Below, one piece after another: positions 1 through 64,000 of a stretch of 64,000 nucleotides of DNA. Origin of the DNA: an uncultured Chloroflexia bacterium (GTDB lineage Bacteria; Chloroflexota; Limnocylindria; Limnocylindrales; CSP1-4). The DNA is taken from NCBI GenBank assembly GCA_963828965.1, contig CAWHGL010000005.1, positions 180,352 to 244,351 on the forward strand. The letters are read 5' to 3'. Under the pieces are notes generated by a model. It searched no databases. It saw nothing but the letters and a program-made list of their open reading frames with translations, and had not been told where the DNA came from. A program made the position numbers and the translations under genes. Numbering within the stretch: position 1 is the first letter of the stretch; every line of letters begins with the position of its first letter.

Positions 1-1376
1 GGTGATGATCTCGGAGAGCCAGGAGCGCATGTGCGCTGCGGTCCGCCCCGATCGATGGGACGACGTCCGCGAGGTGTGCGAGCGCTGGGGCCTGCCCGTG
101 GCGGTCATCGGCCGGGTCACCGACGACGGCGACATCGCCATCACGTCCGGCGGCTCGGAGATCGCCCGCGTACCGGCGAGCGCGCTCACGAGCGACGCCA
201 TCGTCCACGATCGGCTCGCCGCCCCGCCGGCGCATCGACGCGCCGCACCGGCGCCTGGGGCCCCGCTGGAGCCTGTCGACCGCCTGCCGGAACGCGGCAT
301 GGATCCGGGCGCGGTGCTGTTGGGCCTGCTCGGCTCGCCGAACCTCGCCTCACGCCGGATCGTCTTCGAGCAGTACGACAGCACGGTCGGGGCGGACACC
401 GTCGCCGGGCCCGGGCGGGGCGCCGCCGTCCTGCGGGTCAAGGGCACGACCAAGGCCCTGGTGGCCGCCACCGACGGCAACCACGCGATCGGTGTCATCG
501 ACCCGTACCTCGGGCGCGGCCATGAGCGTGGCGGAGGCGACCCGCAACGTGGCCATCACCGGGGCGCGGCCGCTCGGCGTCACGAACTGCCTCAACTACG
601 GGGATCCGACCCGACCGGAGGCGTTCTGGCAGCTCCAGGAGGGCGTGCGTGGGCTCGGCGACGCGTGCCGGGCGCTGGGTCTGCCGGTCACCGGCGGCAA
701 CGTCTCGCTGTACAACGAGGCGCCCGGCGGCGCCATCGCCCCGACGCCCGAGATCGGCGTCGTCGGCCTGCTCGACGACATCGCGACGCTCGTCGGACCG
801 GCCTTCCGGCACGATCTCGACACGATCCTGCTCGTCGGTGAGGTCACGGCCGGGCTCGCCGGGTCCGCCTACGCGGCGCTCGCCGGGGTCGCCGCCGAGG
901 ACGGCCCGCCGGCGCTCGACCTGGCGCGCGAGGCGTCCCTCCAGCGGTTCATCCGCGAGGCCATCGCGCGTGGGCTCGTGGCCGGCGTCCAGGACGTGTC
1001 GGGCGGCGGGCTTGCCGTGGCCCTCGCGGAGGGCGCGATGTGGAGCGGGCTCGGGGCCAGCGTCCGGGTGGCGGTGGCCAACTCGCCGGCCGTGGAGCTG
1101 TTCGGTGAGAGCCCGTCCCGGCTCGTCGTCACGACGCCGCCGCGCTACGCGGCCGCACTCACCCTGCTCGCCCGCCAGCACGGGCTACCGGTCGAGGAGC
1201 TCGGGATCGTCGGTGGCGACCGCCTGACCATCGAGCTCGCGGGTGCCGGTGCCACGGGCGCCGCCGAGGAGCGCGGGAGCCGGATCGCCGATGCGCTCGA
1301 GGTGCCGGTCGCCGACCTGCGCCACGCCTGGGAGCACGGGTTGCCACGGGCGCTCGGCTGGGAGGAACCCGCCTGA
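1..1376 (+). CDS. purL: Phosphoribosylformylglycinamidine synthase subunit PurL, 5'-truncated by window edge; frameshift near 512
   Basis: Motifs [55 protein letters not shown], split over ORFs 2..841 and 492..1376 (extra G in a G-run). Confidence 0.93.
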
Positions 1377-2856
1377 TGTGCGGCGTGTTCGGTGCGGTCG
1401 TGCCCGGCGGTGAGCCCACCGAGGCCGCCGCGATCGCGACGCTCGGCCTGTTCGCGCTCCAGCACCGCGGCCAGGAGTCGGCCGGGGTCGCGGTCAGCGA
1501 CGGCGAGCAGCTGATGCTCTACAAGGACCTCGGGATGATCTCGACGGTCCTCGACGAGCGCCGCCTGCCGAGCCTGCGCGGCCAGCTGGCGATCGCCCAC
1601 TGCCGCTACTCGACGACCGGCTCGACGATCTGGGAGAACGCCCAGCCGACCTACCGGCAGGGGCCCCGGCGCGCGATCGCCATCGGCCACAACGGCAACC
1701 TCGTCAACACGCGCGAGCTGCTGACCCAGCTGACCGGCGGCCGGAGCCGGCTGCCCGCCTCGACCGACACCGAGCTGCTCACGGCCCTGCTCGCCGACGA
1801 GCCCGCCGAGGACACGGTCCAGGCGCTCGTCCAGGTCCTGCCCGCGCGTGCGGGGCGCGTTCAGCCTCGTCATCCTCGACCAGCATCGGGTCATCGGCGT
1901 GCGCGACCCGCACGGGTTCCGGCCGCTCGTCCTGGGCCGCCTGCCCGCATCGGCGGCCGGGAGCGGTTCGAGCGCCGAGGATGCCGGCCTGTGGGGTGCC
2001 GACCCCGATGCCGGCGGCTGGTGCCTCTCGTCGGAGACGGCGAGCCTCGACATCGTCGGGGCCGAGTACGTCCGCGACGTCGAGCCGGGCGAGATCGTCG
2101 TCCTCGAGCTCGGGCGGCCACCGCGCTCGGTGCGGTATGCGGAGGCGAACCCGAAGCTGTGCGTCTTCGAGCTCATCTACTTCGCCCGACCGGACTCCTA
2201 CATGGAGGGCCGCAACCTCTACGAGGTGCGCCGGCGGATGGGCGAGCAGCTGGCCATCGAGCATCCGGTCGACGCGGACCTCGTGATGCCCGTGCCGGAC
2301 ACCGGCGCTCCGGCCGCGGCGGGCTACGCCGAGGGCTCGCGGCCTGCCGTATCGCGAGGGGATGTACCGCAACCGGTACGCCGGGCGGACGTTCATCCAG
2401 CCGTCGGCCGGTCTCCGCCACCGCGGCGTCACGATCAAGCTCAATCCGCTGCGCGAGGTGGTCGCCGGCAAGCGACTCATCGTCGTCGACGACTCGATCG
2501 TGCGCGGGACCACGACCAAGCGGATCGTCGAGCTGCTGCGCAAGGCGGGCGCCAAGGAGGTCCACGTCCGGATCAGCGCGCCGCCGATCTACCACCCGTG
2601 CTTCTACGGCATCGACACGTCCATCGAGACCGAGCTCATCGCGTCGACCCACACCGAGCCCCAGATCCGCGAGTTCATCGGGGCCGATTCGCTCGGCTAT
2701 CTCTCGATCCGCGGCGTGCTCGCCGCGCTCGACCTGCCGTACGACCGCTTCTGCTTCGCCTGCTTCGACGGCAACTACCCCGAGCCCGTCCCGTACGACG
2801 CCGCCAGCCGCAAGTTCATGCTCGAAGAACCCGTCGCGGCCGCCAGCCGTGGCTGA
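1376..2856 (+). CDS. purF: Amidophosphoribosyltransferase; frameshifts near 1842 and 2340
   Basis: N-terminal MCGVFG (Ntn Cys), [52 protein letters not shown] loop, PCFYGID, across three frames. Confidence 0.95.
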
Positions 2857-3984
2857 TACGCGAGCCGCCTACCGGCAGTCCGGCGTCGACGTCGCGGCGG
2901 GCGAGCGGGCCGTCGAGCTCATGCAGGCGCACGTCGCCTCGACCCGGCGGCCGGAGGTCGTCGGCGGTCTCGGCGGGTTCGGTGGCGCGTTCACCATCCC
3001 GGCGGGCTATCGCGAGCCGCTGCTCATCGCCTCGACGGACGGGGTCGGGACGAAGACCGCCATCGCCGCCGCGGTCGGCCGGTTCGACACGATCGGCATC
3101 GACCTCGTGGCGATGTGCGCCGACGACGTCGTGTGCACCGGCGCCGAGCCGCTGGCCTTCCTCGACTACGTGGCCGTCGGCCGGCTCGATCCCGTCGGCG
3201 TGGCCGAGCTCGTCGGCAGCGTCGCGGCCGGCTGCCGTGCGGCGGGCGCCGCCCTCGTCGGCGGGGAGACCGCCGAGCACCCGGGCCTCATGGAGGCGGG
3301 CGAGTTCGACCTCGCCGGCTGCTGCATCGGCGTCGTCGAGCGGGACGGCGTGATCGATGGCAGCGCGGCGCGCGCCGGGGACGTCGATCCTCGGCCTGGC
3401 CTCGAGCGGCCTGCACGCCAACGGCTATTCGCTCGTCCGCTCCCTCGTCGCCCAGTGGGACCTCGACCTGGCCGAGCCGTACCAGGCCCGCCTGCGTCCG
3501 GACGATCGGCGATCCGGCCACGACCAAGGCGATGGCCGCCGCGCCGCACGAGGCGATGGCCACGCTCGGCGAGGTGCTCCTGACCCCGACCGTGGTCTAC
3601 GCGAAGGCCGTGCTCGCGGCACGCGCCGCCGTCCGTGCCGGCGGCAACGACCTGCATGGCCTGGCCCACATCACCGGCGGCGGCCTGCCGGGCAACGTCC
3701 CGCGCGCCCTGCCCGACGGGCTGGGTGCGCGGCTGGACCCCGAGCGCTGGACGATGCCCTCCGTGATGCGCCTGTTCGGTGCGCTCGGCGGGCTCGACGA
3801 GGCCGAGCTGCGCGCCACGTTCAACGGCGGCCTCGGGATGATCGCGGTACTTCCCGAAGCGGCCGTGCCCACGGCCATCGCGGCCCTCGCCCAGCACGGC
3901 GTCACGGCGATGGTGGTCGGGGAGGTGGTCGAGGCGACGGGCGGCCCCCGCTACGTCGAGGGGCGGTCGGAGCCGGCGGCGTGA
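2849..3984 (+). CDS. purM: Phosphoribosylformylglycinamidine cyclo-ligase (AIR synthetase); frameshifts near 3385 and 3497
   Basis: [63 protein letters not shown]; GTG start overlaps the purF stop. Confidence 0.94.
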
Positions 3985-4640
3985 GTCCCGCGGGCCCCGA
4001 TCGAGGCGCCACGGACGAGCACCCGTCGGACCCAGGGGCGCCGCCGACGCCCGCGGCGCGATCCGGGAGGATCGCCGTCGGCGTCTCGGGTGCCGGCTCC
4101 AACCTGCGCGCGCTCCACGCGGCCGCGATGCGCGGTGAGCTCGGTGGCGAGCTCGTCCTCGTGTTCGCGGACCGCCCGTGCCCGGCGCTCGACTGGGCCG
4201 CCGAGCAGGGGATCGACACGGCCCTCGTTCCCGGCGGTGACGACGACGCGCTGGCGGACGTGCTGTCGGCGCGCGTGGCCGGACGTCGTCGTCCTGGCCG
4301 GTTACATGCGGATCGTCGGGCCGGCCGTTCTGGCCGTGTATCGCGATCGCATCGTCAACACGCATCCATCGCTCCTGCCGGCGTTTCCCGGGGGCCACGC
4401 GGTCCGCGACGCCCTGGCCCACGGCGTGACGGTCACGGGCTGCACGGTCCACCTCGTCGACGCGACCCTCGATGGCGGCCCGATCGTCGCGCAGGAGGCC
4501 GTGCCGATCCTCCCCGGTGACGACGAGGCGGCCGTGCATGACCGGATCCGCGCCGTGGAGCATCGGATGCTGCCGCGTGTGGTCGGCCTCCTCCTGGCCG
4601 GCGCGATCGAGGCCGACCGGGCGAACGGTGACCCTCGATG
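3981..4640 (+). CDS. purN: Phosphoribosylglycinamide formyltransferase domain (no stop codon; apparently fused to PurH); frameshift near 4272
   Basis: IAVGVSGAGSNLRAL, VVLAGYMRIV, NTHPSLLPAFPG, GCTVHLVDATLDGGPIVAQ, EHRMLP. Confidence 0.9.
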
Positions 4641-6276
4641 CGCTCCGTGCCGACGTCGGCACCCCGCGGCCGCGCCGGGCCCTGCTGTCGGTCTCCGACA
4701 AGAGCGGGCTGGTCGACCTGGGCCGCGGCCTCGTCGCCCGCGGGTTCGAGCTCGTCTCGACCGGCGGCACCGCTCGGACGCTGCGCGACGACGGCCTGCC
4801 GGTGACCGACGTGGCGGCCGTGACCGGCTCGCCCGAGATGCTCGACGGCCGGGTCAAGACGCTCCACCCGCGGATCCACGGCGGCCTGCTGGCGGACCGC
4901 CGGCTCGACGAGCACCGCCTGCAGCTCATCGAGGCCGGGATCGCGCCGTTCGAGCTCGTCGTGGTCAACCTCTACCCGTTCGCCGCCGCCCTCGAACGGC
5001 CCGGCATCACCGTCGACGAGCTGATCGAGGAGATCGACATCGGCGGGCCGTCCATGGTCCGGGCGGCCGCCAAGAACCACGCCAACGTGGCGATCGTCAC
5101 GGCGCCTGCCCGGTACGGCGCGATCCTCGACGCCCTCGACCGTCCGGACGGGCTCGACGAGCGCCTCCGGCGCGAGCTCGCCATCGAGGCGTTCGCGCAC
5201 ACCGCCGCGTACGACGCCCGGATCGCTTCGGAGCTCCCGGGGCGGATGGTCGAGGCCGGGCTCCTGGACGCCGTGGACGACCCGTATCCGGCGACCCTCA
5301 CGCTCGCTCTCGAGAAGGTCGACAGCCTGCGCTACGGCGAGAACCCGCACCAACCCGCGGCACGCTATCGACGACCCGGCTCGACCCTGGCCGACGGCCT
5401 CTTCGGCGTCGAGCGATCGCCGCTCCAGGGCAAGGCCCTCTCGTACAACAACGTCCTCGACGCCGCCGCGGCGGCGGCGCTTGGTCGCGCTCTGCGCGGC
5501 CCGGCCGTGGTCATCGTCAAGCACATGAACCCGTGCGGCGCCGCGGAGCGCGGGTCGCTCCTCGACGCCTGGACCGCCGCCCTCGAGGCCGACCCGGTCA
5601 GCGCGTTCGGTGGCGTGGTGGCGCTCACCCGCGAGGTCGACGGCGACGTCGCGCGGGCGCTCACGTCGATCTTCCTCGAGATCGTCATCGCCCCTGGCTT
5701 CACGCCCGAGGCGCTCGAGGTGCTCGCGGCGAAGCCCAACCTGCGGGTGCTGCTCGACGAGGCCCTGGCCGACGACGCGCCGGTGCCACCGACCGCCGTC
5801 TCGCCGACGGGCTCGGTGCGCACGGCCGGGGCGCGGTGCTCGTCACGGCGCCGGACGTCGTCAGCGACGACCCAGCGACCTGGACCCTCGCCACGTCGCG
5901 CGCCCCGACCAGCGACGAGCACCGCGACCTCGACCTCGCCTGGCGGCTGGTCCGTGGGGTCACGTCGAACGCCATCGTCCTCGTCCGCGACGGCCGACTC
6001 GTCGGGATCGGGAGCGGCCAGACAAGCCGGGTCGACGCTGCCCGCCAGGCCGTCGCCAAGGCCCAGGCCATCCTGGGTCCCGCGAGCACCCGCGGTGCCG
6101 CCTGCGCGAGCGACGCCTTTTACCCATTCCCCGACGCGATCGAGGCGACCCTCGCGGCCGGGGTCGGCGCATACGTCCAGCCCGGCGGCTCGCTGCGCGA
6201 CGCCGAGGCGGTCGCCGTCGTCGATGCCGCCGATGGCACCATGCTCATCACCGGGATCCGCCATTTCCGCCACTGA
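4641..6276 (+). CDS. purH: Bifunctional IMP cyclohydrolase / AICAR transformylase; frameshift near 5830
   Basis: RRALLSVSDK, STGGTA, GRVKTLHP, EIDIGGPSMVRAAAKN, LRYGENPHQ, LSYNN, KHMNPCG, SNAIV, GQTSRVD, ASDAFYPF, QPGGS, RHFRH. Confidence 0.94.
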
Positions 6277-6362
6277 CCGGCCGGCGCGTTCTCGCGGTGG
6301 TTGACGCCGGGTCGGCGGGTCGCCATCGTCCGTCGCGAGCGCGTCACATGGAGGCTGGGTCG

Positions 6363-6830
6363 ATGCCCGAGCGGCTCTCGAACGAGGAGGTCGTCCGTCG
6401 CTATGCGGCCGCGTCGGTGGCCGGCGACCTGGAGGCTCTGAGCGCGCTGCGGCATCCCGCATGGTCGGTCACGTGGCCCCAGTCGGGCGAGCGCGTCGCA
6501 CGCGAGGACGCCTACCGCGAGATCCTGCAGCACTACCCGGGTGGCGCTCCGCGAACGGTGACCACGCGCATCGTCGGCGCCCAGGACCGCTGGGTCGTGA
6601 CCCCGGGCAACACGGTCATCCGCGTCGTCGGCGAGGGCGACGCGTGGTGGTGCGAGTGGCGGGTGACCTATCCCGACGAGATCACCTACCTCTGCATCGA
6701 CCTGATCGAGCTGCGCGACTCGCTCGTCCATCGCGAGACCGTCTACTGGGCGCCGGTCTTCGAGCCCCCGGCGTGGCGTGCGACCTGGGTCGAACACACC
6801 GATCCATCGGCCACGAGCCCGGCCGACTGA
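6363..6830 (+). CDS. SnoaL/NTF2-like fold protein
   Basis: GGAGG RBS at 6349; pattern WPQSGERV...YW.PVFEPPAWRA.WVE typical of nuclear transport factor 2 family proteins. Confidence 0.7.
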   Translation: MPERLSNEEVVRRYAAASVAGDLEALSALRHPAWSVTWPQSGERVAREDAYREILQHYPGGAPRTVTTRIVGAQDRWVVTPGNTVIRVVGEGDAWWCEWRVTYPDEITYLCIDLIELRDSLVHRETVYWAPVFEPPAWRATWVEHTDPSATSPAD

Positions 6831-6961
6831 CGCGTCGGCGATCCATCGCCGACCCTGCGATGCCGCCTATCCGCGGCGACGATGCTGCTGTATCGTCCGG
6901 CCAGTCACGCAGAGGGATGGGTCGGTCGGGCGAACGACGCGACCATGCAGAGGGAAGTGCC

Positions 6962-7967
6962 GTGTCCGTACGCATCGCCTCGCGCCCTGGTCTGGCCGTG
7001 CGCGCCGCCCTCCTTGGAGCGGTTCTCGTCGTGGCCTCCGCTTGCGGCGGCGCGAGCCAGGCGCCGGATGGCAGCGCGGCGCCCTCGGCCTCGACCGCGG
7101 TGGCGTCGTCCGCCGGCGATCCAGCGTCGGACAAGCTCGCGAGCGTGCTGGCTCGCGGCACCCTCGTCCTCTCGACCGACCCCGCCTACCCGCCACAGTC
7201 CGCGCTCGTCGAGAACGCCGTCCGCGCGACCGACACCAAGTGCGCACCCAACCAGCTGACCGCCCCCGAGGTGGAGGGCTACGACGCCGACACCGGCAAG
7301 CTCGTGGCCGAACGACTGGGCGTGGAGCCGTGCTTCGTGACGCCGCCCTGGAGCGAGATCACGGCCGGGAACTGGGGTGACCGCTGGGACATCGCATGGG
7401 GCTCCGGCGCCCTCACCGAGGAGCGGATGACACGTCTGTGGGTCACCCAGCCGTACTACTCGACGCCGCACGACTTCTTCGTGCCCGGTCGACTCGACCA
7501 TCACCGATGCGTCGCAGCTTTCGGGACTCGAAGTCGGGGCCTGTGCCGGCTGCACGCAGGAGCTCTATCTCAAGCACGAGCTGAAGCTGCCGGGCGAGAC
7601 CCTCGACTACGTCGTCGACGACCCGCAGATCGTCACCTTCGACGCGGAGCCGCCCGGACTGGCCGCGACCGCGGCCGGCGATCTCGCGGCCTTCCTGTGC
7701 GGCGAACCGGTCGGCGCCGAGGCGATCGCCGACGGTGCGAAGCTCCGGAAGCTCGCCGCGCCCGCCTATACCACCCAGAAGACGGGCTACCTCGACCGCG
7801 GGTCGCAGCTTTCGCAGACGGCCTTCGCCGCCGCCGTGGACCAGGCCCTTCGCGACCTCCACGCCGACGGCACGCTCAAGAAGCTCTCCGACACGTACTT
7901 CGGCCTCGACTACGCGACCGCGGCGGGCGCCTTCGACATGGCGCCGCTCGACCAGTCGGTCCAGTGA
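6962..7967 (+). CDS. Solute-binding lipoprotein, family 3 (polar amino acid type); frameshift near 7487
   Basis: Lipobox [36 protein letters not shown]; paralogue of the next gene. Confidence 0.8.
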
Positions 7968-8001
7968 GCGATCCGCGAGGCGGAAGGAAGGAGAGCATCG
8001 G

Positions 8002-8985
8002 ATGAGCCGCGTCTCCGCCGTGCGTGGTCTTGTCGGCGCGACGGTCCTCGCGACGCTGGTGGCCGCCTGTCAATCCAACGCGACGCCCGGGGCGTCGGGC
8101 GCGATCGCATCGCCGGCCGCCGCCGCGGCCTCGGCCGATCCGGGTACGGACAAGCTCGCCCAGATCCTCGATCGTGGCACGCTCGTGGGCTATCACGAGG
8201 CCGACTACGCGCCGATGTCGTTCGACGTGGCCGGATCCACCCGCCCTGCCGACACGAAATGCCAGGCCAATCAGCTGACCACCGCGGAAGTCGATGGCTT
8301 CGACAACCAGACGACGAAGCTCGTCGCCCAGGAGCTCGGCGTCGAGGCCTGCTTCGCGACCCCCACCTGGACCGAGGTCACGGGCGGCAATTGGGGGGAC
8401 CGTTGGGACATCGCGTATGGCTCGGGGTCGATCAATGCGGATCGGATGACGCGGCTGTGGATGACCCAGCCGTATTACGGCGTCGACAACTTCTTCTACG
8501 TCCGCGAGGACGCGCCATACCAGGCCGCCGCCGAGCTCTCCGGCAAGCAGATCGGGGCATGCGCGAGCTGTAGCCACGAGTACTACCTCAAGGGCACGCT
8601 CGAGATCCCCGGTGTGACCATCGTCAACGAGGTCGACGACCCGGTCATCGTCTCGTACGAGACGGAACCGCCCGGCCTGCAGGATGTCGCCGATGGGAAG
8701 ATCGACGCGTTCCTCGTCGCCGAGCCGACGGGCGAGCAGGCCATCAAGGACGGCCTGCCGCTGCGCAAGATCGCGAAACCCGCGTTCACGTACTACCCGA
8801 CCGGGTTCGTGGACAAGAGCTCGGGCCTCGCCCCGACGCCGTTCGTCGAACGCGTCAACGAGATCGTCCGGGGACTCCAGGCGGACGGCACCCTCCAGGC
8901 GGCATCGACCAAGTACCTCGGCAAGGACTATGCGACCGCCGGAGCGGCGTTCGACCTCGACGCGATCGGGCAATCCCTCCCGTAG
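8002..8985 (+). CDS. Solute-binding lipoprotein, family 3
   Basis: Lipobox [49 protein letters not shown]; AGGAG RBS. Confidence 0.85.
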
Positions 8986-8987
8986 CG

Positions 8988-11744
8988 ATGCGCATCCCGG
9001 GCCCGTGGAATCGCAGCCTCCGGGCCCGTCTCGTCGGGACGTTCGTGCTGCTCTCCGCGATCACCGTCGCGGCCGTCGGCGTCGTCGTCTATGGCCGGGC
9101 GACGGCCGATCTGACCGACTCGGTCTTCGAGCGGCTGGATGCGGTCGCCGAGGTCAAGGCGGACTCACTCGATCGCTGGATCGACGAGCAGCGTCGCAAT
9201 GTCGTGTTCGTCGGCTCGATCCCGGGCGTCGGCGACCAGGCCCGGACGATGCTCGACGAAACGGCGTCGCCGGCCGATCGCCAGGCCGCCCGCGAGCAGC
9301 TCCTCGACACCCTCAAGGTCGTCGTCCAGCAGACCTCCGACGCCCAGGAGTTCGTGCTCCTCGACCTCGATGGGACGGTCCGGCTCTCGACCGTCGCCGA
9401 CCACGAGGGCGCCAGCCAGGCGGAGGAGTTCTTCTTCCGCAACGGCGTCTCCCACACGACCGTCCAGAACGCCTACCGCTCCACCCTGACCGGCCTCCCG
9501 ACGATCACCGTCAGCAGCCCGCTGTTCGACGCGAACGGTCGCGGCCGTCGGGTCGGGGTGCTGGCCGGCAACCTCAACCTCGAGCGGATCGACCGGATCG
9601 TCCTCGAGCGCACCGGCCTCGGCGAGGGTGGGGCGACCTATCTCGTCGGCCTCGATCACCGCTTTCTGCACGCCCGGCTGAATCAGGGCGAATTCGCCAA
9701 GGGCGTGAACTCGACCGGCATCCTTCAGGCATTGGCCGGCAACAACGGCCAGGCGCTCTACACGGACTACCGCGGCGTGCCCGTCATCGGGGTCTACCGC
9801 TGGCTGGACGAGCATGGCGCGGCCCTGATCGTGGAGCTGCCCCAGTCGGAGGCGTTCGCCCCGGCCCGTGACCTCGCCCTCTCGATCGCCCTCGTCGGCC
9901 TCGTGTCGACGATCCTGCTCGCGATCGGGATCTGGCTCGTCGCCCGGCAGGTCACCCGTCCGATCGCCCGGCTCGAGGCGGCTGCTACGGCCGTCGCGGC
10001 CGGCGACCTGACCGCGACGACCCCGGTCCGCTCCGAGGACGAGGTGGGCCGACTGACCGTGGCCTTCAACAACATGACCACCCAGTTGCGGGAGGATGTC
10101 GAGACCCTCGAGCGCCGGGTCGACGAGCGGACGGTCGAGCTCCAGGCCGCGCGCCAGGAGGCGGACGCAGCCAATCAGGCCAAGGGCTCGTTCCTGGCCT
10201 CGATGAGCCACGAGATCCGCACGCCGATGAACGCGATCATCGGCATGAGTGGCCTGCTGCTCGATACGTCGCTCGACGACGAGCAGCGCGACTACGCCGA
10301 CACGATCCGGACCAGCGGCGACGCCCTGCTCACGATCATCAACGACATCCTCGACTTCTCCAAGATCGAGGCGGGCCGGGTCGACCTCGAGGCGCTGCCA
10401 TTCGACCTGCATCGGGCGGTCGAGAACGCGCTCGACGTGCTCGCACCGCCGGCGGCGGCGAAGGGTATCGAGCTCGCATACCAGATCGATCCCGGCGTCC
10501 CTCGCCGGGTCGTCGGCGATGTCGGCCGCTTCCGCCAGATCGTGCTCAACATGCTCTCGAACGCGGTCAAGTTCACGGAGACGGGCGAGGTCGAGCTGAC
10601 CGTCTTCGGCCATCCGGTCGCCGAGGGCGTCTCGTCTGCGCCGGACGCGGCCGAAGGACGGTGGGAGATCGGCATCGACGTCCGCGACACCGGGATCGGG
10701 ATCCCGGCCGACCGCATGGATCGTCTGTTCCAGAGCTTCAGCCAGGCGGACGCGAGCATCTCGCGGCGCTTCGGCGGGACGGGCCTGGGCCTGGTCATCA
10801 GCCAGCGACTCGCCGAGGCGATGGGCGGCTCGCTGACGGCCGAGAGCGCCGGGGTGGCGGGGCAGGGGAGCACCTTCCGGCTCCGCATACTGGCGACGCC
10901 CGCGACCGACGATCCAGCTGTCGCCGCTCCACCGTCCGAGTCGGTCGACCTGGCCGGTCGGCAGATCCTCGTCGTCGACGACAACGCCACCAACCGGCGC
11001 ATCCTCGTCGCGCAGCTCCGTCGATGGGACGTCGAGGCGCGCGACACGGCCTCGCCCGCCGAGGCGCTGGGCTGGATCCGCGACGGCGGGCGGTTCGACG
11101 CGATCCTGTCCGATCTGCAGATGCCGGGGATGGACGGGCTCGCCTTCGCGGCCGCGGTCCGCGAGACGGGCTCGACCCCGCCGCCGGTCCTCATCCTCTC
11201 GTCGGTCGGGGGCCGGCTCCCAGCCGACACGCCGGTCGCCGGGAGTCTGGCCAAGCCGGTCAAGCCCTCCGCCCTGTATGACGCCTTGACCAACATCCTG
11301 GCCGGCCGCGCCGCTGCCTCGCCGTCGCGGGCGCCCGACCGGCCGTCGGTCGACCCGGGCCTCGCGGCGCGTCACCCGCTCCGGATCCTCCTCGCCGAGG
11401 ACAACGCGGTCAACCAGAAGCTCGCGACCCGATTGCTCGAGCGGATGGGGTACGCGACGCGGGTCGCCGGCGACGGGCTCGCGGCCATCGCCGCGCTCGA
11501 GGACGACACGTTCGACGTCGTCCTCATGGACGTGCAGATGCCCGAGCTTGACGGCCTGGAGGCGACCCGCCGGATCCGGGCGCGCTGGCCGGATCGCGGG
11601 GTGCGGATCATCGCGATGACGGCCAATGCGATGGCCGAGGACCGCGACGCTTGTCTGGCCGCCGGCATGGATGACTACGTGTCCAAGCCGATCCGCGTCG
11701 AGGAGCTCGCGGCGGCCCTGGAGCGGGCGATGCGCCTCGCCTGA
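8988..11744 (+). CDS. Hybrid sensor histidine kinase (TM-Cache-TM-HAMP-HisKA-HATPase-REC-REC)
   Basis: H-box [17 protein letters not shown]-box NAVKFT, G1 DTGIGI, G2 GGTGLGL; two receiver domains (VVDDN...DLQMP, AEDN...DVQMP); [15 protein letters not shown]. Confidence 0.93.
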
Positions 11745-11821
11745 CTGCGCGAACGAGGCTCCCGCTGGCCGCACCCCGGCGTACGATGGCCGTCTCACCA
11801 GATCCCGTCCGGAGGCCCGCC

Positions 11822-12295
11822 ATGTCCGAACTGATCGCCATCACCTTCGACGGCGCCGATGACGCCGCCGCGGCCCTGCACTCCGTGCGCTCGCTCGAGC
11901 ACGATGCCGGCCTCGGCCTCGAGGACACGGCCGTCGTCAACAAGGACGCCGACGGCAAGATCCACGTCAAGAACGAGATGTCCAGCGGGACCGAGACCGG
12001 TGCGGCCGTCGGGGCGATGCTCGGCGCGTTGCTGTTCGTCGTCTTCCCGCCGGCGATCATCGGCGGCGCGATCATCGGCGGCCTGATCGGCCGGGCCGCG
12101 GCCCCCGGCATCGATGGCGATTTCGTGAAGCAGGTCGAGGCGGACCTGCCGGTCGGTGGGTCGGCGCTGTTCCTGCTGACCAAGGGCGGCGACCCCGGCC
12201 TGCTCATCGCGGCCATGCGCCAGTACAAGGGCCGGGTCGTCCAGACCTCGCTCGATTCGGAGGAGGAGCAGGCGCTCCGCGACTCCCTCAAGTAG
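11822..12295 (+). CDS. DUF1269-like membrane protein
   Basis: GGAGG RBS; pattern EDTAVVNKDADGKIHV, glycine-zipper GAAVGAMLGAL, GIDGDFVKQV, GGSALFLL. Confidence 0.75.
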   Translation: MSELIAITFDGADDAAAALHSVRSLEHDAGLGLEDTAVVNKDADGKIHVKNEMSSGTETGAAVGAMLGALLFVVFPPAIIGGAIIGGLIGRAAAPGIDGDFVKQVEADLPVGGSALFLLTKGGDPGLLIAAMRQYKGRVVQTSLDSEEEQALRDSLK

Positions 12296-12337
12296 CCGGG
12301 TCGGCGGCGGCGTCATCGAGACGCCGTCGCGCCGCGT

Positions 12338-13153
12338 TCAGGCGGTCGCGCGGAGGGCCCAGGCGCGTGCCGAGAGCGGGATCGAGCCGTCCGCATCGGT
12401 CGGCAGCGTGGCCCGCAGGTGCGCGGCGAGCGCGGCCTGGCGATCCGGGTCCAGGCTCGCCACGTACGACGGCCCGGGTCCGGTGCCGCCGAGGAACGGC
12501 CCCCAGAAGTCGTCGAAATCGCGGAAGACGGTCGGCACCTCGATGGCCCGGACCTCGATCGCGGAGAGGCCCGCCGCCGTGGCGAGGCGCCGGAGCGGGT
12601 CGGGCGCACAGATGGCGAACCGGCTGCGCTCGTCGACCGCCCCCGAGGTCTGGTCCAGGGCCTGGGCCGCCGGGTCGAGCGCGACGGCCGCCGCCCAGAA
12701 CCGGCGCAGCATCTCCATCCCCTCCGCGTAGTCCCAGACGTAGAGCGCCACCGTCCCGCCGACGACGGTCACCCGGCGCATGTCGGCCAGCATCGCCTGC
12801 GGGTCCGGGGCGAAGTTGAGGGCCAGACCCGCGACGGTCGTGTCCGCAGCGTCGGCCTCGGCCGGGATGGCCTCGCCGCCACCGACGACGAAGCGCACCC
12901 GGGGATCCGCCACCCGCTCGCGGGCGACGGCCAGGAACGCGTCGGACGGATCCACGCCGAGGACGCTCGCCGGGTCGGTCGCGGTCAGGATCTCGCTCGT
13001 GAGCGCGCCCGTGCCGCAGCCGACGTCGATCCAGCGCCCGTCCGCCGGTCGATCCAGCCAGGCCACGAACGCGGCCGCGACGAGGCGGCTCCAGCGGCCC
13101 ATGTAGGCCTCGTAGGCGTTGCCGCTGGCCCAGGCGTCGTCGGGTGGAGTCAT
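12338..13153 (-). CDS. Class I SAM-dependent methyltransferase
   Basis: YEAYMGRWSR, motif I IDVGCGTGAL, GVDPS; GGAGG RBS before ATG 13153. Confidence 0.88.
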   Translation of the reverse strand: MTPPDDAWASGNAYEAYMGRWSRLVAAAFVAWLDRPADGRWIDVGCGTGALTSEILTATDPASVLGVDPSDAFLAVARERVADPRVRFVVGGGEAIPAEADAADTTVAGLALNFAPDPQAMLADMRRVTVVGGTVALYVWDYAEGMEMLRRFWAAAVALDPAAQALDQTSGAVDERSRFAICAPDPLRRLATAAGLSAIEVRAIEVPTVFRDFDDFWGPFLGGTGPGPSYVASLDPDRQAALAAHLRATLPTDADGSIPLSARAWALRATA

Positions 13154-13427
13154 GCCTCCGAGGATACGAGGTCGATGCCACCGCCCGGCGCGCCATCGGT
13201 CCATCTCAGACCCACGCTGGCACCCATATCGCTCCTCGCCGGAAGGACTGCGCCCGGATCGGGACGGGATCCGACGGATACCGACGCCGAGCGACCAAAA
13301 CGCTTCCGAGACGCCCGCCTGTCAGCCTCCCGGTCAAATCGGGCCCATGAGGGGCGCGCCGGGGATCGGGCCATGGACGCAGCGATCCTCCGATCAAGGC
13401 TCGTCCGATCGCCACCGAGGGAGAACG

Positions 13428-13844
13428 ATGCGTAACCGCACTCTCATCGCGCTCGCCATCGCCGCGATCGTCGCCCTCGCCGCCTGCTCCGGCAGCGGCT
13501 CCAGCCTCACCGGCAAGACCTGGCAGCTGACCGCGATGGGCCATCGGGTCGCGGGCGGTTTCGGTCCCGTGCCGGAGGCCGACCAGGCCAACTACACGAT
13601 CGAATTCACGTCGGACGGCAACTACCAGGCCAAGGCTGACTGCAACCAGACGTCCGGCACGTCCACGACGACCTCGGACGGCGGCCTGACCATCGAACCC
13701 GGCCCGACGACGCTGGTCGCCTGCCCGGGGGGCTCGTTGTCGGACGAGTACGTCCAGAGCCTCACCGATGCGTCGAGCTACGCGATCAAGGATGGCCAGC
13801 TGACGATCACGCTCAAGGACGGGTGGACACTCAGCTTCAAGTAG
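13428..13844 (+). CDS. META-domain lipoprotein (HslJ-like)
   Basis: Lipobox ALAAC; LTGKTWQL, ADCN, TTLVACP, YAIKDGQLTI. Confidence 0.78.
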   Translation: MRNRTLIALAIAAIVALAACSGSGSSLTGKTWQLTAMGHRVAGGFGPVPEADQANYTIEFTSDGNYQAKADCNQTSGTSTTTSDGGLTIEPGPTTLVACPGGSLSDEYVQSLTDASSYAIKDGQLTITLKDGWTLSFK

Positions 13845-13949
13845 GCCGATCCCCGAGCCAACGAGCGGCGGCGCCGTGCAGGACCGTGCGGCCGTCGCGG
13901 ATGCCATTTCCAGCATGAGACGCACGCGACCGACTACCATCGCGCTCCC

Positions 13950-15602
13950 ATGACCGAGCGATCCCGCTACTACCTCACGACCGCCATCGCGTACGCGAAC
14001 AACAAGCCCGGCCTGCACACCCTGTACGAGGTGATCGGGGCGGACGTCATCGCGCGCTGGCACCGGATGATCGGCGACGACACGCGCTTCCAGACCGGGA
14101 CCGACGAGCATTCGATCAACATCGCCCAGAGCGCCGTCGACGAGGGTCGGCCGGCCCGCGAGTTCGTCGACGAAAAGGTCGGCTACTTCCACGTCGCCGA
14201 GGACGCGCTCGCCATCAGCCCCGACCGATTCATCCGCACCACGGACCCCGATCACGTCCGCTCCGCGCAGGAGATGGTCCGGCGGGCCCACGCCAACGGC
14301 GACATCTACCTGGGCACGTACGAGGGCTGGTACTGCCCCAATGAGGGCTTCCGCAACGCGACCGACGTCCAGGAGACCGCACGCGGCACGATCTGTCCCA
14401 ACCACCCCGACGTGCCCCTCCAGTGGCTGACCGAGCGGAACTGGTTCTTCCGCCTGTCGGCCTACCAGGAGCGCCTCGAGCGGTACTTCGCTGATCACCC
14501 CGACTTCGTGCAGCCCGACTACCGGCGCAACGAGATGCTCGGGTTCATCCGCGGCGGACTCGAGGACTTCTCGATCTCGCGCGAGCGCACGCCCGGCGGC
14601 TGGGGCATCCCGTTCCCGATCGCGGAGAACGGCGAGGGCGCGCTGCGCGAGGACGGCTCGTGGGATCCCGAGGCCGGGGTCATCTACGTCTGGTACGACG
14701 CGCTGATCAACTACCTCACCGGCGCCGGCTTCCCGGACGACCCGGAGGCGGTCGCCCGGTGGTGGCCGGCGGACCTGCACGTCATCGGCAAGGACATCGC
14801 GCGCTTCCACACGATCTTCTGGCCGGCGATGCTGTGGAGCGCGGGCCTCGAGGCGCCGCGCCACGTGTGGGTCCACGGCTGGCTGCTCGCTGCCGGCGGC
14901 GAGCGCATGAGCAAGAGCCGCGGCAACTTCATGGACCCCAACGACTTCGTCGCGTCGTTCGGCCAGGACGGCGCGCGCTACGTCGTGCTGCGCGAGGTGC
15001 CCTTCGACCGCGACGCCGAGGTCTCGTGGGATTCGTTCGTGCGCCGCTACAACGCCGATCTCGCGAACGACTTCGGCAATCTCGTGAACCGCACGGTCTC
15101 GATGACGAACCGCTATCTCGACGGGGAACGCCCGGCGCCCCGGCCGGCAGCGTCGTCGTCGCTGGCCGAGGCCTGGGCGGCCACACCCGGGCGCTACGGC
15201 GAGCGGCTCGCGGGCTGTCTGCTGCATGAGGCGCTCGCCGAGCTGTGGGCGTTCGTCGGCGCCGCCAACAAGCTCGTCGACGCCGAGCAGCCGTGGGCCC
15301 TGGCGAAGGCCTGGAAGGCGGGCGACGAGGCAGCCGGGGAGCAGCTGCGCGGCGTGCTGGGCGACCTCCTCGAGGCGTGCCGGCTGATCGGCCTGGCCGT
15401 CGCGCCGTTCATGCCCGCGACCGCGCCGCTCGTCCTCGCCCAGCTCGGTCACGCATTCGACTACGCCGCGGACGGCAACGCGGGGCCGCCGCTCCTGGAC
15501 GAGCTGCGCTGGGGCGCCCATGCCGACCTTCCCGGACGCGTCAGCGCACCCGAGCCCCTCTTCCCGCGCCTCGAGACCGAGACCACGGCGGACGCGGGCT
15601 AA
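13950..15602 (+). CDS. metG: Methionyl-tRNA synthetase (short form)
   Basis: YYLTTAIAYAN, HIGH-like PGLHTL, TGTDEH, YVWYDAL, IGKDIARFH, KMSKS-like RMSKSRGN, ELANDFGNL-type anticodon domain. Confidence 0.95.
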   Translation: MTERSRYYLTTAIAYANNKPGLHTLYEVIGADVIARWHRMIGDDTRFQTGTDEHSINIAQSAVDEGRPAREFVDEKVGYFHVAEDALAISPDRFIRTTDPDHVRSAQEMVRRAHANGDIYLGTYEGWYCPNEGFRNATDVQETARGTICPNHPDVPLQWLTERNWFFRLSAYQERLERYFADHPDFVQPDYRRNEMLGFIRGGLEDFSISRERTPGGWGIPFPIAENGEGALREDGSWDPEAGVIYVWYDALINYLTGAGFPDDPEAVARWWPADLHVIGKDIARFHTIFWPAMLWSAGLEAPRHVWVHGWLLAAGGERMSKSRGNFMDPNDFVASFGQDGARYVVLREVPFDRDAEVSWDSFVRRYNADLANDFGNLVNRTVSMTNRYLDGERPAPRPAASSSLAEAWAATPGRYGERLAGCLLHEALAELWAFVGAANKLVDAEQPWALAKAWKAGDEAAGEQLRGVLGDLLEACRLIGLAVAPFMPATAPLVLAQLGHAFDYAADGNAGPPLLDELRWGAHADLPGRVSAPEPLFPRLETETTADAG

Positions 15603-15641
15603 CCACTCGCACGGCGGGCGCCGCTCCCTACCATGACCGCC

Positions 15642-16445
15642 ATGCGCCTCGTCGACTCACATGGGCACCTCAACGCCGACCGGTTCGCGGACGATGCCGA
15701 GCTGGTGGCCGGGGCGGCGCGGCTGGCCGGCGTCGAACGCATCCTCGTCCCCGGCTGGAACGTGGCCTCGAGCGAGCGGGCGCTCGCGCTGGTGGAGGCG
15801 CTGCCGTGGCTCGATGCGGCGGTCGGCGTCCATCCACACGACGCCGCCAAGGTCGACGAAAGCGGCTGGGATCGGATCGTCGCGTGGGCCGGCGACCCCA
15901 CGGTCCTCGCGATCGGCGAGACCGGGCTCGACTACGACCGAGTCTTCAGCCCGATCCCGGATCAGCTGACCAACCTGCGCCGGAACCTGGCCCTCGCGGC
16001 CGAGACCGGAAAGCCCGCCATCCTCCACTGCCGCTCGGCGGCGGGTCGGCGCGATGCCCAGGACGCCCTGCTCGCCGAAGTTCGCTCGATGGGGGAGGGG
16101 CGGCCGGCGGTCGTCATCCACTCCTTCTCCGGGCCGGTCGATTACGCGGAGGCGATGCTGGAGCTCGGCGCTGTCGTCAGCTTCTCGGGGCTCGTCTTCC
16201 GGCGCGGGGAAGAGGCATCGGCGGAGGTCGCGGCGCTGGCCCCGCTCGACCGGGTCCTCGTCGAGACCGACTCGCCGTTCCTTGCACCCCCCGGCGCCCC
16301 GCGGTCGCGGAATGAGCCCGAGTGGGTCCGCATCACCGCGGACTGGCTCGCCGATCGCAAAGGCCTCGTGGACGACGCCGGCCGCGCCCGGCTCGGCGGC
16401 GCCCTCGTCGCGACCTACGACCGGACCTTCCGTCGCGACCGTTGA
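15642..16445 (+). CDS. tatD: TatD family metal-dependent nuclease/hydrolase
   Basis: DSHGHL, GVHPH, IGETGLDY, ILHCR, VIHSFSG, ETDSPFLAP; classic metG-tatD order. Confidence 0.9.
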   Translation: MRLVDSHGHLNADRFADDAELVAGAARLAGVERILVPGWNVASSERALALVEALPWLDAAVGVHPHDAAKVDESGWDRIVAWAGDPTVLAIGETGLDYDRVFSPIPDQLTNLRRNLALAAETGKPAILHCRSAAGRRDAQDALLAEVRSMGEGRPAVVIHSFSGPVDYAEAMLELGAVVSFSGLVFRRGEEASAEVAALAPLDRVLVETDSPFLAPPGAPRSRNEPEWVRITADWLADRKGLVDDAGRARLGGALVATYDRTFRRDR

Positions 16446-16450
16446 GACCG

Positions 16451-16945
16451 ATGCGCGGGCTCGGGGCGGGCGTCATCGTCATCGCGGCGATCACCGGCTG
16501 CGCCCTCACGCCGGCGCCGAGCGGCCCATGTCTTGAGGCGATACCCGAGATCGCCAACCTCGAGTACGACCGGATCGCTCGGGTGGAGCTCGACATCCAG
16601 GGCGACACGGAGGTCGTCCGCTTCGTCTTCGATCCGACCGATCGCGGCTTCGGGAGCGTGACGGCCGAGCCGGCGCAGGGCCCGTTCGTGCACGCCGCGT
16701 TCGACGAGGCGGTCACGCCGATGGGCGACCAGCTGACGAGCGTCAAGTTCGAAGGACTCTCGGGCGTCGGTCAGGCCGACCGGCTCCGAGCCGATCCCAC
16801 CGACGGCGCGCCTGTCCGTGAGGTCGTCCAGGTCGCGGACCGGAACTTCACGCGGTTCATCGTCGGGACGGTCGCGGGCGCGTGTCTGCGGCTGCGGGTC
16901 GATCCGCAGCTCGCGACCGTGGCGTTGCTGGTGAGCCCGCGCTGA
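16451..16945 (+). CDS. Hypothetical lipoprotein (possible AMIN-like beta domain)
   Basis: Lipobox ITGC, GC-rich codon style, beta-rich body with two further Cys. Confidence 0.6.
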   Translation: MRGLGAGVIVIAAITGCALTPAPSGPCLEAIPEIANLEYDRIARVELDIQGDTEVVRFVFDPTDRGFGSVTAEPAQGPFVHAAFDEAVTPMGDQLTSVKFEGLSGVGQADRLRADPTDGAPVREVVQVADRNFTRFIVGTVAGACLRLRVDPQLATVALLVSPR

Positions 16946-17058
16946 CGTTCCCGGGAGACCGACGACGGACAGCGTCACGGATCGCTGCCACACTGGCGTC
17001 CCACCCATGAGAGCGCCCCCCGCGCCCCAGGACGCGCGCGTGCGTCACGGAGGATCAC

Positions 17059-17751
17059 GTGAACCATGGACCCCGCCGCTCCATCCCGCTGACCGGCGTC
17101 ATCATGCTCGTGGCGGCGGTCGCGGCCGCGTGCGGATCCACGGCCGCCAGCGCGAGTCCTTCCGCCTCGAGCAACGTCCCATCGCCGACCGCGGTCCCGA
17201 CGCCGGCCCCGAGCGCGGTGCCCTCGGAGGCACCATCGGCCACGACGGCGCCGACGGCGACACCGACCGTGGCGCCCAGCCCGTCGCCCGTGGCTGAGGT
17301 CTGCCCGATCGCCCCGCAGACCGGCCGCCTGCCGTCCGACCGGATGACCGGCGTTACGATCTCCTCGTCGCCGACCGCCGATCTGGTCACGTTCACCTTC
17401 GGGAACATGTCCGTGTCGGATCCGCCGCAGGGCGTATCCGAGGGGTCGCTCCAGGCGGCGGTCGCGCCGTACACTCAGGCCGGCAGCGGGGCCGAGATGG
17501 CCATCACCGGCGAGCACGTCGCCCAGATCCGGTTCTCCGGGATGTCGCTCTCCAACGACGCCGGTGAGCTGACCTACGACGGTCCGCTGGAGCTGACTGG
17601 CGATCGCGCCGCTGCCCTCCGCGTGGTGAGCAACTACGACATGTCCGAGGGTGTCGTCGGCTGGTATGTCGGGTATGACGGCAACGGCTGTGTGACCCTG
17701 ACCTCGGATGCCACCAGCGTGACCGTCGCCATCGACCACCCCGCGAGCTGA
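17059..17751 (+). CDS. Hypothetical lipoprotein with Ser/Pro/Thr linker and AMIN-like domain
   Basis: GGAGG RBS at 17049, lipobox AAAC, SPT-rich linker, EGVVGWYVG near the C-terminus. Confidence 0.65.
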   Translation: MNHGPRRSIPLTGVIMLVAAVAAACGSTAASASPSASSNVPSPTAVPTPAPSAVPSEAPSATTAPTATPTVAPSPSPVAEVCPIAPQTGRLPSDRMTGVTISSSPTADLVTFTFGNMSVSDPPQGVSEGSLQAAVAPYTQAGSGAEMAITGEHVAQIRFSGMSLSNDAGELTYDGPLELTGDRAAALRVVSNYDMSEGVVGWYVGYDGNGCVTLTSDATSVTVAIDHPAS

Positions 17752-17780
17752 GACCCGCGCGCGTCGCGGTGCGCGCCGGG

Positions 17781-17810
17781 TTGACAGGCGCGTGACGGGT
17801 TCGCTACAGT
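17781..17810 (+). promoter_or_regulatory. Sigma70-type promoter of groES-groEL
   Basis: TTGACA (17781-17786), 18-nt spacer, TACAGT (17805-17810). Confidence 0.8.
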
Positions 17811-17815
17811 CTCCC

Positions 17816-17842
17816 TTAGCACTCTCCACCATAGAGTGCTAA
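17816..17842 (+). promoter_or_regulatory. CIRCE operator (HrcA binding site)
   Basis: Perfect TTAGCACTC-N9-GAGTGCTAA just downstream of the -10 box, upstream of groES. Confidence 0.97.
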
Positions 17843-18029
17843 CGCATCGATCCACCACCCGACGACAACGGGCCGGGACAAGCCGGCGGAGGGCGTCGAG
17901 GTTGGTCCGCGACGGTGCACGACGACATGCAGGGGATCAGCGGTCCGCGCCATCCGGCCAGCCGACCGCCGAGCCCCACCGGAACCATGCCCGGCGGCCG
18001 GCCCTGGCCGTCACAGGAGGTACTGCACG

Positions 18030-20032
<2,003 letters not shown>

Positions 20033-20090
20033 GAGCCCAGACCCGGTCCGCCAGCGACGATCGCTGACGGACGCACGCACGAAACGCCTT

Positions 20091-20127
20091 CAGGGGCGGG
20101 TATCCCATCCGGGAATGCCCGCCCCTG
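20091..20127 (+). terminator. GC-rich hairpin downstream of groEL (probable terminator)
   Basis: CAGGGGCGGG...CCCGCCCCTG perfect 10-bp outer stem plus inner TCCC/GGGA; no U-tract. Confidence 0.55.
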
Positions 20128-20237
20128 TCGCTACCCGTGTTGCTACTCGAACCGAAACGGGCCATGCCATCACGCGGCACGGAGCTGGCTTCCAAGCCAT
20201 CGCCGACGCGCTGGTGCCGTTCGCTATCCTCCGAAGG

Positions 20238-21575
20238 GTGATTCCGGAGACGCAGTACGCTCAGGTTGACGGCCTCTACCTCGCCTATCAGGTCCTCGGC
20301 GAGGGGGCCATCGATCTCGTGCTCGCTGATCAGTGGACGAGTCATCAGGAAGCGCAGTGGGACGTGCCCCCGGTCGCGGAGCTGCGTCGACGACTCGCAA
20401 AGATCGGGCGACTCATCCTGTTCGACAAGCGCGGCGTCGGCATGTCCGATCCGGTGGCCATCCAGTCGCTGCCGGCGATCGAGGCCTGGATCGACGATGT
20501 CCGCGCGGTCATGGACGCCGCCCGCTGCGATCGTGCCACGCTGATCACCACCCTGGGCGGCGGGCTGATGGGGCTCGTCTTCGCCGCGACCCATCCCGAT
20601 CGGCTGCGGGCCCTCATCGTGGTCGACGGCTGGGCACGCGCCCGGGCCGACACCGACTATCCCATCGGCCTGTCGCCCGAGGAGGTCGACCGGAGACTTG
20701 ATCAGACAGCGACGGGCTGGGGCCGGGCCGTGATGCTCGACAACTTCGCGCCGAGCATGCGGGCCACGCCCGGCCTGCGCGAGGCCTGGGCACGCTATGA
20801 GCGATACGCGGCGAGTCCGGGCGTTGCGAGGGCGATGATCGGGAACCTGCTGGACATGGACGTCCGGCACGTCCTGCCGGCGATCCACGTCCCGACACTC
20901 GTCATCTCGCACGCCGACGCGGCGGCCTTCGGGCCGCCTTACGGTCGATACATCGCGGAGCACATCGACGGCGCACGGTTCGTCGAGGTACCCGGGATCG
21001 ACAACCTCATGTGGGCAGGCGACCAGGCGGCCGTCGTCGCGGAGGTCTCCTCCTTCGTCACCGGCGCCCATTCGCTCCGGACCGAGGATCGTCGCCTCGC
21101 CACGGTGCTCTTCACGGACATCGTCGGGTCGACGATGCGGGCGGCCGAGATCGGCGACCGCGCCTGGCGCGAGCTCCTCGATCGCCACGATTCCCTCGTC
21201 CGTTCATGCATCGAGCGAGCGGGCGGTCACCTCGTCAAGACGACCGGCGACGGGGTCCTCGCGACGTTCGACGGGCCGGGCCGTGCCCTCGAGGCCTCGC
21301 GCGAGATCTCGTCGAGCGCGCCGAGTCTCGACCTGCATGTTCGGGCTGGCCTGCATGCCGGCGAGATCGAGACGACCGACGACGACGTCGCGGGACTGGC
21401 CGTGCACGTCGCGGCTCGCGTGTCCGCGCTCGCTGGTCCGGACGAGGTGCTCGTGAGCAGCACCGTTCGAGACCTCGTGGTCGGTTCGGGTGTGGCGTTC
21501 ATCGATCGTGGCAGCCGCGTCCTGAAGGGCGTGCCAGGTCGGTGGCGCATCTACGCGGCGGAATTCAGAGCCTGA
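20238..21575 (+). CDS. Alpha/beta-hydrolase-fold plus class III adenylate cyclase fusion (LipJ/Rv1900c-like architecture)
   Basis: N-terminal AYQVLGEG, FDKRGVGMSD; C-terminal ATVLFTDIVGST, KTTGDG, RAGLHAGE, AVHVAARV, LKGVPGRW. Confidence 0.88.
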   Translation: MIPETQYAQVDGLYLAYQVLGEGAIDLVLADQWTSHQEAQWDVPPVAELRRRLAKIGRLILFDKRGVGMSDPVAIQSLPAIEAWIDDVRAVMDAARCDRATLITTLGGGLMGLVFAATHPDRLRALIVVDGWARARADTDYPIGLSPEEVDRRLDQTATGWGRAVMLDNFAPSMRATPGLREAWARYERYAASPGVARAMIGNLLDMDVRHVLPAIHVPTLVISHADAAAFGPPYGRYIAEHIDGARFVEVPGIDNLMWAGDQAAVVAEVSSFVTGAHSLRTEDRRLATVLFTDIVGSTMRAAEIGDRAWRELLDRHDSLVRSCIERAGGHLVKTTGDGVLATFDGPGRALEASREISSSAPSLDLHVRAGLHAGEIETTDDDVAGLAVHVAARVSALAGPDEVLVSSTVRDLVVGSGVAFIDRGSRVLKGVPGRWRIYAAEFRA

Positions 21576-21735
21576 TCCTCGCGAGTTGCCTCCTGCCCTC
21601 CGGCCGGCGGGTCGGGATGACCTAGCGGCTGCGAGCCCACCGACATGGCGGCGGCCGAGCGGCGTAGGCTTGTCGTGCTTGGAACGCGCCGCAATCCACG
21701 GGCGCGACCAGCCAATCGACCGGGAGTTTCCACGC

Positions 21736-22476
21736 ATGGGCAAGACAGTCGTTCTCGCATATTTCCCCGATGAGGATTCCGCCGACGACGCGGTCGAGTC
21801 GCTCAAGGCCTGGGACGCCATCGACCCGCAGGTCAAGCTCAACGCCATCGGCGTCCTCGTGCTCGACAAGGACGGTCACGTCAAGAACCACAAGATCGGT
21901 CGCCGCACGGTCGGCAAGGGCGCCGGGATCGGGTTGATCCTTGCGATGCTGACGCCCGTAGGGCTCGGCGCGGTCGTCGCCGGCGGCGCCCTCGGGGCCC
22001 TCCACCGCAAGAAGCTTGGCATCAAGTCCGAGCAGCAGGAGGACGTCGCGGCGCAGCTGGCCGGGGGCAAGGCCGCCGTGGGCGTCCTCGTCGCCGACGA
22101 TCAGGCGCCGTCGGTGACGGAGAAGCTCACCGACCTTGGCGGCACGGCCACGACCGTCGACGTTCCTGAGGAGACTCTGGCGGAGGCCGAGCAGGCTGCG
22201 CCGCAGATCGAAGAAGAGACCGTTGCCGCCGGTGACGACCTCTCGATCATCGACGGGATCGGTCAGCGCTACGCGGACACCTTGAAGGCGGGTGGCGTCA
22301 CGACCTTCGAAGCGCTTGCCGCTTTGTCACCGGAGCAGATCGAGTCGCAGCTGTCAGCCGGGGGCACCCCGCTGTTCGCCGGGCAGACCGCGGCGACGTG
22401 GCCTCGTCAGGCCCGCTACGCCGCGAACGGCGATTGGTCGGCGTTGCGCCGCTACGTCGACTCGACCAAGGCCTAG
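21736..22476 (+). CDS. DUF1269-like domain fused to a helix-hairpin-helix domain
   Basis: GVLVLDKDG, glycine zipper, then DDLSIIDGIGQRYADTLKAGGVTTF and WPRQA. Confidence 0.7.
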   Translation: MGKTVVLAYFPDEDSADDAVESLKAWDAIDPQVKLNAIGVLVLDKDGHVKNHKIGRRTVGKGAGIGLILAMLTPVGLGAVVAGGALGALHRKKLGIKSEQQEDVAAQLAGGKAAVGVLVADDQAPSVTEKLTDLGGTATTVDVPEETLAEAEQAAPQIEEETVAAGDDLSIIDGIGQRYADTLKAGGVTTFEALAALSPEQIESQLSAGGTPLFAGQTAATWPRQARYAANGDWSALRRYVDSTKA

Positions 22477-22498
22477 CCCACTCGTCCTCGACACAAGC

Positions 22499-22532
22499 GA
22501 ACGCCCCCGGCACCTCGGTGCCGGGGGCGTTC
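22499..22532. terminator. Strong hairpin between convergent genes (probable bidirectional terminator)
   Basis: GAACGCCCCCGGCAC-CTCG-GTGCCGGGGGCGTTC, perfect 15-bp stem. Confidence 0.75.
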
Positions 22533-22552
22533 TCGATTCGCGCTCGGGATGG

Positions 22553-22822
22553 TCAGGCCGGGCGCCCGACGGCGGTCATGCGGGCCACCACCATGTCGGT
22601 CTCGCGCCGACCCTCAGGGGAGGCGAGGTAGCTGGCGATGATCGCCTCGGCCTCGGGGGAGGGCAGCATCCGCTCCAGGTGTCGGCGTCGTCGAGCCTCG
22701 AGAGCGGCCTCGATCTGATCCGGGCTGATGGTGGCGGGCGCGCCACGATGCGATGGCAGCCAGCGCGCGGTGGTCCGGCTGGTCGAGTACCAACTCATCA
22801 TGTCGTTCAACAGGCGGGTCAT
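22553..22822 (-). CDS. Small hypothetical protein (89 aa)
   Basis: GGAGG upstream of ATG 22822; protein-like helical content (QIEAALEARRRRHLERML); ends next to the terminator. Confidence 0.5.
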   Translation of the reverse strand: MTRLLNDMMSWYSTSRTTARWLPSHRGAPATISPDQIEAALEARRRRHLERMLPSPEAEAIIASYLASPEGRRETDMVVARMTAVGRPA

Positions 22823-23398
22823 GGCGGTGTGTGAACCTCCGGGCGACTGGGGAGCGAAGCGGAGGCCCACAGCGTGCGGCCGCAGCCGGTCATCGGTCGT
22901 CGGCCCGGAGGTCCCCGATCGGCGCGACGATGGTCCGGCGCCTGCGTGCACCGCCCGTCGGCGCCAGCCATGGCGCTTCCAGCGTGTCGCGGACATGGGG
23001 ATATGAGGCCCCGGACCTGTCCACCGCGGGGGACGATGTGTGTTCCGGGACCTCATCATCGCCAACGACCCATCCCTCGTCGACGTTAGGGCGGTCGGTG
23101 CGTCGCGACACCGCAGAGCTGCTGCCTCGGCGTTCGCAGCAGCCCTCTTGACCACGATCGGGCGACGGGGCCATAGTCGGGGCACCTCGTGCCTGTCGAA
23201 GCGAGGGGGCTGCCCAGGCCCCGCGGCGGCGCAGCCCAGAGGCGATATCCGGGGGGTCTGGAGGATCGCCGACGTGCGGACCGACGCGTTCGGTGCCGAC
23301 ACGCGCCCGCGCCACGCCGCGGTCGACCGAGCCCTGGTGCGATCTGGTGGCTCCGCTCCTCGGTGCGCCCGTTCCGCTCGCCGGTTTTCGTGACCGGG

Positions 23399-23435
23399 CG
23401 ACGAGTCCGGGTGCCCTGAACGCCCGGACTCGTCG
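23399..23435. other. Inverted repeat / hairpin in long intergenic region
   Basis: CGACGAGTCCGGG...CCCGGACTCGTCG, 13-bp perfect stem extendable to 15 bp. Confidence 0.6.
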
Positions 23436-23516
23436 ACTCGATCGATCCGCCGAGCGCGAGCCCACGGGGGACAGCGGTCGTTTGACAGGATGGTCCTGCC
23501 CCCCGAGGCTGCAGCC

Positions 23517-24359
23517 ATGACCCGACTCGTTCGCCCGGCCGCGTTGCTCGCCGCCGTGATCCTGCTCCTGGCCGCATGCGGCGGCCCGCCCAAGGCCTCC
23601 GCCCTGACCGATCCGACCGCGATCCTGACCGCGGCCGCCTCCACGACCGCCGCGGCGACGTCGTTCCATGCAGACGTCAAGGCCGATGGCAGCCTGTCGC
23701 TCGATGTCACGGGCACGGGGAACGCCCTGCCCCTGTCGCTCGCCGGATCGACCGCCAACGCCGACGTCGACATCGCCGGTGGCGATGCGCGCGCCACCTT
23801 TACCTTGCCGGGCGTGCTCGGCCTGCGCGGCGAGCTCATCGCCGTCGATGGCACGGGCTATCTCAAGACCAGCCTGACCGGCCCGAACTACCGCTCGGTG
23901 CCGCTCGGCGGCGGCTCGGCGGCCGCGCCATCGGCGAGCCCCGACACGGCCGGCATGCTCGAGGGCCTCACGACGTTCCTGGCTCGCCCCGAGCTCGCCC
24001 CGACCAAGGGCGATGACGTCCCGTGCGGCAGCACCACCTGTTACACGGTGCACATCGAGCTGACACCCGAGGAGCTGACGGCGCTCACCGGCGAAGCGGG
24101 CGCGCTGCCGCTCCCCAGCGGGATGCCGATCCCGCTGCCCGACCTCGGCTCCCTGGGCGTCGATCTCACCGTCCGCGTGGAGCAGGACACCACGCGGCTG
24201 GCCGGTCTCACGGCGGTGATCTCGATGGGCGGCCCGGCCGCCAGTGCCGCGACGGCCTCCGGCGGCTCGGGGACGACCGTCGACGTGACCTTCAGCAAGT
24301 GGAACGAGTCGGTGACGGTCACGGCCCCGCCGGCGGACCAGGTCCAGCCCGCGAGTTGA
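23517..24359 (+). CDS. LppX/LprAFG-like (LolA-fold) lipoprotein
   Basis: Lipobox LLAAC; SFHADV, ELIAVDGTGYLK, FSKWNESVTVTAPPADQV; TTGACA-N17-GAGGCT upstream. Confidence 0.7.
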   Translation: MTRLVRPAALLAAVILLLAACGGPPKASALTDPTAILTAAASTTAAATSFHADVKADGSLSLDVTGTGNALPLSLAGSTANADVDIAGGDARATFTLPGVLGLRGELIAVDGTGYLKTSLTGPNYRSVPLGGGSAAAPSASPDTAGMLEGLTTFLARPELAPTKGDDVPCGSTTCYTVHIELTPEELTALTGEAGALPLPSGMPIPLPDLGSLGVDLTVRVEQDTTRLAGLTAVISMGGPAASAATASGGSGTTVDVTFSKWNESVTVTAPPADQVQPAS

Positions 24360-24393
24360 GGCCCGGGTGGGCCCGCCCACCTAGAATGACGGG

Positions 24394-27067
24394 GTGAGTC
24401 CCGCCTCCCGTCGCCGCCGCGGCGATCCGACCCTCGACGATGCCCTGCAGACCGTCGGGACGACGGTGGGGGAGGTGGTCGACGCCGCCCCGGATGAGCC
24501 CGAGTGGCTGCGTGAGGCGAGCGTCGCGGTCGCTCCGACGACGGATCCGACGGCCCCGCCGCCACCGGCCCCCGACCCGGCCGCGATCGCGGCCCGCCGG
24601 GCCGCCCGCGAGGCTGAGATCGTCAAGGCCCTCAACCCGGAGCAGGCGCGCGCGGTCACGACGACGGAGGGCCCGCTGCTCATCCTCGCCGGGGCCGGGT
24701 CGGGCAAGACGCGCGTGCTGGCCCACCGCATCGCCTACCTCGTCGGGGTCAAGGGCGTCGCGCCGTGGAAGATCCTGGCCGTCACGTTCACCAACCGGGC
24801 CGCGGCCGAGCTGCGCGAGCGGATCATCAGCCTCGTCGGCGAGGGCGGCCGCGACGTCCAGGCCGGGACGTTCCACGCGCTTGTGTGCCCGGGTGCTCCG
24901 CCAGGACGGCGAGGCGATCGGCATCGGCCGTCGGTTCGTCATCTACGACACGGACGACCAGCAGGCGCTCATGAAGCAGGTCCTGCGCGAGCAGGACCTG
25001 CCGCTCACCGGCGAGTTCCGCCCGAGCGCCGTCCTCGGGGCGATCTCGCGGGCCAAGAACGAGATGCTCGACCCGACCTTCCTCTCGGAGAACGCGGCCA
25101 ACCACCGCGAGCGCACCATCGCGCGCCTGGCCTCGCGCTACCAGGAGCGCCTGCAGCGTGCCAACGCGCTCGACTTCGACGACCTGCTGCTCGAGGCCGT
25201 GCGCCTCTTCCAGGAGGCGCCCCAGGTGCTGGCCAAGTACCAGGCCCGCTGGCGGTACCTCCATGTCGACGAGTATCAGGACACCAACCGCGCCCAATAC
25301 CTGTGGGTCCGCGCCCTGGCCGAGCAGCACCACAACCTGTGCGTCGTCGGTGACGACGACCAGTCGATCTACAGCTGGCGCGGCGCCGATCTGCGCAACA
25401 TCCTCGACTTCGAGCGCGATTGGCCGACCACCGCCGTCGTCAAGCTCGAGCGCAACTACCGATCGACCCAGTTGATCCTCGACGCCGCCCACGCCGTCGT
25501 GTCGCGGAACACGGCGCGCAAGGACAAGAAGCTCTGGACCGAGCTCGAGGGCGGGATGAAGATCCAGCGCTTCGAGGCCTACAACGAGGAAGAGGAAGCG
25601 GAGTGGATCGCCCGCCAGGTGGAGACCCTGGTCGGCGGCCGCGGCACGGCCCTCACCCGGCGCGCCGACGACGACGGGTCGGACACGCGGTTCCGCGCAC
25701 GCGAGATCGCGGTCATGTACCGGATGAACGCCCAGTCCCGCGCGATCGAGGAATCGTTCCTGCGCTATGGCATCCGCTACCAGCTCGTGGGTGGCACGCG
25801 GTTCTACAGCCGGCGCGAGGTCAAGGACGCCCTCGCCTACCTGCGCATCCTGCGCAGCGACACGGACAGCGTCAGCTTCGAGCGGATCATCAACGTCCCG
25901 GCCCGGGCGATCGGCGACAGGACGATCGAGGTCCTGCGCGCCGGCGCGGCGGCGGTCGACCCGTCGACCGGCGAGCCCTCGACGACGTGGAGCGCCATCG
26001 AGCGCGGGGCGCGTGGCGAGCTCGAGGGCCTGGCGCCGCGGACGCGGACCGCCCTCGCCGATTTCGCGGCGCTCGTCGGCCGGATGCGGACGCGGGTCGG
26101 GGTGCTGCCGCTCCCCGAGCTCCTCGACGAGGTCCTCGAGGCGTCCGGCTATCGGGCGATGCTGGCGGATGGGTCGGAAGAGGGCGAGGAGCGCTGGGCC
26201 AACCTGCTCGAGCTGCGCTCGGTCACGACCCGCTACGACGACCTGGAGCCCGAGGACGCGCTCGACCGGCTGCTCGAGGAGACGGCGCTGGTCGCCGACC
26301 AGGATTCGTACGAGGGCGACGCGGACGCGGTCACGCTGATCACGCTGCACGCGGCCAAGGGCCTCGAGTTCCCGGTCGTCTTCATCGCCGGGCTGGAGGA
26401 GGGCCTGTTCCCGCACAGCCGGGCGCTCGACGACGAACGCCAGCTCGAGGAGGAGCGGCGCCTCGCCTACGTCGGCATCACCCGGGCCAAGCGACGGCTG
26501 TTCCTGTCCCACGCCTGGCGCCGGGCGACGTGGGGGATGGGCCAGGCGGCCGTCCCGTCACGATTCCTGCTCGAGATCCCGGCCGAGCTGATGAGCGGCC
26601 CGCGGCTGGGCGGCCTCGACGAACCGGACCGCGACCTCGACCTGGATCTCGTCTTCGGGGCGCGTCGGGCGAGCCGTTTCGGGACCCCCGTCCGCGGCGG
26701 TGGCGGCGCGGCTTATCGGCAGGGCAGCGGCCGGCCCGGCGCGCCGGCCGAGGGTGAGACCTTCCGTCCGTCACGCGACCTCGCGGCGAAGCGCGAGGCG
26801 TTCGAGGCCGGGGCACCGTCGGGGACGCTCGTCCCGGGGGCTTCGGGCGCGTCGTCGGCGCCTGCACGCCCGGCCCGACCGGTGATCCCGGGCGAGCGCC
26901 AGTTCCGCGACGGCGATCGTGTTCGCCACGGCCGATGGGGCGACGGCATCGTCGTGACGTCCAAGCTGACCCGCAGCGACGAGGAGATCACGGTCGCCTT
27001 CCGCGACTCGACCGTCGGGCGCAAGACGATGCTGGCCAGCCTCGCGAACCTCGAGATCATCGGCTAG
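24394..27067 (+). CDS. pcrA: ATP-dependent DNA helicase PcrA/UvrD; frameshift near 24893
   Basis: [73 protein letters not shown]-terminal [10 protein letters not shown] Tudor-like domain. Confidence 0.95.
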
Positions 27068-27109
27068 CCGTCGCGGCAGCGCGGGTCGCGGTCGGCCGCC
27101 GGCCGAGGG

Positions 27110-27706
27110 TCAGGCCGTGGCCCCGGCCTCCTCGAGCAGGTGCGCGGTCTCGGTCTGCCCGCGGGCCCGGGCGTGGGCGAGCGGCCGGACCCCGTCGCCG
27201 TCGGCGAGGTCCGGATCCGCGCCATGCTCGAGCAGCAGCGCGACGATCTCCTGGTGGCGTGGGCCGCCGTCGGACAGCAGGATCGCCTCCAGGAGCGCCG
27301 TCCAGCCGAGCCGGTTGACGTGGTCCACGTCCACGTCGGACTCGGCCAGGAGGTAGCGAACGGTCTCGACGTGGCCGCGTTCGGAGGCCGGGATGAGGGC
27401 GATGCCGCCGTAGCGGTTCGTGATCGCGGGGTCCGCGCCGGCCTCGTTGACGAGCCGCAGGATGTCGAGCAGCCCCTCGGCGCCGGCGTACAGGAACGGG
27501 TTGTCGAGGATGTCGTCCTGCAGGTCGACATCGGCACCGGCGTCCAGGAGCGCTCGCACGGCCTCGGTCTGGCGGGCCCGGGTGGCGACCAGCAGGGCGG
27601 TGCGACCGTCGGCATCGCGCTCGTCCACGGCGGCCCCCGCCCGCAGGGCGTCGGCGATCCCGGCGACATCGCCAGTGTCCGCGGCGCGGTGGAGGGGGAG
27701 GTCCAT
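27110..27706 (-). CDS. Ankyrin repeat protein
   Basis: Repeats GRTALLVA, GGIALIPA, GWTALLEA, GADPDL. Confidence 0.88.
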   Translation of the reverse strand: MDLPLHRAADTGDVAGIADALRAGAAVDERDADGRTALLVATRARQTEAVRALLDAGADVDLQDDILDNPFLYAGAEGLLDILRLVNEAGADPAITNRYGGIALIPASERGHVETVRYLLAESDVDVDHVNRLGWTALLEAILLSDGGPRHQEIVALLLEHGADPDLADGDGVRPLAHARARGQTETAHLLEEAGATA

Positions 27707-27739
27707 CGCGCCATGCTACGGGGCGCTAGGATGCGGCGC

Positions 27740-28831
27740 ATGGACCCCCGTGACGCCGTGCGCCTCGCCGACTTCGAGCCGGCCGCGCGCGACGCCCTGC
27801 CGCCCGCGATCTACGACTACGTCGCCGGTGGCGCCTGGGACGAGATCACGCTGGCCGAGAACGAGGCGGCGTGGCGGCGTCGGCGGCTGCGCCCACGGGT
27901 CCTCGTCGACGTCAGCGCGATCGACCCGTCGACCACGCTGCTCGGCCGCCCGGCGGCGATGCCCGTCGCCATCGCCCCGATGGCCGCCCACGGCCTCGTC
28001 CACCCCGACGCCGAACTCGCGACCGCCCGAGCCGCCGCCGCTGCCGGGGTGCCATTCACGTTGTCGACCATGTCGACGCGGGCCATCGAAGAGGTTGCCG
28101 CGGCGACCCCCGACGGGACGAACTGGTTCCAGCTCTACACCCAGGCGGAGCCGTCGCGGACCCGATCGCTCGTCGAGCGCGCCGCCGCGGCCGGCTACCG
28201 CGCGATCGTGCTGACCGTGGACCTGCCGCGGCTCGGCTACCGGGAGCGCGACCGTCGCACCGGCTTCGACCTGCCCGAACCGCACGGCAACTTCGTGGAT
28301 CCGCCCACGCACGCGGCCGGCCAGCATGCGGGCGGCTTCGGCCCGCTGGAGGAGCTGCTCGATAGCGGCCTGTCATGGGCCGACCTCGCGACCATCCGCA
28401 GTTGGTCGCCGTTGCCGCTCGTGCTCAAGGGCATCCTCACGGCCGAGGACGCCTGCCTCGCGCTGGAGCACGGTGTGGACGGGATCGTCGTGAGCAATCA
28501 CGGGGCTCGCCAGCTCGACCGGGTGCCCGCCACGATCGACGTCCTCGAGGAGATCGTCGCGGCGGTCGGCGGGCGGACCGAGATCTGGGTCGACGGCGGC
28601 GTTCGGCGCGGCCTCGACATCGCGATGGCCGTGGCGCTGGGCGCCCGCGGCGTGCTGGTCGGCAAGCCCATCCTGTGGTCCCTGGCGGCGGCCGGGCAGG
28701 CCGGGGTCGAGCGGGCACTGGCGATCCTGCGCGAGGAGTTCGAGATCGCGCTCGCGTTGCTCGGCGCCTCGACGCCCGCGGCCCTGGAGCCCGCCCACGT
28801 CGCTCGAGAACGACCCCCGACCGCGACCTGA
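27740..28831 (+). CDS. FMN-dependent alpha-hydroxy acid oxidase/dehydrogenase
   Basis: YDYVAGGA, WFQLY, LTVDLP, LVLKGI, VSNHGARQLD, VDGGVRRGLD. Confidence 0.92.
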   Translation: MDPRDAVRLADFEPAARDALPPAIYDYVAGGAWDEITLAENEAAWRRRRLRPRVLVDVSAIDPSTTLLGRPAAMPVAIAPMAAHGLVHPDAELATARAAAAAGVPFTLSTMSTRAIEEVAAATPDGTNWFQLYTQAEPSRTRSLVERAAAAGYRAIVLTVDLPRLGYRERDRRTGFDLPEPHGNFVDPPTHAAGQHAGGFGPLEELLDSGLSWADLATIRSWSPLPLVLKGILTAEDACLALEHGVDGIVVSNHGARQLDRVPATIDVLEEIVAAVGGRTEIWVDGGVRRGLDIAMAVALGARGVLVGKPILWSLAAAGQAGVERALAILREEFEIALALLGASTPAALEPAHVARERPPTAT

Positions 28832-28957
28832 ACGCGTCCGAATCGGCGCCGACAGCCGCCCCGGCGGCGTGGCAGGGTGAAGGTCGATCGAAAGGGAGGC
28901 CAGCAGGCCGATGACCCGTCGATCGCTTCCCCTGACCACCCTTGAGGTTTCATCACC

Positions 28958-29185
28958 ATGTTCGACCGTGTCCGACTCGTGGAGCTCATCGAGAGCGCCA
29001 TCGACGCCGATCCCACCTGCCCCGTCTGCGACGCGCCGAACGAGGTCGTCGACGAGGATGGCGCCCTCGTCCTGCGCTGCAGCGCCACAGCCACGACCAC
29101 GAGCGTCTTCGGACGGCTCATGGCGGTCGTGATGCCGCACTTCCACCACGTCCTGCTCGAGGCCGAGGAGCGAATCGCCGCCTGA
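28958..29185 (+). CDS. Small hypothetical protein, possible zinc binder (75 aa)
   Basis: CPVC plus further Cys and His; strong GC3 codon style. Confidence 0.6.
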   Translation: MFDRVRLVELIESAIDADPTCPVCDAPNEVVDEDGALVLRCSATATTTSVFGRLMAVVMPHFHHVLLEAEERIAA

Positions 29186-31477
<2,292 letters not shown>

Positions 31478-31500
31478 CGCGCGATCCATCGAGGAGACCC

Positions 31501-31939
31501 ATGACCCACCCGAACATCGAGCTCATGCGCCGCTACTCGGCGGCGCTGACCGCCGGCAAGGCGGTCGATGCCCTGCCGTTCTACGCCGAGGACCTCGTCC
31601 TGCACATCCCGGGCCGGAGCCCGCACGCCGGGACGTTCCGTGGCCAGGACGCCGTGCTGGCCTACTACACCCGGATCTTCCGGGACACCGACGGCAGGTT
31701 CCAGCCGCTCGGCGTCGACGACATCCTCGCCAGCGACACCCATGCCGCGAGCCTCGTCCGCTGGCGGGTCGAGCGCGACGGCAAGACGCTCGAGATCGAC
31801 CGCGTCGTCATCTACCGGATCGAGGACGAGCGGATCGCGGAGATCTGGGTCCACGACTGGGACCAGTACGCCTACGACGAGCTGTTCGCGACGGCGGGCG
31901 ACGGCAAGCCGGCACCGAGCGGGGACCGATCCGGCCTAG
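31501..31939 (+). CDS. SnoaL/NTF2-like protein; probable frameshift in the last codons
   Basis: GAGGAG RBS; HIPGRSPHAGTFRGQDAV, DQYAYDELF. Its own frame has no stop; the TAG at 31937-31939 overlaps the convergent gene's stop. Confidence 0.75.
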
Positions 31940-32445
31940 CGGCGACCCGCCGCGTAGCGCTCCATCAGCTCGGTCACCGCGGTCCGGGCGGCCTGCCATT
32001 CGGGCTGGTCGCCGAGGATCTCGCCGTCCGGCCCCCAGCGGCGGAGCTGGGTCATGGCGGTCACGATCATGTCGTGGGCGAGCTGCCGATTGCGCCCGGC
32101 GTCGATCTGACCGGTCACGAGATAGCGACGGACGGTCTCGTACGGCGCCGTCCAGCGACCCCAGCGCAGGCGGTCGCCCTCGCGCAGGGTCTCGAGCCAC
32201 TCGTCGTCACCGACCGGGCGCCGATCGTGCTCGGTCATGTGATGGCGCAGGTCGACCCGCAGGCCGGGGAGCGACAGGCTCGGCGTCCGCCCGTCGTCGT
32301 CGACGACGAGATAGCACACGGGGCACTGCGGCAGCTCGGCGTCCTCGCGCGGCGCGTCGCCATACGGCAGTCCGCAGCGGCGGCAGAACGTGGCATCGGC
32401 GCGGACGGCGGGGGTCCCGCACTGGAGGCAGCTGACAGCGATCAT
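31936..32445 (-). CDS. Hypothetical zinc-ribbon protein
   Basis: CLQC, CRRC, CPVC and HMTEH motifs in ORF 31936..32475. Confidence 0.65.
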   Translation of the reverse strand: MIAVSCLQCGTPAVRADATFCRRCGLPYGDAPREDAELPQCPVCYLVVDDDGRTPSLSLPGLRVDLRHHMTEHDRRPVGDDEWLETLREGDRLRWGRWTAPYETVRRYLVTGQIDAGRNRQLAHDMIVTAMTQLRRWGPDGEILGDQPEWQAARTAVTELMERYAAGRR

Positions 32446-32528
32446 CGTGTGGAGCATCGCCGCCGGGCACCGCACAAGGCCATCCCACCATCGGTCCGGC
32501 CCAGGGGCCGCCAGTCGTCCTGCCCGGG

Positions 32529-33405
32529 TCAGCCCACGGCGTGGTTGAACTGGCCCCAGATGCCGTCCGGATGCCAGTCGAGCGCATCGCCGCGGACCAT
32601 CCGCGGGGCGCCCCAGGCATCCGTCCAGCCGTCCGCGACCAGGCTCGCCAGACCCGCGACGTTCTCCGCGAGGAGGCCTGCACGGACCCGGCCATCGGGC
32701 CCCGACGTGGCCCGCCGGGCATGGAGCAGCAGCTGGGCATCCGCGGGATCAGGGGCGATCGTGGCGCCGCCACCCCACGGCGCCCGGATCACGAACCCGC
32801 GCAGCTCGTCGTCCGGCCCGGCGACGACGCGCGCCGTGTCCGGTCTCGCGAAGGCCGCGATCAGGTGACGCCGGTCTTCGCCGGTGATCGAGCGATCCAG
32901 GGCGACCGCGGCCTCCAGGTCAGCGGGTCGCCACGGGCGAACCGTGCGCTCCGACGTCGGCGCCGAGCGCGTCGGCCGGGTCGATGCCCGACGCCTCGAG
33001 GATGCGGTAGTGCGTCTGCACCGTGAACCCGAGCCGCTCGTACAGCGGCCGTCCCGCATCCGTCGCCACGAGGACGAGTGTCCGGCAGCCGGCGGCCTCG
33101 GCCGCCTCGATGGTGGCCTCGGTCAGCCCGCGACCCAGGCCGCGGCCGCGCCACGCCGGCTCCACCCAGATCGTGCCGATCCATCCGACCGGGCCGCTGA
33201 CCGTCGCCACCCCGGTCCCGACGATCTCGCCCGAGGTCGCCTCGGCCACGAAGGCATGGATGACGGGGCTCGCGACCGCGAATTCGAACCAGGCCCGACG
33301 GTCGCCCCAGCCACTGGCGACGACGGCGGCACTGGCGGGCTCGACGTCGGTAGTCGCCATCGACCTCAGGGCGGGTTCCGGCGGATGGACGATCCCGGTG
33401 CTCAT
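32529..33405 (-). CDS. GNAT acetyltransferase (two-domain); frameshift near 32955
   Basis: WIGTIWVEPAWRGRGLG, GRPLYERLGF; second domain continues in another frame (GEDRRHLI...WGQFNHAVG). Confidence 0.8.
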
Positions 33406-33423
33406 GGCCGTTATCATCGGGCC

Positions 33424-33723
33424 ATGGCCACCCTGTCGCGCGCCGACGTCGACCACGTCGCCCATCTCGCCCGCCTCGGCCTCACCGACGAGGAGCTGAC
33501 GCGTCTGGAGGGCCAGCTCAACCACATCCTCGACCAGTACGCGATCCTGGCCACGGTCCCGACCGATCACATCGCCCCGACGGCCCAGACGATCGAGCTC
33601 GAGAACATCCTGCGCGAGGATGTGGCCCGCCCGTCGCTGACGGTCGACGAGGTCCTCGCGAACGCGCCCGCGCGCGAAGGCGACTTCGTGGTCGTGCCGG
33701 CCATCCTGGCCGAGCGCGACTGA
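33424..33723 (+). CDS. gatC: Asp/Glu-tRNA amidotransferase subunit C
   Basis: [33 protein letters not shown]; directly upstream of gatA. Confidence 0.92.
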
Positions 33724-33733
33724 CGGCCGGCCG

Positions 33734-35323
33734 ATGACCACCGACCCGACCCGACTGCAAGCCCACGAGATGGCCGACGCCCTGCGCGCGGGTGAGGCAT
33801 CCTCACGGGACCTGACCGAGGCGCATCTCGCCCTCGCCGAGCGCCAGGATCACGCGCTCAACGCCTGGCTGACCATCGACCGCGAGCGGGCGCTCGCCGA
33901 GGCCGATGCCGCAGACGCGCGGCTCGCGGCGGCGCGCGGGGAGGGGAGCGCCGCCATCGATGCCCTGCATCCGCTGCTGGGCGTCCCGGTCGCGCTCAAG
34001 GACCTCGTGTCGGTCAAGGGCGGTCAATGCACCGCCGGCTCGCGCATCCTCGCGGGTTACCGGTCGCCGTACGACGCGCACATCACCGAGCGACTGCGCG
34101 ATGTCGGGGCCGTGATCCTCGGCAAGACGAACATGGACGAGTTCGCGATGGGCTCCTCGACGGAGCACTCGGCGTTCGGCCCGACTGCGAACCCGTGGGC
34201 CCTGGACCGCGTCCCCGGTGGCAGCAGCGGCGGTTCGGCGGCGGCCGTGGCCGCGTTCCACGCGCCGCTCGGGATCGGCACCGACACGGGCGGCTCGATC
34301 CGCCAGCCGGCGGCCCTGACCGGGACCGTCGGGCTCAAGCCGACGTACGGTCGCGTCAGCCGCTACGGGATCGTGGCCTTCGCCTCCTCGCTCGACCAGA
34401 TCGGCCCGTTCGCCCGCGATGCCCGGGATGCGGCCGCGCTGCTCCACGCGATCGCCGGCCGCGACGAGCGGGATTCGACCTCCTCGCCAGTCCCGGTGCC
34501 CGACGCGCTCCTGCAGCTCCCGGCCTCGGACGACGAGGCCGCGGCGACGCTCCGTGGCAAGCGCCTGGGGCTCCCTCGCGAGTATTTCGTGGCGGGCATG
34601 GAGCCGGCCGTCGAGGCGCGGGTGCGCGAGGCGGTGGCCGCTCTCGAGGCGGCCGGGGCGACCGTCGAGGACGTCTCGCTCCCGCACACGGAGTACGGCC
34701 TCGCCACGTACTACATCGTCGCCCCCGCCGAGGCCTCGGCCAACCTGGCCCGCTACGACGGCATCCGCTACGGACCTCGCCTGGGCGAGGGTCAGGACGT
34801 CCTCGCCGACTACCTGGCGACACGCGGCGCAGGCTTCGGGGCGGAGGTGAAGCGCCGGATCATGCTCGGGACGTATGCGCTCTCGGCGGGCTACTACGAC
34901 GCCTACTACCTCAAGGCCCAGAAGGTCCGCACGCTCATCAAGGGCGACTTCGACGCACTCTGGGCGCAGGGCTTCGATGCCCTCGTCGCCCCGACCTCGC
35001 CGACGGTCGCGTTCCGGTTCGGCGACCGCATGGACGATCCCGTGGCCATGTACCTGTCGGATGCGTGCACACTGCCGGTGAACATGGCCGGCCTGCCCGG
35101 GATCTCGATCCCGGCCGGACTGGCCGACGGCCTGCCGGTCGGGCTGCAGCTCATCGGCGCGCCGTGGTCGGAGGCGGAGCTGCTCGGCCTCGCCCGCGGC
35201 TACGAGGCGATCACGGCGGACGCAGACTGGCGGTCGCTGGAGCCCACCGATCTCGCCGCACTCGATGACCCGGCAACACCCAACCCGAAGGAGCGGATGG
35301 CCATGATGACGGTGCAAGCATGA
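33734..35323 (+). CDS. gatA: Asp/Glu-tRNA amidotransferase subunit A
   Basis: [54 protein letters not shown]. Confidence 0.96.
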
Positions 35324-35940
35324 ACAACGGGCTCGTCCCCACCGATTGGAACGCGTTCTTCCTGGCGGCCGCGATCGCCGGCACGGTGTCGAGCGGCCTG
35401 CTCGCCCTGGCCCTTGCCGGACAGGTCCGTGCCATCGATGCCGCACGGGGCGGCGTCGCGCGGGCGGCGGAGGCCATCCTCCTGCCACTGACCGTCGGGT
35501 TGGTGGGGATCGCCGGGCTGTGGCCGGCCGATCGCCCCACGTTCGTGGGCATCGCCGTCGCGGTGGTCGGGATCGGTGGGTGGCTCGCCGTGACCAGCCA
35601 GCTGATGCGTGGTGGCCGAGGGACCGGCCCGTCCCTGGCCAACCGGTCGCCGGTGCGGATCGTGTTCGGCCAGCTCACCACGCTCGCCGCCGTCGTGGCG
35701 GGCGCGCTCCTGGCGATCGAGGCCGTCCCTGGGCTCGACCCGGTGCTGCTGAGCGTCGGTGCGGGGCTGGTCGGCGGACCGTTCCTGGGTGCCTTGCTCC
35801 TGCTCGACCTGGACCGCGCGGCAGCCGGCGCCGCCGCCGCCCCGATCGCACGGACCGCACCGACCCCGCCGCCGAGCCCCGCCGGGCGTCCGGTCGACGC
35901 CGCGACGACCGATACCTCCCGGATCGACCTGCCGCGCTGA
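35320..35940 (+). CDS. Hypothetical multi-pass membrane protein
   Basis: About five hydrophobic segments; ATGA overlap with the gatA stop. Confidence 0.65.
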
Positions 35941-36002
35941 ACCGGGGCGCGGTGCAGGCCGCGGCGGCCTCCCGACCGCACGCGATACCGTAGGCTCCAC
36001 GC

Positions 36003-37214
36003 ATGACCACGGACCTGCCCGAACGCACCGCTCGACCGCCGCTCGCGGAACGGGCCCTTGCCGAACGGGTCCATGCCGTGCCGCCGTCGGGCATCCGGCG
36101 CTTCTTCGACATCCTGGCCACGATGGACGACGTCATCAGCCTGGGGGTCGGTGAGCCCGACTTCGACACGCCCCGGGTCATCGTCGAGGCCGGCGTCGAA
36201 TCCCTACGCGAGGGCCGGACCCACTACACCTCCAACCACGGCACCCTCGAGCTGCGGCGCGCGCTGAGCGCGCACCTCGAGCGGCGGTACGGGGTGCGAT
36301 ACGACCCGGCGACCGAGATCCTCATCACGGTCGGGGCGTCGGAGGCGCTCGACCTCGCCCTGCGCGCGACGTGCGACCCGGGCGACGAGGTGATCCTGCA
36401 CGAACCGTCGTACGTGGCCTACATCCCGGCCATCGTCTTCGCCGGCGGCACGCCCGTCCTCGTGCCCACCCGGTTCGACGACGATTTCGCGCTCGATCCG
36501 GCGGCCGTCGAGGCCGCGATCACCCCGCGGACGAAGGCGCTCTTCCTGGGCTACCCATCGAACCCGACGGGCGCCGTGCTGCCCGACGCGGTCCAGGACG
36601 AGCTCGCCGCCATCGCCGAGCGCCACGACCTGCTCGTCTACAGCGACGAGATCTACGACCGCCTGGCCTACGGCGCCTACCGCCATCGGGCGTTCAGCGC
36701 GCTGCCCGGCATGCGCGAGCGGACGATCCTCATGGGTGGCTTCTCGAAGGCGTACGCGATGACCGGCTGGCGGGTCGGCTACGTGGCGGCGCCGGCGGGC
36801 ATCCTCGATGGTCTGGTCAAGGTCCATCAGTACGGGATCATGTCCGCCCCGACGATGGCCCAGGACGCCGCACTGGCGGCGGTCATCGATGGCGAGGCCG
36901 ACGTCGAGCGCATGGTCGCCGAGTACGACCGCCGGCGACGCCTGCTGGTCGACGGGCTCAACGCCATGGGTCTCGCCACGTTCGAGCCGCTCGGGGCGTT
37001 CTACGTCTTCCCGCGCATCGAGTCGACCGGGCTCAGCGACGAGGCCTTCGCCGAACGGCTGCTGACCGAGGAACGGGTGGCGGTCGTGCCCGGGAGCGCC
37101 TTCGGGCCGTCCGGGGCCGGGCACGTCCGCATGTGCTACGCGACCTCGTACGAACAGCTCGAGGAGGCGCTCCGGCGGATCGGCCGGTTCGTCGAGCGGG
37201 TTCGCGCCGGCTGA
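36003..37214 (+). CDS. PLP-dependent aminotransferase class I/II (aspartate aminotransferase-like)
   Basis: SLGVGEPDF, SNPTG, SDEIY, GFSKAYAMTGWRVG, GAFY, VPGSAFG. Confidence 0.93.
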   Translation: MTTDLPERTARPPLAERALAERVHAVPPSGIRRFFDILATMDDVISLGVGEPDFDTPRVIVEAGVESLREGRTHYTSNHGTLELRRALSAHLERRYGVRYDPATEILITVGASEALDLALRATCDPGDEVILHEPSYVAYIPAIVFAGGTPVLVPTRFDDDFALDPAAVEAAITPRTKALFLGYPSNPTGAVLPDAVQDELAAIAERHDLLVYSDEIYDRLAYGAYRHRAFSALPGMRERTILMGGFSKAYAMTGWRVGYVAAPAGILDGLVKVHQYGIMSAPTMAQDAALAAVIDGEADVERMVAEYDRRRRLLVDGLNAMGLATFEPLGAFYVFPRIESTGLSDEAFAERLLTEERVAVVPGSAFGPSGAGHVRMCYATSYEQLEEALRRIGRFVERVRAG

Positions 37215-37376
37215 CATCGGGCCACGAAGTCCTGGGCCAGCCTGGGCCGAACGGGTCGTGGGTAACGTCGGGAGACCCGCGCTAGCATGACCCGGAACCC
37301 TCACATGAACATTGTCGTGCCGCGCGGGCTCCCCGGTGCCCGACGCACGAGCCACCCGTCACCTCCGGAGGTCACC

Positions 37377-37601
37377 GTGCCCGTCACCCTCACCGCTGCC
37401 TTCCTGTGCGGCATGATCGCCCTGCTCGTCGGGGCGGTCCGCGCCATCGCGGCTGCTCGTCGTCTCGCGTCAGACATCGAGCGGCCGGTCCCCGGTCCCG
37501 CCGCGCCGCCGGCCCGGCGCTGGCTCCCGAGCCTCGCGTGGGGTGCGATCGCCGTCTACGGGCTGGTGCTGGCCTCGGCCGGGATCATCCTCGCGCGCTG
37601 A
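37377..37601 (+). CDS. Small two-helix membrane protein
   Basis: GGAGG RBS 6 nt before GTG 37377; two hydrophobic segments. Confidence 0.55.
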   Translation: MPVTLTAAFLCGMIALLVGAVRAIAAARRLASDIERPVPGPAAPPARRWLPSLAWGAIAVYGLVLASAGIILAR

Positions 37602-37767
37602 CGCGACCCCGACCCGGCGGCATCCCGTCGGCGCAGGGCCTCCTCGATGGCCCAGATGGCGAGCGGCCGCAGGTAGATCGAGGCGCGGTAGTCGCCGTTG
37701 ACGTCGTACGCCTCGGGCGTCCGGAACCACAGGCCGCGCGCTCATAGGTCACCGAGGCCGCCGCGAA
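37602..37767 (-). pseudogene. Remnant of a GH116 (GBA2-type beta-glucosidase) C-terminus
   Basis: Minus-strand translation VTYER/GLWFRTPEAYDVNGDYRASIYLRPLAIWAIEEAL matches the GH116 terminal motif from memory; no upstream gene body, internal frameshift near 37737. Confidence 0.7.
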
Positions 37768-37801
37768 CGGGGCCCCGATGGCTGTGCGAGACTCTTCCGC
37801 G

Positions 37802-39280
37802 ATGACCACGTCCACCGCGCCCGTGACCGACGCGCTGACGCGCTACGAGGCCGTCATCGGCATCGAGATCCATTGCCAGCTGCGCACGGTCTCGAAGATG
37901 TTCTGTGCATGCTCGACGGCCTACGACGGCGCCGCCCCGAACAGCCACGTCTGCCCGGTCTGCCTGGGGCTCCCGGGCGCCCTGCCGGTCATCAACCAGC
38001 GTGCCGTCGAGCTCGTCCTCGCGACGGGCCTGGCGATCGAGGCCAGCACGCCGGCGGCGACGCGCTGGGACCGCAAGAACTACTTCTACCCGGACCTGCC
38101 CAAGGGCTACCAGATCAGCCAGTACGACCTGCCGCTCGCCTCGGCCGGCCGGCTGACCGTGGACACCTCGGACGGACCGTTCACGGTCGGGATCACGCGG
38201 GCCCACCTCGAGGAGGACACCGCCAAGCTCGTCCATGCCGGGACGCCCGACGGGCGCAAGGTCTCCCTGGTCGACTTCAACCGATCGGGCGCTCCGCTCA
38301 TGGAGATCGTCACCGACCCGGTCATCCATACGGCCGAGCAAGCCCGCCGCTACGCCGAAGAGCTCCAGCTCGTGATGCGCACGATCGGCGCGTCCGACGC
38401 AGACATGGAGCGCGGCCAGATGCGGGTGGAGGCCAACGTCTCGCTGCGTCCGCGCGGCACGGAGCCATTCGGGACGCGGGTCGAGGTCAAGAACATGAAC
38501 TCGTTCCGCAGCGTCGAGCACGCCATCGACTACGAGATCGCCCGCCAGGCGGCGGCGCTCGACCGCGGCGAGACCCTGCGCCAGGAGACGCGCGGCTGGT
38601 CGGATGACCGCTCCGAGACGTACCACATGCGCTCGAAGGAGACGTCGGACGACTATCGCTACTTCCCGGAGCCCGACCTGCCGCCCCTGCACATCGACGC
38701 CTCATGGTTGGCGGCCCTCGCAGCGTCGATGCCCGAGCTCCCCGCGGCGCGCCGCGCCCGCTACCGCGATGACCTGGGACTGAGCGCCTACGACGCCGGG
38801 GTCCTGGCCGCCGACCCGGACGCGAGCGAGCTGTTCGAGGCGACCCGCGCGGCCGACCCGTCGCTCACCCCGAAGGCCGTCGCGAACTGGGTCACCGGGG
38901 AGTACCTGCGCCTGCGCAAGGGCGCCGACGCGGTCCGGGTCGATCCGCTCGAGCTCGCGGCGATCGTCCGGGCGGTGGACGACGGGACGCTCTCGCGCGG
39001 AAACGCCAAGGAGGTCCTCGAGGACCACGCCGCCAGCGGCCGCCCGGCGGCGGCGATCATCGAAGAGCGCGGCTTCCGCCAGATCAGCGACACGGGAGAG
39101 CTCGCGACCGCCGTCGAGGCGGCCGTCGTCGCCAATCCGGCCGCCGTGGCCGACTACCGGGCGGGTCGCCAGCAGGCTGTCGGGTTCCTCGTCGGCCAGG
39201 TCATGAAGGCGACGCGCGGTCAGGCCAACGCGGCCCTCGTGCAGGCAGCGGTCCGTGCGCGGCTGGACGCCGAAGCGTAG
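37802..39280 (+). CDS. gatB: Asp/Glu-tRNA amidotransferase subunit B
   Basis: VIGIEIHCQL, CLGLPGALP, RKNYFYPDLPKGYQISQ, HLEED, DFNRSGAPLMEIVT, EVKNMNS, YRYFPEPDL. Confidence 0.96.
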   Translation: MTTSTAPVTDALTRYEAVIGIEIHCQLRTVSKMFCACSTAYDGAAPNSHVCPVCLGLPGALPVINQRAVELVLATGLAIEASTPAATRWDRKNYFYPDLPKGYQISQYDLPLASAGRLTVDTSDGPFTVGITRAHLEEDTAKLVHAGTPDGRKVSLVDFNRSGAPLMEIVTDPVIHTAEQARRYAEELQLVMRTIGASDADMERGQMRVEANVSLRPRGTEPFGTRVEVKNMNSFRSVEHAIDYEIARQAAALDRGETLRQETRGWSDDRSETYHMRSKETSDDYRYFPEPDLPPLHIDASWLAALAASMPELPAARRARYRDDLGLSAYDAGVLAADPDASELFEATRAADPSLTPKAVANWVTGEYLRLRKGADAVRVDPLELAAIVRAVDDGTLSRGNAKEVLEDHAASGRPAAAIIEERGFRQISDTGELATAVEAAVVANPAAVADYRAGRQQAVGFLVGQVMKATRGQANAALVQAAVRARLDAEA

Positions 39281-39297
39281 AGGAGCGATCTCGTCCG

Positions 39298-39573
39298 ATG
39301 GGACTCATCAACCTGCTCCTGTGGGGAGCCGGCGTCGTGCTCGTGATCGTGGGCGTCACCCGGGCACGCGCTCCGTGGGCGCGCTACCAGGCCCTCAAGG
39401 AGCAGGACGCCAATGTCGCCCGCTATGAGGCGTGGCGGGGCGGCGTTCGTGGCGACGATGACCGGACGGGCGCATCGGTGGCGATGGACATCCTGCGCCG
39501 GCAGGCCCGCGTCGCCGGCCTCATCGCCGTGGTCGGCGTCGTCCTGATCTTCTTCGGCTTCCTCATCCGCTGA
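39298..39573 (+). CDS. Small membrane protein
   Basis: AGGAG RBS; N- and C-terminal hydrophobic helices. Confidence 0.65.
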   Translation: MGLINLLLWGAGVVLVIVGVTRARAPWARYQALKEQDANVARYEAWRGGVRGDDDRTGASVAMDILRRQARVAGLIAVVGVVLIFFGFLIR

Positions 39574-40453
39574 GCTCGTCGCCCGGCCGGGGTGGCGCGG
39601 GCGTGGCCGCCTCGTGCACGGTGGGCACGGTCGGCAACCGCTCGTAGGCCTCGTCGGGCAGCGGCCGGAGCCAGGCCGTCGCGGCGGCGCCGCCCACCTT
39701 GCCGCGCTCGACGGCCGCGAGCAGGTCGCCCTCCAGGTCGTCGCCGAGGGTGGCCAGCGACCAGGCGATGAACGCGTCGCCGCAGCCGACCGTCGTGCCG
39801 AGGACCGGCACCGGCACGACCGGCACGAAGCGGTCCGGCGTTCCCGATCGACCGTCGACCACGAGCACGCCCGCGGCTCCGAACGTCACGACCAGCCGTC
39901 GTCCGAGGTCGCGGGCGATCCGCGCCAGCTCGGCGACGGTGGGGTCGGCTGGGTCGCCCGGCCAGCCGACGAAGGCGAGGTCGACCATCCGCAGCGTGGT
40001 CGCGAAGCGGTCCACGGTGTAGTGCCGGAAGCCGAGGATGTCGACGCTCACCGCCCGTCGGGCAAGCACGCCGGCCGCGTGCAGTCGCTCGAGCTCGGCG
40101 ATCGCGCCCTCGACCAGCACCACGTGCAGGCGACCGGGTCCCGCCAGGCGGTCGATCTCGCGCCGGGTCGAGCGGTAGTCGGCCCAGACGCCTTCGACGA
40201 AACGGTCCATGTGGGGCTGGCCGTCGGGCAGGATCTCGATGTCGATGGTGGCCGACGGGCCGTCGCCGACGATCGCGTCGCCCTCGGTCGGGATCCCGTG
40301 TCGGTCGAGGAACCGACGCGCGACGGCGGCATGGTCGGCTCCGATCCGGGTCAGCAGCCGGAACGGCACGCCGAGCTGGCGCCAGTGCCAGGCCATGTTG
40401 AGGGCGCCGCCGCCGGGCAGCACGGTCCCGTCGCGGTAGAGGTCGAGGCTCAA
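39563..40453 (-). CDS. PfkB-family carbohydrate kinase (fructosamine-kinase-like); start uncertain
   Basis: PGGGALNMA near the N-terminus, VTFGAAG, TVGCGDAF anion-hole motif. Confidence 0.8.
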   Translation of the reverse strand: MSLDLYRDGTVLPGGGALNMAWHWRQLGVPFRLLTRIGADHAAVARRFLDRHGIPTEGDAIVGDGPSATIDIEILPDGQPHMDRFVEGVWADYRSTRREIDRLAGPGRLHVVLVEGAIAELERLHAAGVLARRAVSVDILGFRHYTVDRFATTLRMVDLAFVGWPGDPADPTVAELARIARDLGRRLVVTFGAAGVLVVDGRSGTPDRFVPVVPVPVLGTTVGCGDAFIAWSLATLGDDLEGDLLAAVERGKVGGAAATAWLRPLPDEAYERLPTVPTVHEAATPAPPRPGDELSG

Positions 40454-40531
40454 CGGCCCCAGCAGCAGGGTCTCGTCGCCGGCGGCCGGTGGCGCGCTCC
40501 GTCCCAGATGGCGTGCCGGCTCCCGGATCGC

Positions 40532-41296
40532 TCACAGCCCCGCGAGGGCGTCGGCGCGCGCGTCGCCGAGCGCGAGGAACCGGTCGTAGCGGACCTCGAT
40601 GACCTTGCTGCCCTGCCAGAACGCCTCGACCGAGAGGTGTCCACAGCCCTCGTGGTGGTACCACTCCGTGCGCGCGGGCATGGCCGCGATGAGGCTCGGA
40701 TCGTGGACCGGGACGACGGCCGGGTTGAGGCAGTAGCCGGGCGACGTCGGCTCGCGGATCTGGAGGAGGTGCGCGCCGCGGAATCCGCGCGCCCGCGGGA
40801 CCAGGTGGCGCACGCCCGTCCCAAGGTCGACGAGCTCGACCAACTCGTCGGGTGTCGCGACCACGTCCGGCCAGCCGGGATCGTCGACGAGCCCGGCGAT
40901 CACCCGCCGCACGGAGATGTCCTGGTAGTGGTTCATCGCCGTGTGGGGCTGGTCGTAGTCGTCGTCGTGGACGTTCGCGACCTGGTCGTCGTAGACGTTG
41001 CCACACGCCGTCACGAGGAAGCGAACGAGGGCCGGCCGGCTCGTGAGGTAGACGCGATAGGCCTCCTCGTACTCGGCGAGCGCGACGGCCCGCGAGACGA
41101 TGGCGCCGCGCACGATGTGGGCCAGACGCCAGCCATCCGCGCCGAACCGCGCATCGAGCGTCGCCCGCCAGTGGGCCTTGGATGCCCCGGCGAAGCCCGG
41201 CGCCCCGACCGGGATCCAGACCGCCTCGAGCGCTGCCACGGCGGCCGGGTCGATGCCGGCCCAGGGATCGGTCACGTCGCCGCCGGCGGTCGTCAT
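40532..41296 (-). CDS. Conserved-looking hypothetical protein
   Basis: Clean GC3 bias; motifs NVYDD, NHYQDISVRR, SVEAFWQGSK. Confidence 0.7.
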   Translation of the reverse strand: MTTAGGDVTDPWAGIDPAAVAALEAVWIPVGAPGFAGASKAHWRATLDARFGADGWRLAHIVRGAIVSRAVALAEYEEAYRVYLTSRPALVRFLVTACGNVYDDQVANVHDDDYDQPHTAMNHYQDISVRRVIAGLVDDPGWPDVVATPDELVELVDLGTGVRHLVPRARGFRGAHLLQIREPTSPGYCLNPAVVPVHDPSLIAAMPARTEWYHHEGCGHLSVEAFWQGSKVIEVRYDRFLALGDARADALAGL

Positions 41297-41414
41297 CGTC
41301 GAACATCGGGGACAGGGTACGGCCTCGCGACGGGCCTCGGCCGCCAGGTCCGAGGCCATAGACTGGCGGTCCCCCCACCGACCCGGACCCGGGCACCCAG
41401 CAGGAGCGAGGAGC

Positions 41415-42573
41415 ATGCGCCAACGCACCGACGGACAGGGCTTCGCGACGCGGGCGATCCACGCGGGCGAGCGGCCGGACCCGGCCACGCATGCGCACAA
41501 CACGCCCATCTACGCGACGGCCACGTTCGCCTTCGACACGGCGGCCGAGAAGGAGGACGCCGTCGATCGGGCGCTCGCCTGGGAGCCCGGTGCGTACTTC
41601 TATTCGCGGACGGGCAACCCGACGAATCGGGCACTCGAGGAGAAGATCGCCTCGCTCGAGGGTGCCGAAGATGCCGTGGTCTCGTCGTCGGGGATGGCGG
41701 CCGTCTCGGCGACGCTGTTCGCGCACCTGGGCGCCGGCGACCACGTCGTCGTCGGTGACGAGCTGTTCGCGATCACCAAGGTGCTCCTCGACGACGACTT
41801 CCCGCGGCGCGGCATCGGCGTGACCCGCGTGGACACCACCGACCTGGCGGCGATCGAGGCGGCCATCACCCCGGCGACGAAGGCGGTGTTCCTCGAGACC
41901 TCGACCAATCCACGGCTGCGCGTGGCCGATCTCGACGCGGTCGCGGCGATCGGCCACGCCCACGGGCTCATCGTCATCGCCGACAACACGTTCCTCGGGC
42001 CCGGCCCTGCTGCGGCCGCTCGAGCACGGCGCGGACCTCGTCCTCCACGCGGCGACGAAATACCTGTCCGGGCACGGCGACGCCGTGTCGGGCGTCGTGT
42101 CCGGTCGCAAGGCCCTCATCGACCCGATCCGCCAGCAGACCGATACGCTCGGACAAGCCGCCAGCCCGTTCTCGAGCTTCCTCGTGCTGCGCGGCGTGCG
42201 GACGCTGCCGCTGCGCTCGCGAGCCGGGTCGGAGAACGCGGCCCGCATCGCCGCCTTCCTCGACGACCATCCCAAGGTCGACTGGGTGCACTACCCGGGT
42301 CTCGCCTCGCACCCGGACCACGAAGTCGCGCGCCGGCTGCTTGGCACGCACGCGGGAGCGATGGTCACGTTCCAGCCACGCGGCGCGCTCGCGGGGATGG
42401 CCGCCTTCACGGACCATCTGGCCCTGTGCGACATCGGGGTCAGCCTGGGTGACATCCACACGCTGGTGTATCCGCGGCCAAAGGACGGCGGGATCATCCG
42501 GCTGTCGATCGGATGCGAGGACGTCGAGGACCTCATCGCCGATTTCGAGCTGGGCCTGTCCCACGTGGCCTGA
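41415..42573 (+). CDS. PLP-dependent trans-sulfuration enzyme (cystathionine gamma-synthase / methionine gamma-lyase family); frameshift near 42000
   Basis: TRAIHAG, YSRTGNPT, SSGMAA, ETSTNP, DNTF, HAATKYLSGHGD (PLP Lys), YPGL, GVSLG, IRLSIGCED. Confidence 0.9.
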
Positions 42574-42666
42574 GGCGACGGCGTGCGTCCTTGCGCCGCT
42601 TGGCCCCGCCTGGCGCCGGGAGCGCCGGAACCGAGCCGGGGCCGACCGGGTCCGGTCAGGCCGGCG

Positions 42667-43437
42667 TCACTCCCGGCCCAGCTCGACCGCGGCCGCCAGG
42701 GCGGCACCGATGGTCCGGTCGATGCGCGACTGGAGCTCCTCTTCGGGCAAGCGCTCCCAGCCGTGGCCGCCCTCGGGGACGTCGGCGGGAGCGATGATCA
42801 CGTCCGACACGGTCAGGATCGTGCCGGCCCGGACGGGTCGGCCCTTCGCCCGCTCGCGCATCGCCAGCAGGAATACCGCGGCCGATTCCATCTCGGCCGA
42901 CAGGTATCCGCGCGCGCCCCAGCGGCCGGCGCCGGCCGGATTCGGGTCGTAGAAGACGTCGGAGGTGACGATCGGCCCCACATGCGTCGTCAGACCGGCC
43001 GCCTCGCTGGCCCGCACGAGCGCCTGGACCACCTCGTAGTCGGCGGTCGGCGCGGTCGCCTCGCCGCCACCCAGGATCGAGCCGACCCCGGTGTGGGCGG
43101 CGGCGGCCAGCGCCACCACGACATCACCGAGGCCCGTCCCGCGATAGCCACCGGTCGTGCCGACCCGGATGAGCGTGGTGCAGCCGAGGTTGAGCAGCTC
43201 CTCCACGACGATCGACGTGGTCGGCGTGCCCATCATCGTGGTCTGGATCGACAGCGGCACCCCGTCGAGCGTGCCGGTGTAGCCGAGCAGTCCGCGGTTG
43301 GCGTTGACGAGGGCGGTCGCCTCCAGGCCGCCATCGAAGCGGGCGGCCATCCGGGTGGCCCGGTTCGGGTCACCGGGCAGGAGGACCACCGGGGCGTACG
43401 CGCCGGGCTCGGCGTGGAGATGGATCTGGGGGGCCAT
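42667..43437 (-). CDS. deoD: Purine nucleoside phosphorylase (DeoD/UDP phosphorylase family)
   Basis: IHL, LPGDPNRA, TMMGTP, IRVGTTG, TSDVFY, AEMESAA, TVSD. Confidence 0.82.
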   Translation of the reverse strand: MAPQIHLHAEPGAYAPVVLLPGDPNRATRMAARFDGGLEATALVNANRGLLGYTGTLDGVPLSIQTTMMGTPTTSIVVEELLNLGCTTLIRVGTTGGYRGTGLGDVVVALAAAAHTGVGSILGGGEATAPTADYEVVQALVRASEAAGLTTHVGPIVTSDVFYDPNPAGAGRWGARGYLSAEMESAAVFLLAMRERAKGRPVRAGTILTVSDVIIAPADVPEGGHGWERLPEEELQSRIDRTIGAALAAAVELGRE

Positions 43438-43536
43438 GGGGCTGCCTCCGCTGGCACGGACGGTGGGTCGGGGAGGGGATGGGTCAGCGCAGCATAGCCA
43501 CGTCACCGGGCCCCCGGGACGTCGCCTGGGGTCGGG

Positions 43537-44028
43537 TCAGCGCGCCGCCAGCCGCCGGACTTCCACGATCGTGCAGCGATCCATGACCACCGCCAGACCC
43601 GCCTCGTGGGCCAGCTGCCCGGCAGCCCGCGACGCGATCCCCAGCTGCAGCCACAGGCAGCGCGCCCCGACCGCCACGGCCTCGCGCGCCGGCTCGAGGC
43701 AGTCCTCGGCGCGCCGGAAGACATCGACGATGTCGACGGCGCCGGTCGCCTCGACCGCGGCCGTGACCGTCGGATAGCAGGGCCGACCGTCCACCTCGGT
43801 GGCGTTGGGGTTGACGGGCACGACGTCATACCCGGCCGCGCGCAGGTCGCGGAACACGCCGGACGAGGGTCGGCGCGGGTCGTTGGATGCCCCGACCATG
43901 GCGATCCGCGGCGCGCTCGAGAGGAGCGTCCGGATCCCGGCGTCGTCGAGCAGCGGGACGCCCAGCCGACCCTCCTGGAGGTCCAGCAGGTCGGCGATGG
44001 CGGCACGCTCCGCGCGCGGGTCACGCAT
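43537..44028 (-). CDS. CoA-binding domain protein (YccU-like)
   Basis: IAMVGASNDPRRPS, VPVNP, DIVDVFR, WLQLG, VMDRC. Confidence 0.88.
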   Translation of the reverse strand: MRDPRAERAAIADLLDLQEGRLGVPLLDDAGIRTLLSSAPRIAMVGASNDPRRPSSGVFRDLRAAGYDVVPVNPNATEVDGRPCYPTVTAAVEATGAVDIVDVFRRAEDCLEPAREAVAVGARCLWLQLGIASRAAGQLAHEAGLAVVMDRCTIVEVRRLAAR

Positions 44029-44208
44029 GGTGGGTTCGTCGCTCCGATATGATCGGGCCTGGTCGTCCAGCGGCCCCGTCCTGACCGGTCCTCGTGGAGG
44101 CGAGAAAGGTTGCGTCATCCGTTGACGCAGGGCCGTGCCGTTGGCGTACTCTACGGCGTGCCCGGCTCTCTGGGAGGGATGCCCGGGGCTTCAGAGGAGG
44201 AAGTCACT

Positions 44209-45446
44209 TTGCAGATCTCTCGCAGGCTGCTCGCGCTCGGCGCGACGTCAGCCCTCTTGCTCGCGGCCTGTTCGAGCTCCGGCTCGTCGACGGCGCCGTC
44301 AGCGGCCGCACCCTCGGAGGCCGCCCCGTCGGCGGCTGCGTCCGAGGCCGCCCCGTCCGCGGCTGCATCGGAGGCCGCGTCCGCGGCCCCGTCCAGCGCG
44401 CTCAACACCGACTACACCGCCTGCGTCGCGTTCGACACCGGTGGTCTGGGCGACAAGGGCTTCAACGACCTGGCCAAGAAGGGCCTCGAGGACGCCGCCG
44501 CGCTCGGCTACAAGACGTTCTTCAGCGAGGCGCAGGGCGCCACGGACTACGAGTCGAACATCCAGCGCCTGCTCGACCAGGGCTGCCAGTCGATCATCAC
44601 GGTCGGCTTCCTGCAGAGCTCGGCAACGGCCAAGGCGACCCTCGCCAATCCGACCATCGCCTTCGGGCAGGTCGACGCCACGTGGAACTCCGCTGGCGAC
44701 GACTTCACCCCGGGCACGGCCGACGATCCGCCTCCGGGCGTCCCGGCCAACTTCACCGGCCTCGACTACCAGGTCGACCAGGCTTCGATGCTCGCCGGCT
44801 ATCTCGCCGCGGCGTTCAGCAAGTCGGGCAAGGTCGGGACCTACGGCGGCCTCGCCTTCCCGGGCGTGACGCGCTTCATGGACGGCTTCTACGCGGGCGT
44901 CCAGTACCACAACCAGAAGAAGGGCACGGCCGTCGAGGTCGTCGGCTGGGACGGTTCGCTCCCGGATCCCACCGACCGACCGGCACCTTCGTCGGCGGCA
45001 GCGGTGGCACCGACACCTGGAACGACCCGGCCAAGGGTGAGCAGTTCGCCAAGACGTTCCTCGACCAGGGCGTGGACATCGTCCATCCGGTCGCGGGCGA
45101 GACCGGCAACGGCACCATCAAGGCCATGCTCGCCGCGGGCAAGTGGGCGATCGGGGTCGACAACGACCAGACGCTGACCCTGCCCGAGTACGCGGGCGCC
45201 ATCCTGACCTCGGCCCAGAAGGCCATCGACGTCTCGGTCCTTGACGTGATCAAGAAGACCTCGGGCGGCGACCTCGGCGGCGAGGACTACTCCGGCACGC
45301 TCGCCAACGCCGGCGTGCTCCTCTCCCCGTTCCACGACTTCGATAGCCAGATCTCCGCCGACACCAAGACGGAGCTCGATGCGCTGAAGGCGGGCATCGT
45401 CGACGGCAGCGTCACGGTCTGCAGCTTCCTCGGACGCGGCTGCTAG
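44209..45446 (+). CDS. BMP-family ABC substrate-binding lipoprotein (nucleoside uptake); frameshift near 44975
   Basis: Lipobox LLAAC, GLGDKGFN, ITVGF, LAGYLAA, VAGETG, AIGVD, TSAQK; GAGGAGG RBS, TTG start. Confidence 0.88.
44314..44379 (+). repeat. About 2.4 copies of a 27-nt unit encoding SEAAPSAAA in the BMP linker
   Basis: TCGGAGGCCGCCCCGTCGGCGGCTGCG / TCCGAGGCCGCCCCGTCCGCGGCTGCA / TCGGAGGCCGCG. Confidence 0.8.
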
Positions 45447-45476
45447 CGAGCGGCGTGCACACCTGAGGGTCATGTC

Positions 45477-45513
45477 GACCGCCCCCGGTCCGCCACGCGG
45501 ACCGGGGGCGGTC
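45477..45513 (+). terminator. Intra-operon hairpin after the BMP gene (mRNA stabiliser or partial terminator)
   Basis: GACCGCCCCCGGTCCGC-CAC-GCGGACCGGGGGCGGTC, perfect 17-bp stem. Confidence 0.7.
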
Positions 45514-45536
45514 GTCTACACGGCGAGGTCCTGCTG

Positions 45537-47056
<1,520 letters not shown>

Positions 47057-47060
<4 letters not shown>

Positions 47061-48283
47061 CGACCATCCGGGAGCTCGGCCGCAAGACGCTCGTCCCGTT
47101 CCTCGCGCTGGTCACCGCGCTCCTGTTCGGGGCCGTCGTGATCATCCTGACGGACCTCCAGGCCTGGCAGAAGCTCGGCACCGACCCGATCGCGGCCATC
47201 AGCGGCGCGGTCGGCGGGGTCGTCAACGGCTACGGCGCGATGCTGGCGGGCGCCTTCGGCGATCCCGTCCGGATCGTGACGGCGTTCGAGACCGGGAACG
47301 CCAACGACATCGCGACCGCGATCCGGCCGTTCACCGAGACCCTGGTGACGGCGACCCCGCTGATCTTCTGCGGTCTCGCCGTCGCGATCTCGTTCCGGGC
47401 GGGCATGTTCAACATCGGTGTCGACGGGCAGCTGATGATCGGCGCGCTCGGGGCCACGATCACCGCGTTCGCGCTGCAGGGCCAGGTGCCCAGCCCGGTG
47501 AACGTGCTGGCGTCGCTGGCCGTCGGGACCGCGTCGGGCGCGTTCTGGGGCTTCATCCCCGGCTTCCTCAAGGCGCGCACGGGCGCCCATGAGGTGATCA
47601 CGACGATCATGCTCAACTACGTGGCGGCCCAGGTCGTCTTCTTCGCCCTGCGCTCACCGACCCTGCGACGGCCGGGCAGCACCGCGCCGATCTCCAAGCC
47701 GCTCGATGGCTTCGTCAACATCCCGCTGATCGTCGACCTGCCGGCGATCCGCCTGGACTACAGCTTCATCATCGCGCTGGTGATGGCGGCGGTCGTGTCA
47801 TTCCTGCTGTTCCGCACGACCAAGGGCTTCGAGCTGCGCGCCTCCGGGTTCAACCTGACCGCGGCGCGCTACGCGGGCATGAGCGCGGGCGGCTCGATGA
47901 TGGTGGCGATGGCGCTGTCGGGCGCCCTGGCCGGGCTGGCCGGCTCGTTCATGGTCATCGGCACCGTCGGGACGCTGTCGCTCGACCTCTCGGGCGGCAT
48001 CGGCTTCACCGCGATCGCCCTGGCCCTGCTGGCCGGCCTCCGACCGAGCGGCGTCGTGGCGGCGGCACTCCTCTTCGGGGTGCTGACCTCGGGCGGCAAG
48101 CTCATGGGCATCCAGTCGGGGATCCCCTTCGACCTGCTGGTCTTCATCATGGCGCTCGTCATCTTGTTCGTGGCCGCGCCGAACCTGATCCGGTCCATCT
48201 GGCATCTCGGGACCGGTAAACCGCCGCCGCCCGAGGCACCGCCCACCATCCCGCCCGCGACCCACCCGTCGGCGCCGATATGA
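47057..48283 (+). CDS. Nucleoside ABC permease
   Basis: FNIGVDGQ, HEVITTIMLN, KGFELRA, GFTAIALALL. Confidence 0.9.
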
Positions 48284-49581
48284 CCGCCGCGACGGACGTC
48301 CTCGCCAGCAGCGGGTCGGGTCTCGCCGCGCAGCGCGCCAAGCGCGATGCCCGGATCCGGGCACTGCTGTTCGGCGCGTTCGGCATCCTGGCCATCTACT
48401 TCGCGAGCCAGAGTCTGTCCACGACGGCCACGTTCTCCTTCTGGATCGTCGAGCAGGGTGGCGACAGCGCCCAGCTCCAGACGACCGTCGGGGTCCTGTG
48501 GGTCGTCGCCGGCCTGGTGTCGCTCTTCGTCGCCGTCCTGCAGCTGATCAAGGGGGCCACCCTCTGGTGGCGCCCGTGGCTGCTGCTGCTGGTCTGGCCC
48601 TGGGTGATCGCCGTCCTCGCCGCGGTCCTGAACGGGAAGCCCGCGAATCTCACGGGCATGATCGGGGGCAGCCTCGAGTTCGCCGTCCCGATCACGCTGG
48701 GGGCGCTCGCCGGCATCCTGTCCGAGCGGAGCGGCATGCTCAACATCGCCCTCGAGGGCAAGATGCTCGTCGGCGCCTGCGTCGCGTCCGTGGCCGCGAG
48801 CATCGGGCTCATGCTCACCGGCAACGCCTTCGTCGCGATCCTGATCGGGGTGACGGCGGCCATGCTGTCGGCCGGCCTGGTGGGCCTCCTCCTGGCGTGG
48901 ATGGGCATCCGGCACCGGATGGACCAGATCATCGCCGGCACCGTCATCAACATCGGCGCCGTCGGCATCACCAACTTCCTGTTCCTGCGCATCTTGAGCC
49001 GGAACACGGAGTTCAACCGGCCACCGACCATCGAGCCGTGGCGGATCCCGGTCCTGGCGGACGTGCCGGTCCTCGGCCCGATCTTCTTCTCCGCGAAGCC
49101 CTACGTGTACGTCATGTACGCCCTGGTCGCCATCCTGACCTACCTGCTGTTCCGTACCCGTTGGGGTCTCCGCCTCCGGGCCTCGGGCGAGAAGCCCGCC
49201 GCCGCGGGCACGGTCGGCATCGACGTCATCTCGATCCGCTATCGCTCGTTGTTCCTGGCGGGGCTCCTTGCCGGCCTCGCGGGCTCCTACCTGTCGCTGT
49301 CGGTCGCCGGCAACTTCGGTATGGAGATGGTCGCGGGCAAGGGCTTCATCGCCCTCGCGGCCATGATCTTCGGGGCGTGGCACCCGGTCGGGGCGCTCGG
49401 CGCCGCGCTCGTGTTCGGCTTCGCCGGCACGACCCAGACGCTGCTGGCGATCCTCGGCGTCGACGTGCCGCCGCAGCTGCTCAACAGCGTCCCGTACGTC
49501 GTCACCATCATCGTCGTCGCGGGCGTCGTGGGACGGGTCCGCGGTCCGGCCGCCGCCGGGCAGCCGTACGAGCAGGGGTGA
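48280..49581 (+). CDS. Nucleoside ABC permease
   Basis: SERSGMLNIALEG, GLRLRASGE, GKGFIALAA, PYVVT. Confidence 0.9.
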   Translation: MTAATDVLASSGSGLAAQRAKRDARIRALLFGAFGILAIYFASQSLSTTATFSFWIVEQGGDSAQLQTTVGVLWVVAGLVSLFVAVLQLIKGATLWWRPWLLLLVWPWVIAVLAAVLNGKPANLTGMIGGSLEFAVPITLGALAGILSERSGMLNIALEGKMLVGACVASVAASIGLMLTGNAFVAILIGVTAAMLSAGLVGLLLAWMGIRHRMDQIIAGTVINIGAVGITNFLFLRILSRNTEFNRPPTIEPWRIPVLADVPVLGPIFFSAKPYVYVMYALVAILTYLLFRTRWGLRLRASGEKPAAAGTVGIDVISIRYRSLFLAGLLAGLAGSYLSLSVAGNFGMEMVAGKGFIALAAMIFGAWHPVGALGAALVFGFAGTTQTLLAILGVDVPPQLLNSVPYVVTIIVVAGVVGRVRGPAAAGQPYEQG

Positions 49582-49603
49582 CGGCCCTGGTCACGGCGCG
49601 GCG

Positions 49604-50650
49604 ATGAGCGCCGGCTCGCAGGACGCGTGGGCCGAAGTCCATTCGATACCCACCGCCCACAAGGTCGCGGCCTCTCCGCGGACGGCGCCGTACGGGACGG
49701 TCGACGTGCCGTTGCCGCTCATCATCGACAGCGACCCGGGCCTCGATGACGCGCTGGCCATCGGCCTCGCGGTGGCCAGTCCCGAGCTCGACCTGCTCGC
49801 CGTCACGACGGTCGGCGGCAACGCCGACGTCACGCACTGCACGGAGAACGCACTGCGGCTGCTGCACGCGTACGGCCGCTCCGACATCCCCGTCGGCGAA
49901 GGCGCGGCCGGTCCGTTGTTCGGCACCGTCGTGCGTGCGACCGAGGTCCATGGCGAGAGCGGGATCGGATCGACCCGCCTCGACCCGTCGCCCGAGCGCG
50001 CCCGCCCGGAGGGCGCGATCGACCTGATCGCCGGGCTCCTCGCGGCCAGCCCCGTCCCGGTCGCCATCGCGCCGATCGGCCCGCTGACGAACATCGCCCT
50101 GCTCCTCAAGCTCCACCCCGAGCTCGCCCCGCGGATCTCGCACCTCTCGATCATGGGCGGCTCGATCGGCGAGGGGAACACGACGGTGTCGGCCGAGTTC
50201 AACATCTACGCCGACCCGGAGGCGGCGGACATCGTCTTCCGCTCGGGCGTCCCGATCACGATGATCGGGCTCGACGTCACCCACCAGGCGCTGCTCGACC
50301 GCGCCTCGGCGGCGGCCCTGCGCGCCGGTGGCGGGACCTCGGCGCGGATCGCGGCCGAGCTCACCGAGTTCGCCCTGGACCGCAACCTGGAATGGTCGGG
50401 CTCGACGACCACGGCCATCCACGATGCCGTCGCCATCGCCCACCTGGCGGTGCCCGACCTCGTCGCGGTCGCCCCGTATCACGTCGTGGTCGACACGACC
50501 GATGGCCCGGCACGCGGCCGGACGGTCTGCGACGGCCTGCCGTACCGCCTCCGCCGCGACGGCCGGACGGCCAACGCCGACGTCGGCATCGTCATCGACC
50601 GCGGCCGGTTCGAGCAGCTCATCATCGACGCGTTCGCGCGGCTGCCCTAG
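49604..50650 (+). CDS. Inosine-uridine preferring nucleoside hydrolase (alternative start GTG 49706)
   Basis: DSDPGLDDA, GGN, VHGESG, GPLTN, MGG, AEFNIYADPEAA, HD. Confidence 0.92.
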   Translation: MSAGSQDAWAEVHSIPTAHKVAASPRTAPYGTVDVPLPLIIDSDPGLDDALAIGLAVASPELDLLAVTTVGGNADVTHCTENALRLLHAYGRSDIPVGEGAAGPLFGTVVRATEVHGESGIGSTRLDPSPERARPEGAIDLIAGLLAASPVPVAIAPIGPLTNIALLLKLHPELAPRISHLSIMGGSIGEGNTTVSAEFNIYADPEAADIVFRSGVPITMIGLDVTHQALLDRASAAALRAGGGTSARIAAELTEFALDRNLEWSGSTTTAIHDAVAIAHLAVPDLVAVAPYHVVVDTTDGPARGRTVCDGLPYRLRRDGRTANADVGIVIDRGRFEQLIIDAFARLP

Positions 50651-50660
50651 CATCCGTCGC

Positions 50661-51313
50661 GTGCCGGCCACGCCCGCGGTCACGCCCCGCGACCTCGGCG
50701 CGCCCTTGCGCTACGTGGCCCTGGGCGACTCGTACACGATCGGGACGTCGGTATCGGCGGGGGAGCGGTTTCCGGATCAGCTGGTCGCCGCGCTGCGGGC
50801 CGAGCCCACGGCCGGGCGCACGCTCGAACTCGTGGCCAACCTCGCCGTCAACGGCTACACCACGGCCGACCTGATCCGCGACGAGCTGCCGGCCCTCGAC
50901 GGACTCGCCCCAGGGTTCGCCACCCTCTGCATCGGCGTGAACGACGTCGTCCAGGGTGTGCCGCCGGCTGTCTACGAGGAGCGCGTTACCGCGATCCTCG
51001 CGGCCCTCCTCGCCAGACTGTCGCCGGAGCGGGTCGTCGTGGTGGCGATCCCGGACTACACGGTCACGCCAGCCGGCGCCGACTACGGCGAGCCGGCCGC
51101 CCGGAGCGCCGCCATCGACGTCGCCAACGTCACCATGGCCCGGCTGTGTGCCGAACGGTCGATCGCGTTCGTCGACATCGTCGACATCTCGCTCGAGGCC
51201 GCCGCAGACCGCCGTCTCGTCGCCGGCGACGGGCTCCATCCGAGCGGCGCCCAGTACGCGCGCTGGGTCGAGCGGATCGCGCTCCGTCGTCCGGGCGCTA
51301 GTCGCGCCGCTGA
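50661..51313 (+). CDS. SGNH/GDSL hydrolase; 3' end uncertain (frameshift near 51283)
   Basis: ALGDSYT, NLAVNG, IGVND, DGLHPS. Confidence 0.85.
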
Positions 51314-51925
51314 GCTCGCCTCCGCGCCGGCCTCGCCGTCGGCCGCGGCCAGCAGCTCCCAGCTCCGGCGGCGGGGCAGGGCCTTCCACTCGTCGCGCAG
51401 GATCGACATCCGGACGCCATCGACGTACCGGCCATCACCGAACCAGGCGTGCCGGAGCCGGCCCTCCTCGGTGAAACCGGCCTTGCGATACGCCGCCTGG
51501 GCGGCGAGGTTGTCGGCATCGGTGTCGAGCCAGACGCGTTCCAGGCGGAGCTCGCCGAAGGCGAAGTCGACGACGGCGTTGACCGCGTCGGTGCCCAGGC
51601 CCCGACCGCGGAGGCCCGGCTCGCCGATGCCGATGCCGAAGGCACAGCTCCCGTTGGTCCGGTCGATGTCGAAGATGTCGGTGCGACCGACCGGCCGGTC
51701 GTCATCGAGGCGGCAGACGATGAAGCGGAAGACGTCGTCACCGTCGCCGGTCACGGCATCGTCGTAGCGCCGGCGTCGTCGGGCGAGGCTCGTCGGCATA
51801 TCGCCCATCAGCTTGCGGAAGCGGTCGTCGGCGTACCAGCCGGCGACGAGGTCGGCGTCCTCCGGCTCCAGGGGCCGGAGATAGACATGCTCACCGCGCA
51901 GGCCGCGCATCGGTCGGTCGGTCAT
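51298..51925 (-). CDS. RimJ/RimL-type GNAT N-acetyltransferase; 3' end approximate
   Basis: VYLRPLE, FGIGIG, RGRGLGT, ELRLERVWL, NLAAQAAYRKAGF, MSILRDEW. Confidence 0.85.
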
Positions 51926-51935
51926 GGCCGTCAGC

Positions 51936-52334
51936 CTAGCGTCCGCGATGAGCGTCGCGTCGTGGGTCCTGCAGTTCGTGGAGACGGGCGTCGCTGATCC
52001 CGAAGTGGTGGGCGATCTCGTGATAGACCGTGTCCGTCACCCGCGCGGCGAGCGCCTCCGGGGTGGGGGAGGAGCGCACGAGCGGGCCGCGAAACAGGGT
52101 GATCTTGCTGGGCACGGCGGCCGCCTCCGCGCCGTACGCCGTGCGAGGCACGCCCTGGTACAGGCCGTACAACCCGCGCGCACCCACGGACGTGAGCTGC
52201 GCCGGCGTCGGCTCCTGCTCGATCACGATCGCCACGGAGCCGAGCTCGTCGCGGAAGACCGCCGGCAGCGCGTCGAGTGCGTCGTACACGAGGTCTTCGA
52301 GGGCATCGTCGTCGGGCTCGATCAAGGCGTCCAA
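51936..52334 (-). CDS. Small zincin-like metallopeptidase; start approximate
   Basis: GLYQGVP, ITLFRGP, HEIAHHFG (HExxH). Confidence 0.8.
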   Translation of the reverse strand: MDALIEPDDDALEDLVYDALDALPAVFRDELGSVAIVIEQEPTPAQLTSVGARGLYGLYQGVPRTAYGAEAAAVPSKITLFRGPLVRSSPTPEALAARVTDTVYHEIAHHFGISDARLHELQDPRRDAHRGR

Positions 52335-52502
52335 GGCAGCGCTCCAGCGATCCGGCGCGCGTGGCCGGCGGTACGGGTGGGACCACAGCGTAGCCGCGGT
52401 TCCCGTCGCGCGTGCGTGACGGCGAGGGAGCGCGGCTCGCGACCCATCGCGGCTCGTCCCGGCCGCCGGTCCGGTCTCCGCCCGGCTACCATGGACCTCC
52501 CG

Positions 52503-55500
52503 ATGACGATCGCCCCGAACGACTTCACGCATCTCCACGTCCACTCGGAGTTCAGCCTCCTCGACGGCCTCGGGCGGATCACCGAGCTCGTCGACGCGGC
52601 CGCCCAGCAGGGCATGGATTCGATGGCGATCACGGACCACGGTGCGCTGTACGGTGCCGTCGCGTTCTACCAGGCGGCGAAGAACAAGGGCATCAAGCCG
52701 ATCGTCGGCGTCGAGACCTATGTCGCCCCGCGGTCGATGACGTCCAAGGAGGGCAAGGCCGACAGCCAGCCCTTCCACCTCATCCTCCTGGCCCAGGACT
52801 ACCGCGGCTATCAGAACCTGTGCCGGCTCGCCACCGACGCCCACATCGACGGCTACTACTACAAGCCGCGCATCGACCTCGACCACCTGGCCAGGTACAG
52901 CGAGGGCCTCATCGGCCTCAGCGCGTGCCTCGGCGGCGAGGTCGCCAAGGCGCTCGAGGTCGAGGACTGGGACCTCGCCCGTGCGGCGGCCGGCCGCTAT
53001 GGCGAGATCTTCGGCAAGGATCGCTTCTTCCTCGAGCTCCAGGACCACGGCCTCCCCGAGCAGACCCGCCTGAACGGCCAGCTCCTGCGGCTCGCGCCGG
53101 AAGTCGGCCTGCCGCTGGTCGTCACCAACGACCTCCACTACGTCCGCGAGGAGCAGTCCGAGGCGCACGACGTCCTGCTTGTGCGTGGGGACCGGCAACA
53201 ACCTCGACACCCCGGGCCGCCTCAAGTTCGACACCCACGAGTTCTACGTGAAGTCGGCGGCCCAGATGGGGGCGTTGTTCCCCGACCAGCGCGACGCGAT
53301 CCTCAACTCCCGGCGGATCGCCGAGATGACCGACCTCACCCTGCCGCTCGGGCAGCTGCGCATCCCGCACTTCCCGGTGCCCGACGGCGAGACCGTCGAA
53401 TCGTGGCTGCGCAAGGAGTGCGAGGCGGGGCTCGCCCGGCGCTACGGCACGGTCACGCCGGAGCTCCAGGCCCGCCTCGACTACGAGCTCGGCGTGATCA
53501 CGAGCATGGGCTACGCCGGCTATTTCCTCATCGTCGCCGACTTCATCGCGTTCGCCCGGCGCGAGCGGATCCAGACCACCTGCCGCGGCAGCGCCCCGGG
53601 CAGCATCGTGACCTACACGCTGGGGATCACGCCGGTCGACCCGATCCTCTACCAGCTCCCGTTCGAGCGGTTCCTCAACCCCGATCGCGTGACGATGCCC
53701 GACATCGACGTCGACTTCGAGGACGGCCGGCGCGACGAGGTCATCGCCTACGTCGGGCGCAAGTACGGCCAGGACCACGTCGCCCAGATCATCACGTTCG
53801 GCACGATGCTGGCCCGCGCCGCGATCCGCGACGTCGGGCGGGTGCTGGGCCACAGCTACGGCGAGGTCGACCGGATCGCCAAGGCCGTGCCCAACCAGCT
53901 CGGGATCAAGCTCGACGAGGCGCTCGAGACCGCGCCCGCCCTGCGCGAGCAGGTCGACGCCGACCCGGCGGTCAAGCGGATCATCGACTTCGCCCGCCAT
54001 CTCGAGGGGGTCGCCCGCAACGCGAGCACGCACGCGGCGGGCGTCGTCATCAGCCGCGAGCCGCTGACCGAGCTCATGCCGCTCCAGAAGGCGACGAACT
54101 CGGACTCGCTGATGACCCAGTACGAGATGCACGCCATCGAGGCGCTGGGCCTCCTCAAGTTCGACTTCCTGGGGCTGTCGAACCTGACGATCCTGCGCCA
54201 CGCCGTCGACCTCGTGCGGGCGAACCGCGCGGTCGAGATCGACCTCGACACGATCCCGCTCGATGACGGCCGGACCTTCGAGCTGCTGGCCAGCGGCGAG
54301 ACCACGGGCGTCTTCCAGCTCGAGTCCGCCGGGATGCGCCGCTACATCCGCGAGCTGCGCCCGACGAGCGTGTACGACCTCGCGGCCATGGTCGCCCTCT
54401 ACCGCCCGGGCCCGATGGACAACATCCCGGCCTACATCCGGCGCAAGCACGGCCAGGAGGCCGTGACCTACCTGCACCCGCTCCTGGAGCCCTACCTGGA
54501 GAAGACCTACGGGATCTTCGTCTACCAGGAGGACATCATGGCCGCGGCCATCGCCCTGGGCGGGTTCACCGGCCCCGAGGCGGACACGCTCGGCTACGCG
54601 ATCCGCAAGAAGAAGTCGAGCGTCCTGCGCGCCCAGAAGGAACGCTTCGTCCGCCAGGCGGGGGAGCGTGGCGTCGAGCCCAAGATCATCGACGCCGTGT
54701 TCAAGGCCTTCGAGCCGTTCGAGCGCTACGGCTTCAACAAGGCCCACGCCACCTGCTACGGGCTCATCGCCTACCAGACCGCCTATCTGAAGGCGAACCA
54801 CACGGTCGACTACATGACCGCGGTCCTGACGGCCTTCCGGGCGAACGAGGAGAAGGTCGCCGCGGCCGTCGCCGAGTGCCGCCGGATGAGCATCGAGGTG
54901 CTCCCGCCGGACGTCCATCGCAGCCATCTCGAGTTCACGGTCGAGGGCGACGCCATCCGGTTCGGGCTGCTGGCCGTCAAGAACGTCGGGCAGAGCGCCA
55001 TCGAATCGATCATCGCCGCGCGCAACGAGGGCGGCGAGTTCCGCTCGCTCACCGACTTCTGCACCCGCATCGACCTGCGTCTGGCCAATCGCAAGGTCCT
55101 CGAGGCGCTCATCAAGGTCGGGGCGCTCGACGTCTTCGGTCACCCCGCGCAGCTGCTGCTCGGGCTCGATGACGCGGTCAACTCGGCCCAGGCGACGCAG
55201 CGCGACCGGATCAGCGGCCAGACATCGCTGTTCGACCTCGCCGCCGCGGACGCCGAGGTCTTCGAGCGGCCGCTGCCCGCGGCGACCGAGGTCCCGACCC
55301 GCGAGCGGCTGCGCTGGGAGAAGGAGCTCCTCGGGCTCTACCTCTCGGAGCACCCGATGGGCGAGGTGGCCGAGCAGGTCGGCGGGTTCGTCAATGCGTA
55401 TTCGGGCGACCTCAAGGACGAGGCACTCGACGGCCAGCGGGTCGTGATCGGCGGGATCGTGACCGGGCTGCGCACGGTCATCACCAAGCGCCAGGAGTCG

Positions 55501-56400
55501 ATGGCCATCGCGACCCTCGAGGATCTCCAAGGCTCGATCGAGGTCGTCGTGTTCCCGCGGCTGTACGAGACGACGCGGGCGACCTGGCGCGACGGCGCGA
55601 TCCTGCTGGTCGCCGGCCGCGTCGACCACAAGGGCGAGGAGGTCTCGCTGCTCGCGGACATGGCCGCGGACTGGGACGATGCCGTCCTGCGCGGTCCCGA
55701 GGCCTTCGCTCGCGAGGTCGCGGCCGGCGACCGCTCGGGTGGCCGCAACGGCGGTCCGCGCCGCCAGCCGGTCGCCGTGGGGCCCGGGGCGGGACGACCC
55801 GCGGCCGTCGCGGCCCCGGCGGGCGTCACCGCCGGTACTTCGCCGGCACCCGGTGGGATCGCGCTCGCGGCGCCGCCGCCCGGCGGACCACCGCCCGACG
55901 AGCGGCTCCCTGGCGGCCCGCCACCCACCCCACCGCTCGTGGCCACCGGGCCGAGGACGTCGACGAGCGCCGACCCGGGCACGCTGCCACCCATCCGGCC
56001 GCTCGACCCCGTCCCGACCTACGTCTCGTCGCCGGGATCGGTCGGCCACGAGGGCGACGACGACGACGAGCCGTCCGTGCCCGACGAGGCGCGCGCCCGG
56101 ATCGTCGGCGACGCCACCGCCGATACGGCGGTCAGCGCCGGTCCGGACACGATCCTCCACGTCCGCTTCCACGGCTCGGCGGCCCCCGACCGGCTGGTCC
56201 TCGCCATGGAGCAGTTCAAGGCGCTCCTGCGCGACCGGCCCGGCGCGACGCGGGTGGTCATCCACGTGCCCGCGACCGGCGGTGGCGAGGCCCTGCCGAT
56301 GGAGCTCCGCCGCGGCGTGGCCTACGACACCGAGCTCGTCGCCGAGGTCCGTCGCCGGCTGGGCGACGGGGTCGTCGACCTGCGGCTCGCCAGCGCCTGA
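52503..56400 (+). CDS. dnaE: DNA polymerase III alpha subunit; frameshift near 53181
   Basis: HLHVHSEFSLLDG, TDHG, GRGSA-like CRGSAPGS, PDIDVD, FEPFERYGFNKAH, QTSLF clamp motif, GLYLSEHP, OB fold. Confidence 0.96.
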
Positions 56401-56440
56401 GCGCCCGGCGCCCGGACGCTCGGCGCCTGGACGACTGTCG

Positions 56441-56905
56441 CTACGGCGCGGGGTCGATGGCGACCACGAGCGCCGACCACGGGCAGTAGCGCTCGCTCGT
56501 GACCACACCGGCTTCGACGTCGGACGGGATGCCGTCACAGACCTCGATCGTGGTGTCCGCGAACTCGATGTCGTCCGGGTCGATCGACCAGCTGTAGCCC
56601 GTGTTGACGCCCGTCGTACGCACGACGAGGCCATTCGGGATGCCCGGCGCATCCTCGCCGGCAAGCAGCTGGTGGGCGATGGCGATGTCGTCGGGGTGGG
56701 TCAGCAGGATCCGGTACCGCTCGTCGCCGGCGACCTCGAACGTGACGACGATCGGAGCACCCGACGGGGCGGCGCTCGACGCCGTCGACGCCCCGTCATC
56801 GCCGCCGACGCAGGCCGCCGCGACCATGGCGATGGCGACCAGCGCCGCCATGGCCAATGCGTGCCGCGCGCGTCGCCCGGCGCCGCTCAGGCCCGCGCCG
56901 GGCAT
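56441..56905 (-). CDS. Hypothetical lipoprotein, BP74-like (true start may be 56851)
   Basis: Lipobox AAAC; NTGYSWSIDP, EVCDG, CPW pattern recalled from BP74-related proteins. Confidence 0.6.
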   Translation of the reverse strand: MPGAGLSGAGRRARHALAMAALVAIAMVAAACVGGDDGASTASSAAPSGAPIVVTFEVAGDERYRILLTHPDDIAIAHQLLAGEDAPGIPNGLVVRTTGVNTGYSWSIDPDDIEFADTTIEVCDGIPSDVEAGVVTSERYCPWSALVVAIDPAP

Positions 56906-57477
56906 CAGCTCTGACCGGCGATCCGGCGGACCTCCTGCACCGAGGAGAGTCGCTCGTGGAACTCGGCACGGACCTGGTTGAGGACCTCCGCCGAGATGTC
57001 GAGCTCCTTGGCGATCTCGTTGACCTCGGTCGACTCCTCCGCCGAGATCGACCCGTCGGCCGCACTGATGACGAAGCAGGCGTGGATCATCGCGACCTTC
57101 TGCTCGTCGGTGGCGAGGGCGGCGAATTCGCGCGTGACGACGTAGTCCTCGGTGCCGCCCACGGTGTTGGCCTGGAACTTGGCCATCTCCGCGATGAGTA
57201 CCGCGGTCGCCTCGTCGAGGCCGGCTCGATCCTGGAGCTCGTGCTCGATGATCGCGGTCTCGTCCTCGCTGATGTCGAGGTCGGCGTTCGCGGCGCGGGC
57301 CAGCGTGTACGCCGCGGAGGCGACGAGGCGGGCCTGCTCGGGCGGCATCGCCTCAAGCTTGGCGACGATGCGCCGGACGGTGGCGGTGTCGCCGCTGGCG
57401 GTCTCGGCGCTCGTGAATGCGGCCTGGGTCGTGTCGGCTGCCGCGGTCTTGTCGGGGCCGAAGATGCGGTGGAACAT
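56905..57477 (-). CDS. TerB-like domain protein
   Basis: GAGAGG RBS; ARAANADLDISEDE and ISAADGSISAEESTEVNEIAKEL, two TerB-type metal-binding helical motifs. Confidence 0.75.
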   Translation of the reverse strand: MFHRIFGPDKTAAADTTQAAFTSAETASGDTATVRRIVAKLEAMPPEQARLVASAAYTLARAANADLDISEDETAIIEHELQDRAGLDEATAVLIAEMAKFQANTVGGTEDYVVTREFAALATDEQKVAMIHACFVISAADGSISAEESTEVNEIAKELDISAEVLNQVRAEFHERLSSVQEVRRIAGQS

Positions 57478-57563
57478 GGGTCCTCTCGGTGGTCGGTCTT
57501 GAGCATCGGGCCGCACGCGGCGGGCCGCGTGCCGGCGGTCGGCGCCACGATACCCTGTTCTGG

Positions 57564-58769
57564 ATGCGCACTCGCTTCGTGGACGTCCGCCTCATCGACG
57601 GCGTGGCCGACCACGTCCGCGAGCACGTCGACGTCGAGGTCGACGGGGAGCGGATCGCGGCCGTCGTGGCGCACGACCCGCGCCGGCCCGAGGCGCCCGA
57701 CGAGCACGTCATCGCGGGCGCCGGCCGCACGCTCCTGCCCGGCCTGATCGATGCCCACGCCCACTACACGTTCGACCCGACCGAGGGCTCGATCGCCACG
57801 ATCGCCCGACGCTCGGACGCCGAGATCGTCCTGGCCGCGGCGGGCCACGCGGCCCTCGCCCTGCGGGCCGGCGTCACCACGGCCCGCGGCGCCGGGTCGA
57901 TCCGGAACCTGGAGGTCGTGCTGCGCGACGCCATCGCGGCGGGGCGGATCCCCGGTCCGCGCCTCGTCGTGGCGGGCACCGCAGTCGGGATCACCGGCGG
58001 CCACGGTCACCAGTTCGGGCTGGAGGCGGATGGCCCTGAGGGCTTCGTGTCGGCGACGCGACGGGTCGTTCGCGACGGCGCCGACGTGGTCAAGGTCGTG
58101 GCATCGGAGGCGGCGATGCTCACGACGACGGGTCTTGCCCCGGGTCGCATGGTGCACGGCGCGCCGGAGCTGACCGAGGCGGAGCTGCGGGCCATCGTGG
58201 CGACCGCCGCCGATCTGGGGGTCCGGGTCATGAGTCACGCCCAGGACAGCGAATCCGTGCGCCGCTCGGCAGTCGCGGGCGTGACCAGCGTCGAGCACGC
58301 GTGGCTCGCCGATCGCGCCGCGATCGAGGCGCTGGCCGCCTCGGGTGGCTGGCTCGTGCCGACGCTCGTCGTCACCGACGTCAATCGGACGCTGCCCGGG
58401 CTGACGGCCGTCGAGCGCGAGCGCCAGGACCTGATCGAGCGGCGCCACCGTGCGTCGACCGAAGCCGCGATCGAGCTCGGCGTGCCCCTCGCGACCGGCA
58501 CCGACACGGGCGAGGTCGGGGTGACCGCCGACCTCGTCTGGCGCGAGATCGCGTTGCTGCACGAGCACGGCGCGAGCGCGATGACCGCGATCCAGGCGGC
58601 GACGTCCTCGGCGGCCCGGCTCCTCGGCGTCGAGGCCGAGACGGGCACCATCGAAGCCGGGAAGCTGGCCGATCTGGTCCTCGTCGACGGCGATCCACTC
58701 GGCGACCTGGGGCGACTGGCTACGCCGGCGTTCGTGATGCAGGCGGGCCGGATCGTCGTCGGCGGCTGA
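57564..58769 (+). CDS. Amidohydrolase family protein (Xaa-Pro dipeptidase-like metal-dependent hydrolase)
   Basis: PGLIDAHAH, GVTTAR, GGHG, VKV, SHA, EHA, GTD, GKLADLVLVDGDP. Confidence 0.9.
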   Translation: MRTRFVDVRLIDGVADHVREHVDVEVDGERIAAVVAHDPRRPEAPDEHVIAGAGRTLLPGLIDAHAHYTFDPTEGSIATIARRSDAEIVLAAAGHAALALRAGVTTARGAGSIRNLEVVLRDAIAAGRIPGPRLVVAGTAVGITGGHGHQFGLEADGPEGFVSATRRVVRDGADVVKVVASEAAMLTTTGLAPGRMVHGAPELTEAELRAIVATAADLGVRVMSHAQDSESVRRSAVAGVTSVEHAWLADRAAIEALAASGGWLVPTLVVTDVNRTLPGLTAVERERQDLIERRHRASTEAAIELGVPLATGTDTGEVGVTADLVWREIALLHEHGASAMTAIQAATSSAARLLGVEAETGTIEAGKLADLVLVDGDPLGDLGRLATPAFVMQAGRIVVGG

Positions 58770-58774
58770 TCCGC

Positions 58775-59215
58775 CTAGCGCCGGAGCAGGTCCGGGATCT
58801 CGGGCTCCGGGCCGGTCCAGCGCTGGACCTCCTCGGTCGCGAACCGACCGTAGTAGTTGATGAAATGGGCGCCATGCCGTCGCACCACGTCGACGACGAC
58901 CGCCTTGCGCTGCTCGCCCCGGACGCGGACCATCAGGACGGCCCCTCCATCGCGGACCGCGCGCTCGTACATGGCCATGTCGGGCAGCTGGTCCATGAGC
59001 GTGAACGAGACCGTCCGGCGGACGCGCGCCACGAACCCGTTCGTGGCGCCGGTCCCGTCGAGGCGGTCGGCGCCCTCGTCGCCACGAAGCACGGTCACGT
59101 CGGCGGCACGCAGGCCCGTGGTCATGAGCTCGGCCGCCGCCCCTGCTGCGCCCACCGGATCACGGAACGCGGCGAGCAGACGGTCGGTCGGGTAGCCGAT
59201 GAAGCGCGTCGCCAT
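58775..59215 (-). CDS. Hypothetical protein
   Basis: GC3 bias; ends HGAHFINYYGRF...; TACGCT 6 nt before ATG. Confidence 0.65.
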   Translation of the reverse strand: MATRFIGYPTDRLLAAFRDPVGAAGAAAELMTTGLRAADVTVLRGDEGADRLDGTGATNGFVARVRRTVSFTLMDQLPDMAMYERAVRDGGAVLMVRVRGEQRKAVVVDVVRRHGAHFINYYGRFATEEVQRWTGPEPEIPDLLRR

Positions 59216-59219
59216 GGCG

Positions 59220-59753
59220 CTAGCGTAGCGCCATGCTCATCCCCTGCACGGTGAGCGGCGAGCCTTCACGCAGGGGACCGCGCTCGCCCGTGTCGACGAA
59301 GCCCAAATCCTCATAGAACGCCACGGCGCCCGGGTTCGATGTCGTCACGCCGAGCTCGATCGCGCGGAAGCCCGCTGCACGAGCCCAGTCGACGACGCCG
59401 CGCACGAGGGCGGCGCCCAGCCCCTGGCGTCGAGCGACCGGATCCACCCACATGCCGAAGAGTCCGGCTGTTCCAGGGTCGTCAAGGCTCGGCCAGCCGA
59501 ACGCCATGCCCACGAGCGGGTCAGAGACCCCCGGCGCGGTCGCCACGAGGGCGATCGTCCCGCGCCGTTCGAGCCAGAACGCCCGCCACTCGTCCTCGGA
59601 TTGATCGGCTTCGCGTGCGAGCGTGGAGCCGAAGGCATCGGGTGCGTCGGCGAGCGCCCGCAGCCGGAGGGCCCGTACGGCGCGCCATTCGTCGGGGCGA
59701 GGGGCTCGGATGTCCACGACAACGGTGATGGTATCGCGTTCGGTGTGGCGCAT
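59220..59753 (-). CDS. GNAT acetyltransferase; start uncertain
   Basis: LRLRALADAPDAFGST, GMWVDPVARRQGLG, NPGAVAFYEDLGF. Confidence 0.85.
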   Translation of the reverse strand: MRHTERDTITVVVDIRAPRPDEWRAVRALRLRALADAPDAFGSTLAREADQSEDEWRAFWLERRGTIALVATAPGVSDPLVGMAFGWPSLDDPGTAGLFGMWVDPVARRQGLGAALVRGVVDWARAAGFRAIELGVTTSNPGAVAFYEDLGFVDTGERGPLREGSPLTVQGMSMALR

Positions 59754-59796
59754 ATCGAACAGCCGTTCTATCATCGGAGCGACGCCGGCCATCCGC

Positions 59797-59802
59797 TATA
59801 GT
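59797..59802 (+). promoter_or_regulatory. -10 hexamer of the tRNA-Leu promoter
   Basis: TATAGT 8 nt upstream of the tRNA 5' end. Confidence 0.6.
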
Positions 59803-59810
59803 GAGGTCCC

Positions 59811-59897
59811 GCGGCGGTGCTGGAATTGGCAGACAGGGCAGACTCAAACTCTGCTGTCCGAGAGGGCATGTGGGTTCGAGTCCCACCCGCCGTACCA
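59811..59897 (+). tRNA. tRNA-Leu(CAA), 87 nt, genome-encoded CCA
   Basis: Acceptor GCGGCGG/CCGCCGT plus A-CCA; D-arm with GG; anticodon stem GCAGA/TCTGC with loop CTCAAAC; long variable arm TGTCC-GAGA-GGGCA; T-arm GTGGG-TTCGAGT-CCCAC. Confidence 0.96.
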
Positions 59898-59924
59898 ACG
59901 ACCGGATCGAGCGAACCGACGTGC

Positions 59925-60515
59925 ATGGTCGCTGACGCTCGAACCCCTTGTGTCGATCCCCTTGCGCTCGGCTCGACCTATGCGCACCTGCTCGGGCTCT
60001 ACCTCGGTGACGGCTTCCTGTCGCTGGGACGCCGTGCGGTCTGGCGGCTCCGGATCACGCTCGACTCGAGGTACCCCGCGGTGATCGAGCAGGCCGCGTT
60101 CGTGACCGCCCAGGTTCGTGGGCGGCCAGCCGGCATCGTCGTGCGACAGGGCTGCGTCGATGTCTCGAGCTACTGGAAGCACTGGATCTGCTGCTTCCCG
60201 CAACATGGCCCCGGGGAGAAGCACACCCGGGACGTCGGCCTGCACCCATGGCAGCAGTCGATCGTCGAATCGTGGCCAGCGCCATTCCTGACGGGACTCA
60301 TCCATTCCGACGGATGTCGATGCCTGAACCGGGTGAAGGGCTACAGCTACCCGCGCTACTTCTTCTCGAATCGATCACAACAGATCCGCGACATGTTCGC
60401 CACGGCGTGCGCGCAGGTGGGCGTCGATAGTCGCCCTGCGGGTCGGTGGAACGTCTCGGTAGCGAGGCAGGACAGTGTCGCGCTGCTGGATCGACTGATC
60501 GTCCCGAAGGGCTGA
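59925..60515 (+). CDS. Two-motif LAGLIDADG-like endonuclease-fold protein (196 aa)
   Basis: Motif 1 YAHLLGLYLGDG and motif 2 FLTGLIHSDG, 100 residues apart; PQHGPG-KH, YPRYFFSN, NVSVAR. Confidence 0.8.
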   Translation: MVADARTPCVDPLALGSTYAHLLGLYLGDGFLSLGRRAVWRLRITLDSRYPAVIEQAAFVTAQVRGRPAGIVVRQGCVDVSSYWKHWICCFPQHGPGEKHTRDVGLHPWQQSIVESWPAPFLTGLIHSDGCRCLNRVKGYSYPRYFFSNRSQQIRDMFATACAQVGVDSRPAGRWNVSVARQDSVALLDRLIVPKG

Positions 60516-60529
60516 CGCCCCCACGGTGG

Positions 60530-60555
60530 GGAACCCGCCCGGGGCCGACCGCGTC
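60530..60555 (+). promoter_or_regulatory. Candidate ECF-sigma promoter upstream of the sigma gene
   Basis: GGAACC-N16-CGTC; the same motif occurs at 61899-61924. Confidence 0.65.
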
Positions 60556-60628
60556 TGGCCGGGCGACGATGCTAGACTCGCCGCGCCTCACGTCCCCATC
60601 AATCGCCGTCCGGAGGGACCCCTCGACC

Positions 60629-61238
60629 GTGGAGGACCTTCGCCCGACGACGGTCACCGACGACCCCGTCCAGCGCCGCGACCTGATCCTCATCGAGCAA
60701 GCCCGCGACGGCGACCTCGAGGCGTTCAACGACCTCGTCAGGCTGTACCAGGACTCGCTGTTCGCCTTGGTCGTGCGCATGGTCCCCGATCGCGACCAGG
60801 CATCGGACGCGGTCCAGGAGGCGTTCTTCTCGGCCTTCCGCAACCTGCACAACTTCCGTGGCGGGAACGTGAAGTCGTGGCTCAACCGCATCTGCGTCAA
60901 CGCGGCGATGGACACGCAGCGGGCGCGCAAGCGACGCCCCGTCCAGCCGTACCCGGAGCTCGATGACGAGAGCTGGCAGCCGCCGGCCCCGCGCGACCAG
61001 GATCCCGAGCGCCTCGCGGTCGACGCCGAGCGCAGCCGCACGCTCGCGCGAGGCCCTGACCCACATCACCGACGACCAACGCACCGCGATCGTCCTGTAC
61101 GACGTCGAGGGCTACGACTACGGCGAGATCGCCGACATGACCGGCGTCTCGCTCGGGACGGTGAAGTCGCGCATCCATCGTGGCCGGCTCTCCCTGCGCA
61201 GCCTCCTCGAGGACCGGATGGACCTGCTCCGTGGCTGA
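60629..61238 (+). CDS. ECF (sigma-24 / sigma70 group 4) RNA polymerase sigma factor; frameshift near 61050
   Basis: GDLEAFNDLV, DAVQEAF, SWLNRICVNAAMD (region 2); QRTAIVLYDVEGYDYGEIADMTGVSLGTVKSRIHRGR (region 4); GGAGG RBS before GTG 60629. Confidence 0.92.
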
Positions 61239-61859
61239 CGGCATCGCCATCGCCTTCGGACCACTGGGCAGACCCGCCGACCACGCCGCCCACGACCTCG
61301 TGCTGGTCGCCGAGGCGGCCGACCGTGGTGGCCGCCTGCCGGCCGCCCAGGCGTCCTGTCCGGACTGCCTGGCCCTCCACGCCGACCTCGTCCTGCTGGC
61401 GGCGGCCATGCCCGATGCGGCCCTGCCGGCCCGACCCCGCGACTACACCCTGAGCGAGGCCGATGCCGCCCGCCTCCGACCCGCCGGCTGGCGGCGCTGG
61501 CTGGCCGCCATCGGCACCTCGCGCGATGCCGTCACCCGGCCACTCGCGGTCGGGCTGACCACCATCGGCCTGGCCGGCCTGCTCGTGGCCAGCGTGCCGG
61601 GCATCCTGCCCTTCGGCAGTGCATCCTCGGGCGCGGCACCGGTCGACATGGAGATCGCGCCGCTGGCCGGAGCGACGGGACCCGTCGGTGCGTCCGGTGA
61701 TCTCGCCCGTGGTCCGCCGCCGTCGCGAAGGCTCGCGACACGGCCACGCCGGACACGCGGATGACCCCGATGCTGCTGGTTTCGGGCACGATGATCGTGG
61801 CCGGGACCGGGCTGCTGCTCGTGCGGTGGCGCGCCGCGCCGGCAGCGGGGGACCGGTGA
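61231..61859 (+). CDS. Putative anti-sigma factor 1 (CxxC domain, TM, linker, TM); frameshift near 61705-61715
   Basis: GTG overlaps the sigma stop; DHAAH...CPDC...H, RPRDYTL, TM1; a second TM (MLLVSGTMIVAGTGLLLVRWR) lies in the shifted frame ending at TGA 61859. Confidence 0.7.
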
Positions 61860-62332
61860 TGCGACCATCGTCGAACCCGGGCCGCCAGTCGGGCCGGGGG
61901 AACCACCCGTCCGCCACGCTCGTCAGAGCCACGACATGACCGATCCCCGAACCCCGTCGACCGCCGCCGACCACGCCACTCACGACCTCGTGCTGGTCGC
62001 CGAGGCGGCCGACCGTGGTGGCCGCCTGCCGGCCGCCCAGGCGTCCTGTCCGGACTGCCTGGCCCTCCACGCCGACCTGGTCCTGCTGGCGGCGGCCATG
62101 CCCGATGCGGCCCTGCCGGCCCGACCCCGCGACTACACCCTGAGCGAGGCCGATGCCGCCCGCCTCCGACCCGCCGGCTGGCGGCGCTGGCTGGCCGCCA
62201 TCGGCACCTCGCGCGATGCCGTCACCCGGCCACTCGCGGTCGGGCTGACCACCATCGGCCTGGCCGGCCTGCTCGTGGCCAGCGTGCCGGGCATCCTGCC
62301 CTTCGGCAGTGCGTCCTCGGGCGCGGCCCCGG
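61274..62332 (+). repeat. Direct repeat: 61274-61642 and 61964-62332 (369 bp, offset 690, about 5 mismatches)
   Basis: Line-by-line comparison; differences are GCC/ACT, CTC/CTG, GCA/GCG and GCA/GCC. Confidence 0.93.
61899..61924 (+). promoter_or_regulatory. Candidate ECF-sigma promoter upstream of anti-sigma 2
   Basis: GGAACC-N16-CGTC ending 11 nt before ATG 61936. Confidence 0.65.
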
Positions 62333-62712
62333 CGCCGGCCGACACCACGGTCGCCGGCGAAGCGGCGGCCGCTCCGTCCGCCGGGACATCGATGATGCTG
62401 GCCGTGCCGTCCGCCGCTCCAGCGGCAGCAGCCGCGCCCGTGGCGGCCGCCACCGCGAATGTCTCCGCCGAGCAGCCCGGGCTCGACAAGAGCGCCGCGC
62501 CATCGGGCGAGGCGGACCAGGTCTTTTCGGGTGGCGACGACGCGACGTCCGCCGCATCCGGCCAGACGCAGCGACAGCTGGCGGCCCCAAGTGCCGATGT
62601 CGCCGTGCGCGACGACGCATCCGGCGTGTCGGTGCTGTTCGTCGTCGCCGGCGCGTTGCTGATCGTCGGTCTTGGCCTGTTCGGCCTCCGCTGGAGCGCC
62701 CGCCGCGGCTGA
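61936..62712 (+). CDS. Putative anti-sigma factor 2 (paralogue of the preceding gene)
   Basis: Same N-terminal CPDC domain and TM1, Ala/Ser-rich linker, C-terminal TM (VLFVVAGALLIVGLGLFGLRW). Confidence 0.75.
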   Translation: MTDPRTPSTAADHATHDLVLVAEAADRGGRLPAAQASCPDCLALHADLVLLAAAMPDAALPARPRDYTLSEADAARLRPAGWRRWLAAIGTSRDAVTRPLAVGLTTIGLAGLLVASVPGILPFGSASSGAAPAPADTTVAGEAAAAPSAGTSMMLAVPSAAPAAAAAPVAAATANVSAEQPGLDKSAAPSGEADQVFSGGDDATSAASGQTQRQLAAPSADVAVRDDASGVSVLFVVAGALLIVGLGLFGLRWSARRG

Positions 62713-62788
62713 CCTCTCGGACGGCGATGAGCGCTCGGCGCGCCCGGACTTCGGGGCTCCGCGGCCGGTCGGCAAGTACACTGGACTC

Positions 62789-64000
62789 GTGCCCACCGAA
62801 CGTCTGATGCTGCTCGACGGCTTCGGGCTCGTCTACCGCGGATACTTCGCCCTGCCGCCGCTCACCACGTCGAAAGGCGAGCTGGTGAACGGCGTCTTCG
62901 GGTTTGCGAGCATCGTCCTCCGCGGCATCCAGGACCTCCAGCCGGACTACCTCGCCGTCTCGTTCGACCTGCCCGGCCCGACCTTCCGTCATGAGCAGTA
63001 CGCCGAGTACAAGGCCACGCGCGTCCGCATGCCGGACGACCTGCGCGACCAGTTCCCGAAGGTCCGCGAGGTCGTCAAGGCCCTGCGCATCCCGGTCTAC
63101 GAGATGGCGGGCTTCGAGGCGGACGACGTGATCGGCACGATCACCCAGCAGCTGGACTCGCGCGAGGACCTCGAGACGACGATCGTCACCGTCGACCTCG
63201 ACATGCTCCAGCTCGTCACGCCGCGGGTGCGGCTCATGACGACGCGCTCCGGGGTCGAGAACACGATCATGTACGACGTCGCGCGCATCGATGAGCGGTT
63301 CGGGCTGCGCCCCGACCAGATGATCGACTACAAGGCCCTCAAGGGCGACCCGACCGACAACATCCCGGGCGTTCCCGGGGTCGGCGAGAAGACCGCCGCC
63401 AAGCTCATCCGCGAGTTCGGCACGCTCGATTCGCTGCTCGAACGGCTCGACGAGGTCACCCCGCCCAAGCTCGGCGACAAGCTGCGCGAGCACGTCGACC
63501 AGATCCACATGGGTCGCGAGCTCTCGAGGATCGTTCGCGACCTGCCCATCGAGATCGACCTCGAGGCCGCCCGGCTCGGCGATTACGACCGCGACACGGT
63601 CGTGCGGCTGTTCCGCGAATACGAGTTCCGCACGCTCATCGAGCGGCTGCCGCCGATCTCAGGCGAGTCGGCCGAACAGCGCGCCGACAGCCTGCGCAGC
63701 GTGGCCGAGAGCGGCTACGTGCCCGCGGCGCGCGTCGCCGGCCGGCCCGAGGGCTGGGGTCCCGGTCGCGCCACCGCCCGTCCGGCAGCTGGCGAGCTCC
63801 AGCTGCGCCTCGACTTCGACGCGGTCGGCGGCCCGTCGGCCGGCGCAGCGGCTGCGTCTGGCCCAGCCGGTGTCGACGACGACGGGACGGCCGTCCGCCC
63901 CGAACCCATCGAGGACCTGCCGACCGCCCTCGCCGCGGCCATCGTCGATCCCGGGCGGATCGAGGTCCGCGGCGTCGACCGCATCGCCGACCTCGAGCCC
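62789..64000 (+). CDS. polA: DNA polymerase I, N-terminal 5'-3' exonuclease part (runs off window; absent from the ORF track)
   Basis: Own translation: MPTERLMLLDGFGLVYRGYFAL, TFRHEQYAEYKATR, FEADDVIG, LKGDPTDNIPGVPGVGEKTA; TACACT 6 nt before GTG. Confidence 0.94.
   Translation, partial: MPTERLMLLDGFGLVYRGYFALPPLTTSKGELVNGVFGFASIVLRGIQDLQPDYLAVSFDLPGPTFRHEQYAEYKATRVRMPDDLRDQFPKVREVVKALRIPVYEMAGFEADDVIGTITQQLDSREDLETTIVTVDLDMLQLVTPRVRLMTTRSGVENTIMYDVARIDERFGLRPDQMIDYKALKGDPTDNIPGVPGVGEKTAAKLIREFGTLDSLLERLDEVTPPKLGDKLREHVDQIHMGRELSRIVRDLPIEIDLEAARLGDYDRDTVVRLFREYEFRTLIERLPPISGESAEQRADSLRSVAESGYVPAARVAGRPEGWGPGRATARPAAGELQLRLDFDAVGGPSAGAAAASGPAGVDDDGTAVRPEPIEDLPTALAAAIVDPGRIEVRGVDRIADLEP

Follow-up and report, generated by a model that had tools for sequence, protein, structure and literature searches.

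A tRNA-Leu(CAA)-linked LAGLIDADG endonuclease gene behind a predicted SOS promoter in a Chloroflexota genome: a candidate free-standing homing element

The 64,000-nt stretch of DNA analysed here comes from the genome of an uncultured Chloroflexia bacterium (contig CAWHGL010000005.1) and is called the window below. Near its right end, a tRNA-Leu(CAA) gene is followed by an open reading frame (ORF) whose product is, according to its structural model, a single-chain LAGLIDADG endonuclease fold that has kept its catalytic acids. The tRNA gene is preceded by an SOS box. Together these features suggest a three-part unit made up of an SOS-boxed promoter, the tRNA-Leu(CAA) gene and a free-standing single-chain LAGLIDADG gene. 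The nuclease is probably a free-standing homing endonuclease, inducible by the SOS response and directed at the tRNA-Leu locus in the manner of the WHO elements of yeast.

Organization of the tRNA-Leu(CAA) locus and its predicted promoters

ARAGORN found a single tRNA gene in the window, the tRNA-Leu(CAA) at 59811–59897 of the forward strand, which scores 50 bits with the Rfam tRNA model (gathering score 29). It is a type II tRNA with a long variable arm. As the only CAA tRNA among the 52 tRNAs of the 3.7-Mb genome, it is the sole reader of UUG. The ORF begins 27 nt further on with an ATG at 59925 and ends with a stop codon at 60513–60515; it encodes 196 amino acids on the same strand. Scanning the spacer (59898–59924) for terminator-like or sigma-70-like sites gave nothing, and it has no clear ribosome-binding site; possibly it is already coding. 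This arrangement had been described by a model that saw only the letters of the DNA (the sequence-only reading), and ARAGORN and the site scan reproduced it. Its remark that the ORF uses more A/T-ending codons than the surrounding genes also agrees with our values: GC3 is 0.80 in the ORF and 0.87–0.92 in most neighbours. The G+C content of the ORF is 65.3% vs 71.8% for the window.

The neighbours are ordinary chromosomal genes (TerB, amidohydrolase, GNAT, ECF sigma factor, PolA 5'-exonuclease), with no integrase among them. No Rfam intron was detected between 59500 and 60700, and the tRNA is uninterrupted. No host protein surrounds the ORF, which is thus not intein-encoded. A repeat search at the locus revealed neither a duplicate of the tRNA 3' end nor a displaced fragment of the native-type tRNA, so that an mORF-style 'spare piece' model is inapplicable here. 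The earlier statement that no intron, intein, integrase or duplicated tRNA 3' end flanks the gene thus held. The right-hand junction of the unit lies at 60516–60529: homology with the empty site of a congener (G428) restarts near 60530, where the ECF sigma promoter has its GGAACC box. Searches of the locus with the PADLOC and PHROGs libraries gave nothing meaningful.

Upstream of the tRNA, at 59757–59768, there is a LexA-type SOS box, GAACAGCCGTTC, a palindrome of the form GAAC-N4-GTTC and the only such box in the window. Its presence upstream of the tRNA is new for this locus. A −10-like hexamer, TATCAT (59769–59774, forward strand), abuts the box and may serve as a damage-inducible promoter, P1. 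A second one, TATAGT (59797–59802, forward strand), lies 8 nt 5' of the tRNA and is a putative proximal tRNA promoter, P2. All 15 of the HTH-less close relatives carry the box at the same spacing upstream of the tRNA. It is followed directly by TATAAT, TATACT or TATCAT in these relatives, as it is at the dnaE2 box of the window's own genome, and the place of P2 is taken by TATAGT, TATATT or TATGAT. In the same genome, the box motif also precedes dinB, an imuA-like gene, dnaE2, uvrB and uvrA. Across the family, SOS boxes are about 118-fold enriched upstream of members; exact boxes occur at 59 of 167 loci and at none of the Streptomyces loci. One genome (G311) retains the box and the nuclease-type tRNA and lacks the nuclease gene. 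These sequences suggest that a predicted LexA operator overlaps the putative promoter of the tRNA-nuclease unit.

The nuclease frame is also open backward through the tRNA, where it contains an in-frame GTG at 59817 and an in-frame ATG at 59868. The latter lies at the junction of the variable arm and the T stem, and the ORF may extend 5' from it (59868–59924, forward strand). In relatives, the tRNA end and the second conserved Cys codon are 48–57 nt apart, mostly by a multiple of three, a pattern that reflects few independent events. In 11 of the 13 in-phase relatives, the conserved segment Cys-x-Ala-x-Pro-Pro-Asp-x3-Cys shows synonymous third-position variation and lies upstream of all canonical starts outside the tRNA. 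At 15 loci, stop codons within the tRNA are found in the nuclease frame in none and in the other two frames in two and nine, respectively, a contrast that in such G+C-rich DNA is no more than suggestive. When the 215-aa form that starts at ATG 59868 was modelled with AlphaFold2 (AF2), the tRNA-encoded residues had a pLDDT of 54 and the Cys-pair segment 72–79. Gene-calling programs routinely carry these ORFs on into the tRNA gene, and many database entries of 232–233 aa start with translated tRNA. Any start assigned to the nuclease, at 59925 or inside the tRNA, is a predicted one. Neither the SOS box at 59757–59768 nor the open frame through the tRNA was part of the sequence-only reading.

A LAGLIDADG family and its linkage to tRNA-Leu

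The AF2 model of the 196-aa product (pLDDT 93.7, pTM 0.90) has the secondary structure H-E-E-H-E-E-H twice, that is, two tandem alpha-beta-beta-alpha-beta-beta-alpha domains. Every top PDB match in Foldseek shares this fold, and all of them are LAGLIDADG homing endonucleases or WhiA. The fold matches include the endonuclease of the TliVMA intein (E 2.5e-8, TMq 0.68), I-Tsp061I, I-AniI, PI-SceI, I-SceI, I-DmoI, WhiA (8dy9_I and 3hyj) and the bI3 maturase. The first motif, LLGLYLGDG (L22–G30; 59988–60014), has D29 in the catalytic position, aligned to the motif-1 Asp of I-AniI. The second, FLTGLIHSDG (F121–G130; 60285–60314), has D129, aligned to the motif-2 Glu of I-AniI. The two acids, which lie on the forward strand's reading frame exactly 100 residues apart, are invariant in more than 100 sequences in two alignments. 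A family-specific loop, FPQHGPGEKHTR (60195–60230, forward strand), may contact DNA or lie at the periphery of the active site; its residues Q93, G95, G97, K99, H100 and R102 are invariant in 23 of 23 diverse members. Pfam LAGLIDADG_3 matches below threshold (E 0.005, 17.5 bits, cut-off 22.5), and no NCBIfam profile matches the ORF. Membership of the superfamily therefore rests on structure and motifs, and these agree with the earlier description of two LAGLIDADG helices 100 residues apart with their acids kept.

The family comprises more than 7,899 homologues, in more than 2,200 clusters at 50% identity, from Actinomycetota, Chloroflexota and Dormibacterota. Most members have an N-terminal helix-turn-helix (HTH) domain of the HTH_23/HTH_38 type, which the Chloroflexota clade of the window has lost. 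Thus, the family mentioned in the sequence-only reading, often named a transcriptional regulator, does exist, and the window copy does lack the HTH of most members. Our search for a solved structure of any member found none, and a literature search found no paper on the family or on its linkage to tRNA-Leu. Apparently, this very large family is undescribed.

A tRNA-Leu gene lies within 500 nt of the family gene at 159 of 166 loci, so the expected linkage is real and nearly universal. The anticodon is CAA at 142 loci, CAG at 11 and TAG at 6. In Solirubrobacterales, distinct nuclease clades adjoin the CAA, CAG and TAG genes, respectively. At the 159 loci, the tRNA is upstream on the same strand in 96 cases, downstream on the same strand in 28, upstream on the opposite strand in 24 and downstream on the opposite strand in 11. 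Adjacency in any orientation points to linkage to the tRNA gene as DNA and not to plain use of its promoter. The earlier proposal of a selfish element at tRNA loci is therefore retained as far as linkage is concerned; its second part, use of the tRNA promoter, needs modifying in view of these orientations and, in the window's clade, of the putative SOS-boxed promoter upstream of the tRNA.

Patchy occurrence and divergence of tRNA alleles

The window's genome has one copy of the family gene. In a sample of the phylum Chloroflexota, the gene occurs in 3 of 301 genomes, and in the window's own taxonomic family it was found in 8 of 151 genomes, which belong to 3 of 49 genera. It is present in 107 of 151 Streptomyces species and absent in 44; about 17 copies are split, truncated or interrupted by stops, which leaves it intact in about 60% of the species. 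Three Streptomyces genomes carry tandem nuclease pairs. The sequence-only reading had supposed that the Chloroflexota copy implies spread across phyla. The Chloroflexota copies form a single rare clade amid actinobacterial lineages, in a tree with unresolved deep branches, and weakly suggest cross-phylum spread.

Comparison of close relatives, which the sequence-only reading had proposed, revealed both empty and occupied sites in the window's genus and in Streptomyces. The congener G428 has the same flanks and an inverted tRNA-Leu(CAA) of 75% identity, with no nuclease gene. In four Streptomyces genomes, the response regulator, tRNA and pyk genes are in place and the 0.85-kb nuclease gene is missing. 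At these empty sites, the inserted segment is the nuclease gene alone. A further candidate empty site (G261) was rejected, as its contig stops 38 nt past the tRNA. The single 'decayed' copy in the window's genus (G391) has a 1-nt deletion that may be an error of its long-read assembly.

The tRNA alleles themselves are also divergent. The nuclease-linked and native tRNA types in the window's own family are distinct: the tRNA of the window has the nuclease-linked acceptor stem GCGGCGG/CCGCCGT, and nuclease-free relatives have GCCGAAG/CTTCGGY. Nuclease-linked tRNAs are 91–95% identical over three genera. The control tRNA-Leu(CAG) was detected in 15 of 15 genomes at 87–100% identity and tRNA-Leu(CAA) in only 7 of 15 at 75–100%. 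A BLASTN search with the tRNA as query was too insensitive at the family level, as it cross-matched other isoacceptors and missed the known G436 copy. Among 378 pairs from Streptomyces and Kitasatospora, the identity of tRNA-Leu(CAA) is unrelated to that of the flanks (rho 0.01) or of the nuclease (rho −0.05). In pairs with at least 93% identical pyk genes, it is bimodal, 0.51–0.69 or 0.89–1.00. In Streptomyces, the essential tRNA-Leu(CAA) thus occurs as deeply divergent allele classes, whose shuffling has been independent of the genes on either side. [quoted passage not shown] NBC_01166 has no other CAA tRNA. The allele class does not follow the nuclease clade in this genus. A simple model of a nuclease paired with its resistant tRNA predicts that it should, and this counts against the reading that we prefer.

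Homing, alternative explanations and known systems

The homing reading combines these observations as follows. Since no terminator separates the tRNA and the ORF, we propose that the nuclease is co-transcribed with the tRNA. Repression by LexA would hold its level low until DNA damage, or the entry of single-stranded DNA, activates RecA. Once induced, the enzyme would make a site-specific double-strand break at or near tRNA-Leu(CAA) alleles that lack the unit or have a sensitive sequence. Recombinational repair from the nuclease-bearing copy would install the gene and, in many cases, its accompanying resistant tRNA allele. Such spread would be intronless homing, as in the yeast WHO elements, and the nuclease gene would cycle through invasion, decay and loss. 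The site itself cannot be lost, because the tRNA is essential and single-copy. Cleavage, its target, control by LexA and the direction of gene conversion are all predictions of this scheme. Two traits of intronless homing elements were found directly: presence or absence at a fixed site, and diversified or replaced alleles of the host gene. Signs of a third, biased transmission, are indirect and mixed.

An alternative that we consider rather unlikely, though far from negligible, is a domesticated, HO-like site-specific nuclease that the host keeps, inherits vertically with the tRNA-Leu locus and switches on in the SOS response. Possibly it would benefit the host by recombination or allele replacement at tRNA-Leu, or by cutting foreign DNA that bears tRNA-Leu. 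The gene is under purifying selection (dN/dS 0.12–0.28), and its predicted place in the LexA regulon is what one would expect of a host function. In Streptomyces, where most species have it intact, nuclease identity correlates with that of the flanking genes (rho 0.65), and in no pair does the nuclease exceed its flanks in similarity, as it would after recent horizontal transfer within the genus. The large nuclease clades follow taxonomy and the tRNA isoacceptor, and protein searches found no family copies in the plasmid collection or among the 50,697 records of the phage collection. Vertical descent with repeated loss fits much of these data equally well, given that the nuclease tracks its flanks, its clades follow taxonomy and plasmids and phages yielded no copies. 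However, the gene is dispensable, being absent from 44 and broken in about 17 of the 151 Streptomyces species and missing from 143 of the 151 genomes of the window's own family. It also evolves 3–4 times faster than its neighbours and has a G+C content below that of the host. Its dS is 2–5 times that of the flanking genes, which could reflect weaker codon bias and not older alleles.

Less probable still is a non-catalytic protein that binds DNA and regulates tRNA-Leu(CAA) or the neighbouring genes, similar to WhiA. WhiA, a sporulation regulator of Actinobacteria, combines a LAGLIDADG scaffold with a C-terminal HTH and, like pure maturases, has lost the catalytic acids. It is among the fold matches, most family members likewise join a LAGLIDADG scaffold to an HTH, one source labels a member 'transcriptional regulator', and adjacency in any orientation would also suit a cis-acting regulator. 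In contrast to WhiA, the HTH of the family is N-terminal or absent, being dispensable in the window's clade, and both acids are invariant. In addition, the gene is frequently lost while the essential tRNA stays.

The sequence-only reading had also offered a domesticated maturase, and an RNA-binding maturase or processing helper for pre-tRNA-Leu might be suggested by the bI3 maturase and the bifunctional I-AniI among the fold matches and by the likely co-transcription with the tRNA in the window's clade. We regard this as very improbable: the tRNA has no intron, it lies on the opposite strand at 35 of 159 loci and downstream on the same strand at 28, and nuclease-free relatives still make it. 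Least probable of all is that the gene was once carried as cargo by an integrative element with a tRNA-Leu attachment site and has been left behind; tRNA genes are common integration sites and the gene is lower in G+C than its host, but the locus has no integrase, no tRNA 3' direct repeat and no further island genes, only the nuclease gene is inserted relative to empty sites, and the same pairing recurs at 159 loci.

The homing reading has a close parallel in the WHO elements of Torulaspora yeasts, which are relatives of HO and whose host genes exist as alleles of unequal sensitivity to cleavage (Osborne, Monnin & Wolfe, bioRxiv 10.64898/2026.08.13.744650). In both systems, a free-standing LAGLIDADG gene lies beside an essential host gene, outside any intron or intein. 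The nuclease genes evolve fast, decay and are sometimes tandem, the host-gene alleles are divergent, and the host-gene copy seems to be exchanged together with the element. Allele-specific cleavage is known for WHO, while the alleles described here are sequence classes. The present system differs in being bacterial, in having a tRNA-Leu gene and not a protein-coding gene as its host, and in its SOS-box promoter. The whole tRNA appears to be exchanged here, and the 3' half of the host gene in the case of FBA1, with no displaced fragment at the window locus. The additional domain is an HTH or a Cys pair here and a zinc finger in WHO.

The seg and mob endonucleases of phage T4 also spread by intronless homing, through cutting of the nuclease-less allele and co-conversion of its flanks. 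One of them, SegB, is a free-standing GIY-YIG enzyme encoded in the T4 tRNA gene cluster. It resembles our nuclease in adjoining tRNA genes; it is phage-borne, whereas the window's family is LAGLIDADG, chromosomal, specific to tRNA-Leu and without matches among the phage records searched. Like I-DmoI, I-Tsp061I, I-AniI, I-SceI and PI-SceI, the window's nuclease has a two-domain fold (TMq 0.55–0.68) with acid-ended motif helices. It differs from them in sequence (10–17% identity), in its position outside an intron or intein, and in the invariant PQHGxGxKHxR loop and the conserved Cys and His of its family.

A bolder version of the homing reading, which we put forward only tentatively, is that the unit is a bacterial counterpart of the WHO elements, an SOS-triggered gene drive on an essential tRNA gene. 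The arms race that follows from it would explain why tRNA-Leu(CAA) is hypervariable in Actinomycetota and why UUG is read in many Streptomyces by an aberrant type I tRNA-Leu without the long variable arm. The origin of the type I tRNA-Leu(CAA) of Streptomyces coelicolor and its patchy occurrence among Streptomyces have been treated as unexplained, and the neighbouring nuclease gene was not mentioned (Fan et al. 2019, PMC6614811). The tRNA of the window differs in being an ordinary type II. In this bolder version, the ORF of the Chloroflexota clade would start within the tRNA gene (here at ATG 59868). Translation would then be limited to read-through transcripts with unprocessed pre-tRNA, and a dangerous enzyme would be held at trace level. 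The homing reading itself, if correct, would provide a concrete explanation, open to test, of the unusual diversity of tRNA-Leu(CAA) in Actinomycetota, including the unexplained type I form of Streptomyces (PMC6614811). The family would be a source of small single-chain LAGLIDADG scaffolds (about 190 aa) whose specificities vary naturally. A very common gene of soil bacteria, mostly annotated as 'hypothetical' or 'transcriptional regulator', would be a chromosomal homing endonuclease specialised for tRNA-Leu and wired to the DNA-damage response, and bacterial homing genes would have a third way of life besides introns and inteins.

The predicted nuclease and its tRNA-Leu partner

ARAGORN finds one tRNA in the window, tRNA-Leu(CAA), on the forward strand at 59811-59897. 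It scores 50 bits with the Rfam tRNA model (gathering score 29) and is the single CAA tRNA among the 52 tRNAs of the 3.7-Mb genome. The nuclease ORF lies 27 nt behind it on the same strand (ATG at 59925, stop at 60515; 196 aa) and carries the motifs LLGLYLGD29G and FLTGLIHSD129G. A consensus scan of the gap found no terminator-like and no sigma-70-like site. The sequence-only reading had described this arrangement correctly, and the compositional contrast that it claimed is real: G+C is 65.3% in the ORF versus 71.8% in the surroundings, and GC3 is 0.80 versus 0.87-0.92 in most neighbours. At the window locus the tRNA 3' end is not repeated, as had been noted, and no relic of another tRNA was found.

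The Pfam LAGLIDADG_3 model gives the ORF 17.5 bits, below the cut-off of 22.5; NCBIfam gave no match, and sequence comparison with the PDB gave only weak ones. Using 106 homologues, we built an AlphaFold2 model (pLDDT 93.7, pTM 0.90), in which an alpha-beta-beta-alpha-beta-beta-alpha unit is present twice. Foldseek matched the model exclusively to LAGLIDADG proteins of the PDB: first the TliVMA intein endonuclease (E 2.5e-8, TMq 0.68), then I-Tsp061I, bI3 maturase, I-AniI, PI-SceI, I-SceI, I-DmoI and WhiA. When the family profile is compared with I-AniI, D29 corresponds to the motif-1 Asp and D129 to the motif-2 Glu. Neither residue varies in two alignments, and the same is true of a family-specific PQHGxGxKHxR loop and several Cys/His. 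The earlier proposal of a two-motif LAGLIDADG protein with kept acids thus stands. Judging from the model, the acids, the fold and the invariant residues indicate a protein with everything that a monomeric LAGLIDADG nuclease requires, and cleavage is predicted.

Homologues number more than 7,899 proteins in a 90%-clustered collection; a 50%-clustered library holds 2,237 matching clusters, 245 of them under 1e-30. We found no paper that describes the family. The typical member, of 245-260 aa, has an HTH_23/HTH_38-type domain at its N-terminus as well as a Cys pair; the window's clade has no HTH, as the first reading had stated for this copy. Named carrier genomes belong to Actinomycetota (Streptomyces, Kitasatospora, Mycolicibacterium, Solirubrobacterales, Acidimicrobiia, Thermoleophilia), Chloroflexota and Dormibacterota.

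We searched 166 loci from genomes and metagenomes for a tRNA-Leu within 500 nt of the nuclease gene. It was present in 159; in two of the other seven the flanking sequence is simply missing. The tRNA lies on the same strand upstream (96) or downstream (28), or on the opposite strand upstream (24) or downstream (11), and its anticodon is CAA (142), CAG (11) or TAG (6). The genes around the pair also differ, an ECF sigma gene in Chloroflexota versus a response regulator and pyruvate kinase in Streptomyces. Since the pairing persists through inversion and a change of neighbours, an operon effect is impossible, and the nuclease gene must be tied to the tRNA-Leu gene as DNA. The tRNA linkage suspected earlier is near-universal, and simple use of the tRNA promoter does not account for it.

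Many database entries of 232-233 aa start with MLELA.RADSNSA.RE..WVRVPPAVP, which is in-frame translated tRNA; thus, gene callers ran into the tRNA. In proteins such as P0186 (locus L186) and P0172, gene calls merged the tRNA into the ORF, and translated tRNA (T arm 'CGFESHR') is N-terminal or lies between the HTH and the LAGLIDADG core. In Solirubrobacterales (L035, L043, L067, L036-L047), tRNA-Trp, tRNA-Leu(TAG) and tRNA-Leu(CAA) occur within a few kb, with distinct nuclease lineages by different Leu isoacceptors. Locus L029, from a record titled MAG: Bifidobacterium breve (G438), is an actinomycete-type nuclease locus in a genome of ~5.0 Mb, and the species label looks doubtful.

Translation start and SOS box

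Most variation within the segment Cys-x-Ala-x-Pro-Pro-Asp-x3-Cys, which precedes motif 1 in the HTH-less clade, falls on third codon positions; the segment is therefore translated. At 11 of 13 in-phase loci there is no ATG, GTG or TTG between the tRNA and this segment. The only in-frame start at such loci is an NUG inside the tRNA, at the junction of the variable arm and T stem (ATG 59868 in the window); the window's ATG 59925, just 3' of the first Cys codon, is a second candidate. Stops are absent from this frame within the tRNA at all 15 loci and occur at 2 and 9 of 15 in the other two frames, which is no more than suggestive in such G+C-rich DNA; a model of the longer, 215-aa form gives pLDDT 54 to the tRNA-encoded residues and 72-79 to the Cys-pair segment. 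One putative explanation is that unprocessed transcripts are translated from within their tRNA sequence, another that initiation is non-canonical.

A LexA-type box, GAACAGCCGTTC, lies at 59757-59768, ~42 nt upstream of the tRNA, and is followed directly by TATCAT; a second -10-like element, TATAGT, stands 8 nt ahead of the tRNA. The layout recurs as GAACAnnTGTTC-TATAAT or -TATACT, at an unchanged distance to the tRNA, in all 15 HTH-less relatives, and six of the seven nuclease-free loci with a native tRNA lack it. Gram-positive bacteria use GAAC-N4-GTTC as their LexA box, and there is a report of it in Dehalococcoides. In the window's genome it precedes dinB (IMS), an imuA-like RecA-fold gene, dnaE2, uvrB and uvrA, and dnaE2 (PHP and Pol III alpha) has the identical box-plus-TATACT layout. 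Across all 167 loci, the 73 kb preceding the nuclease domain contain 60 exact boxes and the remaining 859 kb six, a ~118-fold enrichment from 59 loci that include Solirubrobacterales, Acidimicrobiales and Thermoleophilales. No exact box was found at the Streptomyces loci of this set. Box conservation, the boxes of SOS genes and the enrichment together suggest that the tRNA-nuclease unit is very probably LexA-repressed. Its induction through activated RecA would then fall together with DNA entry and with high recombination capacity, a timing that would suit a homing enzyme.

The boxes of the window's genome form a recognisable SOS regulon (contigs C2:1251995, C3:245718, C3:250779, C5:253456, C5:257836, C2:49166, C2:49200); a double box, spaced by 34 nt, lies 3' of a second dinB-like gene. 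The longest ORF of the GNAT acetyltransferase gene (59220-59792, minus strand) would overrun the SOS box at the tRNA; its true start is probably an internal Met at 59753. This gene separates a conserved 146-aa gene from the tRNA unit in the window's genome only, and congeners lack it beside the unit. The upstream side is a small variable patch: the amidohydrolase gene (57417-58769) is present in relatives G428, G261 and L022 and absent from G124, G368 and G391. Downstream of the ECF sigma factor, a 300-nt direct repeat (61274-61573 and 61964-62263; 99% identical, copies 690 nt apart) duplicates most of a putative anti-sigma gene, so the ORFs 61180-61764 and 61936-62712 share ~115 identical residues.

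Empty sites in close relatives

The nuclease gene occurs in 3 of 301 genomes across the phylum, in 8 of 151 genomes (3 of 49 genera) of the window's family, and in four genomes of its genus. One of these four, G391, has a 1-nt deletion in the gene that may be a long-read assembly error. Comparison of empty and occupied sites, which the first reading had proposed, revealed an empty one in the congener G428. Its synteny is that of the window and its flanks are as similar as in carriers (sigma 84%, PolA 88% identical), and between them lie only an opposite-strand tRNA-Leu(CAA), 75% identical to the window's, and ~320 nt of non-coding DNA. Homology restarts at a GGAACC box near 60530.

Nuclease-linked tRNAs from three genera agree at 91-95% identity and have GCGGCGG/CCGCCGY as their common acceptor stem. 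In nuclease-free family members the common stem is GCCGAAG/CTTCGGY, and the tRNA is mostly directed away from the sigma gene. The distinct stems and the empty G428 site argue from sequence that, in the window's family, the nuclease gene arrived together with a different tRNA allele, which took over the site of the native one. In G434 the gene stands by a tRNA-Leu(CAA) with a third stem (GCCGGGG/CCCCGGC), on the strand opposite the sigma gene like native tRNAs. G311 has the nuclease-type tRNA and upstream box without the gene, as expected after nuclease loss.

In a tree of 86 nuclease domains, whose deep branches lack resolution, sequences cluster according to taxon and tRNA partner: Streptomyces with Kitasatospora, Acidimicrobiales, three Solirubrobacterales clades (CAA, CAG, TAG), and a Chloroflexota clade (SH-aLRT 93), where the window falls in a starred clade of five members. 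Rarity in Chloroflexota and a tRNA type resembling that of Thermoleophilia loci make the suggested cross-phylum transfer into Chloroflexota plausible but not proven.

Streptomyces loci and tRNA exchange

The gene is present in 107 of 151 Streptomyces species genomes; ~90 copies look intact and ~17 are split, truncated or carry stop codons. Four nuclease-free genomes have the same response regulator-tRNA(CAA)-pyk locus minus exactly the 0.85-kb gene. Three genomes have tandem pairs (G498, C1:2578970-2580523; G513, C50:6967-8527; G539, C1:35057-36609), both genes intact, head to tail and separated by ~50 nt, which recalls how nuclease genes cluster at the yeast WHO locus. Just 3' of the tRNA (L211-L217, L231), the trailer TTTTCCTTCGATTCNAAGG with an inverted repeat is conserved in nuclease-plus and nuclease-minus alleles, and the gene is inserted just beyond it; the trailer may serve in processing or termination, or belong to the target.

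Nuclease identity tracks the flanks (rho 0.65), and this comparison gave no sign of recent long-range transfer among Streptomyces. It turned out that tRNA(CAA) identity, in 378 pairs, correlates neither with the flanks (rho 0.01) nor with the nuclease (rho -0.05). In pairs with a pyk identity of 93% or more, the tRNA values split into 0.89-1.00 and 0.51-0.69, and the tRNA falls into discrete allele classes with compensated stems. There are at least four such classes plus type II versions (L032-L098), shuffled among species whose flanking genes are 93-97% identical. With the control tRNA-Leu(CAG), all 15 genomes gave a match, of 87-100% identity; with the CAA probe only 7 of the 15 did, at 75-100%. 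Most alleles are a 74-77-nt type I tRNA-Leu(CAA), and in Streptomyces sp. NBC_01166 (L231, G436:C1:2213623-2213696) a 75-nt type I tRNA-Leu is the sole CAA tRNA. This type I tRNA is already known: LeuRS charges it, its deletion was not achieved, and its patchy occurrence was called unexplained, with the neighbouring nuclease gene unmentioned (PMC6614811).

The best-supported reading, which we consider reasonably probable, takes the gene product for a free-standing LAGLIDADG homing endonuclease that is SOS-inducible, specialised on the tRNA-Leu locus and here travelling with its own tRNA allele. The dN/dS of 0.12-0.28 in close pairs indicates purifying selection on the protein, and dS in its gene is 2-5 times as high as in the genes on either side. 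The main rival, in which the host keeps the same enzyme, like HO, is a possible but distinctly less probable explanation. A mere regulator, a maturase and an island remnant are each unlikely. The neighbouring genes are ordinary (TerB, amidohydrolase, GNAT, ECF sigma, PolA), with no integrase among them. In logic, the unit is closest to the yeast WHO element and next to phage T4 SegB. Wholesale swaps of an essential tRNA between close species, at the very place of a site-specific nuclease gene, are what targeted breaks, repaired from foreign alleles, would produce.
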